Virus record (IMG/VR): IMGVR_UViG_3300002460_000024
Coordinates: 1-64,000 of that record
Length of the DNA stretch: 64,000 nucleotides
Origin: a virus
Strand: one strand, 5' to 3'
Position 1 is the stretch's first letter; every line of letters begins with the position of its first letter. The notes beneath the pieces were generated by a model. That model did not search any database. It was not told where the DNA came from and saw nothing but the letters and a program-made list of their open reading frames with translations. Shown here piece by piece: positions 1 through 64,000 of this stretch. A program made the position numbers and the translations under genes.

Positions 1-135
1 GGAGCCGTCGCCGTAGCCGTCGCCGTAGCCGTAGCCGTAGCCGTCGCCGGAACCCTCGCCGTCGCCGTAGCCGTAGCCGGAGCCGGAGCCGTAGCCGTAG
101 CCGTCGCCGTTATGAATATCTCCTACATCTGCCAT
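1..135 (-). CDS. Gly-rich GDGY/GSG repeat protein (runs off the window start)
   Basis: ATG at 135 overlaps the stop of the upstream ORF; reads MADVGDIHNGDGYGYGSGSGYGYGDGEGSGDG... with no stop to base 1; built from 6-bp repeat units. Confidence 0.7.
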   Translation of the reverse strand, partial: MADVGDIHNGDGYGYGSGSGYGYGDGEGSGDGYGYGYGDGYGDGS

Positions 136-503
136 ATCTTCACGTTTTGAATTGATTCCTTTGCCTTTTGAGTACATAGAATAACCTCAATAGCTTGCAT
201 AAGTTCAATTCTTGAAACCTCACAAGGAAATTTGCATTCATCCGGATTTTTAGTTCCTTCTTCGGCCAACTGACTTAATGAAGCAGCTCCTTTCCAATAC
301 CACAATCTTCTAGCGTGTAAAAGCTCAACTTCTTGCCCCACCCTCTTTTTTAAAAACCCTGCGTGGACACCAGCTGATTCAGTTCTTATAATTACATATG
401 GCATCCCATCCAAAGATTCTGCCACTTGGTTTTGAGAGATGGAGTCTTTTCTTACATACTTGACGCCATTTAGCTCAACTTCATTTACATCTAATTTTTC
501 CAT
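123..503 (-). CDS. Conserved phage protein (DUF6948-like), usually linked to GDGYG tails
   Basis: AGVHAGFL...ARRLWYWKGAASLSQLA motif; adjacent Gly-rich ORF. Confidence 0.65.
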   Translation of the reverse strand: MEKLDVNEVELNGVKYVRKDSISQNQVAESLDGMPYVIIRTESAGVHAGFLKKRVGQEVELLHARRLWYWKGAASLSQLAEEGTKNPDECKFPCEVSRIELMQAIEVILCTQKAKESIQNVKIWQM

Positions 504-971
504 TTATGTTTTGTTTTTATTTGTTACGTGATTAATGTGGCGGCTGTACTATTGTTATATCCTTGAAATCTTTTACAAAAATTGGTTCAAAATGACATTT
601 TACCTTCATATCAATAGAAACAACCTGTGTAAACCTATCGGTGGATTCAAGTTTAAAAAGATCGTTAGTTAAAATAACCTTATGGGTGTGATTTTTAAAT
701 TCAAACCACCTTAAAATTCTAGGTCTCCGAGATATGATATTAATTGTACAATCCATTTTTATTTTTTTTTCTGATTTGATGACGAAATTAATAGGGTGGT
801 AGTTTTAACTTTAACAAGGATTTGGCCGCTTACAAGTCTTTCGATTTGGCATCCATTATGCCCACATTAATCTCGTCACAAAAAAACTCCCCCAAAACTC
901 TCACATAAAGGGGGAATATAACATAACATTTTTAAAGAACCTACATATCCTTAAACACAAATATTATCCTT

Positions 972-1358
972 TTATTGTGGAATCGCAAGTTTTATTTTTT
1001 CCTGGTATTCCTCCCCCATCGCTTTTATCTCCCACGGAGCCCATTTTTTAATGGATCTAGCTGCTAAAATAATCCCATCCACCACTTCATCCCCAAGCTC
1101 TAATCGAAGGTTTTTTTCGAAAATTTTCTGCTTTTCACCCCCATCAGAACAATTCAAATTACACCCAGGGCACTGCACCCGGCAATTATTCAACATAAAT
1201 CGCGTCGCCATAAAGCGCCTACTCATAAAGTGACCACACTGAGCATCCTCCCACCTTAATACTACAGGACAGGTATAACACTTAACCCTTCCTCCCTTAT
1301 CGGACCACAACAACCGCACGTACTTCGAAAAAATTCGATCCAGATTAATTACGTTCAA
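972..1358 (-). CDS. NinG/Rap-like recombination endonuclease
   Basis: LDRIFSKYVR, CYTC, QCGHFMSR, QCPGCN. Confidence 0.8.
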   Translation of the reverse strand: MNVINLDRIFSKYVRLLWSDKGGRVKCYTCPVVLRWEDAQCGHFMSRRFMATRFMLNNCRVQCPGCNLNCSDGGEKQKIFEKNLRLELGDEVVDGIILAARSIKKWAPWEIKAMGEEYQEKIKLAIPQ

Positions 1359-1604
1359 AATGGCGGTTTTTCCTCCTTAAATGTCTTTAAATCAAAACTA
1401 TCCAATTCATATTCCTTATCTTCTATCCGGTCCCATACATAGTTATAGTCTGATAATGAATTCCATACCCCTTTCTCGTCTATTAAAAGCCAATCGGTTA
1501 TTTCCTGAATACTATCAGCCGAAAACCTAACATCTCCCAGGCCTCCAGACGGGTAGTAGTCCGAAAAACAAAATAATAAATATCGTTTCATATTAATCTC
1601 GTTA

Positions 1605-1973
1605 TCAATATTTAAAACCTGTCCAGTAGATTATCTTTCCTACAAATGGCTTATCAAACCACAGCCAAAAATCCTCAACCGAATCAAACCCGTCATTTTT
1701 AGCCAATGCGTCCAAACCAACCTTATTAAACTTTAAAGTCTCACAACCATTCACCGTAATTGAAACCACCCTGTCTTCCGGATTAATCTCGATCCTCCTA
1801 TTTCCAGTACAGACCCCCTCCTTAAAACATTTATAGTTCTTTGTTCTAACCCCAGTAGCAAAGTGAATCTTTTTCCCTTCCTGCCACCTATGTTTCCAAT
1901 CCCCACGGATCGTGTGGATCTTCGTACCATTCAATATTTTCTCCACAAACTGTGGCTTAAACCCTAATACCAT
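1605..1973 (-). CDS. ASCH-domain protein
   Basis: FKPQFVEKILNGTKIHTIR (GxKxxxxR) and LAKNDGF motifs. Confidence 0.75.
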   Translation of the reverse strand: MVLGFKPQFVEKILNGTKIHTIRGDWKHRWQEGKKIHFATGVRTKNYKCFKEGVCTGNRRIEINPEDRVVSITVNGCETLKFNKVGLDALAKNDGFDSVEDFWLWFDKPFVGKIIYWTGFKY

Positions 1974-2375
1974 TACTCCCTATATTTAAGTTTATATTTT
2001 TTATAATACTTATCCCACAACACTTTATCTTCTTTTTCTTTAATAATAGCTTTTTGTTTATAAGCCTCTTCCAAATCAAAAATATCCTGCAAAATATCTA
2101 AATGGCTTTTTGACATATCTTGAGCAGTCAACACAATTGGAGCACCATAAATAGAAGATTGCCTACTAAAATCCAACGGCTTATCCCATCCAGGGTTCTT
2201 TTCCCTAAAATAAGCATCATGAACTTCATTTGGAATAGATTTGTATTTATGCTCCCATGGAAAAAAGACTGGATAACTATCAATAATCATATCTATCTCA
2301 TCAAAAAGTTTTCGACCAACAGGTTGTTTAAGTTGCTGCATTACCCAAACCCACTTAACCTCTACCGGAATACTC

Positions 2376-2759
2376 TCAACCATTTTCTTTTAATTTTTTT
2401 TCTAACTCAGCCAAACTTATATCCCGATCCTTGCAATATGCCGCCTTCTCCAAATACGAAGAACTTAAACTAACATCTCCAGCAGGCACCGACACTTCCG
2501 GAATCTTTCTCTTAACTTTCTTTTCCTCTATCTTATTGTGTATCGGTCGATATTTATTTACCATAGCCCTTTTCAACCCAACCAAATCTTTTATTTCTAT
2601 TTCATTTATAACCAGTCCATTAAATTTAATATTCTTTAATTTATCCAAACTCCGACTATTAAAACTCCTACCTATACCTATATAAACCAATGTCCGATTT
2701 AAATAGTACAAGAAAATATACCCAACCTTACTATTATGCCTTATATTCATTCGGAGCAA
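2376..2759 (-). CDS. GIY-YIG-like hypothetical protein
   Basis: GYIFLYY...LVYIG...YRPIHN; start is uncertain. Confidence 0.4.
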   Translation of the reverse strand: MLRMNIRHNSKVGYIFLYYLNRTLVYIGIGRSFNSRSLDKLKNIKFNGLVINEIEIKDLVGLKRAMVNKYRPIHNKIEEKKVKRKIPEVSVPAGDVSLSSSYLEKAAYCKDRDISLAELEKKLKENG

Positions 2760-3640
2760 AATTACGGATATTATCTGACAATCACAACTTTATAAAGCAA
2801 AACAATAACTACACTGATAATCAAATAGATGAATCCATTCCCATATACGTCATTTAAAAAGAATTACTTAACTGTTTCTGTGAGGTTACTATAGGCAACC
2901 CGCCGGCCCCCCTTGCTCAGGGAAAAAAATCCCGAAACCCACCCCCCTCTCTTGAAACCATTGAAAACACTAAGGCATAAGAGCAAAGCACTCTGTAATC
3001 ATGGGCAAATCAGTAAAGATAAAGCACAAAGCTATTCTATTACACTACAAGAACATTAGTTCCAATAGTGTATTGGCGCTGAGCCTACAAGATAAAGCAT
3101 TATGATAAACTCAATTAGTCTGAAAGCCTTGATAACAAAGGGAAAGCTGTTGTTCTTCCTTCCTTCTAGCGAATTACCTTTTTATTTTTTTCAATTTAAA
3201 ATCTTTTAGTTTAGGCATTTCGTTGTGGAAATTGTTTACGCTTCTCTCTTTATGGTAGTCTCTGTGTACTGTTCTTATGGGTGGTTAGGGGTTTATATGA
3301 GACGCGATTAATATCAACCCCTTTGTTTTCGCCATTTTATCCTTTGATCTTAATTTAAGCGCCAGGCTATCTTGGTTTAATCTATCTCTCTAGCGGTGTT
3401 GGGAGGGTGATTACTTAGTATTGGTTCTTATTGGCGACGAAACTAATCTATAACTATCTGATTATCAACACTAATCTTCGTAACTTATTGATTATTAGTA
3501 TAGTTATAAGGACTTCAACCTCTCAACTTTAGTTAATAATGTGTTAAAGTAGGTATTTATTGGCGTTTTATTACTGTTTTTTGCAACATTTGATGTAAAT
3601 TAGCGTTAAATTAGATATAACAACTATAAAAACTCTCATA
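2760..3640. promoter_or_regulatory. Divergent intergenic control region at the strand switch
   Basis: About 0.9 kb without a long ORF between a leftward and a rightward gene block; compositional switch from A/C-rich to T/G-rich. Confidence 0.5.
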
Positions 3641-4425
3641 AAATGAAAGCAATCAAATCAAACGGAGTATTATTTCTAATTGGAATGATCTTCACAGGCC
3701 TAATAGCGTTCACTGCCTTAAATGGTATTCCTTTCCCTAGTTTTTAGGGGCGACGCAATTAATGTCAAGCGGCTACCTTAATCGGAGCCGCTTTTCTAGG
3801 TACAAACCATTAAATAAACTCACCATAACAGCTATGGAAAAGAAGATAATACAGACAACAGTCGGAGAGAATATTACAGTTGATAGACGTGAAATATTAA
3901 TCGACGACTTATTACAATGGATTGAAAAGGCGAAAGCTGAGAAAGCAACTCATCTCGAATTATATGCCACCTATGACTGGGATGATATGGATATAGATAT
4001 ATGGGCGTATTATAAATATGAAGAAACCGAAACTCAATGCGCAGAACGGTTACAGCGTGAACAAGATTATAAAAAGCAGCAGATATTAGAAAAGCTTGCT
4101 AAAGAAAAAATATTGTATGAAGAATTAAAGAAAAAATTTGAAGCATAACCCCTAAAATCCCGTCGCCCCATGAAAAACTTCTTTTATATAGTCAAAGTAA
4201 TAGAGTCATGCAATCTGCCCATTCAATTGGAGGCCTGCAGAACTATTATAAGCTGGTACAAAGAGCCTCAAGGTCGTAAATTATTAATGAGCCGGTGGGA
4301 AGATAAACTACATAGGCTAGAGAATTATGATTTAAGGCAGAGAGTAGTTTAATTTGTGACGGGATTAATCTCGTCACCCCAAAAATAGTATACGTTCATT
4401 TATAGGCTGAGTAGTTTAACAATTG

Positions 4426-4460
4426 ACCCCTTAACTCTATTCCTGGAGTTGAGGGGTTTT
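4426..4460 (+). terminator. Intrinsic terminator
   Basis: accccttaactc-loop-gagttgaggggt followed by a T run. Confidence 0.6.
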
Positions 4461-4486
4461 ATTAACGACGTAATTAATCTGAAAAT

Positions 4487-5197
4487 ATGCAGTATATAGC
4501 GTACAGGCGAGTTTCAACGGGCAAGCAAGCTAAATCCGGTCTGGGTTTGGAAGCTCAAGAGGCTGCAATTCAACAAATAATTAAACCGGATGACGAGATT
4601 CTATTTTCATTCACAGAGGCCGAAAGCGGAAAGAATGATAAAAGACCAGAGCTATTGAAGGCTATTGCAGCCTGTAAATTACATGGGGCGACGTTATTAA
4701 TCGCAAAACTGGACAGGTTGAGCCGCAATGCATCCTTTTTATTCACATTAAGAGACTCCGGACTTAAACTGTGTATAGCCGATATGCCCCAGGCCGACGA
4801 ATTCATGATAGGTATCATGGCTGTTATTGCTGACTGGGAAGGGAAAAGAATAAGAACCAGGATAAAAGAGGCCCTGAATGCCAAGAGGTCCAGGGGAGAG
4901 TCAATGGGCACCGTCGCAAACCTAACAGGCCGGACTATGGGTAACGTCGCCAATAAACAAAAATTCATTGAGCGCCTAAAGCCTTATAAATCTACCATTC
5001 TATACTTTATTAAGGAGGGCTGGACAAACGACCTGATCTTCAAAAGAATGCCCGAATTCCACCCAGATTTTAAAAGGCCCTTTTTGGATCGTGCGGTTAA
5101 GCATGTTAGAAAGGAATATGATGAGACGCAATTATTGTTGAAAACACCACAACATACAACACCACATATATGGGATTTTTCCCAAAAGGCTGAATAA
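4487..5197 (+). CDS. Serine recombinase (resolvase family)
   Basis: YRRVST catalytic Ser motif, ESGK..KRPEL, AKLDRLSRN. Confidence 0.92.
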   Translation: MQYIAYRRVSTGKQAKSGLGLEAQEAAIQQIIKPDDEILFSFTEAESGKNDKRPELLKAIAACKLHGATLLIAKLDRLSRNASFLFTLRDSGLKLCIADMPQADEFMIGIMAVIADWEGKRIRTRIKEALNAKRSRGESMGTVANLTGRTMGNVANKQKFIERLKPYKSTILYFIKEGWTNDLIFKRMPEFHPDFKRPFLDRAVKHVRKEYDETQLLLKTPQHTTPHIWDFSQKAE

Positions 5198-5383
5198 CAT
5201 TGAATATTACGCATAAATCCTATGACCGAGAGGTGTAATTCCAATTTAAGGCCCAATAAAAAAGCACTTGAAAATAAAAGCACTTTGGATATTTAGGGGA
5301 AAAAGCCCTGAGATTAATTTCGTCACCCCAAAAGAAAAACGGGTACAAAGACAATATCTAAAATAAAATATAGTTTAATAAAA

Positions 5384-6298
5384 ATGAATAGTACATTAAA
5401 TAAATATCGGAACTTTCTCGGTGGTACATTTGAAAGACATTCAAAATATGGTATTACAAAAGGTATTATTGCCGATATAATATATAATCCCGAAAACTCC
5501 ACGGATACTATTTTTATAAAAAGCACAAATGGAGTGATCTATAAATTGGACGAAATAGCATATATGCTGCCTAACTTTAAAACCATGAAAACCTACATTT
5601 TAATTAAGGATTTACCAGAATGCAAGGCCGGTACAGAGTATCTAAAATGCGAACAACCAATAGGCGACCATTATTATATTCCGAGAGACGAGAATAATCC
5701 AACCCTAGCGGGGAAGGGTAAGATTTACGTAGCCGAAATAGTTGAAAACAACCCGGAATGGTTCAAAGAGAAGAAAGATTTCAATAATATTGACATAGAT
5801 CTTCTAGACGGATGCCAGCTAAAAAACATTATTGATAAAACCCAATTAACGGCCAGCGAAGCAATACAGGAATCAATTAAAGCCAATCAAAAGGAACTTG
5901 AAAGCGTTTTACAAGATGTTAAAAGAGAATCGGCTCGGGGTAAATATCATTTTGAAACCTATGGCTATTTATCTGATTACGCAATAAATGAGCTAATTAA
6001 ATTAGGATATGAAGCTAAGAATTTTAGAGATGAATTGCTTGGAAGTCCGCCAATATTTGGATGCTTTACTGGAATAGCTGAAATATTACGCTCTGATCCA
6101 ATGTATATAATTCGCTGGAAAGAAGATAAAGCCATTAAGCCGCCATTAGGAATAAAACCAATGTATCTTTGGAACGAAGAAAGGCTAAACGATTTAAGGG
6201 AGGCTATGAGAAAATATAAAGAGGCCGGATTGGAGCCAAGTCCAGAGTGGATGGCTGAAAAACAATCACTTGAAGCCTATTTTCAACTTCAACATTAA
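5384..6298 (+). CDS. Hypothetical phage protein (mosaic)
   Basis: 304-aa ORF with no recognisable catalytic motif. Confidence 0.55.
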   Translation: MNSTLNKYRNFLGGTFERHSKYGITKGIIADIIYNPENSTDTIFIKSTNGVIYKLDEIAYMLPNFKTMKTYILIKDLPECKAGTEYLKCEQPIGDHYYIPRDENNPTLAGKGKIYVAEIVENNPEWFKEKKDFNNIDIDLLDGCQLKNIIDKTQLTASEAIQESIKANQKELESVLQDVKRESARGKYHFETYGYLSDYAINELIKLGYEAKNFRDELLGSPPIFGCFTGIAEILRSDPMYIIRWKEDKAIKPPLGIKPMYLWNEERLNDLREAMRKYKEAGLEPSPEWMAEKQSLEAYFQLQH

Positions 6299-6363
6299 TT
6301 TCGTTGCCCACAATATCTAAAATAAATTTACGTTAGGGTATTGTATATCTCAAAAACCTGACT

Positions 6364-6450
6364 TACATTTGTATCGTTGAGTTAGGTATAAAATACAAAA
6401 ATTTTATATTATCTGCCCCCGGCCTGACTCAACATCAAATGGGGGCTTTT
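6364..6450 (+). promoter_or_regulatory. Bacteroidota promoter plus leader attenuator
   Basis: TACATTTG at 6364-6371; gttgagttagg (6376-6386) is complementary to cctgactcaac (6423-6433) in the loop of a gccccc/gggggc-TTTT terminator. Confidence 0.7.
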
Positions 6451-6484
6451 AATTTATGGGTATTTCAACATGATAATAATACAG

Positions 6485-6551
6485 AACCGGACAGGCGCCA
6501 CACTGTTCGTTAATCGGCTAAACTTGTCTATGGGCTTGGATCGGATAAATA
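6485..6551 (+). ncRNA. Candidate structured ncRNA, copy 1
   Basis: 49/67 identical by manual alignment to the reverse complement of 47822-47887; coding frame not conserved. Confidence 0.5.
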
Positions 6552-6683
6552 CCCCTTGTGGGGTGCGAGCTTATAAAGTTCTTTTTTCTACGTTTTTTCT
6601 TTTTCTCTTTTGTTTGTTTTGTTCTCGTTACTTCTTTTCTTTCTTTTCTCTTTTTCTTTTTAAGCCCTCAACCCTACGGTAGA

Positions 6684-6905
6684 ATGGGACAGTCAAAAGA
6701 GGAACAAAGAGCCCGGTTGATAGCTAAAGGACAAGGCGCAACGCTATTTCAAGGCAAACCGCCTAGAAAACAAACTATTAAAAAGAAAAAGAAGCAGAAA
6801 AATAAAAAATCAAAGCATAAAAAGAAGTTTAAATATAAAAAGGCAGCTAGGCCCAATCCCCTGGATGCAGAATTAAAGAGAATTCAAAAAAGGCCTGTGG
6901 ATTAA
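6684..6905 (+). CDS. Small Lys-rich basic protein
   Basis: ATG at 6684 (MGQSKEEQ...), poly-K stretch. Confidence 0.5.
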   Translation: MGQSKEEQRARLIAKGQGATLFQGKPPRKQTIKKKKKQKNKKSKHKKKFKYKKAARPNPLDAELKRIQKRPVD

Positions 6906-7344
6906 TCTCGTCTCAAATAAAAATCTTATATTTGGCTTATGGTATTGATATCTTACTTTACACTCCTTATTGGAAACGTCATTAATCCCAAGGCTTGTAG
7001 GAATATTAAGGGCCATAAAATCTAAAATTGATTATTATGGATGATAAAAAAATACAGCTATTAAAGCCAAAAACAATTGAAGGCACTATAAACCCAATTG
7101 TAAATGGGCATATAAGCTATACCCTTCCCCAAGACATTTTAGAACAAAAAACAATTGATATATTAAACCACTTACAAGGGATGCGGGGAGATCAAGTAAA
7201 ATTAATTCTTGAAAATGTAGAAAGGCAAATTACCTTTCTAACCCTAGAATTTCCATATCATCCTCAAAAAGATTAACATACATCATTAAGGATCAAATAT
7301 TTAATGCTTTTGAGATAAATTTCATGCGAATCAAGCAAAGAAGT

Positions 7345-7497
7345 GGAAAGGCTGTCAATATGCACTTCGATAAAAAGGAATTTAACGCAGACGGCAACTA
7401 TGTACCGAAGAAAACTCCGGTTCTCGGTATGCGCCAAAGAGAGGGCCATGTTATTGCTAAAGGCATTGATACCCAATCTACACAAGAAATTAACTAA
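7345..7497 (+). pseudogene. IS1595-family (ISXO2-like) transposase fragment
   Basis: Reads GKAVNMHFDKK...KKTPVLGMRQREGHVIAK, resembling the GGKxxNxH...KTPVxGMxxRxG segment of IS1595 DDE transposases. Confidence 0.6.
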
Positions 7498-7630
7498 ATA
7501 ATTTAGATTATGAATACAGATGTAAAAACAGTAGAATTAAGACAGGGATGTAAAGAGATTGAATACGGCATTGAAACCCAATTTACACTAAATAAAAGCT
7601 AAATAATTTAGATTATGAATACAGATGTAA
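7462..7630 (+). repeat. Two copies (7462-7525, 7567-7630) of a ~64-bp repeat; third copy at 17412-17475
   Basis: GGCATTGAWACCCAATYTACAC...AAATAATTTAGATTATGAATACAGATGTAA. Confidence 0.9.
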
Positions 7631-8849
7631 CAGACCCCGAAATAACCAACTTTGATTGGTTCGATATGAGTTCTATTGAGGCCACGACCGGTGAGCCGTT
7701 AACAGACAAACAAAAGTGGAAAATTATAACTTCTTTGGAAGCAATTGCCCTCCTTCCTCACCTCTTAACCAAAGAAGAGCAGATATTAGACCTTAAAAGA
7801 TTTTTATGGGCGTTCGGCCTTGTTGAGGGCGACTTTACCATTGAGGGGGTGCTCAAGGTAAATAATCCACTTTGAAGTATCAAAGTTTTTAAACTCGCAT
7901 TTTTGATTATTAATCTGTAGATAGACCTTTCCCTTTTCTTCAAAGGGATGGCCGCTGAGAAACTTTTTGGTATGGCGTAGAATAGCCCTTTTTTTCAAAG
8001 TCATTTAAAGCATCCCTAAAATTCCACTCTCCTCCCGTAATGGTGGTTCCGTCTGAAAATGTTATTCTATAATACTCATCCTTTAGGGTAATTTCGTGCG
8101 GTCTTAAAGCATCCCCTCTTTTTGTCCTCTTTCCAAAAAATCTTTTAAACCAGCCAAACTTAGCGTCTCCCCCAGTTGGTGTAGACTCATATATTGATAC
8201 CATAGTAATAATATTTACCCCAAATATAACCCTTTTATACTAAAATCTCGTCACCAATAAACAATAATACTACATTTGATACGTTTTTAGGGGTAACGCA
8301 ATTAATCTGAAATAATGAAACGTTCAATAAAATTCTGGATATTAATATTTATAGTTTTTAATATTCTTGTTACCGCCTTTGGATGGTATAAGATTCCCAC
8401 ATGGTTTAATGGACCCATTACGGCTGATAGTATTATGATTAGCCTTATGTATGTTTGTTTATACGCAATTGATGGTATGCTCCTATGTGTTTTACTTATG
8501 AATATTATTCCTAAATTTAATAAGTGGATAGATAAAAACAAAGCCCCAAAACATTAATCTCGTAGCATGATAGACTCTCCTCTCCCTCCTCATATAGAAG
8601 CCATGATGAACTGGCTCCTTGAATTATACTCTTCCAGGTCCCAGCTATATGGAGAATTAATACACCTGTGCGATCAGAAATTCGGGGAACCGTGTGAGTT
8701 TGCAAAAGCATTCCAAGATCAAGAAGAAGAAAAGGCAGCATTACAATGGTGGTCTTGCATTGAGTCGCTTTATGATTTAGAAAAGGCTCACATATTGGTG
8801 AGTAATTTAATTGGCAACGCCATTAATGTGAAAAAATGAGAATATTTAC

Positions 8850-8967
8850 TATATTTGCTGTGATTACTAATATTAACTATGCAAATACAAACTTTAAAAC
8901 CCCTTTGGCAAGATGCAGTAACATCCAAACGGTTGATATTGGTAATCCTTCTTGTCAGGGGGCTTTT
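8850..8967 (+). promoter_or_regulatory. Bacteroidota promoter plus leader attenuator upstream of the HNH gene
   Basis: TATATTTG at 8850-8857; 8862-8877 pairs with 8932-8947 inside the cccctttggcaaga/tcttgtcagggg-TTTT terminator. Confidence 0.7.
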
Positions 8968-8973
8968 AATTTT

Positions 8974-9531
8974 ATGAAGCCACACGAAAATTTTAGTTTA
9001 AAAGATATTCCCGGAGAAATTTGGAAAGATATTCCAGAATGGGAGGGCTTTTATCAAGTAAGTAATTTGGGACGAATTAAATCTTTAAAAAGAGTGGTGC
9101 CACACACACATACTGTATATTCTACACAAAAAGAAAAAATACTTAAACCGGCATCAGACAGGAAAGGATATAAATATATATGCTTATATCGAAACCATAT
9201 TAGTAAAATTAAGAAGGTCCACCGTTTAGTATTACTGGCATTTAAGCACGACTCCCCCTTAACAGTTAATCATATAAACGGTGTTGTAGATGACAATTCC
9301 TTAATAAACTTAGAATATTTATCTGCTATAGAAAACAGCAGGGCCTATCGTAGTTTAAGCAGAGAGTTACCTATGGGAGTTTATAAATATTTCAACAAAT
9401 ACATAGCAAAAATAAAAAGAAACAACAAAAATATTCATTTAGGAAGTTTTAATACAATACCAGAAGCTAAAAGCGCCTACGAAAAAGCCCGTACCCATGA
9501 ACCCACATCGCCAACAATCCATAGTAAATAA
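8974..9531 (+). CDS. NUMOD4-HNH-AP2 homing endonuclease
   Basis: EIWKDIPEWEGFYQVSNLGRIKS, VHRLV...VNHING..DDN..NLEY, HLGSFNT..EA..AY; start moved to the ATG at 8974 after the attenuator. Confidence 0.9.
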   Translation: MKPHENFSLKDIPGEIWKDIPEWEGFYQVSNLGRIKSLKRVVPHTHTVYSTQKEKILKPASDRKGYKYICLYRNHISKIKKVHRLVLLAFKHDSPLTVNHINGVVDDNSLINLEYLSAIENSRAYRSLSRELPMGVYKYFNKYIAKIKRNNKNIHLGSFNTIPEAKSAYEKARTHEPTSPTIHSK

Positions 9532-10024
9532 GCTCGGTTACGACCCTACGGTTAAGCCCAAAGTTGCCGTCGCATATCAGCTTTACAACACCAGAGTAAA
9601 CAAACTAATAATAACAGGATCTTACCCATTATGCAAGGCAATGATGAAGAAAGAGCAGCAACTAAACCCCCTGAGCACATACAGAATCCTACCCGTTTAT
9701 ACGTAGCCCATTTAGAAGGCCATTCATTTCGTTGCATAAAAGCCTTAGCCCCCTATGATACTGATATGCCAAAAGGAATGGCTGATAAGATTTGCGACGC
9801 AAACGTAAGATCCGACATTTTAGTTACTCCAGCCGTCAAAACCTACCTCATAAAGCACTTTGAAATCGAGAATGAAAAAGAACTGAACCACCTGGCAAAG
9901 AAATCAATCCAAAAAGCACTTTTATTTTTGTATAATATATAATAAATTTAATGGGCAATCGTTAACTTTATATGAGATTAATTACGTCGCCCATACGATT
10001 TGTTGCCTGTTGTGGTGGCATTCG

Positions 10025-10118
10025 GGCTAATGGATTGGGGCTTAACGAAGTTTGCTTTATACCAAAATTAAAAAATAGAAAAATGATAAAGCAAATTTTG
10101 TTTAAGCCCGTGTTAGCC
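10025..10118. repeat. attC-like hairpin 1
   Basis: ggctaat...gggcttaacgaagtttgcttta / taaagcaaattttgtttaagccc...gttagcc; one extra base in the right arm. Confidence 0.8.
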
Positions 10119-10188
10119 GTCTGTTTTTGTTTTATTATTTTTTGAGAGGGGAGAAAAAAAGTTTAAAAATTTTATTTAAAAAATACTT

Positions 10189-10911
10189 ATGAAAAACAAT
10201 TTAGAAAAGTGGAATTACTACTTGGAGTTACTGAATGAAAAGGCAAGTGCTTTTATGGACACGATAAATCCATTAGTGCCAAGCATTTTTTACAAAGTAG
10301 AGTTGAACGGCAAAATAAATGACTGCACCGTTTTAAACAGGCACTATTCATTTGGATTATACTTTAACGGCAAGAAGCCAACGAATAAGGACATTGAAAA
10401 AATTGAAGCCGTTTTTAATAGCGAAATAGTTTTTACACCGAAGATGGCTTACTTTGATTACTCCTATGTATGGGGCATTTATGAAGGCAAAGAAAGTATA
10501 TCTAAAACGGCTATACACGTAAAAGATGTTTTTGAAAATAGGATTGCGTTTTTATCTTTTGCAGAGGCGGAAATAAAGGCGAAAGAAATTATAGAAAAAA
10601 ATGCAGAGGAAAAACTATTTAAAGAAACGCACAAGAAGGATGCTAATTATAAATATACTGAAAATGGATACAAGTTTTTAGGATGGCAAAATGGATGGAA
10701 GCACGTTTACTTTGATGCTGATGGAAATGTAACAGATGACAAAACGAAGCAAAAAACATTTGGCTACCTGACTGCCGATTATCCTGAATATGGAAAATGC
10801 AGAGAGCAAAAGCATAGAACAATTGAAGTAAGCCACAACCAAAGAGGAAGTGAGAATACAGTTAGTTGCCCGATTTGTATGATATACTGGAAATATGATT
10901 GCAGCGACTAA
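10189..10911 (+). CDS. Cassette cargo, hypothetical protein with C-terminal Cys/His cluster
   Basis: 240-aa ORF; C..H...CPIC. Confidence 0.7.
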   Translation: MKNNLEKWNYYLELLNEKASAFMDTINPLVPSIFYKVELNGKINDCTVLNRHYSFGLYFNGKKPTNKDIEKIEAVFNSEIVFTPKMAYFDYSYVWGIYEGKESISKTAIHVKDVFENRIAFLSFAEAEIKAKEIIEKNAEEKLFKETHKKDANYKYTENGYKFLGWQNGWKHVYFDADGNVTDDKTKQKTFGYLTADYPEYGKCREQKHRTIEVSHNQRGSENTVSCPICMIYWKYDCSD

Positions 10912-11224
10912 CCTCTTAATTTTTTAAAAATAGGTGAGGGCCAAAAACTATGGGCGGCCTTTAGCGCCAAAGCCTGTGTTGCCCATAGCCTTAAATCACG
11001 AAAAAATTGAGTATGAAACTAAATAGGAAAGTAACATTAGAGCCAAAGACCATTAACCTAAGAGTTGAAGATAGAATGCTTAGTATTAATTATCGAATAC
11101 GGGATGACATTACAGGAATTGGATTTGGTGATACTTGGGTTAATTTTACTCCTAGCGATAAGTTGATTGAAATATTAAAAACAGAAGTAAACGAAGCAAT
11201 TAAAAACTATAAAAAATAAACACA

Positions 11225-11578
11225 ATGGGAAATTTAATTAAACACGCAAAGTTTGAACTTGAACTAGCTGATATGTTCAATGAAAAAGGAGATTTTTACG
11301 GAGGCATGACCGCTGGTGCAGTTATGGAATTGATTAAGGTTTTTGAGAAACAAGGACATTCTGGTGGTTCGGCTCCAGGAGTAATTGCTTTGTTTTCAAA
11401 ACTAGCAAACTATGAAATAATATTTAATAGGATGAAATCAGAAATTGAAAAACAATTTGGAGTTAAAATAACAGAAGCTCCATTTACATATTTAAGTAAT
11501 GTAAAAGAAAACGAACTTATTTTATCATGCCAAAAAGATTACAATAATATGATAATGGCTGTATTGACCCCAAATTAA
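11225..11578 (+). CDS. Cassette cargo, phage hypothetical protein (QGHSGGSA motif)
   Basis: HAKFELE...ELIKVFEKQGHSGGSA; flanked by ORFs 11007-11219 and 11585-11794. Confidence 0.6.
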   Translation: MGNLIKHAKFELELADMFNEKGDFYGGMTAGAVMELIKVFEKQGHSGGSAPGVIALFSKLANYEIIFNRMKSEIEKQFGVKITEAPFTYLSNVKENELILSCQKDYNNMIMAVLTPN

Positions 11579-11882
11579 ATTTATATGAGCTTGATAGAAT
11601 CAACTATTTTTCACGGAACTAAATACTCATTTGATAAGAGTAAATTAATCTTCGTTGGCTTTTCAGAAAACGGTCTTAACCTTGTTTTTGAAACAGCAGA
11701 AGTTGAAATTACTATTACCGATATGAAAGACAGAGAGAGGCAGTACAAGGATATTATTAATGTATGGAAAAGCTACAAAGGTGATTTATTTTAATTTTTA
11801 AAAAGCGTGCAGGCCAAATTAAAAAAAGTACTAAAGAAACGAGAGGGTGAGTTTAGCTCCTACCGAAATTGCTGGTTATTCG

Positions 11883-11976
11883 GGCTAACCTCCGAGGCTT
11901 TGCGTCAGTTTTAAAAATACCAATGAAAAAAAACAGAAAAGACATTTTTAAAATTGCGTTAAAGCCGATGTTATGC
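11883..11976. repeat. attC-like hairpin 2
   Basis: ggctaac...ggctttgcgtcagttttaaaaat / atttttaaaattgcgttaaagcc...gttatgc. Confidence 0.8.
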
Positions 11977-12023
11977 TTAGTATTTTTTATCATTTTTTGT
12001 GCGAGGGCTTTACCTAACTAACT

Positions 12024-12461
12024 ATGAAAGACAGAAACTTACCACATTCGGACAATTGGGCGACACCGCCTTATGTTTACGATAAACTTAATGAGGAATA
12101 CAATTTCAATTTCGACCCATGCCCTTTGAAGCATGATATCACGAAATGGGACGGATTGGAAATTGAATGGAAGGAACGGAATTTTATTAACCCGCCTTAT
12201 TCAAAGGATCTAAAACCAAAATTCATTTTAAAGGCGGTTGATGAAATGAAGAAAGGAAAACTTTGCGTGTTATTACTGCCCGTTTCGACAAGCACAAAAC
12301 TATTCCATGATATCATCTTGGCGAACGCAACAGAGCCAGTAAAGTTTTTCAAGGGCAGAATTAAGTTTATTGGACATAATACGAAGGGAGAATTGGTAAG
12401 TAACAAAAGCCCGATGCACGATAGTATGTTAGTTGTATTCGATGGGCGGGAAAAAAAATGA
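12024..12461 (+). CDS. Phage DNA N6-adenine methyltransferase (Dam-type), cassette cargo
   Basis: WATP, FDPCP, NPPY, LLLPVSTST..FH, GRIKF. Confidence 0.88.
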   Translation: MKDRNLPHSDNWATPPYVYDKLNEEYNFNFDPCPLKHDITKWDGLEIEWKERNFINPPYSKDLKPKFILKAVDEMKKGKLCVLLLPVSTSTKLFHDIILANATEPVKFFKGRIKFIGHNTKGELVSNKSPMHDSMLVVFDGREKK

Positions 12462-12474
12462 TAAAAAATATTGA

Positions 12475-12641
12475 GCATAACTCCGAGGCTTTGCGCTGAA
12501 TTTCCTCCCTGCGGGAGATTCCGCTTACCAAGGGATGTGCGAAGGACGGAAGATTGAAAGCAGGGAGGAAATTCATTTTTTAAAAATAGGTGAGGGCCAA
12601 AAACTATGGGCGGGCCTTTAGCGCCAAAGCCTGTGTTGCCC
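12475..12641. repeat. attC-like hairpin 3 (long frame C)
   Basis: gcataac...aggctttgcgct / agcgccaaagcct...gttgccc; inner stem tgaatttcctccctgc/gcagggaggaaattca. Confidence 0.8.
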
Positions 12642-12683
12642 ATAGCCTTAAATGCTAGATAAATAAATTTAAATAACGATAAT

Positions 12684-13537
12684 ATGCAGTATAGTCCAAA
12701 ATTGAAAAAAGCAGCAGAAGAAATAAAAGCAATACTTACGAAGTATGATATTGCTGGTGTTGTATTATTACATACTCCGGGGCATAGTGAATACTTATTA
12801 CGATTAGACCCGTCTTATTCATGTGCTAATATGAATGAGAAAACAGGCGAAGTAAGATTAAAAGCTACCGAGGCATTGCATGGTAAAAAGAAACGTGACC
12901 AAATGTTAGAAGATACTACAAATATGATTGTTTGTTTATCGGACGTAACCGCTATGCAGGCCATGAATCTTATTGAACTTCGTAAATTACTTGAAACTAA
13001 ATTTGAAATAATAACACAGGATAACGGGCATACCACCCATGATACACAAAACAATTAAAACAAAAATTATGAATGAAAAACAAATGCTACAGTCCGCAGT
13101 AAATGAACTTCGTGGATTAAGAAAACAAAACGAAATTATGAAAGCTCGTTTAGATATGTTCGATACTATGACAGCAATATTGCACACAGATATTGCAAGG
13201 CAAAACGGAGATGCAATGCACCCTGATATTGTTTATGAAATTGATAAATATTTAACTAACTTAGAAAAAGAAGCCACCAATGAAACCAATTAAATTTCCA
13301 GAGGTTAATAAAACCTACGCAGAAAATCAACCTGAATATTTGCCGTTGCCAGTATTTAAAGCAGATACCCCACAAGGCGAATGTGTTTCTTGCTGGAAAC
13401 TTTCTTTTCGTGAAAGGATTAGAATATTATTTACAGGCAAGTTGTGGGTAAGTCTGCTTACATTTAATAAGCCACTTACTCCTTCTTATTTTACAACGAA
13501 GAAATCGGAAGTATTAACCTTTTCAAAAAATGAGTAG
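12684..13537 (+). CDS. Three-gene cassette cargo (124, 84 and 85 aa hypothetical phage proteins)
   Basis: Overlapping ORFs 12684-13058, 13039-13293, 13280-13537. Confidence 0.65.
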
Positions 13538-13657
13538 CATTTTTAAGGGGATTTTTAAAAAAAGCATAGCCTCGGAGGTTGCCCACAAAGGCGTATGGCC
13601 AAGCACAGTAAAGCAAACGTTTTTCAGTTTGCGATGTGGTTGCCGTTTTAAGGTTGT

Positions 13658-13809
13658 GGGCAACGGTTTCGTGTTGCCGAAGTTGATGGCGAGAAGAAGG
13701 AATAAAGGGGCCTTTAGCGCCAAAGGCAATGCGGGTTTATTCGTTCTTTAAAAGCCAGAAACAAGGTCAAACTTTCATCCCATCAATTTTGAGCAACACA
13801 TTGATAGGC
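13658..13809. repeat. attC-like hairpin 4 (long frame A), GAT core
   Basis: gggcaac...gtgttgccgaagttgatgg / ccatcaattttgagcaacac...gataggc. Confidence 0.82.
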
Positions 13810-13950
13810 TAAGTTTACCGGGGGAGTTGCAGATACCTTTAGAAAGTTTGTCACGAAACCGATAGGCTAAATTTAGGATGAGAGGTTTGAAAATTAATTG
13901 GCGAAATTTTGTAAAAATTTAAAAAGTAAACTAATAAATAAACGAAAAGT

Positions 13951-14250
13951 ATGGGATTATTCAGTAAAACACCTAAAGTAGAATTGCTACCGTTAGGCCA
14001 TAAAGTAGAATTAGGTACTCGATTTTGGAAAGTTTTTGAAAGCAAAGTTTATGAATGTCATGTTGCAAGACTTTCAATAAGCCGTTCTGATGAATTATTT
14101 TTATCGCAGAACCCAAGTAGTAATTATGATGAAACAAAGTATTTAATTCATACTATTTGCGACAAGCATGTTGGTTGGTTTCACGAAGAGGAAGTGGTTA
14201 AGATGATAAAGTTTAAAACAAAAAAAGAACTTTATGAAAGTGATAACTAA
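13951..14250 (+). CDS. Cassette cargo, hypothetical protein
   Basis: 99-aa ORF inside frame A. Confidence 0.65.
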   Translation: MGLFSKTPKVELLPLGHKVELGTRFWKVFESKVYECHVARLSISRSDELFLSQNPSSNYDETKYLIHTICDKHVGWFHEEEVVKMIKFKTKKELYESDN

Positions 14251-14336
14251 ACCTTTTAGCAGCTATGCTGCCCCGCCAATTCTTTTTTTAAACAGAGCAG
14301 CCGTGTGCGGTTTTGGGTTGTGGAGAGGTAAATTTA

Positions 14337-14415
14337 GCCTATCGTTGACGGGTATGCGTTCGGTTTTGCTCCAAAAAATAACACGGCAAAACTGACGACA
14401 TACCCGATGTTACAG
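14337..14415. repeat. attC-like hairpin 5
   Basis: gcctatc...cgggtatgcgttcggttttgc / gcaaaactgacgacatacccg...gttacag. Confidence 0.82.
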
Positions 14416-14469
14416 GCAGTTAAAAATGGCTAAACGAAAATTAATATAAACAACTAAAACAAAACAACT

Positions 14470-14754
14470 ATGTGTACAGTATCAATGATTGGAGACCACT
14501 TCAATGACAAATGGAAACAACCATTTTATCAGCAAACTTTTACCAACATTCCCGAAATTACGAAGGCGGAATTTGATGCACTCAAAAAGGAAGTTGAAGA
14601 AATGAAAGCATTGCTAAAGAGAGCAAAGTTATATGACGAAAAGAATGGAGAACCGAATTGCGAAATGGATGAGAAGATGACAATGCTTAGAAAATTTGCC
14701 GAAGCAGTTGGTATAAGTTTGGACGACATCATTAAGAAACCAGATGCCAAATAG
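14470..14754 (+). CDS. Cassette cargo, phage hypothetical protein (MCTVSMIGD start)
   Basis: 94 aa; the stop codon lies in the terminal inverted arm of the cassette. Confidence 0.75.
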   Translation: MCTVSMIGDHFNDKWKQPFYQQTFTNIPEITKAEFDALKKEVEEMKALLKRAKLYDEKNGEPNCEMDEKMTMLRKFAEAVGISLDDIIKKPDAK

Positions 14755-14768
14755 CCATTTTTTATTGC

Positions 14769-14898
14769 CTGTAACCGGACAAGCCTTTATTTAGTGCGGG
14801 CTTAAAAGCACTAAGCAACAATTAAAGATAAAAGATTATGGAAAGCACAAAAGTTGATAATAGCACAGAACCCGCATTGAATAAAGGCATTGTTAGCA
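14769..14898. repeat. attC-like hairpin 6
   Basis: ctgtaac...gcctttatttagtgcggg / cccgcattgaataaaggc...gttagca. Confidence 0.85.
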
Positions 14899-15074
14899 GC
14901 AGTACGGCATTAGAACCGAAAGTTGTTAATCACGGGAATGTGTTTGGAACAAAGAACTGGTACACATTTTATTGCCCACATTGTGGAAGCCAAATAACAA
15001 ACAGAAGTGCAAATTGCGAAGGAAGTTATCCAATTAAAGGATGTAATGGGGCAATAAAATGGAACGAGAAGTAG
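14838..15074 (+). CDS. Cassette cargo, small Zn-ribbon protein starting inside the hairpin loop
   Basis: CPHC...C...C; ATG at 14838 lies between the arms of hairpin 6. Confidence 0.7.
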   Translation: MESTKVDNSTEPALNKGIVSSSTALEPKVVNHGNVFGTKNWYTFYCPHCGSQITNRSANCEGSYPIKGCNGAIKWNEK

Positions 15075-15080
15075 TATTGC

Positions 15081-15915
15081 TGCTAACGGCTGCGGAATAA
15101 CAGCAGTTTCTTTAGTACGTTTTAATTTTAAGGTGGGATTTTAAAAATAAATTATATGAATGGAAAAAGTTTAAAAGTTCAGAAAGCTGAAAAGTTTGTA
15201 GATGATTTTATTAAATCAGAAGGGCATACGCCCACCTACAATGATGTAAAAGAATACATGGGCTTTAAGAGCAATGCTCAAGCCTATGGTATTTGTGCAA
15301 AATTCAGAGATAAAATGAAGGCAATTACTAAAAACGAAAAGAGAATACATATTGAGATTGATGATGAAAACCAAATTATGGTTAGCCGAAAAGGATTTAA
15401 CAACTACGAGGCACTTGGAGTTTTAGAGGCTACCGTTTTGATGGTTAAAAATGAAATATTAATAAGTATAAACAAGGGTAAATAATTATGAATCAGTTAG
15501 ACATAATAAAAGAAGAACTCGAAGATTGCTATGATTTATGGAGTAGATTTAGTTGTGACTGCCTTCATTATTATATGCTATATCTTGAAAAAAGGAAACG
15601 TCAATTAGAAATCATAAACAATTAAATGTATGTACTACCATAACACTACTAAAAACCTATTAAACGAATCAGAGTTTGAAGATTTCTACTGGAACTACGA
15701 GGAAGGGGATTCAATCTTTAAAACGGAACGTGGAAATGCAATACTTATACCAATGACCTACGAGGAGGTAATTGAAAAGGCAAAGCATGATAATATAGTC
15801 GAAGAATAGTTCTTTTAATTTTTAAAAAGCGGGATGGCCAAATTAAAAAAAGTACTAAAGAAACGAGAGGGTGAGTTTAGCTACTACCGAAATTGCTGGT
15901 TATTCAGTGTTAGCC
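15081..15915. repeat. attC-like hairpin 7 (long frame B) with a gene-containing loop
   Basis: tgctaac...gaataacagcagtttc (15095-15110) / gaaattgctggttattc (15889-15905)...gttagcc. Confidence 0.75.
15156..15485 (+). CDS. LexA-N-like winged-helix DNA-binding protein (cassette cargo)
   Basis: FIKSEGHTPTYNDVKEYMGFKS; followed by small ORFs 15488-15625 and 15630-15809. Confidence 0.6.
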   Translation: MNGKSLKVQKAEKFVDDFIKSEGHTPTYNDVKEYMGFKSNAQAYGICAKFRDKMKAITKNEKRIHIEIDDENQIMVSRKGFNNYEALGVLEATVLMVKNEILISINKGK

Positions 15916-16060
15916 TGAGTGCCATGCTAATAGGTGAACGCAAAGCTAAACGAACAAGGAGTTGGCTTATTCCGCAGCCGTTAGCCCGAATCGGGTTGGC
16001 GCAACAAAGTAAAGTCCTCCATTTTAGAGGACGATTTGTTGCCTGTTGTGGTGGCATTCG

Positions 16061-16211
16061 GGCTAACGGTTTCGTGTTGCCGAAGTTGATGGCGAGAAGA
16101 AGGAATAAAGGGGGCTGTGCGGCCAAAGGCTTGCGGGTTTATTCGTTCTTTAAAAGCCAGAAACAAGGTCAAACTTTCATCCCATCAATTTTGTGCAACA
16201 CATTGATAGGC
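16061..16211. repeat. attC-like hairpin 8 (second copy of frame A)
   Basis: Near-identical to 13664-13809 starting exactly at AAC. Confidence 0.85.
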
Positions 16212-16335
16212 GAAGTTTACCGGGGCCGTTGCAGATACCTAAAGAAAGTTTGTCACGAAACCGATAGGCTAAATTTAGGATGCGAGGTTTAAAAATTAAT
16301 TGGCGAAATTTTGAAAAAATTTAAAATTTAAATAT

Positions 16336-16871
16336 ATGAGTACAGAAAACATAGAACAATGCCCAGAGTTTCCATACTTCGGAGCCTCTTATCCTGATGC
16401 AAGATGTGTAAGTGGATATTTACACGATATGGATAGCTGTGATGAACATGGTAATTTATATGTAATGAGTGAAAGTCACCCATGCCCATTTTGTAATACA
16501 AAAGAATTTTTAAAAAACCAACGGGACAATGAGGCTGATATGACCAAAGTGAAAAAATGGATGGAAAATATTAAAAACGAATATAGCTATAAATAATTAT
16601 GAAAGACTTATTAAAGCTCCTATGGGAAAAGAAATGGGAAGCCGATGAAGAATATACTAAAAATGCAAATAGATATTCAGAAGGCAAAAGTGATGCTTTT
16701 TTATTTTGCATAAATGAAATTCAACATCCAAAATGTAAAGCGGATATTAAAGTTTTGGTGAATGGAAGGGTGGGTTATACTACCTCTGTTGTGGCTCATT
16801 CGGGGGGTATATACCCAGTATGGTTTGATGGTGGCGTGGAGTTTGTAAATGCTAAAGACGTAACCTTTTAA
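16336..16871 (+). CDS. Two-gene cassette cargo (86-aa Cys-rich and 90-aa hypothetical proteins)
   Basis: ORFs 16336-16596 and 16599-16871. Confidence 0.65.
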
Positions 16872-16948
16872 CAGCTATGCTGTACCGCCAATTCTTTTTT
16901 TTAACAGAGCAGCCGTGTGTGACTTTGGGTTGTGGGGAGGTAAATTTA

Positions 16949-17040
16949 GCCTATCATATATCTGTATTTATCACAATGCAACATATTTAAAAACAGTACG
17001 TTAAATACGGTATATTTCAAACAATGAAAAAACGATTGTA
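16949..17040. other. attI-like junction
   Basis: The last core site, gcctat^c, is followed by AT-rich DNA with no hairpin and then the recombinase ATG. Confidence 0.55.
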
Positions 17041-17436
17041 ATGAATATAGATAGATGGTCAGAGCAATTCGAGAAGGATATGCAAGTAATTCGTAATAGC
17101 CAAAGCACCCGTGATAATTATGGGTGCCAGGTTAAAATGTTTTTGGCATACTTTGAAAAACTCAACTACACTTCTCCTGAAAGAATTAATGCGGAAAAGA
17201 TAAAAGATTATTTGCTTACAAAAATTAGCAATAACAATCAGCGTCACGCCCATTCTGCTATAAAACATTTCTATAAAATTACAGTTCACCAGGAGCTTAA
17301 GTTTAGATTTATTCAATATGCGGAAAAAGAGAAGAGGCATCCCATAATTTTAAGCAGGGAGGAAACTAAAAGATGGTTTGAGGCGTGTACTAATGTAAAG
17401 CATAAGTGCATGGCATTGAAACCCAATTTACACTAA
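17041..17436 (+). pseudogene. Truncated tyrosine recombinase (integron-integrase/Xer-like N-terminal SAM domain)
   Basis: RNSQSTRDNY, IKDYL, SAIKHFYK, KRHPIILSREE, NVKHK; cut at 17412 by the 64-bp repeat before the catalytic R-H-R-Y residues. Confidence 0.85.
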
Positions 17437-17475
17437 ACAAAAAGCAAATAATTTAGATTATGAATACAGATGTAA
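17412..17475 (+). repeat. Third copy of the 64-bp GGCATTG repeat
   Basis: Matches 7567-7630; supplies the MNTDV start of ORF 17460-17708. Confidence 0.9.
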
Positions 17476-18084
17476 AAAAAGAGGTTAAAACAATAGAAGT
17501 GATTATACCACCAGACACAGACGAGGCAGTTCATATAATAAGATTAATTTTCCCCAATGGGTATAATGTTGCAATGACCCCAAATGCTTTAAAGGAGGTT
17601 ATAAATGAGCATTCCGAGAAATATGGGGTTATAATTGATGATGATATGAATAGAGAGAAATTTGATATGATTTTAAAAGAAAGACGCCTCTCCGCTTCTA
17701 AGGATTAGTCCTGTCTATTTCTTATTATTTCAATTCCATCGTATAGCTCTTGAAAGAATAATTCGGGGAGGATATGCACATACTTAAATATAATTTTTAC
17801 GTCATCTCCCTTCTCCTCTATCAAATCCGCATATTACATATTCAGCCGTGCCAATATCTATTTTATCCTCCTCAGAAATAAATAGAATATCCTCGTAAGG
17901 ATATGAGTATATGAATTCATGGAGAAGAGTTTTTGTAATCGTGTTGTAGTCGGGCCTCTCTTCAATAATTTTTAGATTATTAAAACGAATATTATGACTT
18001 TTACTTACAGAATCGAACGAATACTCGACAATGCTATCTGGGAATAAATTGCATATATTCTTTAAATAATTGTATATCAGTAAT

Positions 18085-18695
18085 TTACTCGTCATCATGG
18101 TCATCGTAGGCGTCAAACTTTTTACGAGCCCGTAACTTGTCCTGGATAGTTACCACTCCGGCAGTAATTCCAACAACCAGAGAGACAAAAGAAAGTAAAT
18201 GAAGCCCCACAACCACCCAGGAGTCAAAATTACCAAGCCATCCGAATAATTGTGTCACCCCATAAATCCCTGCTGATATTACCCAAACAAGCAATCCATT
18301 TCCTCCTGGGGGAGTATGATTAACATGATCTATTACATTCATTTTCTTTCGTAGATTTTACCCTGTGGACTTTTTACTTTTGTGGGCTGCATCCACCCTA
18401 AGGCATCTTTAAGCAACGCAGTTATAGCGTCAGGGCATAACCCTATTACAACAGAATATATTGAAAACCATTCATATTTTATCAACTTGGTAGTCAGTTC
18501 TGGCCTTATATTAAACAAGATGCATAGAGCAACAGCCAGTGGAACAGAATGCAAAAGCCTAATCCAATTGTCCTTTAAATAGAACCAAAGGCTTCCTTTT
18601 ACTGGTGAAGCATGACTTTCTCGTTTTCGGGTCTTATAGTAGCCCCAATTAGCTATGAAAATTCCTAAGAATAGATAAATGAAACTGTAAAGCAT
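18085..18695 (-). CDS. Two membrane proteins, holin candidates (18085-18342, 18339-18695)
   Basis: Two to three hydrophobic helices each, basic C-termini, next to a lipoprotein. Confidence 0.5.
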
Positions 18696-18791
18696 AATTT
18701 CTAAGTTTAGATCAAATTTAATAAAAAAAAATCAAATTACTCTTAAGACGCTCTGCTCCTACTGCGCTAGTTATATTATAGGTATAAATGC

Positions 18792-19361
18792 TCATTTTGG
18801 GGCGACGCGATTAATGCTGATGTATGGTGGAATTAGGCCGAGTCCTATCTTAAGTCGTAGTTTTTTAAAAATAAATATCGTCAAAACGAATACACCAATC
18901 CCAATACATACCCAACTTTGCCAGAAGGAGAGCCACTTTTTCTTAATAACTACCGGAGGCGAATATTCAGAATGCCAATGTTCTTTTATTTCTTGGTAGT
19001 GATGCTCAAACCATTGAAGTTTTATTTTTACTTCGGCACACTCTCCGTCAACGGTTAAATGCCCATCTTTTACTTCTACTGTAGCTTTATTTCCTCTTTT
19101 GTCTATTTCTGTAACCTTAAAATCCTTACACGGTACTGAATCTTTAAAATGAATCTCAAATGAATCTCTTGGGATTAAAACAACACTATCCCGTGGAACA
19201 ATCGAGTCTTTTTTAATCACTATTATACTATCCTTAATTATTTTTGAGCAATGGGTAGAGCACCATTTGGCCGTATTGCAGCTACCAAGAAAAAAAATAG
19301 CAACTACTACCAATATAATTTTTATTATCACTAACTCTAAAACTACTTTTTTTGCTCTCAT
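18792..19361 (-). CDS. Lipoprotein with C-terminal TM helix (spanin-like)
   Basis: Lipobox FLGSC, repeated KDS motifs, C-terminal TM segment. Confidence 0.55.
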   Translation of the reverse strand: MRAKKVVLELVIIKIILVVVAIFFLGSCNTAKWCSTHCSKIIKDSIIVIKKDSIVPRDSVVLIPRDSFEIHFKDSVPCKDFKVTEIDKRGNKATVEVKDGHLTVDGECAEVKIKLQWFEHHYQEIKEHWHSEYSPPVVIKKKWLSFWQSWVCIGIGVFVLTIFIFKKLRLKIGLGLIPPYISINRVAPK

Positions 19362-19580
19362 ATCAGGGTATTTCTATTTGTACTAAATCTTCTTTAGTCT
19401 TTTGAATTTTAGGTTGTTTTTTTAAGTACACATTTGCATCTTCCCAACCCCTTGCGCCTATTAAATCAGCATTCACAACCCATTTGCCATCTTTGGTTTC
19501 AAAGTATGGAATTTGTCGATGCTTTAATTTAAGCATTTCGTTAATATTATCTATTTCTGTTTTATCTATTTCTACAAATG

Positions 19581-20729
19581 TCATAGGCCCATTGCTGTTA
19601 AAAGTGTTTCAAAATCAGATTTAAAATTAGCATAATCTGTATCGTTAAACGTTCCAGTAGTAATCATTTGCAGGTACTGTTCTCTAGCGGTAAGTATAAT
19701 CACTGATCCTGGCCCAATTCCTAATCCATGTCCGGTTATCTCTATGCCATTTTCGCTCGAGGAGGGCTTGGCTGTTGGTGTAACGGTGTCATTACTATAA
19801 ACATTTGTTGATGCTGCGCCAGTTCTTACTGCGCCAAATAATCCTGTAGTAATAACCGGGCCATCGTTAGTGCCAGAATCATTTACACAACTGTTATTAT
19901 CACCAGCACTATTCATTATAAGTCCTAGATAAGATGTGGCTAAATCAGTACAACCAATATCCCAGCCAACTGCATCATTTGTATTGCTCCATATAAAAAC
20001 TCCAACACTATTTAAAGATATTTCAGCAACAGCATTTGGTATAATTCCAGTTCTTGTAAATTTAGTTAAAGCATTTCCTATCCTACCACCACCCTCCAAA
20101 CAATTAGCATCCACAAAACCAACATTAGTAATTGGGTAATTACCTATAACCGTTACAGAACCATCTAAATTAAAATAAAAAGGAACCATTTTGGCCGCTG
20201 CATCTGCACCAAATACACAAATCTCTAAATGCACTATTTTTGATCTATATGAGTTAGTTACCGCTGCGTCACGATCAAACCTATTGGCGATATTTTCTAT
20301 CTGAGCCTGCGTATAAATTACGTCCACTAATAAACCCCCATTATCAAAAACCCCCTCAACGTATGTTTTTACTTCGGGCCGATTCGCAACAGCAATAAAA
20401 TTTATTTTTGTTTCAGTATCAAATCCACCATCGTTTGTAGCCGTCAACGCTATTGTCCAATCGCCAACTTTTTCAACCAATAATGTAGGATTTTGAGCAG
20501 TTGAAAAAACAACAACAACACTATCAGGATCAGTATATGACCAACTCCATGAAGTAGGTGTATTTGTTGAGGTGTCTGTAAATGTTACGGTTTCACCCCA
20601 TTCGGGAATTAGATCATTAACAGTAAAGTCAGCTACCGGCGGATCAACCGCATTAACCAATCGTCTACGCTGCCTTGTTTTAAGGGGCTTATCCTTACGG
20701 ACAAATCGTAAATTCTTTATTCCCCACAT
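19581..20729 (-). CDS. PKD-domain virion protein
   Basis: PPVADF...VTFTDTSTNTPTSWSW...QNP...LTATN. Confidence 0.75.
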   Translation of the reverse strand: MWGIKNLRFVRKDKPLKTRQRRRLVNAVDPPVADFTVNDLIPEWGETVTFTDTSTNTPTSWSWSYTDPDSVVVVFSTAQNPTLLVEKVGDWTIALTATNDGGFDTETKINFIAVANRPEVKTYVEGVFDNGGLLVDVIYTQAQIENIANRFDRDAAVTNSYRSKIVHLEICVFGADAAAKMVPFYFNLDGSVTVIGNYPITNVGFVDANCLEGGGRIGNALTKFTRTGIIPNAVAEISLNSVGVFIWSNTNDAVGWDIGCTDLATSYLGLIMNSAGDNNSCVNDSGTNDGPVITTGLFGAVRTGAASTNVYSNDTVTPTAKPSSSENGIEITGHGLGIGPGSVIILTAREQYLQMITTGTFNDTDYANFKSDFETLLTAMGL

Positions 20730-21424
20730 TACCCTACATAAATTTCATACCTAACGGTAGCTGGATCAGCCCCATTTACTTCAATAATACGAGCATTTGT
20801 AATATTTGCCTTTCCAACAATATCAAAAGGATTCTCATCCACCACTAAAATACCAGTTGTGGTAGTAACGGCCACACCTGTTTCAAGGTAATTTATATCC
20901 CCACCTACCGTAGTGCCCATTAAAATCGGAGTTCTTGGATCTGTTGCCATATTATACCCTGGTCGTGTTTTTGTTATTGTGCATCTAGCCAAAGACGAAA
21001 ACTCAATTACCACATAAGGAACATCGGCAGTTACCGTGAAGGCTCCGGAACCAGTACTGGCTCCAGTAACTAAATCCTTCAATAATATCGCCGTGGCAGT
21101 TTGCAAGGATGAGTTAACCTGATACTCACTTGTATTAAGTTGGGCCATTAAAGCTGCTGCAGTATTGGTTTGGGTCGTTACCCAGTCCTGATTAAAATAT
21201 ACAAAGTCTCCAGGTTGTCCCGGTAGTCCATATAGTTGTTGAGCCTCAAGTGAAGTAGCATATACCCTTATTCCCAATGCGGTAACCTGAGAAGCCACTG
21301 CAATTACAGCACCGGTCCATAGTTCGTTTTGGGTTGTTGTAAAGGCAGTTGAAGTTGTAGGGGTTAGTGATCCACTAAGGATTGCGTCTCCTAAAGATGC
21401 GCTTGATTTATCAATGAAGGCCAT
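20729..21424 (-). CDS. Putative virion structural protein
   Basis: Thr/Ala/Gly-rich; preceded by a TATATTTG box at 21441-21448. Confidence 0.45.
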   Translation of the reverse strand: MAFIDKSSASLGDAILSGSLTPTTSTAFTTTQNELWTGAVIAVASQVTALGIRVYATSLEAQQLYGLPGQPGDFVYFNQDWVTTQTNTAAALMAQLNTSEYQVNSSLQTATAILLKDLVTGASTGSGAFTVTADVPYVVIEFSSLARCTITKTRPGYNMATDPRTPILMGTTVGGDINYLETGVAVTTTTGILVVDENPFDIVGKANITNARIIEVNGADPATVRYEIYVG

Positions 21425-21759
21425 ATTCGAATAATTTTATCAAATATAGGAAAATTTGGGGCGACGCAATTAAAGTATTATAATTTCTTTGCCCTGTGCA
21501 TCAAAAATATGACATGCATCATCCTTTTTTAGCCATTTCACCTCATAAAACTCCTTAATACTATTGATCGGAATAACCCCATACTTAACCATCAGTGACG
21601 AATAAATGATATAATCTGTGTTAAATTGAAGGGGAATTGTTTGGTTTTCGACCTTTATCATCTCATAGCTTACCCTTGTGGCCTTAATCACCAATTTCTT
21701 ACCACCATCATTAAAATCAATCAAGTATCCCTTTTTGTAATAAACTCTTTTCATATTAA

Positions 21760-22458
21760 TTACGTCGCCCTATAAAACTCAAAATCCCCTAAAGGGCTTC
21801 TACCCTCTTTTATAGCATAAGCTATATCTTCCGGCCTGAGCCCTAAGCCTTCCTCTTCTATTTTCATTACTAATGACGCATTTAATGGCTTTGATTTATC
21901 CCCGGACAAAAATTCTTGCTCCATTTTTTGTAGGATATCGGCTGTTTCCTTCCACTTCATAATATCTGTGGTGGTGGCATCCTTATTGTTTCGGAGCTTC
22001 TTCATACCTTCGTAGTATTTTTCTCGTAACGTAACTATTGCTGAAAACATATCAGAATAACTATGTCTTAAGAACTCTACGATCATGTAATTCACTACCT
22101 CATTCTCTCCATCCATCATTTTCTCCACTAAATCCCCAAATTTTCCATTATCCGGGTCATAGTCAAATCCAGCTTGAATAGCACAGGCCACTTTTCTTTT
22201 GTCGTACTCTGGATAAGCGGCCTTTATGCAGTCCAACTCCATTGAATACATAAAATTTATATACCTGATAATCTTGTTTCTGGCGATTATCCTGGAATCG
22301 TCCGTTGATCCCCACGCAAAGAACCCGTAAGCAAAACCCCCAAGTCTGGTTAGTTCCGGCCTCTCTACTAAATAGTCATAATGGAGGGGAATCTCATGTA
22401 TTCCCACTCCATCCTTTTTTATCCTGACCTTGTTTAGTTCTTCTTTAGTAAATTCCAT
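21760..22458 (-). CDS. Conserved hypothetical phage protein
   Basis: 232-aa ORF. Confidence 0.55.
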   Translation of the reverse strand: MEFTKEELNKVRIKKDGVGIHEIPLHYDYLVERPELTRLGGFAYGFFAWGSTDDSRIIARNKIIRYINFMYSMELDCIKAAYPEYDKRKVACAIQAGFDYDPDNGKFGDLVEKMMDGENEVVNYMIVEFLRHSYSDMFSAIVTLREKYYEGMKKLRNNKDATTTDIMKWKETADILQKMEQEFLSGDKSKPLNASLVMKIEEEGLGLRPEDIAYAIKEGRSPLGDFEFYRAT

Positions 22459-22742
22459 GGTGGGGCGACGAGATTAATGTTACCTAAACTCTACTTTAAA
22501 ATATTTATTTAACTCTTTACAAATATCCTCATTGCTGATTTTAGGCACTCCGGGTTTTCCCCAATTTGGTTTTATTTGAACCTCCCACCATCTATAAACC
22601 TGACTGATACAATATAACTCAATAGACTCTGGCCGTGTAAAATGACCCTCGTCTTGTTTTTTTCGCATACCATCCACAATGGTTTTAACAGCATATTCAA
22701 CGGAATAGTCTATTTTTTCATTTCCTTTAATTTCGTCACCCA

Positions 22743-23936
22743 TTATCCAGCCGATTTAGCAATTTTAATCATTTCCGTTATCTGTAATTCAGAAGCCTTT
22801 GCTAAGAACTCTAATATCATTGCATCGTCTCCTTTTGTAGTGTCCATCTCTGGTTTTAATGTCATTTTGCCAAAGGCGTAGATTATAGCCACAGGCACTA
22901 CTCCCATCTTTCTGAGATTGTCCAATAACTGTAAACAAATTTCTTCATCCCTGTCGGTTCCCATGTGTTCTGGGATATTAAAGTCTAAGTTCAACTTGTG
23001 GATGACGGGTAATATTTCTTCCTCTTGTGGTATTACCGGTGGGGGCGACGTAATTAATGCTATCGCCGCTTCCTTTTCTAATTGAGTTTCCACCTTAATT
23101 TGGGCCCAAAACGCCTCTTCCCCAAATACCCTAAATTGAATAATACATCTCCTGATCTTTAAATTGGATCTCCGAGGAAATTTATCAATTACTTTATATG
23201 GGTTAATTGGGCATAAATCGTTGTCTGCTGATCCATAAATTTGAGTGGATGTTGAGGCGTAGATTTTGTCTAACGCTTCCACCACTTTCACTTCGCTCAA
23301 ACAGGCATTTAAAGGGACCTTGATTTCCCAATCACCGGCATTTATTTTGTCACATAAAATCTGACTTGGTTCTGGTTCTTCTTTTGCTGGTTTTTCAAGT
23401 GGCAAATCAACTAAGTTTTGCTCTTTTACTACTTCGGCTATGGCGGCCGCTAAATCGTCTTTAGGAGCCAACATCATTCCTTCGGGTGGTGCCATATCTT
23501 CTATTTTTACAGTAGGTTTAGGCTGTATAACGGCATCCGGATGCTCTGAACTAAACGCCTTATCCCTTACCTGCTCTTTTGTCAACGAATTTCCACCCTC
23601 TTCGCCAGTATAAATCTTAAACAGCATCTTATAAAGATATTTTTCTGCCAAAGTTGCCGTCGCCCCAAAATGATAATCTCTACTACTTATAGGAAACGAC
23701 ATATTCGCTACACACCTACTATCATCTTCGGTATCTACAAATTCCATTTCTAATAGAAAGGTGTCCCCAATAATTTGTCCATGTGGAATTGTGATGACTC
23801 CGTGGGTATTTAAAAGTGGAACCAATGCTTGATTCATTTGCTCATCCGAAATAATTTTTACTCCATCTACCTCTCTATCCTTTTTAAAGTCTGGAAGGGA
23901 TTGTCTTATTAAAAGTATTTTTTTATATATGCTCAT
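22743..23936 (-). CDS. ERF-family ssDNA annealing protein with long C-terminal extension
   Basis: MSIYKKIL..., GATATLAEKYLYKMLFKIYTGE; adjacent to SSB-like and YqaJ genes. Confidence 0.7.
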   Translation of the reverse strand: MSIYKKILLIRQSLPDFKKDREVDGVKIISDEQMNQALVPLLNTHGVITIPHGQIIGDTFLLEMEFVDTEDDSRCVANMSFPISSRDYHFGATATLAEKYLYKMLFKIYTGEEGGNSLTKEQVRDKAFSSEHPDAVIQPKPTVKIEDMAPPEGMMLAPKDDLAAAIAEVVKEQNLVDLPLEKPAKEEPEPSQILCDKINAGDWEIKVPLNACLSEVKVVEALDKIYASTSTQIYGSADNDLCPINPYKVIDKFPRRSNLKIRRCIIQFRVFGEEAFWAQIKVETQLEKEAAIALITSPPPVIPQEEEILPVIHKLNLDFNIPEHMGTDRDEEICLQLLDNLRKMGVVPVAIIYAFGKMTLKPEMDTTKGDDAMILEFLAKASELQITEMIKIAKSAG

Positions 23937-23965
23937 TTTAGTATTTTAAAAGTGTTTCTGAATAT

Positions 23966-24670
23966 CTAAAAAGGTAAATCATCCTTCCATGTTTTATCGG
24001 CATCCGTTCCTCCACTTGTAGTTGCTGGTGCTGCATCTTCCTCTACATGCTGATCCTCATTCAAATCTTTTACCGTAGTGCCAATAGAGGTGGAAGTGGT
24101 AGGTGCCTTTACCATTTCATACTTAGATAACACCTTATCAATTAAGGCATCGAAAAAATCATCCACGCCGGTATAATCATTAAGAGTTTTACCCTGATAC
24201 TCCACTTTCTTCATCCGAGGCTCCAAATGCTCTTTGTACCCATACTTCATATCTACCTTCTCAGCGCCTCCCGAAGTAATAACCTTCACCGAAGCTCCAG
24301 CAAATCCCTTGTCTCCCCTATAAAAAGATATTTTTAATTGGTCTTTGAATGACGGCAAAGATGCTAGGCGATTAATTAATTCTCTCACCGGACCTGAGTA
24401 TAACAGATCAAATACATACTTCTCATTCGCATCTGTATCGGTTAAAGTAAACCTGCACCCCCTCATTCTACCGTACTTCTCTACTATTTTATCCACCTTA
24501 GTAATCTCGGTGATATACCCCGTTAGGAAAGATACCGTCTCCACCACCTCATACACCTCTCCCTTTTTTTGTTGCAGGTCCATGCAAGGGTAATCCTTTA
24601 CATCTGCTTTTAAATTTTTAGGCTTTACATAAAAGTAAGTGCCTCCTGATTCTGTTGTACCTCTAGCCAT
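23966..24670 (-). CDS. Single-stranded DNA-binding protein
   Basis: Acidic tail ending DDLPF. Confidence 0.65.
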   Translation of the reverse strand: MARGTTESGGTYFYVKPKNLKADVKDYPCMDLQQKKGEVYEVVETVSFLTGYITEITKVDKIVEKYGRMRGCRFTLTDTDANEKYVFDLLYSGPVRELINRLASLPSFKDQLKISFYRGDKGFAGASVKVITSGGAEKVDMKYGYKEHLEPRMKKVEYQGKTLNDYTGVDDFFDALIDKVLSKYEMVKAPTTSTSIGTTVKDLNEDQHVEEDAAPATTSGGTDADKTWKDDLPF

Positions 24671-24671
24671 T

Positions 24672-25724
24672 TTAGTTTAATTTATTTATTTCGTTTCGTA
24701 TTAATTCTGCTGTCATTTCCTTACCACTTACTACATGTTTTTTATTCATGGAGCTACGGCACCCATCCCCTAATATCAATGTTATTCCGTTGTGCTCATG
24801 GACTCTTAATAGGGTGTTTTTGATAAGAACTTGCTTCTTTTTGATCTCCTTTTGAATGTCGTTGTAATACTGGTAAGTATGCATTAAAGTTTCCATTGGG
24901 GGCGACGCAATTATTCTGCGATCAGGATTATCCTGGTTCTGAAAACGAGCCGACAAAAACGCTCTGTAAGCATCACTATCGTCCGGTAACGGCTCCAACT
25001 CCATAATATCCTTTTGTATAGCTTCCTTATCAGCTTTCTTGGATGTTAGTTTTAGTCTCTTTGCCAATGGTCGTGCTGGTAGCACCCTCTCATACCAAAA
25101 ATGACTACATATAGCCATAATAGATTTTGAAAACTCTTCAACATAAGGAACCTGGTTAATATGAAGCTCATTGCCTCCTTTTAAACAAGCCAATTCAGCA
25201 TACTCAGTTCCAAAAACCATCATTTCTCCGTGGACTTGCTCATGGTGCTCTGGAATATAACCGTCCATAGAGTCCCATTTTAAGGAGTCAATATTCTTAA
25301 CCTGCAATGGTGCGTCTTTCTCCAACTCATACCCATCTAATCTTTTTTCTCCTTTTGGAATTGTTCCGTCTGGGGTGCAGGAAAGAAATGGGATATCTTC
25401 ATTGACTAAAATATATCCATCGTTCTTTATAAAAGATCGGATTCTTTTTTTTTCCATGTAATTCTCTACGTATTTTTCTTTGCCCTCTTCCCAATACTGC
25501 CACAGATCCAAAATAATCGGTTCGTGAATATGCCCCATAAAAGGGCGCTCAGCCATCCTATGCTGACCGCTACCTAATCCTATTTTTTGATAAAACACAT
25601 CAATAGGGCTCCCGTAATTCCTGTTTGAGCCAGTAAGAATGGGAATATCACTACACCCTATATAGTTTGTTCGCAATTCTAACCACTCAGGAGTATTAAC
25701 CTCTATTGGTATCTTTTGTAACAT
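24672..25724 (-). CDS. YqaJ/lambda-type exonuclease
   Basis: EWLELR..YIGCSD, GHIHEP, SCTPDG, LQVK, QVHGEM. Confidence 0.88.
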   Translation of the reverse strand: MLQKIPIEVNTPEWLELRTNYIGCSDIPILTGSNRNYGSPIDVFYQKIGLGSGQHRMAERPFMGHIHEPIILDLWQYWEEGKEKYVENYMEKKRIRSFIKNDGYILVNEDIPFLSCTPDGTIPKGEKRLDGYELEKDAPLQVKNIDSLKWDSMDGYIPEHHEQVHGEMMVFGTEYAELACLKGGNELHINQVPYVEEFSKSIMAICSHFWYERVLPARPLAKRLKLTSKKADKEAIQKDIMELEPLPDDSDAYRAFLSARFQNQDNPDRRIIASPPMETLMHTYQYYNDIQKEIKKKQVLIKNTLLRVHEHNGITLILGDGCRSSMNKKHVVSGKEMTAELIRNEINKLN

Positions 25725-26822
25725 AAAAATCTGTTTTTATTTTGATTAGCAACGGCAACTTTACGGTTAAAACATAGATTGCGTCGCCACACTCCCTACA
25801 AAACAACTGTATTTTAAAACTATCAACTAATGGACTAGCCCCTCTTGATATCTTCAAATACTCAAAAGGCCCTATATAGGAGTGATCCTTTATTTTTATG
25901 ATATGCCCATCTTTTTGTAATCGGCAAATAACCTTACCCCAAATATTTTTTATTTCAATATATGTTCCTTCTCTAAAATAAGAAGGTAGTTCGGGTGAAA
26001 ATTTATATTTGTTAGGCTTCCAGGTTATCATCGACTATTCTTTTACTGATTAATATTGCTAGTTCTTGGGCTGTCCAGTTATGTAGGGTGACGCGATTAT
26101 TATAGGATTTGGTACTTTTTAAACCCAAAACATTACAAAATTTAGGAAGGTGCCCTAACTCCTCCATCCAGACTACTACTTGTTTTGTAATTTCTTCTGA
26201 GTCCTTAAGTCGCCCCCTTACTTGCCTTCGCTGCTGAAATGAAATAAGACCAGCATTGGTCATAGCCTTCACCTTCTTTTTATCCCAATTCTGTTTTTTT
26301 ATTAAGTCCAGAAGTTTTTTCTTCGTTTTTATTTTCATAGCGGACATAAGGGCTTCGTGAGTACCCCCATTTTTGATATACTCTGCCACCTTTAAGGTTG
26401 TGTCGTATGAATTTTTGACGATCATTTGATAGTTATTTCTTCTCCGGTTAATATAAAGTATAGGTTTTGTAGTTGGTGAAGCTTAACATCAATTATTGCG
26501 TGAAGCGTTACTCCGTTGACCCAATACGGGGTGTATAGATTCCATGTACCCATATGTTCATAAACAACAAAACGTAAAATTTTATTTACAACCATTTCGC
26601 CAGCATCCTCGATAAATTTTGACTCGCTAAACCCATTTATTGTAAATAAGCGTTCTTTATTAATATAAATTGGTTTAAAAACCATAGCAATATGATCCGA
26701 ATCAACCTCGGCCCCATCAGCATTATGATAAATTTGAACAATATCAGAGGCCTCACACTTTACGATAGTGCCCCATTTGGTCGATTCATAATAATTACCA
26801 ATTCTTAATTCACTCGGTTTTA

Positions 26823-27020
26823 TCATTTGAAAATAATTTTATCAACTTTAATTTCGTACACCGCCAAAATCTCATCCAGTTTTTTAAGGCTAACATCTCC
26901 TTTACTCAACCACTTTGAAATAGTAGATGTGCTTTTACAGAGGCGAGAGGCTATATCATTCTGGGTTATTCCCCTTCTCTTTAATTCTGCGTTTATATGA
27001 GCTAGTATAAGGTTTTTCAT
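26823..27020 (-). CDS. XRE/Cro HTH regulator
   Basis: GITQNDIASRLCKSTSTISKWL. Confidence 0.85.
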   Translation of the reverse strand: MKNLILAHINAELKRRGITQNDIASRLCKSTSTISKWLSKGDVSLKKLDEILAVYEIKVDKIIFK

Positions 27021-27475
27021 GGTGCGACGTCAACTTTAGTTTCTACTCCGTATTTTAATTTCCATAAATCATCTCCCATCTGAGAAATGTTTATTGCTGT
27101 ATATCGCAATACTTTATATCCTAGTATTTGCGCCAAATTTGTTTTCTCACAATCCTTAGAAAACCCGGTTACGCCCGTATGTCTTGACTTGTCCGAAAAC
27201 ACACCATCGTACTCTATGCCTGTATTGATTTCAGGACAGTAAAAGTCAAACATAAATCTCCGAGTTTCGCAAAATTTATATTCCTTTTTGTAGTCAGGAA
27301 ATAAGGCTTTGATAATAAATTCCATTTCTCCTTTTGTCTTATCACCATTACCTTTTTTCTTATGAATAATAACCGTAGCCTCTTTTACGTATGGTTTCAT
27401 GACAATATTCCCATGACCCTTAATGGCTCCCTTATTAACATTCTCCTGCAATCTTGTTGCTTCCTCTGGGCTCAT
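27017..27475 (-). CDS. DUF559/Vsr-like endonuclease
   Basis: EYKF..RRFMFDF..IEYDG..RH..DCEK.N.AQ..GYKVLRYT. Confidence 0.8.
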   Translation of the reverse strand: MSPEEATRLQENVNKGAIKGHGNIVMKPYVKEATVIIHKKKGNGDKTKGEMEFIIKALFPDYKKEYKFCETRRFMFDFYCPEINTGIEYDGVFSDKSRHTGVTGFSKDCEKTNLAQILGYKVLRYTAINISQMGDDLWKLKYGVETKVDVAP

Positions 27476-28068
27476 TTTAAAAAGTTTACGTAGATTTTAT
27501 ACTCCCTATACTTATCCCCCTTATACCACTCCGTTCTAAAATATTTTTTCCCGGATGTTGCCTGACAAGGTGTTCTTTTTAATCCTTCTTTTAAACAAAA
27601 TTCTTTGCTGTGGGGTATTACCATTGTCATTTGGCCGGCATGGTTGATATTTTTGGACAACGCAACTATTGTTACTACGTGCCCAACATCGGCCAACTCC
27701 TGAGCTTGTTGCAAGTCTGCCACCAATTTCCACCCAAACTCCCCTCCAAAATTTGCCAACCAATTAAATAATCCTCTGGAATCCATAGGGAAAACCTTTT
27801 CAGGGTTCGGATTAATTACGTCGCTATACCAAACCCTCGGTAAATAAGCTCCAGCTAAGTAACAAAAGTCATACGCAAATAGGTGGCACATAACTTTACT
27901 TTTCTCATATCGTGGTGAATTTTCTGGATCTAAGTACCTCACTATCTCCAATAAGTCTTGTGGAAGCCCCGTTCCTTTGGGCATATCCTCCTCTGATAAG
28001 GCATACATTTTTGTTGTTACCTGATTCCGACTTACGGGATTATGAAAGTGTAGATGGATGGGCTGCAT
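27472..28068 (-). CDS. Papain/NlpC-P60-like cell-wall hydrolase homologue
   Basis: RY...CHLFAYDFC.LAGAYLPRVW, GW...AQELADVG; next to the endolysin. Confidence 0.4.
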   Translation of the reverse strand: MQPIHLHFHNPVSRNQVTTKMYALSEEDMPKGTGLPQDLLEIVRYLDPENSPRYEKSKVMCHLFAYDFCYLAGAYLPRVWYSDVINPNPEKVFPMDSRGLFNWLANFGGEFGWKLVADLQQAQELADVGHVVTIVALSKNINHAGQMTMVIPHSKEFCLKEGLKRTPCQATSGKKYFRTEWYKGDKYREYKIYVNFLK

Positions 28069-28658
28069 TATTTAAAAAGTGACTGATTAAATTTCTTAAA
28101 AGCCTCCAATCGATTTAACCACCCTTTTTGGAATTTGGCGTTTTTAGTTCCTGGTCCCGAAATACTAATGAAGAAATCTTTTCTAGCCTCACAAAGTTGA
28201 AGGAAAAGTCCCGGCTGATTAGGAAATGTATTTAATGCCGTAGGGATTGCACTCCAAGTTTGAGGGTATGGATGATCGGCAAGATCAATAAAGTTTTTTA
28301 TTTGCTTAAAAGCGCCCTGTACCCCACTTCCCCAAACCCACGAAGCCATACAGTTTGCTATGTAAAGATTAGTATAAACATCCCCATAAACCTTATCCCA
28401 ATATAGAATCTTAAACACATCAGATTGATCTGCTTTTGTCATATTAAAGAACCTTTCAGCCATCACAGCAATAGAGGTAATACCTTTAGCTTTACAATAG
28501 GCCATCCACGTAATCCACGTAATTCCCATATTGGTATGCCACCCATTCATTCCTTTAAACGCTGAGGGACAAGGCTTGGCGCTAGCAGCGTCATTAACGT
28601 CCCTACTAAGTCCACCCTCCCATTTACAAATAAATGGCATTATAAATTCATGCTTCAT
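28068..28658 (-). CDS. Endolysin, glycoside hydrolase family 108
   Basis: WEGG, TNMGIT, YWD, KFQKGWLNRL. Confidence 0.88.
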   Translation of the reverse strand: MKHEFIMPFICKWEGGLSRDVNDAASAKPCPSAFKGMNGWHTNMGITWITWMAYCKAKGITSIAVMAERFFNMTKADQSDVFKILYWDKVYGDVYTNLYIANCMASWVWGSGVQGAFKQIKNFIDLADHPYPQTWSAIPTALNTFPNQPGLFLQLCEARKDFFISISGPGTKNAKFQKGWLNRLEAFKKFNQSLFK

Positions 28659-28891
28659 ATAACTGCGTATAATTGTTCTTCCCTAATTATTTTATAGTCC
28701 CCTCGTTCAGCGTGAGCACCCTTTCCAAATATTACCCTATCCCCTTCTTTTACCTCTAATCCCTCCCTACAACAACCGGGACCTATGCTATAAACTACTC
28801 CTATTTGGGGTTCTTTTTCTTGCAACGGCAACTTTGGGTCCTGAATTATAAGTATTCTGTCACTTATTGCCGTTATTTCAACGTTTTTCAT
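28655..28891 (-). CDS. groES: Short GroES-like co-chaperonin
   Basis: DRILI...GVVYSIGPG...VKEGDRVIFGK...IIREEQLYAVI; mobile loop shortened. Confidence 0.75.
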   Translation of the reverse strand: MKNVEITAISDRILIIQDPKLPLQEKEPQIGVVYSIGPGCCREGLEVKEGDRVIFGKGAHAERGDYKIIREEQLYAVI

Positions 28892-29593
28892 GCTTTTTTA
28901 AGGTAATTTTATAGTGACTTCCTTTAAGTTCATTGCGTAAATATACACGTTTTCTCGTAATAAATAAAGTTTATTTACTAAGTTCTTCTAAAAGACTATC
29001 GGCCATTTCAGCCGCATTTCGACCATGTGCTATTAATTCCATCCCTTTGGGATTTGAAATCATAGCTGCCATAGCTAAGCCAGCAAAATGTTCTCGCTTA
29101 GATAAACCTATATGCACATCTGTTTCTACAATTCGCCCATTCTTATCATATTTAAGCGGAACTATTAAGGGAAACGCTAAATTATATTTTTTTGGTTCCA
29201 TTATTTAAAATCTGTTTGGTTTAATAGTTTCTTGATTACCTCCTGTTCATGTTCTGAGAAGGTGCGACGTAATTTATCTGCCAACTTTACCCAATCCTCT
29301 GTTGAGTGAGTAACCCACCAGTTCATTAAATCCGTTTGACCATTTTTGGCCGCTCTGGTTATTACCTCGTTTGCTATTCCCAACTTTTCAAGTTCAGTTA
29401 TTATAGCGCACAAATGCCCCTCCAACTTTACCTTGTCATTTTGAAGTAAAATAATAGATTCTTTGTCGTCGGGGTGATGGATGGCTTTTCCTTTTGATCC
29501 TTCCCTAAACCCTACATCATATCCACAATTATAATCACTTTGTCCTGAATCACCACACGGCATAATATTTTGTTTTAGTTAATCTTTAAAACG

Positions 29594-29621
29594 AAAACCC
29601 CTACGTTTTATTGTAGGGGCT
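29594..29621 (-). terminator. Intrinsic terminator
   Basis: cccctac/gtagggg stem with a T run on the minus strand. Confidence 0.55.
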
Positions 29622-29668
29622 CCCAGAGAAATAAGTAAAAAAGCTATAGATGGGATCAAATATAACAT

Positions 29669-31348
29669 TTATTTCATTGCTTTTGTTTTTTCTATCACTT
29701 CATCTACCGTAATAGAATGAAGTGGCTTTTTAAATATCCAGCTATTGTTTGTTCGATCGTAGACCTTCTCTGGATCTAACCACGCGCTTAAAACTAAAGT
29801 TGGGGTATCGAATAATCCCGCCATGTGAGCGCCCCCTGATTCATTACAGATCACCAATCCCGCTCCTTTAATCAACCGTAACACATCAAATAATGATATA
29901 GGCAAATGCTCTCCGGGTATGTTCTTACAACGGGCTACAAATTGGTCACAGATTATTACTCTTTGGCCTGACGCTATTAATCTTGTCGCCAACTCAATCC
30001 AATACTTCAAAGGCCAAGCCCTTATACTATCTATTGGCCCCACAAATGGGAATAATACCGTCACCCCCTCATATCCTTCTAATGAGGTAATATGTTTAAC
30101 CGGAATATTATATGGTATTGTTTTTAATTTCTTGCAATACCAATCTTTTAAAGAACCTTTTATTTTCTCTGCATATTCTTTTCTCTGATCTTCCGGCAAA
30201 CTGTCCTCATTTGAAGTTAGGTCTATATCTATTGGGTCGCCGTGGTAGCTACATATTTTAACTCCCGGAAGTTTTAAGACGCTTGCTAGTTGTAGATTTA
30301 CGGTGACGTAAAGCTTGATCCCACGCCCCGGATTTTCCATCATCCATCCCATGAGGGCGTAGGCCATACATATAAAATCACCTACGCCCCTATCTTTCAT
30401 GAGAATTCTAATCGGTGCCGTATATTTGAATTCGTGTTTATTTAGTTCTGCAGTTACTTCTTTTCGGTCGAGTTCTATTAAAACCGAGTGAGAGTCGGCT
30501 TCACCAGCGTATACTTCCAACATTAATGGCGTCGCCACTAAGCCAGACACATACAATACATCCGGTCTATTCCCTTCTAACCCTCCTCCTTGTAATACTG
30601 GTGGAGTGAAATAATCAATCTTAAAAGTTTTCATGTTTAAAATAAACATCCCCTGAACGTAAATCCATCCCTGTACCTCATCTTCAAATCGAACGTGCCA
30701 CATCCCAATATAATGTTCATTCTCGAAGTGGGTAATGGCTGATAAGGAGAGGAAGGAGCTTCCTGGGAGCATCTTTTTTACATGATCTGCTAATCCGGTT
30801 TCGTGGAAGGTGTGTTCTCGCCAAGACCATCCTTCGAGTTTAAATATCCTGAGTGGATCTAAACTGTATAAAATATAAAGCTCGTCATTATGGACTATTG
30901 GGAGCCAGTTTTTCTCTCCAATTTTTCTGTTTACGTATGGAAGCTCACAATAATCTACAAATTCGATTGTGCTGCGGGTTACTTTGGAAATAACAGGTTT
31001 TATGAAAGTCGAGTCCTCCCAGCCCCGTTTTGTTATACACATCGTATGGATTGCGTATAGCTCTCCTTTGTATCTAAAAAGGCGAAAATCCTCTATTTTT
31101 GAGTGAGGTGGATAGCCTTTTTTTTCGAGGTGATAAATATTATCTATCTCTCCGGCCCTCATTTTATCAATCTTTTCTACGATTAAAGAAACCGTAGAAT
31201 CGTTGGTATAATAATGTGAAATCGGCTCTACCCGAACGATAAATTCCCTTACCCATGTATCGTGAGAAACACAGGACGGATTAAATACACCACCATCACT
31301 GTTTGGTAGGGAGCCTTGAGAAAGGAGTCTATGCTTTTTTAGTATCAT
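29669..31348 (-). CDS. Beta-propeller glycosidase-like domain fused to a GT9-like glycosyltransferase
   Basis: FNPS, EDFRL, EKNWLP; then GVGDFI, RAWP, NESGGAHMAGLFDTPTLVL. Confidence 0.75.
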   Translation of the reverse strand: MILKKHRLLSQGSLPNSDGGVFNPSCVSHDTWVREFIVRVEPISHYYTNDSTVSLIVEKIDKMRAGEIDNIYHLEKKGYPPHSKIEDFRLFRYKGELYAIHTMCITKRGWEDSTFIKPVISKVTRSTIEFVDYCELPYVNRKIGEKNWLPIVHNDELYILYSLDPLRIFKLEGWSWREHTFHETGLADHVKKMLPGSSFLSLSAITHFENEHYIGMWHVRFEDEVQGWIYVQGMFILNMKTFKIDYFTPPVLQGGGLEGNRPDVLYVSGLVATPLMLEVYAGEADSHSVLIELDRKEVTAELNKHEFKYTAPIRILMKDRGVGDFICMAYALMGWMMENPGRGIKLYVTVNLQLASVLKLPGVKICSYHGDPIDIDLTSNEDSLPEDQRKEYAEKIKGSLKDWYCKKLKTIPYNIPVKHITSLEGYEGVTVLFPFVGPIDSIRAWPLKYWIELATRLIASGQRVIICDQFVARCKNIPGEHLPISLFDVLRLIKGAGLVICNESGGAHMAGLFDTPTLVLSAWLDPEKVYDRTNNSWIFKKPLHSITVDEVIEKTKAMK

Positions 31349-31997
31349 AAAGCTCCATCTCCATTTACTTTTTTTATCTCACCACCACAAACCGGACAAT
31401 TAACCGACCCATATATTAAACCATAACGAGCCGTCCAGTCCTCTGGATTAACTAGAATTTCAGAACTGCACGTAAAACATTTTTTCTTAACTGGTCTTTC
31501 AACCTTCGGTGTCCAATTGGATCTTTTAATTATTTCCATACAAAATCTTTTACTGGTACAAAGCCTCCGTTGGCCTCTATTTCCGAATCATAATACCCAT
31601 GAGCCACTAACGTCATTGGGTCTAAGTGATATTTCCCCTTTTCTGCCAACGGTAATCCTTTTGGAATAAAGAACTCAATCAAATAATATTCCCCGTTCTC
31701 ACAAATAATATCTCGCCAATCATCCGTTTCCTTTTCACAGGTTCCATATCTTACTATACCTATTCCTGGTATGCTGATTGAAAAACGTTTCTTTCCGTGA
31801 GTGGTGAGCATATTATGCGACGGAATTAATGTGATTTTCTAAAACTCTAATAGCCTCTGTAAGTTCTATTATATATGGATCGGTTATTGGCTTATTAAAA
31901 TTAATAAGTGGTATAAATCCATTTATTTCTGGGCCTGCATTCTCTTGCATTCTGTCCAAAATAGCTTTTTGTAAAATAGTAATTGCGTCTCTCATAA

Positions 31998-32612
31998 TTA
32001 ATCTTTAAAAACATCTGAATTTTTATTTCCTTCTGCCAGCCATCTATTTTCTGCTGCCTGTGCTAGATGCAAATTTAACTCATGGCACTCAACGGCCTTT
32101 GCTGCCGGCACAAACCCAAACTCTATAGGCTTCCTAACATAAGCGGCGTCCCCCACAATCGTTTCAACTAAATCGTGCTGTTTTACAAATTTAGCCCATG
32201 CATTATGCCCTCCCCAAGTACGGTCATCCGACCACAAGTACCCTCCAGGCTTAAGGCATTGCCATCCAAATTCATATTCATAGGTTTGACACTTTATATC
32301 ATGATCCGAATCGTGCAAAAACAAATCAAATGGGCCTATCTTTTGGTAAAGATCAATCAGGGCAACTTCACTTTTTTGCTCAATTAATTTATGATTCCGA
32401 TGTTCAAATCGATGAGGAAACCAAGCGTTTTTATCAATGGAAAATAACCTGTAGTCTAAATTATATTTATCCATTGCGTCCAATATAAAAACTGAGCTTA
32501 CACCAAATCCACTTTCAACCACAGTTAAAAGTTTGTGTTCGATTATAAAGTCGGCTAATGCTTTTTGGAATCTTGATCCATCACATTCTGGCAATAATTC
32601 TTTTACTGTCAT
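31998..32612 (-). CDS. Class I SAM methyltransferase (Methyltransf_24-like)
   Basis: VESGFGVSS, DLFLHDSDH, LKPGGYLWSDD. Confidence 0.85.
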   Translation of the reverse strand: MTVKELLPECDGSRFQKALADFIIEHKLLTVVESGFGVSSVFILDAMDKYNLDYRLFSIDKNAWFPHRFEHRNHKLIEQKSEVALIDLYQKIGPFDLFLHDSDHDIKCQTYEYEFGWQCLKPGGYLWSDDRTWGGHNAWAKFVKQHDLVETIVGDAAYVRKPIEFGFVPAAKAVECHELNLHLAQAAENRWLAEGNKNSDVFKD

Positions 32613-34747
32613 ATCGGAAGGTCATTGTTATACTGTGTTGCTAATCTAGGAAAAATTCCGTAGGTCTTGAGATGGGGAAAAGTGTGAAATACCAAACTCA
32701 AATCACTACTTGCATAACAATCTCTCTGTGTCTGAATTATAAATGGTAATGCTTTCCTGGCAACCAAATATGCGTGGCCGCAAAATGGATAGCCAGTACG
32801 AGGTGTAAACTCATAAACATTTCCTTTAACGTGTCTAGTTGTTTTACCTTCATTACAACAGCTTCCTACCCACAACCAATCAAAATCAGCCGGAACATTC
32901 TCAAGTTCTTTTGCTAAATGATGTAGTGCGTCTGGAATAAACTCAGCATCACACTCTAAAAATAAAAAGTGATCAAACGGTAAAACATTAGCAATTGAAT
33001 ATAGAAGATAAACGGAAAGAAATTGAGCCGTATAACCTGGACCAATATTATACCCTGTGCCAGGATTATCCTTGTCGTAAGTGTGATTTCCTAAGATGCC
33101 GAAACTTTGACCATGTATTCCAGCAACCTCAATAATATTTTTTATCCCTACCTCTTCAAAATGAGCCATACCTCTTTTCCATCTGTCTATCCAATATTTA
33201 TTTCCAGAAGGATCGTCAGGAATATATAAAAGCATCGGCTGCACTTTTAATGGGCCAATTTGCATACCTCCACGCAAAGCAATATCAAAGGGGGTGATGG
33301 GTATTTCGGCACAAGGTGGTTTTAATGACGGATCATAAATTGGAAATGATTTTCCCTCTTCTTTAATTAAGGTATCTTCAATGGGGGCGGTATCATTCAT
33401 AGGTTTGGGATTTATAACTGTTACTGTTAATTTTTCTTCTACTTTGTTTTTTGATTCGGCTAATATTTTAGACACATCAACCTTCTCTCCATCTTCGGAT
33501 AACTTGCGATATATTTTCCAATCCCTACCATCACCCTCTTCTATAAATAAAATTTCTTCAAACCCGTAATTTAAAATAAGCTCTTGCGCTTTTTGGGTAG
33601 TAGGCCAGTTGGCATCGTCAAAGTGTATGTAGCCACCGGGCCTTACAAGGGGGGCGTAAGTAGCAACGTCCTGACAACTAATTTCCTCACTATGGTTTCC
33701 ATCTATACTGCAAATGTCTATTTGAGTAAACAGCGCAAATGCCTCAGAAGATTTAAAACGAATTATATTAGAATAGTCGGTTAAGTCCTCACTAATCATT
33801 AATTCGACTACGTCCTTGTGTAACTTTTTAAAATCAACCTTATCTGGATCAGTCCACCAATCGTCATTCTCTTTATCGTTTGTTCCTTCGGTACACGGTG
33901 CCCCTTCCCACGGATCTATACCAAAACATTTTCCTTCTCCGTTTGATTTGTGAGCCATAGCCATTGCGTACAAAAACCTTCCCCCAAACACACCAATATC
34001 TACACTCACTTTGGCTTTTGATTCGATTACGAGGTTATATAGGGCCTTACATTGCTTTGCTGTTCCCCATCCTGGTAGGCTCATTACTTTTTCTTCTAGT
34101 GGATCTGTGGCGACGGCATCTTTAGATACCAAAGTTGATTTTGTATCTGTCTTTTGGTAAACAGTCCACTCACATTTATCAGAATCCACCTCTTTTAAAA
34201 ACTCTACAAAGCCATGTTCTAAAATTTTCCTTTTAGCTTTTGGCTTCGTTCCCCAATCGGAATTGTTAAATACCAAATACCCTTCGGCTTTAACTAAAGG
34301 AGCGTAATTGTTTACATCTTCCATTGTTACTTCTGGTGATGGATTGCCATCGATATACAATACGTCAATATCTTTAAACTGACCAAACGCATCCTGTGAT
34401 CTTTTCTTTACCAGTTCCACGCAATCCATAAGACCCGCTTCCGTCAATCCTAAAATCATCTGATCATAAACCGTATCAAAATCCATTGAGGTCCAGTATT
34501 CGTCGTGGTCTTTATTTACGTTTCCCTCTAGTGAGGCTTGGTAATCATAAGGATCAATGCCATAATATTTTCCACCTGTCTCTTTACAGGCGCTTGCGAG
34601 TGCTATAGCTGCTCTACCACCAAATGTTCCAATCTCCACCACAACCTTAGCGTCGCACCTCTTAACCAACTCATGTAATGTGTTAGCTTTTTTTATGGAG
34701 CACCAGCCGGGGAGCGACGAAATTAATGTTTCAAGTTTTTCTGTCAT
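32609..34747 (-). CDS. Tandem Methyltransf_24 domains plus GT25-like glycosyltransferase
   Basis: VEIGTFGG and VDIGVFGG domains, IDGNH, GGYIHFDD; C-terminal LECDAEF...DWLWVG...GHAYLV. Confidence 0.85.
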   Translation of the reverse strand: MTEKLETLISSLPGWCSIKKANTLHELVKRCDAKVVVEIGTFGGRAAIALASACKETGGKYYGIDPYDYQASLEGNVNKDHDEYWTSMDFDTVYDQMILGLTEAGLMDCVELVKKRSQDAFGQFKDIDVLYIDGNPSPEVTMEDVNNYAPLVKAEGYLVFNNSDWGTKPKAKRKILEHGFVEFLKEVDSDKCEWTVYQKTDTKSTLVSKDAVATDPLEEKVMSLPGWGTAKQCKALYNLVIESKAKVSVDIGVFGGRFLYAMAMAHKSNGEGKCFGIDPWEGAPCTEGTNDKENDDWWTDPDKVDFKKLHKDVVELMISEDLTDYSNIIRFKSSEAFALFTQIDICSIDGNHSEEISCQDVATYAPLVRPGGYIHFDDANWPTTQKAQELILNYGFEEILFIEEGDGRDWKIYRKLSEDGEKVDVSKILAESKNKVEEKLTVTVINPKPMNDTAPIEDTLIKEEGKSFPIYDPSLKPPCAEIPITPFDIALRGGMQIGPLKVQPMLLYIPDDPSGNKYWIDRWKRGMAHFEEVGIKNIIEVAGIHGQSFGILGNHTYDKDNPGTGYNIGPGYTAQFLSVYLLYSIANVLPFDHFLFLECDAEFIPDALHHLAKELENVPADFDWLWVGSCCNEGKTTRHVKGNVYEFTPRTGYPFCGHAYLVARKALPFIIQTQRDCYASSDLSLVFHTFPHLKTYGIFPRLATQYNNDLPI

Positions 34748-34968
34748 GTGACGTAATTAATCTTTTATTTCTTTTATTTGTATTGCGGCATCATGTGGAA
34801 CAACGGCCACAATGGTAGCGCCCCTTTTAATAACAACATTTCCTGAAATTAATATAGGATTTCCCCGTGGGGTTTTACTCTCCAAAACATCTCCCTCTAC
34901 TGTAAATGTAGGTATTGATGGCATAACATTAGGATTGCCATATCCAGCTAAAAATATATGGTATTTTT

Positions 34969-35370
34969 TCATATCACTGCGAATATATCTGTTTGACTCA
35001 TTAATAAAAGATCTTTACCTTCTAAAGTAACCTCTACTCCAGCGTGTTTAGCGTATAAAACTACATCTCCTACTTCTAGGGGGGCGACGCCACCTTTCCC
35101 AGGACCCACAGCAACTACAAGCCCTTTCATTGGTTTTTCTCTTGCACTTTCTGGTAAGACTAACCCATTTCCGAGAGCTATTTCTCCTTCAATTGGTTCA
35201 ATAACTATCTTGTCGAATAAAGGTCGGGTTACGCCGGATGATTGACGTCGCCAATTCTCAGCAAACTCGTCTAACCCTAATGCGCCAACCTCAAACGTCG
35301 TTCCTGGTGCGCAGAGTACACTTAAATATTCTTCAAACTTCATTCTAATATTCTTTAGGTTTAGGATCAC
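34969..35370 (-). CDS. groES: GroES co-chaperonin with N-terminal extension
   Basis: RPLFDKIVIEP...GLVLPESAREKP..G.VVAVGPG...GDVVLYAKHAG. Confidence 0.92.
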   Translation of the reverse strand: MILNLKNIRMKFEEYLSVLCAPGTTFEVGALGLDEFAENWRRQSSGVTRPLFDKIVIEPIEGEIALGNGLVLPESAREKPMKGLVVAVGPGKGGVAPLEVGDVVLYAKHAGVEVTLEGKDLLLMSQTDIFAVI

Positions 35371-36934
35371 TTACAACACACTCCGTAGTTAAGAAAATAG
35401 CTGCAATAGATGAAGCATTCTCAAGGGCGCACCGACATACTTTTGTTGGGTCGATTACTCCGGCATCAAAAAGATTTTCGATCTTATCAGACTTTACATT
35501 AAAACCAATACCGTAATCGCCTTCAATAATTTCTTTTGCTATGGAATCAATTTGCTCTTTAGACTTTCCAGCATTGCGAAGTATCTGGTCAAACGGTTCT
35601 ATAATTGAACTTCGAACAATCAGGGCTCCGGTTAATTCGTCTCCAGTAATACCTAGTGTTGTGAAAAAATCTAAACTTTTCATAAATGCCGTACCACCTC
35701 CAGACAAATATCCTTCCTCATTCGCCGCCCTGGTAGCACACAAAGCGTCATCAATACGATCTTTTTTCTCTGTAGCTTCTGTTTGGGTGATGGCTCCTAC
35801 TTTTAGCGACGCGATCTTTCCTATCATCTTTGCTAGTCTACTTTTTAACTTAGCTGCCTGGACCTCGTTAGCCCCCTCAATTTCGGTACGGATCTCGTCG
35901 CACCTCTCGGTAACAGATAGCCCATCACCGGCCCCATTCACAAATAATGTTGAATGAGCATCCACAATAACTTTCTCCGCACTACCACAATCTTTTAAAG
36001 TTGCCTTTTCAATTGTTCGTCCTGCGGCATCAGAGATAAAAGTAGCTCCAGTTAAAACACAAATATCTTCAAGTGCCCGTTGGCGATCATCCCCGTATTC
36101 GGGAGCTAGCACCACGCATAAATTAATTTTGGCTTCCTTCATATTACCGTAAATTAACTGCAAAGCCTCGCCCTCAATCCGATCTACAATCAATAAAATA
36201 GGCTTTGGTTGGTTTACCGCTTTTTCTAAAAACGGCAATAACTCTTTATATGTAGATAGTTTTTTATCGGTGACGAGAATAATCGGGTGTTCAAATTCAC
36301 AGGTACGTCTTTTTGTGTTGATATAAATAGGATGCATTAATCCACGATCAATCTTCATTCCATTCACTATCTCTACGTAGGTTTCATGGGTTTTTGAATC
36401 GGTGACGTTAATTTCCCCTTCTTTACCTACCTGAGTGAAGGCGTCGGCAATAAGTTTTCCTATTTCGGGATCGTTATTGGCCGATATGGTAGCAATTTGT
36501 ATTAATGTTTCCTGGCTGTCTACATCTTTTGATAATTCTTTTAGCCTTTTTACGACGGCATCTGTAGCCTTCTCAATTCCTTTTTTAAGGTCCACTGGAT
36601 TGGCGCCTTCGTCGATAGCCTTTAGTCCAGCGGTGATGATGGCTTGAGCAAGAACAGTGCTACAAGTGGTCCCATCTCCGGCATCGGCTAATGTTTTAAA
36701 GGCCACCTCCTTAATTAGGGTGGCTCCCATATTTTGAATTGGCTCTACTAAAGTGATTCCTTTTGCTACAGTAGCTCCATCTTTTGAGATGTGAACAGGT
36801 CCGTAACCGTTGCCTATTAAGACATTCCGACCACCAAATCCCATTGTAACTTTAATTGCGTCGGCCACAATATCCACTCCTATTTTTACTTTGTCTCTAC
36901 CTTCCTTGTTTTGAGTAACGTTTTTAAATGACAT
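35345..36934 (-). CDS. groEL: GroEL chaperonin
   Basis: KDGATVAK, AGDGTTCS, GVIDPTKV; lacks the GGM tail. Confidence 0.97.
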   Translation of the reverse strand: MSFKNVTQNKEGRDKVKIGVDIVADAIKVTMGFGGRNVLIGNGYGPVHISKDGATVAKGITLVEPIQNMGATLIKEVAFKTLADAGDGTTCSTVLAQAIITAGLKAIDEGANPVDLKKGIEKATDAVVKRLKELSKDVDSQETLIQIATISANNDPEIGKLIADAFTQVGKEGEINVTDSKTHETYVEIVNGMKIDRGLMHPIYINTKRRTCEFEHPIILVTDKKLSTYKELLPFLEKAVNQPKPILLIVDRIEGEALQLIYGNMKEAKINLCVVLAPEYGDDRQRALEDICVLTGATFISDAAGRTIEKATLKDCGSAEKVIVDAHSTLFVNGAGDGLSVTERCDEIRTEIEGANEVQAAKLKSRLAKMIGKIASLKVGAITQTEATEKKDRIDDALCATRAANEEGYLSGGGTAFMKSLDFFTTLGITGDELTGALIVRSSIIEPFDQILRNAGKSKEQIDSIAKEIIEGDYGIGFNVKSDKIENLFDAGVIDPTKVCRCALENASSIAAIFLTTECVVSDPKPKEY

Positions 36935-37006
36935 GCTTTTTATTTTATTTAAGTTAAAACGACATTTTTACCGATTATTGTGTAAAAGTATAAGTTTTTC
37001 TCAAAT

Positions 37007-37037
37007 AAAAAACCCGACCTCTAACAAGATCGGGTTT
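37007..37037 (-). terminator. Intrinsic terminator
   Basis: aaacccga/tcgggttt stem with an A run on the plus strand, downstream of 37063-38076. Confidence 0.65.
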
Positions 37038-37062
37038 CAAAATAAACATTAACAGAAAAAAA

Positions 37063-38076
37063 CTAGGTTGCTACAAAGGTGTACACCGCAGACCAGTCTG
37101 TAGTTCCAGATGCATTACGCACCCTTGCGTACCACGTACCAGCCGTAATCTCTGGCAACGAAAGTATTGTACTAACGGTTTCAATGTCAAATACAATCTT
37201 ATCTGTTGCGAAATCAGAATTAGATGCCACCTGAATATTATAGCCTGTTGTGCAGGTCGCTCCGACCCCAAGCTCTTTATCGGTGTCATCCCAAACCGAA
37301 TCAAAGTAAGCGTACTCAGTACAATCTCCTTGTGTTCCGCTACCAGAAGCACTTCCACCAGTACAAGTAAATAACTGACTAACGATAGGAATAATAGTTC
37401 CATCAGACTTAGTAGCGATTACTCGAATAGCGTCGTTCAACACCACATCCGCAGTTTGGAACTGGAAGGTGATAGCAGCAGTACCCGCAGCAACGCTAAT
37501 AACGTTGGTGTTGATAGAATGCCATGCATCTCCAGTTTGAACTTGAAGGTTTAGAGTAACAGCCTGGTTCACGTTGTAAGTGAATGCCTGGGTGTTGTTA
37601 CTACATGCTCCGAATGTTCCTGTGAAGTCAATGTTGTCAGAAATGTTGTTTAGAAATACCATTTGAGCCTCTAGATCAGTAGAGTTAATCTGGTACTTGA
37701 ATTTAACTAAAGCGTTTAGTCCGTTGATAACGAATAAAAGTACGTTACCTCCGTCCTCAATGCCGTACAGAATGTCACCTGTCCGAACAGATACTTGAGC
37801 CGTGTTAGCGACGTCATTAATCTTGTCTGGAGTAAAGTTATAAACTGCGTTAGGATCAGTGGAACCAGCAATAGAGGCTTGAATAGTCTCAACATTGCCG
37901 CTTACCTGAATACCTTGTTTAGGGGTAGCGAGGTTAGTTCCATTGTACAATAATTGCGTGACGTTGTCAGAGACTCTGGAAGCCCCCGAAAGGCGACTTA
38001 CATTGTACATCTGCTTACGTGGTGGATCAAAGCTTTGTGTGCTTTTTCTCAACACCGAAAATATATTGACAATCAT
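37063..38076 (-). CDS. Virion surface/auxiliary capsid protein with C-terminal FN3/Ig-like domain
   Basis: YNIQVAS..DF...GTWYARVR...DWS; own TATATTTG box and terminator. Confidence 0.6.
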   Translation of the reverse strand: MIVNIFSVLRKSTQSFDPPRKQMYNVSRLSGASRVSDNVTQLLYNGTNLATPKQGIQVSGNVETIQASIAGSTDPNAVYNFTPDKINDVANTAQVSVRTGDILYGIEDGGNVLLFVINGLNALVKFKYQINSTDLEAQMVFLNNISDNIDFTGTFGACSNNTQAFTYNVNQAVTLNLQVQTGDAWHSINTNVISVAAGTAAITFQFQTADVVLNDAIRVIATKSDGTIIPIVSQLFTCTGGSASGSGTQGDCTEYAYFDSVWDDTDKELGVGATCTTGYNIQVASNSDFATDKIVFDIETVSTILSLPEITAGTWYARVRNASGTTDWSAVYTFVAT

Positions 38077-38287
38077 ATAATGATATAAGCCTCAAATATA
38101 GAAATTTACATCACTTATACAATAAAATGTTGTTAGTATCGTTGGCGACGAGATTAATCCCGTAACCCAAACCAATATAACCTCTTTTCTGTCTCTCTTA
38201 TTTCTTTAACAGAGTTCCTTCTTATTCGCTGGAGTTTTAACCAATCAAAATACTCTTTGAAGCTGCCGAAGGATTGGGTTTGCTTCG

Positions 38288-41200
38288 TCATTCTTCGATA
38301 TCTTCTAATTCAATTTCAGGGACATATTTAATCCAATCCATATCTTTCACATTGTATTTTATACCGTATTCGCTGCTAATTCGGTAATAAGAAATAGTGG
38401 CCGCATCCTTTTTGGTGATCTTAATTACCTTCTCCCTTTCGTCATCCCCAATTTCTTCATATTCTACCTCATGGTAATCTAATAGATCCTCTATTTTTTC
38501 GTCATCATTTAAAGTCTCGTTTAGCATTTTATACCACTCTCTACCGGCCATTGCTTTATAGACATACTGCTGATTCTCTGTTGTAGGTAGGGCGACGCCA
38601 TTTTCGTCATATAATTTTAAGTCCGAAAACTGACCTATTTTCTTAGTCAAATTTAAACTGGCAAGCTTTTTCCATACCGGATCGCCGCCCTGTAGCCCAA
38701 ACCAATGTTTAAGCGGTAAAAATTGCTCACCCGGATATGTTTTTATGGGAAATCCAAATACATCTAATTTCGGTTTATCCAGGTTCCATCCATTATAAGC
38801 GGCATACTTCATAATATCTTCGAAAGTATCTACCTTATATTCATACTTCGAGAAAATATCATCAATTTGGGTAACTAAAGTAGTATTTTGAGGTAATGGC
38901 TTAGTCATATAGCCCAGGGCTGTCTTTAAGAACTCCATTCCCTTTTTCTCTACCCCATTAATCCGATCATCAAAAACAGTTGTTACTAATTTATTAACAC
39001 CCTGTACAAATGATTTTTCAAGAAAAGTATTTTTAGAAGATAGTACCGACATAAATAATTTCTCATTTGCCCCTTTGCCCTCCTTCCATCTATGCAAGTC
39101 CATATAATTACCAACAATAGTCAGAGGAATATCTAGAGCAGGAATTAGTCTATATGGCAGCCAATGACCACCAATTCTAATATTTCCTTTAGGATAGGTG
39201 TTTTCCATATTGGCCGACTGCTCATAATTTAATCCTGCGTGACTGCCGACAATTATAATCTTATCCTGATCATCATCATCCATATCCATTTGAGACATCA
39301 TAATCGCTGCCAGAGTAGTAAAGGCGCCCATACCAACCCACGCCCTACCCATTTGATCATAATATGCTTTTGATCCCCTTTCTCCCATTTGAGTTGATCT
39401 AATATCCTTATGCATATATGATAACGGCCCCTTAATTTTCTCAGCAAGTCCGGTTATTCCCAATCCATTAGCCCGAAGCATTCCATAAACCGGTGTATAA
39501 TCCACCATGTAATTAAACACGTTCGAAACAATCTTGGTAAATGGAACATATAACCTAGATACTACTCCAATTGGGTTTTTAGACTGAGTAACGGTTGATA
39601 ACATGTAAGCAGCCATTCCAATACCTCCGCGATAATCCCCGCGATATACCATTGTTTCTGCTGATTCCTTTGCTTCTGCCACAGCCTCTTCATTCCTTCC
39701 GGCCCTTAATATTTCTATTAATCGGATCGTTTTTTGCGACACGGTTAATGTATTGCCGGTAATCTTTTCATACACCTCGGCTTCTTTTAGCATCTGTGTT
39801 GTAGCTGCCCCACGATCATTACCCCCTATAATCTCGTTATAAACAGCCTCGTAAAGATCCTTTCCGGTTAATCCCTTTTCTACAAACTGCCTTCTAACAG
39901 AGGAAATAAACTCCGATTCCTCATTAGTCCTAAAAAATAAGGCATCTTGGGCCTGGAGCATTCTGCCTACATATTTATAAAACTCCACATATTTCAGGAC
40001 TGGAATATTAGCTATCCTTTTATCCTCTAGGGGAGACATTTCAACTTTTGAGCCTCCTTGAAATTGTCGATCGGCAAACTTATCGTCTAACATTCCATGT
40101 TGTAGAATATCCAAAATCTCATTAAAAGTCATTTGCCGGTTATTCTTTATGCCCTTGAAATAATAAATGGGCTTCATAATGGTTTCGGCTAATGGGCTCC
40201 CATACAAAAATACTTTCGGATCTTTATTTTTAATGGCATCTTTTAATGCTTTGAAGTAAAGTGATGGGTTTAGTGGATTCTCAATATACTTCGCTGCTAC
40301 GTTAGCTGCATTATTGGTGATGTTTATAGTAGAGGTCGATAATCCAGATAGCATCGATGAATACCAAAGCGCCCAATATATTTCCATACCGGAGGCTCCA
40401 TACATACCTGATATGCTCTGTACTAGTTGTTGAATAGCTCTTTCCTTAAATTTACCCTCTGTTTTTTGTACCGCCTCTGAGTACTTTAAAATATTCTCAA
40501 TTTGCCTCTCGCTCAAAGACTTTACCCCAAATCTTTCTCCAAAATACTCTAATAAAACCTTCTCGTCTACTAAACCATTTAGATTCAAAGTCTCATTAAT
40601 CTTGCTGATTACAGAGTTTTTATCTCGCTTTGCTTCCTTCATTTCTTCGGTAACTTTACCCCTCTCTTCCAGTTTACCAAAATACTTTTCAACCAGCTTT
40701 ATAGCGCCCCCTTTGGTTATTTTATTAAACTCCTCTTCAATAGCAATAGCAAGCTCATTAGCTGTTTGCCCTGTTACGCCGGCATCCTTTACTAATCGAT
40801 CGATTAGCTCCTGCTTTGTTTCGTTTCTTTCTGTGAAATGCGACGTAATTATCCCATCAATCTTTTTACTTCTCTCACGCAAGGCTTGTTTTACAGAACT
40901 TTCAACATCTTCAATCGGATTCTTAACTTCAACGGTAATAAATTCCTGAACCTTATCATATACGCCCTCGAAGTGCTTTGCTAATTTATCCTCATCAAAA
41001 GAAACATTTCCCATTTGGGCTTTTACATAAGCAATTGCTTTTTGAACAGAAGCACTTAACTTAACCCCCTCTTTAATGGCTTTAATCATTATTTTCACTG
41101 CGCCCTGAATAATCCCTGGTGGAATAAACGTAGCCGCCATAAACCCCTCCATGCCACCGAGATTCTTGTCAGCCCATTTATCTATAGCTGCAAGTTTCCT

Positions 41201-44200
41201 GCGGGTTTGCTCGTCAATATCTTTTTGAGTATCGCTTAAAACCTTCTCTCCTTTAATTTTCTTTATCCTTTCTGAACCGATTACCTGTTTGGCTGCACCC
41301 CTTTGAGCTCCCTTATATCCTTGGGTGGCTCTGGTGAATTTGCGACGTCGTTTTTGGCCTTTTGGAGATTCATTATATCTTTTTATGGCTCTTTGTACTG
41401 ATAATAACACCGCTTCTGGTGTCATTTTATTCCAAAGTGCCATTATCTGACCACCCTGGCCCGATAAACTCATCCTTTCTCCCACCGCTTCGGATAACTT
41501 TACCACCTTATCTAAAAGTTTAGCCCTATCCTTTCCTTCGGTCTTGGCCGCTTCCTGACCATAATAATCCATCAAGACTAATCCTAATGTATTCGCCATT
41601 AAATTATCTTGAATTGATACATTTCGGTCCATGGCTAATTCTTCTGCCTCTTCAACTCCATATTCGTCAATAAACCCCTGAGCTAATTGAACTGATTCTT
41701 TATTAGTTACCTCTTGGTAAAATAATGGGTCTTTATCCAAAAGGGCTTTTACTTCTTTCTTTCCTTCGTTTTTACGGGCAGTCTTACTTAACCCACGCTC
41801 CTTTTTCTTAAATTTCTTTCCACTGGCCTCTTTAATCTGAACCGCCATTTGTTTTTCAACCAACTTTTTATTTTCATCGGAGAGGTCCTTGTACTGTTTT
41901 GGGCCCTTATCTGAATTAAGCCATTTAATTGCATCAGCAATGCCATCGATCACTTTACCTCCGGCCTCTACGGTTTGGGCTGCTATCTCTATTGCTGCTG
42001 CATACCAATCGTTTGTGGTAATATCTATTTCTACATCATTACCATTCTCATCCTTAATGGTAAGGGTTTTCTTTTTAGGTGCCAGCTTCCTGATATTATC
42101 AGCTATCTCCTTTGTGGCTTTAGTGGCGACGCCAACTTTGGGCTCCTTTGTTTCACGTGAAACCTCCTTAACCGGCTCTTTTGTCTTCTTTACTGGTTCA
42201 CTTTTCTTGCTTTTAATATTTACACCCGTAACCTTTTTATACTGATCCTCTAGCGCCCTTAATGTAAGTTCGCGCTGCTTCTTGTACTGGTGGGGTCCAC
42301 CGCCATATTTTTCTATAAAGGCAATAATTTCCTTTACTTTAACACCCGCTTGTTGTGCTATGGTATCTAATGGAAGGGCTTTCGAAGAAAACCACCCAAC
42401 AGCCGACACAGATCCGTCTTTTACTTTGTTTGGCTCTCCCTCCTGGTTATAATCTTTCGCCTGCACTCCGTTTTGAGAAACAGCCTCAAATATTTTATTT
42501 TCTGTATCCACTTCATCCCGAATTCTTACTTTCTCGTTCTCCCAGGCCTCTTTAATTTGGGTAGGGTTGGTAGAAGTTTCGGCTATCTCGTCAGCCTTGT
42601 CGGTTTCAGCCATTGGGCCTTCTTCCACACCCGCCTCCAATCTTTCCTGATCGTACTTTTTAATCTTCGAAGATTCAAGATAAACCGTTCCTTTTGGGGG
42701 TGTTTTTTTAGTTTTGACGCGATTTTTGGTAACAAACTTTTGAGTTTCTACCTTATTGCCGGCAGCATCACGCCTAACAATCTCGTCGCCCTCCCGAACA
42801 TACCTTACTTTACTATCAGAAGATTCGAACACTGTACCTTGTTTAAGTTCAGCAAACTTGGCCGATACCTCATCCATGGTAATATCCTCACCGTCATAAT
42901 CCTTCATTTGCCCCTGTTCGTCAACATAGAACACAGAGTTTAATAACTCCCTTTCTTCTGGAGTGGGTAATGGGTCACCCCTATCAGTAAAATGGGTATC
43001 TATTAATTCCGCTTCTTTTTGGTTCCTTTCGGATTCGGACAATACCTCTTCCTCTGAAAGAGTGGTTTCCGGATAATCTATTTCTTCCGGGAGAACCACT
43101 CCACTTGGCTCAGTCGTTTCTCCGCTTGTTCCTTCGTTAAGTTTGGCTGGCTCAAGGCTTTGTTCGTTTTGGACATCACTTGATATCCCTGTTTTGTTTT
43201 CACTATCATATAATTCGGTTATTTGTTTTAATACTGTTTCATCATTGATGACGCTAAAGTTGGTGCCTCCCGATCTAATATCGGCCATCACTTCCGGCTT
43301 TGCCATCTCAGCCATAAATATCTCTTTTGGATAAGAATTCTTACCTATAAAATACATAGGCGCCTTACCAGCCACCACTTCCTGAACATTCTTCTCCATA
43401 TCCTTAATCTGGATATCATAAGTTTTCAACAGGGTTAGGTCCGTGGTATTAGCCTTTAATTTCTCCAGAGCATTAATATCGTCGAGCTTACTCATAATAA
43501 CATGCTTCTGAGGGGCACTTAAATTTGCTGGTATCTCTCTGCCCTTCAAAAATGCAAACTCCAATATCCCCATAGCTTCCAAATACCCTGGTTCATCTAT
43601 ATCTCCCCTACTCTTCAAAAGCTCAAGCCCCGCTTTGTTTTGCTTATAGGTTTTTTCCATATCGGGACCCTCCATTAGCATATCATACATGGTGGCCAAT
43701 TGATACTTTGATTCTGTGCCGGTATTCTTTGCGGTGAGGTCTGGTGCTGCCATTCCGAAAGACATTGCAAACCCTACCATAAATTCATTGGTTCCCGTAG
43801 GACTGTTTAATCTATCAAGGAAGGTTTGGTATGGGTTATGCGACGCGATTCTTCCCTGGTCCACTTCCTGCAGACCCTCCGTTATACCCTCTCCGGGTGC
43901 CTTAATCAGTGCAGATTTGAACCCTCTGGCCTTACCTAATTTCGTAAAGGCAAACATCATCTGCCCTATATTTATTGCTAAATAATTTAGATTTTGGGTA
44001 AAGGTGTCGGCAGTGTTTTTGGCGGCAACCTCTACGGCTACCCCATTTTGAAGTTGTGAATTAAAATCAGAACCCGCTTCAATAGTGGCATCAAACACCG
44101 TATTTACAACACCTGCAGTAATTCCAGAAGCTACCGTTCCTTCTATCCCTGCACCAACCACTCCGCCAGCCGCACCACCAGTTACTAGTGATCCACCTAT

Positions 44201-47107
44201 CATAGCTATCATCATTGGCGCCGAAGGAACCATATTGGTTATATACCAATCCGGATCTGTAAAACTCCTCCATCCGGAATATTCAACCTGAGATTGTGGG
44301 TTGGCTGAATTATAAGCTGCCATCAGGTCTCCCCATTTATTTTGAGCTTCAAAATCTCCCAAATAACCCATAGCGCCCCCAAAAGAATCGAACATATTTA
44401 AAATACCTCGTCCAAATTCAGTACTTATCTTTCCTGAATTGGGAATTGTATAGGCTCCAAACTGGTAGTCCGGCTGGTTCTGGTAAACTTGATTCGCCAA
44501 CTGGTTTACTTTGACATATCCTTCCGTTAGGTCCTGATCAAGCTGGTTGGTCATTATAGCATTCCACGCATCGATTGATTTTTTTACCGCTTCCTGGTCC
44601 GTGGGGTCTATATTTTTATAAAGTTCGTTCTTGAATATTGCCTCCTTATCCTTTACATATGCGGCATCCACGGTTTTAACTATACCCTGCAGGTGGGCTT
44701 GAAGTTTTTTGTTGGCTTTGGTAAACATCTCGGACTCGTCGGCTTGGATAGCTGCAGTCGTTTGATCAAGTAATGTTTGCCCATCAGCCAAGCTCATTTC
44801 TCCTTGAAATATCTTTTGCTGGATGGATTTTTGGGCCTCTTCTAATATAGGTATGGTAGATCCAATAAAATCAGCATGTTCTTTTTTGAATGCCAGGTTA
44901 AAAGAATCGCTTTCTAGTTTTAAAGTGGAGTTTAGGTTATTATAGATGACGGCATATTTCTGGTTTACCCCCTCAATTTCTTTCATGGCACTATTAAAGG
45001 AGGCTTCGAATGCTTTTGGGTTAGTTGGCACTACCCCTTGATCTATGGATGTTTTAAGGTTTTGATAGAGGGGTGACGAGATTATTGGTATGCTCTTATA
45101 TCCCGTTTGGGCGCCTGTAATCGGGTCGTACTCCCTTACAATTACCTCTTTATCACCATTAATGATACCCTTGGTTACTGTTTCGGCCTCAATGGTTCTT
45201 TCCTGTAAATTTCGATATGCCTGATACCCGTTTTTAACATAAGCGTCAATTTCCCGAAGTTGTGATGGTGTAATATCCTTGGTATTCACAACCGTACCGT
45301 CCTCCATGGTAAAGGATTTGTTCTGATTTTGGGTAATATAATCTTCTACCGTTATGTCGAATCCTGGCGAGTCTTGGATGTTCCATTTGGTTACGGTTCT
45401 TTGATCTTGCTTACCTTCCTGAAAGTCTTGTTCTGCCACGCTTAAAATAGCATCTTGTGTTTTATAAAGCTCTCCCAACAGCTTATTCCCAAGAAAGGAA
45501 TTTACCTCATCTCTAGAAATACGGGCACCGGCCAATAAAACCTTCTCATATTCAGGGCCGTTTTGGGCTATGAGCTCCTTAAACTTGTCATTATATTCAA
45601 TGGGAGCTTTGTTTTTATCATGAAGATCTCCTAAAAAGGTATCTCCAAACAACATGCCGGTTGGGTCAGAACCCTCCTTTCGATCGTACTCCAATCTGGG
45701 CTCAATTAAATCATTATAATCTGATTTTGTAATTGTGACGGCATCTTTGACGATTTTTTTATGCTCATCCATATAAAGATTTCCGATATCTGGATCGGTT
45801 AATATCTTGGTTTGAGAAAAATCTACGTCTAATTCAGGCAATCCTCCTTTTACTAAATTCCAATCTGATTTTATGGTTGAAGTTGAAACGTCGGGATCGG
45901 GGGTCGTTTCGCCAGTAGATCCCGTACTCGCGGGTTTATTTTTTTTTTGCCCTACTTGACCAAGTGGGGTTTCGAGTTCAACAAATTCTTGTCCTTTCCT
46001 GACAAATTCCTTTGCATCTGGATTCTTAGATTGGAATACTTTTATTTTGGCAATGTCGTCCGAGGCATACCTTACCTTCTTATCTCCTACCATAAAAAAT
46101 CTCCATGGTTCAGTTGTGGGTGGCGTAGCTTCTCCTTCGGGTATTACTGTTCCATCTTGGGCGACGAGATTATTGGCTTGCCCATTATTGTTTTGTTGAT
46201 GATCAAATATTTTATCCTTTAAAGCCTCATTGTGGGCTATAATATTCTTTACGTGGGGCCGATTATCACCTTTAAATTTATCAATTTTTGCCTGCACTAA
46301 TTTATAGGCTTTGGCCGGAACCATCCCATGCATATCTGCCGGAAAGTCTTTAGTGGCTGGTATTTTGATGGCTTCATTATCTTCGTTATCAGAATAAACA
46401 CGACCCTCTTTATTGGTCATATCTACTATTTCCCCCTTCTCTGCCTCTAATTTTTTACCGTTGGCAACTATATCTTCCCCTCCCTTTTCGTGGGTATCAC
46501 CTTTAATTTCAACTACTTCGTCTCCAACCTTATCAATAGCGCCGCCATCCTCCATATAATAAGCCCCAAACCTACGAGCATCTGTATAAAAAGATTCCCC
46601 TTGATTAAAGCTCTTAGGTACCTGTAAAACCTTATTTGTGCTCTTACTTAGTGGGCCGGTTTCCATTGGCAGGTACATATTTCTACTTACCGTACCAACC
46701 CACCCTTCATTATTACTTTTATCTGTAGCTGTTTTTACAGGATTCCATGTTTTTGGATCGTTTCCTTGACTACTTACCATAAAATCAAGATGTTTTTTAT
46801 ACTCTGGTTCGGCTTGTCCAGCGGTATAAATGTCCTGATAAAGTGTTTGAATAACTGGAAAATCGGCTTCCGTTAAATCGTCAGAGGCTGTTAAGTTTTC
46901 ACTAGCAACAAATTCGGCAAATTTTTTCTTATAAAAATCCTGGCCACTTGAGTAATTTCCGAACGAATCATTTTTATCTAGTAATTCCCATTTTGAAGCT
47001 CCCTTATCATCTTTTGGAAGCTCTGATACCGCTCTATCATTAAAATAAACTAAAAATTTATTCCACTGCTCGGCCTTTTTATTAGAAATTGGAATGGGTC
47101 TTGCCAT
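38288..47107 (-). CDS. Giant (2939 aa) virion cargo/ejection-type polyvalent protein
   Basis: GDTHEKGG...EAEKGE motif, Gly/Ala hydrophobic segment, helical C-terminus resembling large polyvalent proteins; lies in the structural module. Confidence 0.65.
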   Translation of the reverse strand: MARPIPISNKKAEQWNKFLVYFNDRAVSELPKDDKGASKWELLDKNDSFGNYSSGQDFYKKKFAEFVASENLTASDDLTEADFPVIQTLYQDIYTAGQAEPEYKKHLDFMVSSQGNDPKTWNPVKTATDKSNNEGWVGTVSRNMYLPMETGPLSKSTNKVLQVPKSFNQGESFYTDARRFGAYYMEDGGAIDKVGDEVVEIKGDTHEKGGEDIVANGKKLEAEKGEIVDMTNKEGRVYSDNEDNEAIKIPATKDFPADMHGMVPAKAYKLVQAKIDKFKGDNRPHVKNIIAHNEALKDKIFDHQQNNNGQANNLVAQDGTVIPEGEATPPTTEPWRFFMVGDKKVRYASDDIAKIKVFQSKNPDAKEFVRKGQEFVELETPLGQVGQKKNKPASTGSTGETTPDPDVSTSTIKSDWNLVKGGLPELDVDFSQTKILTDPDIGNLYMDEHKKIVKDAVTITKSDYNDLIEPRLEYDRKEGSDPTGMLFGDTFLGDLHDKNKAPIEYNDKFKELIAQNGPEYEKVLLAGARISRDEVNSFLGNKLLGELYKTQDAILSVAEQDFQEGKQDQRTVTKWNIQDSPGFDITVEDYITQNQNKSFTMEDGTVVNTKDITPSQLREIDAYVKNGYQAYRNLQERTIEAETVTKGIINGDKEVIVREYDPITGAQTGYKSIPIISSPLYQNLKTSIDQGVVPTNPKAFEASFNSAMKEIEGVNQKYAVIYNNLNSTLKLESDSFNLAFKKEHADFIGSTIPILEEAQKSIQQKIFQGEMSLADGQTLLDQTTAAIQADESEMFTKANKKLQAHLQGIVKTVDAAYVKDKEAIFKNELYKNIDPTDQEAVKKSIDAWNAIMTNQLDQDLTEGYVKVNQLANQVYQNQPDYQFGAYTIPNSGKISTEFGRGILNMFDSFGGAMGYLGDFEAQNKWGDLMAAYNSANPQSQVEYSGWRSFTDPDWYITNMVPSAPMMIAMIGGSLVTGGAAGGVVGAGIEGTVASGITAGVVNTVFDATIEAGSDFNSQLQNGVAVEVAAKNTADTFTQNLNYLAINIGQMMFAFTKLGKARGFKSALIKAPGEGITEGLQEVDQGRIASHNPYQTFLDRLNSPTGTNEFMVGFAMSFGMAAPDLTAKNTGTESKYQLATMYDMLMEGPDMEKTYKQNKAGLELLKSRGDIDEPGYLEAMGILEFAFLKGREIPANLSAPQKHVIMSKLDDINALEKLKANTTDLTLLKTYDIQIKDMEKNVQEVVAGKAPMYFIGKNSYPKEIFMAEMAKPEVMADIRSGGTNFSVINDETVLKQITELYDSENKTGISSDVQNEQSLEPAKLNEGTSGETTEPSGVVLPEEIDYPETTLSEEEVLSESERNQKEAELIDTHFTDRGDPLPTPEERELLNSVFYVDEQGQMKDYDGEDITMDEVSAKFAELKQGTVFESSDSKVRYVREGDEIVRRDAAGNKVETQKFVTKNRVKTKKTPPKGTVYLESSKIKKYDQERLEAGVEEGPMAETDKADEIAETSTNPTQIKEAWENEKVRIRDEVDTENKIFEAVSQNGVQAKDYNQEGEPNKVKDGSVSAVGWFSSKALPLDTIAQQAGVKVKEIIAFIEKYGGGPHQYKKQRELTLRALEDQYKKVTGVNIKSKKSEPVKKTKEPVKEVSRETKEPKVGVATKATKEIADNIRKLAPKKKTLTIKDENGNDVEIDITTNDWYAAAIEIAAQTVEAGGKVIDGIADAIKWLNSDKGPKQYKDLSDENKKLVEKQMAVQIKEASGKKFKKKERGLSKTARKNEGKKEVKALLDKDPLFYQEVTNKESVQLAQGFIDEYGVEEAEELAMDRNVSIQDNLMANTLGLVLMDYYGQEAAKTEGKDRAKLLDKVVKLSEAVGERMSLSGQGGQIMALWNKMTPEAVLLSVQRAIKRYNESPKGQKRRRKFTRATQGYKGAQRGAAKQVIGSERIKKIKGEKVLSDTQKDIDEQTRRKLAAIDKWADKNLGGMEGFMAATFIPPGIIQGAVKIMIKAIKEGVKLSASVQKAIAYVKAQMGNVSFDEDKLAKHFEGVYDKVQEFITVEVKNPIEDVESSVKQALRERSKKIDGIITSHFTERNETKQELIDRLVKDAGVTGQTANELAIAIEEEFNKITKGGAIKLVEKYFGKLEERGKVTEEMKEAKRDKNSVISKINETLNLNGLVDEKVLLEYFGERFGVKSLSERQIENILKYSEAVQKTEGKFKERAIQQLVQSISGMYGASGMEIYWALWYSSMLSGLSTSTINITNNAANVAAKYIENPLNPSLYFKALKDAIKNKDPKVFLYGSPLAETIMKPIYYFKGIKNNRQMTFNEILDILQHGMLDDKFADRQFQGGSKVEMSPLEDKRIANIPVLKYVEFYKYVGRMLQAQDALFFRTNEESEFISSVRRQFVEKGLTGKDLYEAVYNEIIGGNDRGAATTQMLKEAEVYEKITGNTLTVSQKTIRLIEILRAGRNEEAVAEAKESAETMVYRGDYRGGIGMAAYMLSTVTQSKNPIGVVSRLYVPFTKIVSNVFNYMVDYTPVYGMLRANGLGITGLAEKIKGPLSYMHKDIRSTQMGERGSKAYYDQMGRAWVGMGAFTTLAAIMMSQMDMDDDDQDKIIIVGSHAGLNYEQSANMENTYPKGNIRIGGHWLPYRLIPALDIPLTIVGNYMDLHRWKEGKGANEKLFMSVLSSKNTFLEKSFVQGVNKLVTTVFDDRINGVEKKGMEFLKTALGYMTKPLPQNTTLVTQIDDIFSKYEYKVDTFEDIMKYAAYNGWNLDKPKLDVFGFPIKTYPGEQFLPLKHWFGLQGGDPVWKKLASLNLTKKIGQFSDLKLYDENGVALPTTENQQYVYKAMAGREWYKMLNETLNDDEKIEDLLDYHEVEYEEIGDDEREKVIKITKKDAATISYYRISSEYGIKYNVKDMDWIKYVPEIELEDIEE

Positions 47108-47821
47108 GTTGCTATACTTTTTTCAAAGATAGTAACTTTTTAGAACTTTATAACTCGGTGTGGGTGATAGTAAAACACGGTATCATACATATCATAAGGG
47201 GGAAAATGAAAAGGCTGTGAAACAACTTGCCCAGTTCCATCAAGTACAGCATCATAAAATGTAGGGTTCCATTTTCCATAAATCTTTTTAGATGGATAAG
47301 ACTCTAACCAGATAGCATCTTCGGAACAGCTTAAAATATGCCCACCTTGCAAGTAATAGGTGTATATCATTTGCCGATTAATGGTTATTTCAACAGAGGA
47401 GTCGGTTTTATAAGCTTCTATTATTGACCCATAATTAATAAATATACTGTCATATTTTAATATGCACCTTATATTCTCACTTTTAAAGGACTGGGCCTGA
47501 ATTAAATTAAATCCAAGAATCAGTAAAAAAATCAATTTTTTCATTCTTCTGTTTTTAGTATAACGCTATTGTAGTATTGGTTATTGTTGGGACGACGCAA
47601 TTAATCTCATTTTTTTTCGTATAAACGGTCTCAGGTCTGACTATTCAGAGAAGGAGATAGATTAGGAGGAAAGGTCTTCAAAAAGAGCTTACAAAAAACA
47701 ATGTAAAAAATAAGCCCTTTTTGAAGACCAGACTATTCGTCGCTATCGATGAGTTTATCGGATGAGGCTGTTACCGGAAAGAGCTTTCCAGTCCTGCGTA
47801 ACATTTAACTTCAAGGAACTT

Positions 47822-47887
47822 TATTTATCTGATCCAAACCCGTAGGTAAGTGTGGCCGCTAAAGGATAATGTGGCTTATATCCAGTT
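47822..47887 (-). ncRNA. Candidate structured ncRNA, copy 2
   Basis: Homologous to 6485-6551; acc-TACG-ggt tetraloop. Confidence 0.5.
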
Positions 47888-47918
47888 TCGGCAAGTCTTA
47901 GCTGCTATTAAAAATCGA

Positions 47919-48014
47919 AGCCCCCGTAGAAAAACTTGTGAAAGTTACGCCGGGGGCTATGGATTTTATTCCAATATTATATATGGGTAACGTAACTTTC
48001 ACGAAACAAATATA
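47919..48014 (-). promoter_or_regulatory. Bacteroidota promoter plus leader attenuator
   Basis: TATATTTG (48007-48014, minus); 47991-48002 is the exact reverse complement of 47938-47949 in the loop of the agcccccg/cgggggct stem. Confidence 0.7.
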
Positions 48015-48132
48015 CGCTTTTTATTAAATAACACAATAAATCAAATATTTTTAGGTTATTTACTACGCACTCCGTTCTAGGGGTGTTTTAAGCTAACGGA
48101 ATAGAGGTCGGCAGGCCCCTATTTATTTTAAA

Positions 48133-48930
48133 ATGGAAAAAATGAAATGTTGCTCAAAATGTAAAATAGAAAAGGACGAGTCTGAGTTTAAGGCTTATAC
48201 ATATAAGCACAAAAGAACAAGGGAGGTGATGCATAGTGTCTTGGGGCAGTGCGGCTCATGTATAAGATTAGGACATGTTAAGTGGACAAGAAAAAAAGGA
48301 ACTAAGCCTCGCGTTTATAGAGGGGTTCATAATTGCTTGGATGTATTGCCTTGTTCAAAATGTCACAAAAACAAACCAAAGGGTGAATTTAGGATAAGGG
48401 GTGATAAAAAGATGAAACATGATTATTATAATCCTGACTGTAAAACTTGCGAAAAAGAAAGAGCCAACAATTACTATGCTTCTATAAAAGATAATCCTGT
48501 TTTTAAGAGAAAAAACATAGAAAGAGTAAGGGCTTACGGAGAAAAGCATATAAGCGAAATTAAAATAAGGAAAAACACCCCTGAATATAAAAAGAAGAAG
48601 GCTGAATGGGAGATGGGCCGATATAAAAGAAAAAAGGATGAAATAAATGCAAAACAGAGAGAGAAAAGAAAGAACCCAAAACATAAGAAAATGGTTAGAG
48701 CTTATAGGTGTAAAAACAAAGATAAAATTTACAAACAAGAAGTTATTACAAAAAAAAGGTATGCACACAAGCATAGAGATAACCTAACCGATAAATATAT
48801 CAGCCGTCTATTAATATCGCAAGATATAGCAACAAAAGAAACCCTTAAGCAACATCCTGAAATTATTGAAGCTAAAAGATTACAAATACAAATAATAAGA
48901 GAAACAAAAACAAGTAAAAATGGAAATTAA
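48133..48930 (+). CDS. Basic protein with repeated CxxC motifs (homing-endonuclease-associated type)
   Basis: KCCSKCK, CGSC, CSKC, CKTC; Lys/Arg-rich; followed by 48920-49126. Confidence 0.55.
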   Translation: MEKMKCCSKCKIEKDESEFKAYTYKHKRTREVMHSVLGQCGSCIRLGHVKWTRKKGTKPRVYRGVHNCLDVLPCSKCHKNKPKGEFRIRGDKKMKHDYYNPDCKTCEKERANNYYASIKDNPVFKRKNIERVRAYGEKHISEIKIRKNTPEYKKKKAEWEMGRYKRKKDEINAKQREKRKNPKHKKMVRAYRCKNKDKIYKQEVITKKRYAHKHRDNLTDKYISRLLISQDIATKETLKQHPEIIEAKRLQIQIIRETKTSKNGN

Positions 48931-49483
48931 CACAATGAGCGATTTAATCGCAGATCTTTCTAAGGCTTATGAGAGTCTTAGGGAAAACAAACTTGGGCTT
49001 AATGAAGCCAAGGAAATTTCAAATATTGCAGGTAAGCTAATAAAAGGAGCTTCTGTGCAATTAAAGTACAACCAATACATGAAGGTGGCGGATGAAATTC
49101 CTTTTCTAAATTCAAAAAAGGAATAATCTACAAGTATTTGGTAGCGGCGATATTTAATGGTTGCCGCTACCAAATTTAACTAAAAACAAATTGATGAAAA
49201 AAGGTGATAAATACAAATTAATAAAAGACCTTCCAAGTCCAACCGACCCCTATTATATAAAACACTTTAAGGGAGATACCTTATTTATTATAAAAGATAT
49301 TTCTAAAAGAATTGTTTTGGTTAGTAAAAAACAAAACCTAACAAAAGGATTTAAAATAAATAAATCAAACTTAATATTTAACTCTTTTAGCCATTTAAAT
49401 AAGCCAACTCGCTTAAACAATTGGGACTATTTGGTTGATTCGAAGCACTTGGACCTTATCTTAGACTGAACAAAAAAACAATT

Positions 49484-50269
49484 ATGAAATTCGACATTTG
49501 TATTCCAGTAAACAATAATCTTGACTGCCTCAGAGTAGCAATATATGGGTGGGCTACATATATACAAGATAGAAAGTCTATCCGAAAATTTATCCTCCAC
49601 ATTCAAAACCCGAGCGAGGAGCTTGATGCGGTCACCATTATAAAAGAATACGGATTTGACGTCGAGGTTGTTTCTTTGGGAACCCCACAAGAAAATATGG
49701 TTCATCCTATGAATCGAATGTTTAATGCCTGTCAAGCTAAATGGGTAGTGATGGCAGAGCAGGATGTTTTTATATGCGACGCGATTGATCGCATAGTTTA
49801 TGATATGGAAACCCAAGGCTTTATTGCCGCTGGCCCTATTGATACCTTCTATTACGACAACATTAATGCCCGAAACCAAACCGCCTACGGAAGATACGCA
49901 AGGCTATCTGGTGAGCCTGGACATTACCATTCATCTTTAGTTATTTTGAACAAAGATTTCGTCCCACCAAATCCTTTCACAATCCCCGAAGGATATACCA
50001 TGCATGGTGTTGGGCTTTTTGGAGGGGAGCTATACCACGGCCTCAGAATAAACATCGATAAAGATAAATCCAAACTGGCCTTTTTTAGACAACAACACGC
50101 AGCCTATGGATATGGGGCCGATATACTTTGGGGCGATTTAAAACTTGCCACTCATTTGTATTACTCCTCCCATCAAAAAGTTTATACCGATCCTGGGGGA
50201 CACTTAAATCACGATGAAGCGGCGTGGTTGAGAAATGAAGAAATTAGATTTTTGAAGGATTATGATTAA
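49484..50269 (+). CDS. GT-A/GT2-like glycosyltransferase
   Basis: FDICIPV, VVMAEQDVFI (ExD). Confidence 0.6.
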   Translation: MKFDICIPVNNNLDCLRVAIYGWATYIQDRKSIRKFILHIQNPSEELDAVTIIKEYGFDVEVVSLGTPQENMVHPMNRMFNACQAKWVVMAEQDVFICDAIDRIVYDMETQGFIAAGPIDTFYYDNINARNQTAYGRYARLSGEPGHYHSSLVILNKDFVPPNPFTIPEGYTMHGVGLFGGELYHGLRINIDKDKSKLAFFRQQHAAYGYGADILWGDLKLATHLYYSSHQKVYTDPGGHLNHDEAAWLRNEEIRFLKDYD

Positions 50270-50280
50270 TCTCGTCGCCC

Positions 50281-52065
50281 CTACTGTTCTTCCCATTCAT
50301 TAATATCTGGGGTGACGGCAACTTTAGTTTTCTTTGATTTGATATTTTCAAAATCATTTACATTCCCCTCGTATTTCTCCTTATAAATATCCAAGGCCTT
50401 ATTAAAGTCAATTCCCGTAGCTTGGTCTATTTCTCCATTAACAAAAGAAAGTGGTATAATCGCTGACGGTTCATAAACCTTTTTATTCTTATCATCTAAA
50501 TAAGAAAGTTCACCGGAAACAAACTTACCACCCGCAATCATATTTTTTAAACCTATATTCTTTAAAAAAGTTTGTTCTTTTTTAGTAAGAATCATTCCCT
50601 GTAAACTTCCTGTTTTTTCAGCCGACCCATAACTTTTACCAAAATTTAATAAGAATTCATCATAGGCATTATCAATAACTTCTCCATTTGGCCCATATAC
50701 GGGCTTATCATAAGTCATTTTTGATAGGGTGTTTTTAAAATCATCAAACGTAAGATCAGCCCTAAAAGTGGGTGCCATAAATGGTTTTATGCCTGCTAAA
50801 GAAAACCTTGTGGCTCCCGCTGGAACTCTGTTTTGAGTATTGTCGTTTGCTTTTAAATAAAATGGAATTTCAACCACCTTATCTAAATTAAGTTGATTTT
50901 CTCCCTTACTAACCCCAAAACCATCTACATCCGTATCGCCCCAAATCTTATTAGCTGTATCTCTGGTTGAGGTAATTGTTGATGTTAACGGTTTCGCATC
51001 CCAATCCGTTTTTGCTGAGTATGATCCAAAATTGGTTACGCCTCCCGTGGTTTTTTTGCGGGTAGTATTTGTTTCCGACGCCTGTACCCCAAACTTAGAT
51101 AAATTATCAGCATTCCAGTTTTTTGCGGCGTCATCCCCATACTGGTCTATATAATCCTGTTTGGTTTCGTCGTCCAGTTTTTTAAATCTATTATCTGCTG
51201 ACTTTTTAATCATAGGAGAATCGTCATACCTTTCCAATTCCGCAGTTTTCGTTCCTATTATAGTTATTTCTTCTCCATCACTTGTTGTTACTGTCGTATC
51301 ATAAGGGAGGGTATATGTATATTGCTCGTCAATATAGGTTCCATCTGAAAGTGTTTTTCCAAAGTGCTGTTTGTTTTTTTCTGCAACCAGTGGTAATACA
51401 TTTTTTGTATAATCTTCTAACAATGAAGCATCATTTAAAATAGGTTCTGAAACATACTCTCTCCCATATTGATTTCTCCACTCTGTTCTGGCAGCGCCAA
51501 GGGCTTTTTCTGGATCTTGACCATAAACCGGATCTTCCAAAAAATGCTCATAAATTGGGGTGAACGTTTCGGCAATATCGGGGTCACTATCTACGTACAT
51601 ATCCGGCTGAGTAAATTTACCAGCATTCTCCATCATTGCATCCGTATCAAGATTTTTGGCTCCGTTTTTAATCAAACCCATATAAGGGTCAAGCATTCCC
51701 TTATGCTGTTGTAGGGAGGCTTTATGTTGATCGAATTCTGTTTTATAACGAAAACCATCCTGCATATCTTGTGTGGTAGGGTTGCCTGTAATCGTTTTAG
51801 CCTTCCAATTCATAAACTGATCCTCATATCCATTCAGATAATTTTGATCTGTTTCTAAAACTTTCCCTGCGGTAATGGATAAACCCTTATATAAATCGTC
51901 AAGTTTTTTTTGCTTTGCGTCTGTTTTAGCTTTATCCTTTGCGGCTGCCAATGCATTCGAATACTTTGCCAATTGAACCGGATCAAAAGAAGATTGTCCA
52001 AACATTACGGCAGCGCCGGTTCCGGCCTGTCTTTGATATACGGTAGAGGCTCCTGTTGCTGGCAT
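50281..52065 (-). CDS. Putative virion cargo/ejection protein
   Basis: 594 aa; position between the tail gene and the giant protein. Confidence 0.5.
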   Translation of the reverse strand: MPATGASTVYQRQAGTGAAVMFGQSSFDPVQLAKYSNALAAAKDKAKTDAKQKKLDDLYKGLSITAGKVLETDQNYLNGYEDQFMNWKAKTITGNPTTQDMQDGFRYKTEFDQHKASLQQHKGMLDPYMGLIKNGAKNLDTDAMMENAGKFTQPDMYVDSDPDIAETFTPIYEHFLEDPVYGQDPEKALGAARTEWRNQYGREYVSEPILNDASLLEDYTKNVLPLVAEKNKQHFGKTLSDGTYIDEQYTYTLPYDTTVTTSDGEEITIIGTKTAELERYDDSPMIKKSADNRFKKLDDETKQDYIDQYGDDAAKNWNADNLSKFGVQASETNTTRKKTTGGVTNFGSYSAKTDWDAKPLTSTITSTRDTANKIWGDTDVDGFGVSKGENQLNLDKVVEIPFYLKANDNTQNRVPAGATRFSLAGIKPFMAPTFRADLTFDDFKNTLSKMTYDKPVYGPNGEVIDNAYDEFLLNFGKSYGSAEKTGSLQGMILTKKEQTFLKNIGLKNMIAGGKFVSGELSYLDDKNKKVYEPSAIIPLSFVNGEIDQATGIDFNKALDIYKEKYEGNVNDFENIKSKKTKVAVTPDINEWEEQ

Positions 52066-52727
52066 TATCTAAACCTTAGGTATTTAGAATTATCACTCAA
52101 ACTTTTTAAATACTTTAAAAATTGCGGATTAATCCCGTCGCCATTCCAATCACCCGTCGCTGGTGGAGCGCCTCCACCACCCGTTGCACCACCTCCGGCA
52201 CCACCATAAGAGTAATACCCTGCAATATCTCCAACGCCCTTCATTACATTGCTTGCTCCTGCTTGAATCAGTGCGCTTGAGGCTGCATTTTCAGAATCTA
52301 TTACATCATTCTCTCCAGCTTGCTTCATGTTCTGCTGGCCTGAATACCATTTTTGGGTATTGATTAAATTTTGTTGATTACTTGCGTAATACCTGGCAGC
52401 ATCCACCGCCAAATTCCTTTTAGCGCCTGCCTCTGCTCCGTAAATATTTGCCAAGGCCCCTATCCCGGCCCCTCCAGCCCCTAACTTCTCCAAAACCTTT
52501 GTGCTGTTGGCTGTTCTTTCTCCTAACTGGGTTTCGTAAATATCCTGACCCGGAAGCTTCCTTTGACCGGCTAAATTTTTAGCAGCATTAAGGGCGTCAG
52601 TAGCAGCACTCGGAATTTCATTTTTTTTCTTTTGGGCATCACCGGCCTTTACTGCTCCGGCTACCGCTTGGCCTACTCCAACTCCAGCAGCGATTAGTGC
52701 TGGTAACATTGCAAGAAATGCTGCCAT
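52065..52727 (-). CDS. Putative ejection/pilot protein
   Basis: Ala/Gly-rich hydrophobic N-terminus and Gln-rich coil. Confidence 0.55.
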   Translation of the reverse strand: MAAFLAMLPALIAAGVGVGQAVAGAVKAGDAQKKKNEIPSAATDALNAAKNLAGQRKLPGQDIYETQLGERTANSTKVLEKLGAGGAGIGALANIYGAEAGAKRNLAVDAARYYASNQQNLINTQKWYSGQQNMKQAGENDVIDSENAASSALIQAGASNVMKGVGDIAGYYSYGGAGGGATGGGGAPPATGDWNGDGINPQFLKYLKSLSDNSKYLRFR

Positions 52728-52770
52728 AATTAATATATTTGTCCAAAGTTATAAATTATTTTCATACTAT

Positions 52771-53133
52771 ATGGCTGCGTTTTTGGGTTTAATTAAGGAT
52801 GACGCGATCTATCCTTGTTCTGGTTGTGGTGCCTGTTGCAAAAGAATCGATAAAGTTGAAGTCTTTTTAAAGTTAGTAAATGATCCTAAAAACGAGCTTT
52901 CCTTTCCCTATACGTGGGACGAAACCGGAAGATGTGAAAAACTTACCGATGATAATAAATGCTCTGTATACGAGGATCGCCCTTTGGTTTGTAATATGGA
53001 CAGATTAATGACGTTTCTCCACATCCCCAAACAAGAATTCTACGAAAAAAACATCAAGAATTGTAATTCAATGATGGATCAGGATGGGATAGCTAAAGAA
53101 TTTAGGATTAAATTGTCTCCTCCGAAGGGGTAA
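52771..53133 (+). CDS. YkgJ-family CxxCxxCC Fe-S/Zn cluster protein
   Basis: CSGCGACC...C..L...CSVYEDRPLVC. Confidence 0.85.
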   Translation: MAAFLGLIKDDAIYPCSGCGACCKRIDKVEVFLKLVNDPKNELSFPYTWDETGRCEKLTDDNKCSVYEDRPLVCNMDRLMTFLHIPKQEFYEKNIKNCNSMMDQDGIAKEFRIKLSPPKG

Positions 53134-56100
53134 CATAAATATTCAGAGCCTTAAAATATACCAAACCAGTCTCGGTATTGGTCATCACAAGCTCTATTGT
53201 TTCACCACGTAGCCTACGTCCGTTTAACAACGCAATGATTGCTGAATTAGAGTATTTTGGATCATTCTTATCTCTTAAAAACGGAGCATGCCATACCCCT
53301 TCTTTAGCAACGAATCGGGCCGCAGGAATGCTTGACAGCATACCATTGGGATAGTTGGCGGTAGCCGGAATATTTATCGTAGGTATCTCCCATGCAATGT
53401 TCGAATAAACATCAAGATTCTGAAAGACCTTAATGGTATTGCGACCAATGTTTGCCACCACCCTAATTTCCTGACCATACTGTACCCCAAAGAAGTTATT
53501 TCTAAGTGCATTTGTATAGTGCAAATAAGGCTGTCCCGCTTTAAACGCAACCATTGATTTTCCTAATGTTTCATACCACTCAGGGACATAAGACATAAAA
53601 GACTTCCACCTATTTGTGGGCTCATGAAAAACAATGGTTTGTGACAATAACGGCGTCTCCCTCAAATCCTCCACAGTAAAGGTGTATAAAGATGAAAACT
53701 CATCCCAACAAGAAATAATACTAAAGTTCTCCTCGCCAGCAGTTCTAATAGCTTTACAAAGATCCCTAAAGTATTTTGCCATTTTAAACGGGTCCTGGGC
53801 ATTATCATCATCACCAGATATTGGGAGGGGCTTGTTACCTGCATCCCTTATCACCACTCCATTTAATAGGTCTAAAAAATATCCGGTTCGTATGGCTTGA
53901 GAATCGGAGCCTGGGGATGACGTTCCATAGAACTCCTCATAAATATTGGGGGCGCTCAAAAACTCATCACTTTGCCCTACATTATCAGACCCCTTATTTA
54001 CATTCAACATCTCCTTGTCTATATAGAAGGAGGTTAGTTTATTTTTCTGTCTCACCTTGAGGGTGTCACCCACTTCGCGGATCTTATGAATGTTATTGTA
54101 CTTCTCAGATAGGTTGACATAGGATACGGCCAACACTGTTGATAACTCATTAATAAGTGTGTTTTCAAACAGTTTTCCAGACCAGCGAATACGAGAAATG
54201 TATTGTTTTCTCCCTAGTATTTCTAGGTTCGAGTTCACTCTTCCATCATTATAGGTTGTAGAGGGATAATCATCTGAAAAATCATCACACTCTATCCACG
54301 GGTAAACTGTTTGGTTGGCTCTAAAAAAAATACCCCAAAAATCAATAAAGGTATTATTCGGCAAATTAGGTACAAATGACCCTCCATTTTGTTTTAAATA
54401 AGAATATTGATTATTCTGAAAAAGAGTAAATGGTAGATAGTTTACTTGCGAAGAAAAATTATTAACACTATCATACATAATAATATTAATGTTATTAAGG
54501 TCGGCACCATTAAAAGCAGGAAGATATGTTTCTATAAACGATATGTAGGCGCCCGAGGCAACCGTATATATGTCTGATTTTCCATAAAGAGGAGTAAAAA
54601 TAATATTTTGTAAAAAAATTATTTTATTATCTAATACGCTTTTCTTTCTGCGCAAATAACAATCAAACCCATAAACATCAACTATTGCAGGAAGTGAGCC
54701 AATTACCTGATCTTGAAAAGGAGCTTTATGGTATCTCGCAGCAAGGTTAGGGTTGCCAATTTCAAACTTTTCTCCAATCTCAAAAAATACTTTATTTTCT
54801 GTTGTGTCTCTGTTTACGTTATAAATTTCTAGAATAAACCAATGCTGAGACCACGCTATTTCATGAGAAAATGGAACATTTTGAAGCGGATCTGTTACCG
54901 CAAAAGCGGCAGCATGGGCTACATAATTTTGCATATCTATCGCGTCCTCTGGGCTTATCTTTATGTTTCCAGCTACAAAGTCTTGTATTTTGTAATTAAA
55001 CCCACATACAGCTTGGGTGTACATTGTACTAATTGAATCTGTAAAAGGAAGGTTAAAGTCTTGACTCAACATTTCATTATGCGAAAATATACCGGCATTG
55101 CTTACAGAATTAAAAAAGCTAAGAAGGCCAACCGGACCACTACCATCCTCTTGAGATTTTGTTCCAGATATAAGTCTTATGTAATCTCCATCATCTAAAC
55201 TATAATTTACTTCTGGAGGTAATTTTATATTTCCTGCAACTACATCAAACTCTTGTGTTGTAACAACAAATTGTTTCTTTTTTATATATCGTAGGTCCTT
55301 GGTAATAACGGGTGCCCAATGAGTAGCCCATGATGGAGGGGCACTATCTATTGATAACCTCATTTTTAATGGATCACCTAACATACCAGCCATAGGATTA
55401 GCTATATCCTGGTCGATAGATGGCGCCAATAATAAATACTCATCTTTAGTATTAACAACACCAGATCGCCCAGCTCTATCATAATATACAAAGCCATACT
55501 GATATAAACCTAACTGTTTGAATGTCGGTATAGGATATTGATTATCTACGGATGTTCCCCATGGTATGTTGTTGGGATTTAGTGGACTTATAACATCAGG
55601 GCTAGTGGTTCTTATACTAAGGGTTTTGTCGTAACGAATATATTCTCCCGTAGCAATAGTGTCTACATTATCATAATCCTCCACAATATCCGCATCTGTT
55701 ATTCTTCCACCAACAATATCTTGGCATTTTGATATTTGAGGTACATAGTCAAACGGACGTAAAAAATCTACAGAGGGTAAATTTTCTTTATATGCTAGAC
55801 CATTATAAATGAACTCATAAGACGAATTATCTGGAATGCTTAATTCTGCTTTATTTAACCTACTTATTATAAAATAAGATTGAGCTCCATCCACGTTTTG
55901 AATTGCCCCCCTTACCGCAATTTCAATTTCTGTTACAATTTCAGAACCGCTTTGTAATGTTACGCCAACGGTATTTTCAAATAACTCAAATGGATTATTG
56001 TTCTTGTAAGAATAAATAGGCAAAAGAACTTGTGATAATGTAGCCCACGTAGAAACCTCTTTATCATCAAAAATATATCTATAGGTAACCTGAACCATCT

Positions 56101-56710
56101 TTCCATATAGATAATTTTCAATTTGTGCAGGGTCATATATGTAACGTAATGTTGCGGGTGTATTTGGTTGGTATTTAATTCTATCTAAATCCTCAAAAGT
56201 TAATGGTGTATAGCCTCCTGTTCTGGCCTTCTCAATATTTATTTTACGCGGGGGATTAAACTGCAATAGGTTATTAATATCGTATTCATAGCTCTCAAAC
56301 CATCCGTCAGTCCAATATAAAAGGCCATTAATTACGTTGGCCCCATAAATCCTCTGATTTTCTTGAAAGTTTAAAAGTGGATCTTCTAAAATAAGTTGAT
56401 CTACTCCTGTATCTGGAAAGAATCTTCTAATTTGATGAAACCCATTTACGTTGTAGTTGAAATAAATTATAGCGTTGTTTTCTATATCCTTACAACTTCC
56501 AATACAGAATGTTTTACCTGTAGGCGGTGTGTGTGAATACAACGTATTGCCCTTTATGTTTTGAATATCCCCAAGTAACCCGTCATCTGTAGAGTCATTA
56601 ATGCAATTCAATCGATACCTAGAATCACCGGGAGCCATCAATCTCTGATCGCTATCCTGATCCAGGCCCGTAAACTTGAATTCTATGGTCTGTTGGCGGT
56701 TATCCTGCAT
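53108..56710 (-). CDS. Tail stabilisation/muzzle protein (crAss-like)
   Basis: GLDQDSD, IQNIKGN, LYWTDG..NPPRKINI, YGFVYYDRAGR, WKSFMSYVPE, NNFFGVQY, KEG. Confidence 0.8.
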   Translation of the reverse strand: MQDNRQQTIEFKFTGLDQDSDQRLMAPGDSRYRLNCINDSTDDGLLGDIQNIKGNTLYSHTPPTGKTFCIGSCKDIENNAIIYFNYNVNGFHQIRRFFPDTGVDQLILEDPLLNFQENQRIYGANVINGLLYWTDGWFESYEYDINNLLQFNPPRKINIEKARTGGYTPLTFEDLDRIKYQPNTPATLRYIYDPAQIENYLYGKMVQVTYRYIFDDKEVSTWATLSQVLLPIYSYKNNNPFELFENTVGVTLQSGSEIVTEIEIAVRGAIQNVDGAQSYFIISRLNKAELSIPDNSSYEFIYNGLAYKENLPSVDFLRPFDYVPQISKCQDIVGGRITDADIVEDYDNVDTIATGEYIRYDKTLSIRTTSPDVISPLNPNNIPWGTSVDNQYPIPTFKQLGLYQYGFVYYDRAGRSGVVNTKDEYLLLAPSIDQDIANPMAGMLGDPLKMRLSIDSAPPSWATHWAPVITKDLRYIKKKQFVVTTQEFDVVAGNIKLPPEVNYSLDDGDYIRLISGTKSQEDGSGPVGLLSFFNSVSNAGIFSHNEMLSQDFNLPFTDSISTMYTQAVCGFNYKIQDFVAGNIKISPEDAIDMQNYVAHAAAFAVTDPLQNVPFSHEIAWSQHWFILEIYNVNRDTTENKVFFEIGEKFEIGNPNLAARYHKAPFQDQVIGSLPAIVDVYGFDCYLRRKKSVLDNKIIFLQNIIFTPLYGKSDIYTVASGAYISFIETYLPAFNGADLNNINIIMYDSVNNFSSQVNYLPFTLFQNNQYSYLKQNGGSFVPNLPNNTFIDFWGIFFRANQTVYPWIECDDFSDDYPSTTYNDGRVNSNLEILGRKQYISRIRWSGKLFENTLINELSTVLAVSYVNLSEKYNNIHKIREVGDTLKVRQKNKLTSFYIDKEMLNVNKGSDNVGQSDEFLSAPNIYEEFYGTSSPGSDSQAIRTGYFLDLLNGVVIRDAGNKPLPISGDDDNAQDPFKMAKYFRDLCKAIRTAGEENFSIISCWDEFSSLYTFTVEDLRETPLLSQTIVFHEPTNRWKSFMSYVPEWYETLGKSMVAFKAGQPYLHYTNALRNNFFGVQYGQEIRVVANIGRNTIKVFQNLDVYSNIAWEIPTINIPATANYPNGMLSSIPAARFVAKEGVWHAPFLRDKNDPKYSNSAIIALLNGRRLRGETIELVMTNTETGLVYFKALNIYVTPSEETI

Positions 56711-57036
56711 TATAATTTATCCAAAAATTCAAAGTATTTGCTTTTTAATATAGTTATTTCAGCATCATTAAAGGTAGGTTTCCATCTTGGCTCTGAGCCT
56801 ATAATATAATTATCTAAATCCAAAGAAACAGACTCAATAGCATATCTAATAAATGCGATTTTATCAAGATTAATCTTTTGTTCTTCAATTATTAGCCTTT
56901 TAGGTTCGCTCTCAAATACAAATTGAAATTCTTTCTTTATTTGTAGCTTTTTAAGCTCATTGTCTAATTCAAATTGAGAATTATTTACAGGTGCTGTCGT
57001 AGTGTCTTTCTTTTTTCTATTAAAAATCTTCATATT

Positions 57037-57789
57037 TTATCTCTTAGGGCTTTGTTTCCAAGTTCCGTAAAGAATATCTTTGAACTCATCCATTGTAATA
57101 GCTTGGTCTAAAGATTCCAATTCATTCTCATCACCAAAATAAACAGAGGCCCAATTGGTTTGAGATTGGATTACTCCATACTTCTGAGCTTCCATCATAC
57201 ACCAGCTTAATAAGGCCTCATTCATTTGTTGTCTTATCATTGTGACGCCATTAATCCTAACACCACTCGTTTTATACTCCACAACAACTGCCGTTCCTTG
57301 AGGAAGGCCTGAAACCAACAGCCGATTATTTTGACGATCTATATTGTAATAACCCACATTATATCCTCCGGTTAAGTTATAAGGAGTACTTAAATACCCT
57401 CCCCATAACACAAACGAAGAACCATATCCAAAGAGGGTTGGTGTAGCTGCGTTCTCTGCCGTTAATACTGCTGAATCATCGGCCCCACAAGTCTCGTGCG
57501 GATATGGCATTATGTTGGAATCTAAGGTCAATGAATGAAAAACACCTTGATTATTCACCACTCCAACTTGTACGTAATCAATATAATCGGATGGCAACTC
57601 AATAATATTTGTGCTTCCAACTTCCAAATAAGCAACATTGGAAGTTCGAAGATTAAAAATATTCATTTTTGTAATTCCCTTTGTAACCATGTGGAACCAG
57701 TAATCATAATTGGTTAATGAGTAATCCTGGCCCCTATATTGGAGGTCCATTACTACTTCGTCGATGGTTAAAAATCCGTTGGTATACAT
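57037..57789 (-). CDS. Tail ring/adaptor protein
   Basis: LPSDYIDYVQVG motif; position in the module. Confidence 0.65.
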   Translation of the reverse strand: MYTNGFLTIDEVVMDLQYRGQDYSLTNYDYWFHMVTKGITKMNIFNLRTSNVAYLEVGSTNIIELPSDYIDYVQVGVVNNQGVFHSLTLDSNIMPYPHETCGADDSAVLTAENAATPTLFGYGSSFVLWGGYLSTPYNLTGGYNVGYYNIDRQNNRLLVSGLPQGTAVVVEYKTSGVRINGVTMIRQQMNEALLSWCMMEAQKYGVIQSQTNWASVYFGDENELESLDQAITMDEFKDILYGTWKQSPKR

Positions 57790-58445
57790 TATACTACAGT
57801 ATTGTCTTCTGTTTGTTTTGTTGGTGGCATTGGAATAAGGTTCTGCTTTACGTAATCATAGATGGTAAATAATCCGTTTTTAGTCATCATAGAGGGCTCG
57901 TCCACTTCATCCACATCACTCAATGCATCAAAAGTAGGGATGAGTCTCATTATCAAATCTTCAATAACCACTATAGGAAACTCAAACCAAACTCTTTTTG
58001 TTCCTTCTAATCGATAAGTAAATCTTGTGTTTATTTGACTTACGGTTAAAGATGATCTTATTACACTAGCAACACTAGTTACCAGAACACCGGCGCCAGC
58101 CTCATTGGTTAGTGGAGTAATTAGCCTTATTCCGGAATTATCTTTTAAAACAATAATGTCAGCAGGTAAATCACAATAGTATTTTTGTCTCTCAGTGTTA
58201 TATTGCACCACTACAGGGTTGTCTGTAGAGGGTGTATATGTGACGCTATAGTTGTCAAGCAAAAATTCATCTTTCTTGGTCATTCCGGTTCTAGACTGCT
58301 CAAAAGCAGAAGCAATTAAAGAGTCATATCCCCTAGCTAATACGTTTCTTACTAACCATCTGGGATAACGGGATTTTTGGTCGGCTGTCATTACGCCGCC
58401 AGCAAGCATAGCTTCTGCTGTTTCAAGTATCTCAATCTTTTTCAT
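57789..58445 (-). CDS. Tail ring/adaptor protein
   Basis: YCDLPADII.L...GIR; position in the module. Confidence 0.55.
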   Translation of the reverse strand: MKKIEILETAEAMLAGGVMTADQKSRYPRWLVRNVLARGYDSLIASAFEQSRTGMTKKDEFLLDNYSVTYTPSTDNPVVVQYNTERQKYYCDLPADIIVLKDNSGIRLITPLTNEAGAGVLVTSVASVIRSSLTVSQINTRFTYRLEGTKRVWFEFPIVVIEDLIMRLIPTFDALSDVDEVDEPSMMTKNGLFTIYDYVKQNLIPMPPTKQTEDNTVV

Positions 58446-59248
58446 GCATCCTTGCCCTCCCTTGCAGCAGCCATTCCTTTCATAAATTGGGATCTTAAAT
58501 TTTCACTCATTAAATCAACTATTGCGTTGGCAAAATCTCCCCATAAATATTCTTTTACAATAAGCTCTTGAGATAAAGATGGGAAAGTGCCAGTGATTGC
58601 ACCAGTTCTATACACGTTAGCAGCCGTGGCCGTAAAATTTGTATCTGGTGGAATATAAACTTCGGTAGCCGTAGCCACAACTATATAATAATCATAAAAA
58701 GGCTGTGGAGGTGTTTTAAGGTACGCAAATCTTGCGCCCCCTATATCCTTTGGCCTAAACTCAATAACTCCGTTCTGGAAGTTGCAGTAAGGTTCAGCGG
58801 CCCCATTTTTATTCCTTGAGTAGTGGGTAAGGTATTCGCTAAATTGTTGGTCGGTGCAAACTTCGACTGCAGGCATTTTATCGTCATCACATCCTGGTTG
58901 TGCAAAAAATCCATTTAAGGCTGAGTAATGGAAGTAATCTGTCGGCAGCGTCGCAATGCCATTACTGTTAACACTTAATACACCAGGATCGTCCGGTCCA
59001 TTTCCTCCCATTACTACCTTTAAAGGTGATAAATCATCTGTCATTAATTGCGTCGTCTCAAATGCAAAATTTGGCATTTTTGTACCAGGAAGCCAGTTTG
59101 TTGGTATTCCGTATCGCTTATTAAGAAAAGTATAGAAGAAAAAAGGTAGATCAATATTAAGTTGATCAAGCCCATACACGCCTCCAGATTGCTCCTTGTT
59201 TAACCTTGAATAGGCGTGTTGCAATATGGAATCTAATGTCATTGCCAT
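58442..59248 (-). CDS. Tail ring/adaptor protein
   Basis: LNKEQSGG, LPTDY, YLKTP. Confidence 0.65.
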   Translation of the reverse strand: MAMTLDSILQHAYSRLNKEQSGGVYGLDQLNIDLPFFFYTFLNKRYGIPTNWLPGTKMPNFAFETTQLMTDDLSPLKVVMGGNGPDDPGVLSVNSNGIATLPTDYFHYSALNGFFAQPGCDDDKMPAVEVCTDQQFSEYLTHYSRNKNGAAEPYCNFQNGVIEFRPKDIGGARFAYLKTPPQPFYDYYIVVATATEVYIPPDTNFTATAANVYRTGAITGTFPSLSQELIVKEYLWGDFANAIVDLMSENLRSQFMKGMAAAREGKDA

Positions 59249-61407
59249 TACGCTATTCTAACAAATCTTGCGGAAACGTTACCTAATGTTATTGCTTGAC
59301 CTACTGGCGTTACCCTTAGTTTTACCACATCTGCGTCTACAAGAGCCTCTAGTGTTGTAATTGCATATAAATAATATTCTGTAGCGGATAAAGCTGCGTT
59401 ATATTGGTTTTCTGCATTTACATTAATAATGGTTCCGTTTTTAATAATCTGAATAACAACACTTGTGGGAGCTACCGTAGTTGCAAATTGGCCCGTTACG
59501 TCAATCATATAAGTTCCAACCGTTCCTGCCGTGGTTGTAAACAGGGTAGTGTCGGTGCTTGATCCAGCGGGACATGAAATTCCATCTGTGGGCTCTACCA
59601 AAGAACTTTTAATAAACTGCCACCCTTTTGCTCCTAAATAATCCGTTCCATAAAATCTAATTGCCCCTGGGGAAGCAGAGTCACCCACCAATTGCAATGA
59701 CTTCGTTGTTCCGTCTATTGTAATTGATTCTTCGTACTGTGTTGTTCCTTCCCAAAAATAACTGGTTATTGCCCCAACCACTCTTTTATATTTCTTAAAG
59801 GCCATTCCTTCTGCTGTAGAAACAATATTATAACTGTCTGTTAACGCTGTTCCTGTAGCATTTTGGGATAATGTGATAGTACCTACTCCGATTGTTTGAA
59901 TATGAGTGTTTAAAGGAAAGTTTGTAGCATTAATTGGGTCCCCTTGAGCAAGATCAGCTAAGGCGCCTCCCGTAAACGAAATATTTGTCAAAATAGGAGA
60001 TCCACTAGCACAGTCAGCGGTAAACTGAATTCCAGTATCAAATGAAGTTGAAACCGCACCTACCGATATTCCCAATTTCATTGCATTTACCAAATTGGTT
60101 ACAACTGTTGGGTTTGCCGCAATATATGTCGCAATTAAGTTACCTACTTGTGTAGTGTCAAGTGTAAATGTGGCTGTAGTGGTTGATCCTACAGTTACTT
60201 GTCCAATATTTATATAAACATCACCCTCAACAAGAACGAGATTGTCACCAGAAACAATGATATTGTAAAGGGCTACGATTTGCGTAGATACACCTGTGTC
60301 ACTACAGTTATTACAACAATTTTCGTCAGCTAAATATGTTTTCATGTTAGCTACAGCAGTATCAATTACCGTAGTGTCTCCACATTTTACACCTAAAGAA
60401 TACATCATGAAGGCCCCCAATACCTTGTTATAAGTAACCAGGGCATTAATCATGGTGTTTAAATTACCTCCAGCCGCCGGAGTTGCTGCTAAAAATCTAT
60501 TTGTAGCGGCGGTTAAGCAGCTTGACATACAGCATAAAGAATCGTCACAGTTTACATCAATCGATTTCGATCCCGTAACTGAGGTTTCAATAAACAGCCC
60601 AGATGGTAACTCATAAAGTAATGTTGAAACAACACTTGCTACCCACGTTTGAGTCCATAATTCAGTTGTAGAAAATGGCGCCGTTGTGCTGGTTGTTGTA
60701 GCATATACCGGACTTCCACCAGAGTTGTTTGGAGAGATTAATGTATAAAGGTGAGTGTTTGTGGTTGGTTGTATTGACTGCCCCTCACAGGTAATTGAGT
60801 AATCAGTATCTTCATCTACCTCTAAATTTGCCGTTGCACATTCTGCAGTTAAAATTAATGAAGGTGTTGGTGCCGTATAGCAATAAGTAAAGGTTCCTAT
60901 CGTTATTATTTCTTCATCAAAGGTTATAGTTCCCGTTACGGTTGTATCTACTAGTGATTGAGTTAAAACAAGTACAGTGGCCGCTCCAGAAGATATTGAG
61001 GCTATTGTATAAGTTCCTGCATTTGCCCCACCGGTCCAAGTTAATGTTTGTCCTACGGTGAAATTATCCAACAAGGACAATGGCATTGTAATTTGATTTG
61101 GGGATAAACTTGCGGTTAGCGCTGATAATGCTTTTGTTACCCTGGTTGTGGTGGTTAAAATATAACTTCCCTGAGGAATAGCCCCACCCACCAAAGGAAT
61201 TGTAATATCTTTCTCTAGGGTCGAAGGGTAATTAAAGTCTGGGGATGCAAAACTTGTATTGTTATAAATGGTTGCAGATGGACCTTCCAGCTTTAAAACA
61301 CTTTTCGAATCAGAGAAATATGTAATTGCCGAATAATCTGTTTCGTCCTCTGCCTGAAAATTGTTTGTTGCTGTTTGTATCGTTGACTTTATTGAGATAG
61401 TATCCAT
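59248..61407 (-). CDS. Tail fibre/hub-like structural protein
   Basis: Thr-rich beta segments, central Cys cluster, LQLVGDSASPG...YGTD..G.KGW. Confidence 0.55.
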   Translation of the reverse strand: MDTISIKSTIQTATNNFQAEDETDYSAITYFSDSKSVLKLEGPSATIYNNTSFASPDFNYPSTLEKDITIPLVGGAIPQGSYILTTTTRVTKALSALTASLSPNQITMPLSLLDNFTVGQTLTWTGGANAGTYTIASISSGAATVLVLTQSLVDTTVTGTITFDEEIITIGTFTYCYTAPTPSLILTAECATANLEVDEDTDYSITCEGQSIQPTTNTHLYTLISPNNSGGSPVYATTTSTTAPFSTTELWTQTWVASVVSTLLYELPSGLFIETSVTGSKSIDVNCDDSLCCMSSCLTAATNRFLAATPAAGGNLNTMINALVTYNKVLGAFMMYSLGVKCGDTTVIDTAVANMKTYLADENCCNNCSDTGVSTQIVALYNIIVSGDNLVLVEGDVYINIGQVTVGSTTTATFTLDTTQVGNLIATYIAANPTVVTNLVNAMKLGISVGAVSTSFDTGIQFTADCASGSPILTNISFTGGALADLAQGDPINATNFPLNTHIQTIGVGTITLSQNATGTALTDSYNIVSTAEGMAFKKYKRVVGAITSYFWEGTTQYEESITIDGTTKSLQLVGDSASPGAIRFYGTDYLGAKGWQFIKSSLVEPTDGISCPAGSSTDTTLFTTTAGTVGTYMIDVTGQFATTVAPTSVVIQIIKNGTIINVNAENQYNAALSATEYYLYAITTLEALVDADVVKLRVTPVGQAITLGNVSARFVRIA

Positions 61408-61446
61408 CTTGGAATAATTTTCTCAAATGTAATGAAATGGTTTTAA

Positions 61447-61478
61447 ATAATAAAGGGGCTGTTAAGCCCCTTTATTAT
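61447..61478. terminator. Bidirectional terminator
   Basis: ataataaaggggct/agcccctttattat perfect stem. Confidence 0.85.
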
Positions 61479-61479
61479 C

Positions 61480-62622
61480 TTATTTTTCTTTCTTTGGCCT
61501 ACCCTTTGGTTTGGTTGCTTTTGGCGACGCAATTAATGTGGTAGTATCTGCCGGAGGTGTGCTAGATGCCACTAATTCCGTTGTGGACTCCTCATTAGTT
61601 TCGTCACCCCAACCCATTAAGCCCTCTAATCTTTCTCTAGCTTCAATATCTAATTTAAGGAATGATATTAAGGCATTAACTTTAATAGGGGCAGCGTCAT
61701 CTACTGGGCAGAAATTGGCAATAATATTACCATTGCTCTTAATAACCCACTGTTTACGGCTGGTATCATGCTCAAGGATTCCTTTATCCACGGCCTCTGT
61801 AATCAGTTCCCGAAGTTCCTGGTCTGGGCCCTTTTTCTGACCAAGCAAAACAATATACTCGTAACCTTTGATCAACGGGTCTCCAGAAAGTACTCTAGCA
61901 CTTTCATCCTTGGCCGCCTCAAGCAAAATAGCTTTCCTTAATTGGTCGTTATTACGGTATTGCTTTAAAGGAAGGTTTAAAAATCTACCAATACTTTCAA
62001 GCTGTTCGATAGTAAAGCCACCGTCTCCAGCCTCTTCATTCACCAAAAACTCAGCTTTTCTTTTGAATCTTCCACCCATTCTTTCTGCTGTAGCATCTTT
62101 TTCTGGGGTGGTAATTTCAAAAATAAAATCTTTTGTTGTATTGGCGTGGGCATTTAAAGAGTTTTTCACTTTGCGGCAAATTACGCTCAAGAACCAATAT
62201 TTCTCATAATCCTGTTGTTCTAAAATAGCTGTGTTTTGTTTGTTGGTGCCCCCTATAGAAAAATAGGGCGGTTTAAAATTTTCCAATGTATCAATGGTAC
62301 GAGTGCTTTGGGTGGCCGTTTCGTAATACCTTACCTTGTGATGATCGGCTGATCGAGCATTCTTATTAAAATCAATACCGGCGATCATTCCCTTAAACTC
62401 ATCATCTTTTTCTGAGCGAAGGATGGTCCCATAAAATGTATCGCTAAACTCCACGTTTCCCATGTGGGGACCTACCGTAATTACTACATTTTCATCCTTG
62501 GTTTTGAGTTGAGAAAGAAGCTCTTTAGGGCTTTGAATATACCTTCCGTCACCGATTTCATCTTTTTGTTTTCTTGCATAGTCTGGATGCAGTGCATCTT
62601 TTTTACCATCTACTAATAACAT
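61480..62622 (-). CDS. Conserved protein downstream of the capsid gene
   Basis: Likely start MLLVDG at 62622, after a terminator and a TATATTTG box (62657-62664). Confidence 0.6.
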   Translation of the reverse strand: MLLVDGKKDALHPDYARKQKDEIGDGRYIQSPKELLSQLKTKDENVVITVGPHMGNVEFSDTFYGTILRSEKDDEFKGMIAGIDFNKNARSADHHKVRYYETATQSTRTIDTLENFKPPYFSIGGTNKQNTAILEQQDYEKYWFLSVICRKVKNSLNAHANTTKDFIFEITTPEKDATAERMGGRFKRKAEFLVNEEAGDGGFTIEQLESIGRFLNLPLKQYRNNDQLRKAILLEAAKDESARVLSGDPLIKGYEYIVLLGQKKGPDQELRELITEAVDKGILEHDTSRKQWVIKSNGNIIANFCPVDDAAPIKVNALISFLKLDIEARERLEGLMGWGDETNEESTTELVASSTPPADTTTLIASPKATKPKGRPKKEK

Positions 62623-62680
62623 ATAAATAAAGTTTAAATTTTTACCACTTATAGGGCAAATATAGCAGTTTTTCGCAAAC

Positions 62681-62713
62681 AAAAAAGCCCCGATATACAC
62701 CGGGGCTTTTTTT
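62681..62713 (-). terminator. Terminator after the major capsid gene
   Basis: aaaaaagccccg/cggggctttttt. Confidence 0.85.
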
Positions 62714-62732
62714 ATATGGAAAAAATGGGTAC

Positions 62733-64000
62733 TTATGATCCTTGAACCTGAATAAACCTCTGTGCTCCCCACCACTCGTAACCTACGTTGGCTTGCATGT
62801 TTACTTCATATTGATCCAAATTGGTAATGGCTTGGTTTCTAATCCAAGTATTGTAGGCTCTATTGATGCCTCCCAATGCCTTGTATCTCAAGATAACCGA
62901 ATCTTTAGGAACCTTGTTTGATGGATCTGCTGTTGTTGCCAACGGAACCATAAACCCTAAGTTCGGAGTATCATAACCAGTACCACCCATATTGTTTGGA
63001 TCGGTAAATCCAGGCTCTCTCATTGAGATATACTTGTAATTACCAATATTCAAACCTATGAATGAGAAGTTATACTTCTTACCTTCTGCTGCCATAGCGT
63101 CGCCGTACACATAAGGTAGAGCGGTATCTTTGTCATAACGAATAGCTGTATTGTAGCTATTTGTAGTCATCAATTGCTCAAACTCTGTGTATTGTTTACG
63201 CCCTTGTAGCCAAAGGATAGCTCTGTTTGGATTAACATAATTCGAATCCAAAGAGTCTCCAGACTGATCAAATATTCCAATTGTTGCTGATCCAGCAGTA
63301 TAAGGAATTGGTGTACCATAAAGGGTTGTAGTTCTTTTTAACCCGATAGCGGCACGTATTGTTCCATATCCTGTAGCTAAACCAGTTTCCGTAACGGCTG
63401 TGTTACTGTTTGGTTCTGCCCAGTAATACAGATTATTATGCTGCATCATCATACGAAACTCCATTTCTTTACAGTCCCTAACAACGTATGTGTTACCAAG
63501 TCCTGCTGGCATTTCTACATTCAGTTTAGAATATAATTCTCCTAAACTGTCAGCCCTAACATCCACAGATGCTTCGTTTGTAGCCGCTGTTCCGGTAAAG
63601 TTCAAACCTGCTTTTAAGATTTGAAGGTTAAAATCTCTACGAATAATAGGCACAACGAAACCTCCAGGCTGTCCACCACCTTCACCACCTGCGTAAGCTC
63701 CAATAGCTAACAAAATTCCACCTGCAATTGAGATGGTAAGTGAAATATCTAATGGACGAAGTGTGATTGATGGGGTAACGGCACTATTGGTAACGGTAAC
63801 AACTTCATAAACCCTATTGTTGTTATTTGGGTCGATGATTGTTGAGTACTGTACAATTGGCAATGTTCCGGTTAATGAAGAGTTGTTTGATGTGTCAAGA
63901 TTTACTGTTACTGGTAAACCGGCACCAGCCGCAGTATATGGACCACCAGCCGCAGTCAAAAGATTTTGATTGATCGGCTGATCTTCGAAGTGATAAAACG
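62733..64000 (-). CDS. Major capsid protein (5' end outside the window)
   Basis: Frame stays open to the window end (FYHFED...); GEGGGQP, LQILK..FTG; strong terminator; heads the structural module. Confidence 0.75.
   Translation of the reverse strand, partial: FYHFEDQPINQNLLTAAGGPYTAAGAGLPVTVNLDTSNNSSLTGTLPIVQYSTIIDPNNNNRVYEVVTVTNSAVTPSITLRPLDISLTISIAGGILLAIGAYAGGEGGGQPGGFVVPIIRRDFNLQILKAGLNFTGTAATNEASVDVRADSLGELYSKLNVEMPAGLGNTYVVRDCKEMEFRMMMQHNNLYYWAEPNSNTAVTETGLATGYGTIRAAIGLKRTTTLYGTPIPYTAGSATIGIFDQSGDSLDSNYVNPNRAILWLQGRKQYTEFEQLMTTNSYNTAIRYDKDTALPYVYGDAMAAEGKKYNFSFIGLNIGNYKYISMREPGFTDPNNMGGTGYDTPNLGFMVPLATTADPSNKVPKDSVILRYKALGGINRAYNTWIRNQAITNLDQYEVNMQANVGYEWWGAQRFIQVQGS

Follow-up and report, generated by a model that had tools for sequence, protein, structure and literature searches.

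Three small genes in a phage genome lie between the two arms of a long imperfect inverted repeat resembling an integron attC site, which raises the question of whether a recombination site of this kind can hold its cargo inside its own hairpin loop. The source is a single 74,834-bp phage contig (74.8 kb; GC about 37%), the first 64 kb of which form the window analysed here, and metagenomes from groundwater and soil contain the phage. Between about 9.9 and 17.0 kb, small plus-strand ORFs alternate with ten structured intergenic regions to form an array in which an inverted repeat brackets every gene block. Across the whole 74.8-kb genome, nearly all exact inverted repeats of at least 15 nt fall within this 10-17 kb array, the exceptions being a T-rich run, a copy of a genome-wide motif and the pair 8348/11199, which has one arm only in the array. 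The cargo of the array consists of accessory or counter-defence genes, including a Dam methylase and a Tad3-like Thoeris inhibitor.

Among GenBank phage records, 13500-17500 gave no DNA match and no close relative of the phage, tblastn with the first of the three genes (ORF1) gave no match, and the phage GroEL found distant matches only; IMG/VR, in which the record of the window itself may be hidden, also returned no match to four DNA patterns and three proteins. Inspection by eye showed that the leaders of the array genes lack Shine-Dalgarno sequences. The absence of these sequences, together with the origin of the nearest cellular relative of the array-associated recombinase in a Cyclobacteriaceae MAG, hints at a host among the Bacteroidota.

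Complementarity around the three genes

The features of the segment 15087-16066, referred to below as unit X, are collected in Table 1. The module at 15082-15128 has three complementary partners further right (15840-15864, 15889-15905 and 15967-15985), and this complementarity is genuine and far above chance. In the first of these pairings, 15106-15118 matches 15852-15864 in 13/13 positions and 15120-15128 matches 15840-15848 in 9/9, with a single G.A mismatch in between (22/23), and the left-arm piece 15106-15128 is single-copy in the genome. The second joins 15095-15110 (GAATAACAGCAGTTTC) to 15889-15905 (GAAATTGCTGGTTATTC) with one G.T pair and one extra base. The best partner is found in the third pairing, in which 15082-15100 is complementary to 15967-15985 over 19/19 positions, forming the longest exact inverted repeat of the whole 74.8-kb genome; in addition, GCTAAC (15082-87) is matched by GTTAGC (15909-14). 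Between the arms lie 711 nt with three ORFs of 109, 45 and 59 aa (15156-15809).

Table 1 Features of unit X and the neighbouring recombinase gene (a bar in a motif marks the putative crossover point)
Feature	Coordinates	Strand	Remarks
Left core GCTAA|C	15082-15087	+	Putative crossover 15086/15087; end of the upstream unit plus first base of X
Spacer GGCTGCG	15088-15094	+	Unpaired in the attC-like reading; paired in the reading with 15967-15985
Left arm: L' 15095-15110, B 15106-15128	15095-15128	+	Complementary to 15889-15905 and 15840-15864; identical in L001
Leader to start codon	15129-15155	+	Within the conserved frame; 96% identity with L001 up to the ATG
Cargo ORF1, 109 aa, possible winged-helix DNA-binding protein	15156-15485	+	Sub-cut-off Pfam match and low-confidence model
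Cargo ORF2, 45 aa	15488-15625	+	No family match
Cargo ORF3, 59 aa	15630-15809	+	No family match; exact sequence on 14 public contigs
Right-arm module: B' 15840-15864, local hairpin 15851-15885, L'' 15889-15905	15813-15905	+	Pairs with the left arm; conserved in L001
First GTT box (GTTAGCC...)	15909-15924	+	Complementary to own unit end 16052-16067 (14 Watson-Crick and 2 G.T pairs)
Anti-junction	15967-15991	+	25/25 complement of unit end 16056-16066 joined to start 15087-15100; identical in L001
Small stem-loop between anti-junction and unit end	16014-16032	+	Terminator-like in both directions
Right core ...CATTCGGGCTAA|C	16052-16067	+	Putative crossover 16066/16067; end of X plus first base of the next unit
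Truncated tyrosine recombinase, N-terminal SAM-like domain only	17041-17436		End of array

The initial annotation, made from the sequence alone, had described a left arm at 15095-15128 paired with 15889-15905 and 15840-15863 around about 700 bp and three genes, and both the pairings and the enclosed genes were recovered in our analysis. Its view that 15909-16067 is non-coding was also borne out, since a 152-aa ORF overlapping this interval (15834-16292) was rejected as a gene because a 1-nt indel in the related contig L001 (see below) breaks its frame and the copy of the region at 11789-11881 carries no ATG. The gene it had labelled LexA-N-like is present, with a label that proved weak: ORF1 matches Pfam LexA_DNA_bind with E=0.004 and 17 bits, under the cut-off of 23.7. 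An AlphaFold (AF2) model of ORF1 with low confidence (pLDDT 62) has the topology H-H-H-hairpin-H, and this predicted helix-helix-helix-hairpin order would be compatible with a winged helix. ORF1 occurs on 15 public contigs, and no homologue beyond its own 90% cluster was found among 5.8 billion proteins.

Folding of 15070-16075 paired 15106-15128 with 15840-15864 (p mostly 0.6-1.0) and 15088-15104 with 15961-15979 (p mostly 0.5-0.85), and in the linear-RNA minimum free energy structure the anti-junction part 15967-15979 was likewise paired with the left arm. The 15095-15110/15889-15905 pairing was not selected by the 1-kb fold, even when 15961-15991 was masked at a cost of 34 kcal/mol. According to these models, the first 19 nt of the left arm would thermodynamically prefer 15967-15985 over 15889-15905, and the latter pairing, which the initial annotation had placed in the hairpin, is outcompeted in silico as the preferred fold. 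The strongest partner, 15967-15985, had been listed there merely as an anti-junction copy. A matrix of duplex energies between whole intergenic regions gave no information because the energies scale with length.

Read as an attC-like site, the locus spans 15082-15915 (834 nt), with spacers of 7 nt (GGCTGCG) and 3 nt (AGT). AAC and GTT triplets are found in paired R boxes, which an unpaired spacer sets apart from the L boxes, and the boxes match the RYYYAAC/GTTRRRY consensus only in part. An extrahelical base is represented by the one extra base in the right L arm, and a bulged T is kept in homologous hairpins, a pattern that is also expected from RNA folding.

The same frame with different cargo

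A scan with the 19-mer arm identified a sole relative, L001, which is a 2,587-nt metagenome contig; another hit, L002, lies in unrelated coding DNA and was rejected because its 19-mer match is due to chance. Over 900 nt (10105-11004), L001 and the window share 99.7% identity; different units follow in L001, and the window modules 13515-13668, 15082-15159 and 15812-16061 recur in it at 95-96% identity. The last two form the frame of unit X (96% for the left module, 95% for the right) and show the same arm arrangement, and the sole change in the right arm yields a G.T pair. The left homology has G15082 as its exact first base and extends to the start codon, and the right homology begins just after the stop codon. 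Between the arms, L001 carries one 109-aa ORF unrelated to ORF1, compared to the three ORFs in the window, and the distance between the 19-mers is 540 nt in L001 versus 866 nt in the window. The small stem at 16014-16032 has been rebuilt with other letters in L001 by compensatory changes (GTCCTCC/GAGGAC vs GCTATCC/GATAGC).

A second hairpin family is empty in the window at 10026-10118, where it has a 25-nt loop, and is loaded in L001, where a 175-nt loop in the unit preceding the X-frame unit contains the start and 48 codons of an ORF. Five compensatory pair changes separate the empty from the loaded hairpin, and a bulged T and two G.T pairs are common to both. By eye, the empty loop (10061-10085) resembles a leftover leader plus ATG, which would mean loss instead of loading.

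The occurrence of one frame with other cargo in L001, together with the empty/loaded pair and its compensatory changes, supports the view that genes between L arms represent a recurring arrangement in two site families, maintained by selection on the pairing. Judged from these sequence comparisons, the loop with its genes appears to be a genuine slot in which cargo can be exchanged. The search for frame homologues with different loops that had been proposed in the initial annotation thus retrieved, in L001, both arms around one different ORF. The accompanying proposal that cargo can be loaded into the loop held for the position of the cargo between the arms, seen in L001 and in the empty/loaded pair; loading as the mechanism gained no support, the swap running from start to stop codon and not from core to core. 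Independent occurrence of the two arms in other genomes had been named as the outcome that would speak against the idea; in L001 the arms stand together, and in the present genome a 96% copy of the right-arm module 15813-15905 is found alone at 11789-11881 with the left arm absent.

These data bear directly on whether the locus is simply a dead classical integron attC interrupted by a 700-bp foreign insertion. The AAC...GTT boxes, the asymmetric spacer and the imperfect arms would all fit such a site, and CALIN arrays are known in virulent phages (PMC9892861). However, the gene-filled arrangement is kept with other cargo in L001, where the second family is loaded as well, the fit to GTTRRRY/RYYYAAC is partial, IntI is absent, the genes run in the direction opposite to classical cassettes, and neither a transposase nor insertion-sequence ends are found inside. 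We regard an interrupted attC as highly improbable.

Unit junctions and permuted hairpins across the array

The intergenic regions form a mosaic of modules from at least five different families, each present twice (9995-10030 = 16031-16066; 10919-10996 = 12575-12653; 11789-11881 = 15813-15905; 13662-13924 = 16065-16326; 14250-14343 = 16862-16955). Alignment at the points where the copies diverge revealed that nine unit junctions share the sequence (T/C)ATTnnnnC(T)AA|C. Paralogous copies and L001 break at these cores (10030, 13663, 14342, 15082-86, 16066 and 16954), and the breakpoints in five module comparisons fell at most 1 nt from (A/T)A|C or AT|C, with shared cores of 7-8 nt. The core motif at 15082, the exact start of the L001 homology, is the same at eight other unit junctions, and the 16066/16067 boundary is the point where the copy at 9995-10030 stops and the copy starting at 13662 begins.

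Units A1, A2 and X and the composite unit each contain an exact complement of their own junction, with a length of 24 nt for 13664-14342, 24 nt for 16067-16954, 25 nt for 15087-16066 and 21 nt for the composite unit 11889-13663, and 299/300 random cut pairs used as a control had no junction-spanning complement. The non-coding parts of four units, when joined end to start, fold as single long hairpins, the permuted hairpins measuring 138 nt in the Dam unit and 113 nt in unit d. When a circle integrates in the Campbell manner at one point of an arm, the footprint it classically leaves is a hairpin circularly permuted around a gene, and classical integron cassettes show the same permuted start/end complementarity over 6-7 nt.

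The elements of the units Dam, d, A1 and A2 follow the order core, L arms with a small loop, GTT box, (anti-junction), leader, gene and unit end, and the composite unit b has its genes between the GTT box and the anti-junction. Unit X is ordered as core, left L arm, leader, three genes, right L arm, GTT box, anti-junction, small hairpin and unit end, with a non-coding tail of 140 nt that includes the anti-junction. The X genes sit where an attC-like site has its variable terminal loop, and the earlier description of the locus was topologically right in this respect. We rejected a transposon or MITE bounded by terminal inverted repeats, as the arms differ from unit to unit, no transposase is present and the repeats run into the shared core instead of target duplications. 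An invertible segment was also rejected, each arm pair being different.

A mosaic in which each module is present twice, and a right-arm module standing alone at 11789-11881, would be expected if regulatory pieces of the promoter or terminator type, like the PeSLs of T4-like phages, had been shuffled by homologous and microhomology-mediated recombination with no dedicated system, leaving inverted repeats as by-products of inverted duplications with no function as a unit. The phage genome includes a gene for an Erf-like annealing protein (22743-23936), and PeSL-mediated shuffling and mini-circles have been documented in T4-type phages (PMC2839356). Scars of this origin would not explain the exact junction complements of 21-25 nt in four units, nor the five compensatory changes that keep the arms paired around empty and loaded loops, nor the strand-specific selection on pairing described below. 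The array also contains no single repeated PeSL-like motif, with each unit having its own arms, and neither sigma-70-type promoter-like sites (32 vs 27.9 in shuffles) nor terminator-like sites (5 vs 5.5 expected from shuffles) are enriched. Shuffling of this undirected kind appears improbable to us as the origin of the array.

The imperfections of the plus-strand stems consist of at least nine G.T pairs and not a single A.C, and because they are G.T and never A.C on that strand, selection for pairing acts on the plus strand, be it single-stranded DNA or RNA. All of these G.T imperfections are on the coding (mRNA) strand, and the stems might accordingly be designed at the RNA level: within a long early transcript, they would either guide cleavage around gene blocks by RNase III or a different nuclease acting at TAA|C, or shield mRNA ends, and the frames would be conserved UTRs with genes swapped by ordinary recombination. 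This explanation is favored by the 1-kb RNA fold, which gives 19-23 bp stems around genes, by the positions of the arms (on the right they overlap stop codons, on the left they precede start codons by 25-55 nt), by cargo swaps that run exactly from start codon to stop codon, and by the terminator-like stem-loop 16014-16032 with its compensatory changes. Taken alone, it leaves unexplained the single-nucleotide core breakpoints between paralogues and between genomes, the gap-free and overlap-free abutting of unit end and unit start on the internal complement, and the recombinase gene at the end of the array. The permutation of the hairpins also points away from it, being the footprint of Campbell-type integration, and no Rfam family was matched: Rfam 15 gave no match at gathering thresholds in the window, and for 9800-17600 it returned two snoRNA matches only, at chance level (E of 0.1 or more). 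An RNA-level design as the whole explanation is, in our estimate, rather unlikely.

The neighbouring recombinase

The recombinase gene at the end of the array is cut off at a 64-nt repeat, whose other copies are at 7462-7525 and 7567-7630. An intact 279-aa form exists in the 90% cluster of this recombinase on other public contigs (8.7-kb). One such relative, P0005 (279 aa), can be aligned with XerA (5hxy) over the full length, and its alignment with IntI4 (2a3v) falls into two pieces, with 25 query residues opposite 68 IntI4 residues, leaving P0005 short by about 43 residues where IntI has its specific domain. The NCBIfam scores of the recombinase are all under the cut-offs. These alignments indicate that the neighbouring recombinase is Xer-like and devoid of the IntI-specific insert. 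When the array is read on the minus strand, the sites appear in classical order with the recombinase gene divergent from the array, and the cargo genes run the opposite way. Because the recombinase is truncated here, the array may be a fossil in this genome. The 34% identical recombinase of the Cyclobacteriaceae MAG (L003) was rejected as the mark of a further array, as it lies in an ordinary chromosomal context with no array.

Proposed mechanism

The reading that we favor, with about an even chance of being correct, is that unit X is one cassette of an integron-like array, into which circles are integrated by an Xer-like recombinase at TAA|C, with the genes in the loop position. Cassettes would exist, or would have existed, in circular form, and their integration would proceed as in integrons, a tyrosine recombinase carrying out a single strand exchange at TAA|C with the plus strand folded. 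The small Xer-like protein encoded at the array end is the candidate for this role; it is intact at 279 aa in relatives and truncated here. In circular X, the stem 15909-15924/16052-16067, or pairing of 15967-15991 with the junction, would align the two L arms side by side, and since such local stems would bring the L arms together in the circle, the 711-nt loop need not block folding. Cargo would be exchanged from start codon to stop codon inside the constant frame. For classical attC sites delivered in single-stranded form, the terminal loop was removable with little effect (PMC2727003).

Several observations count against the cassette reading. The cargo swaps stop at start and stop codons and not at cores, and the breaks at shared cores of 7-8 nt could reflect microhomology-mediated recombination. 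Since mRNA has the sequence of the plus strand, folding of RNA would account for the G.T bias just as well. At 11789-11881 the right-arm module stands with no left arm, and the L'/L'' pairing is outcompeted.

A more far-reaching possibility, which we put forward tentatively and consider doubtful, is that a structure-specific recombination site works here with a whole operon in its terminal loop, so that the X frame of about 330 nt would be a reusable scaffold for genes written start-to-stop. A scaffold of this kind would give cassette genesis a natural route, driven in phages by a minimal recombinase of the Xer-like type devoid of the IntI domain and used to trade accessory and counter-defence genes; we know of no explanation for the cassette genesis step in integrons. 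If the arms work as a recombination site around the 711-nt gene loop, the rule that cargo lies beside an attC-type site would not be general, and the variable loop of a site could act as a second cargo slot. The one frame with two cargos and the one hairpin family that is both empty and loaded are natural substrate pairs for a recombination assay. On this reading, the array presents a phage with an integron-like device and a simple Xer-type enzyme carrying accessory genes such as the Dam methylase and the Tad3-like Thoeris inhibitor, and would bear on the exchange of counter-defence genes among phages and on the origin of cassettes.

Comparison with known systems

In the literature, no description was found of an integron-like Xer-type system in Bacteroidota or their phages. 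In bacterial rRNA operons, long-range stems bracket 16S and 23S rRNA and serve as RNase III substrates. The array resembles them in having flanks that pair over about 20 bp or more and enclose a long segment, and the predicted X fold indeed contains a gene-bracketing duplex of about 20 bp or more in the transcript. In contrast, the rRNA stems flank stable RNAs, whereas here protein-coding genes are enclosed and DNA breakpoints coincide with the stem ends.

The pdif modules of Acinetobacter plasmids contain genes bounded by inverted XerC/XerD sites, with one 28-bp consensus per boundary. Both systems have gene modules flanked by inverted repeats and a link to Xer-type recombination; they differ in that each unit here has arms of its own and the units have only a short core in common.

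PeSLs are the promoter-early stem-loops of T4-type phages (Arbiol et al. 2010, PMC2839356; Comeau et al. 2014, PMC4122927). Like the units described here, they are small non-coding cassettes between accessory genes in the phage hyperplastic region, they are the points where close relatives differ by genes gained, lost or replaced, and circles have been proposed as intermediates. A PeSL is, however, one conserved promoter and terminator motif that recombines by homology, whereas the array has separate arms for each unit, a common 12-nt core, permuted hairpins and a neighbouring recombinase, and does not contain one repeated sigma-70 early promoter with a terminator stem-loop. PeSLs are thus a functional analogue for gene shuffling at non-coding cassettes, with a different build.

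The closest known kind is the integron, including the integrase-less attC clusters (CALINs) of virulent phages (Qi et al. 2023, PMC9892861). The site is not a classical attC: the membership in the attC family implied by the initial annotation fails on enzyme and size, given a truncated Xer-like recombinase with no IntI insert and a span of 834 nt. The recombinase here is Xer/XerA-like (279 aa in the intact form, with no IntI insert of about 43 residues, and truncated in this genome), and the array genes run opposite to classical cassette polarity. Complementarity between unit start and unit end extends over 13-29 nt here versus 6-7 nt in integrons, extra anti-junction copies are present, and the X genes lie between the L arms of an 834-nt site, whereas a compact attC of 57-141 nt lies beside its ORF.

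The array also shares features with integrons. Small genes in the same direction are arranged in tandem between imperfect hairpins that have AAC...GTT boxes, an unpaired asymmetric spacer and a bulged base. The unit start is complementary to its own far end, as in a circle-integration footprint, the putative crossover would fall at AA|C on the folding strand, and a tyrosine recombinase gene lies at one end, divergent from the polarity of the sites. The chromosomal integron of Vibrio cholerae combines uniform VCR sites with unrelated cargo, and unit X parallels it in carrying unrelated cargo at the same site, in an array whose cargo includes a methyltransferase.

Hairpins and direct repeats of the cassette units

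A direct repeat of 15 nt (TCCGAGGCTTTGCG, preceded by C), with copies at 11890-11904 and 12482-12496 (+), brackets the Dam unit, the proposed cassette that carries the Dam methylase gene. The first letters of the Dam unit and of the unit after it are identical. This pattern looks as if the Dam cassette had gone in at the head of the following unit. Two other units with unrelated cargo share identical copies of the 24-mer CACGAAACCGATAGGCTAAATTTA at 13852-13875 and 16254-16277 (+), each copy being the exact complement of the end of its own unit joined to the start.

The 93-nt hairpin contains spacers of 6 nt and 2 nt, one bulged T and two G.T pairs. In the related metagenome contig L001 the homologous loop is occupied by a gene, and the 25-nt loop of the window resembles, by eye, that gene's leader and ATG. 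Because of this likeness the empty loop may be a deletion product. Elsewhere in L001, a 178-aa SPFH/Band 7 protein is encoded at 1128-1664 (-) (Pfam E=5e-19), and the window phage carries three small genes, the Dam unit and three more genes at the array position of this gene.

Features of the array and the recurrent phage motif
Feature	Position	Strand	Remark
Hairpin, 93 nt	10026-10118	+	boxes GGCTAAT...GTTAGCC
Dam methylase gene	12024-12461		array
Lar-like match, weak	16336-16596		array
GGYGACGnnATTAAT-form motif	9972-9990, 3749, 4356-4378, 21455-21470, 38144-38166, many more

Probable counter-defence cargo

The 117-aa array ORF at 11225-11578 (+) matched the Pfam family Tad3 (E=8.5e-15, 55 bits versus a cut-off of 27). 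Tad3 is an inhibitor of type I Thoeris. Taken with the Dam methylase and the weak Lar-like match, this match suggests that counter-defence genes are carried by the array.

Recombinase genes

The gene of the small Xer-like tyrosine recombinase at the end of the array (17041-17436, +) is interrupted after codon ~122, and the breakpoint corresponds to a 64-nt repeat at 17412-17475. Two further copies of this repeat were located near 7.5 kb (7462-7525 and 7567-7630). Within the repeat, one small ORF ends and the following one begins (MNTDV...). An intact form of the recombinase, 279 aa in length, was found on other public contigs. Upstream of the array, we also observed a small serine recombinase of the resolvase/invertase type (236 aa, 4487-5197, +), for which the NCBIfam matches were weak and confined to the N-terminal part.

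Other features of the phage genome

Both contig ends (1-110 and genome 74738-74834) lie in one and the same GCCGTA/GCCGTC repeat, with periods of 6 and 12 nt. Probably the genome is circular or terminally redundant, and its assembly broke within a repetitive gene. A motif of the form GGYGACGnnATTAAT occurs throughout the genome, in either orientation and frequently where one gene adjoins the next; one copy lies at the head of the cassette array. The motif may be a promoter or a regulator site of the phage. The phage also encodes a GroEL-type chaperonin at 35345-36934 (-) (PHROG 5725, E=1e-141), which shares 43-46% identity with the chaperonins of Bacteroides and other large phages.
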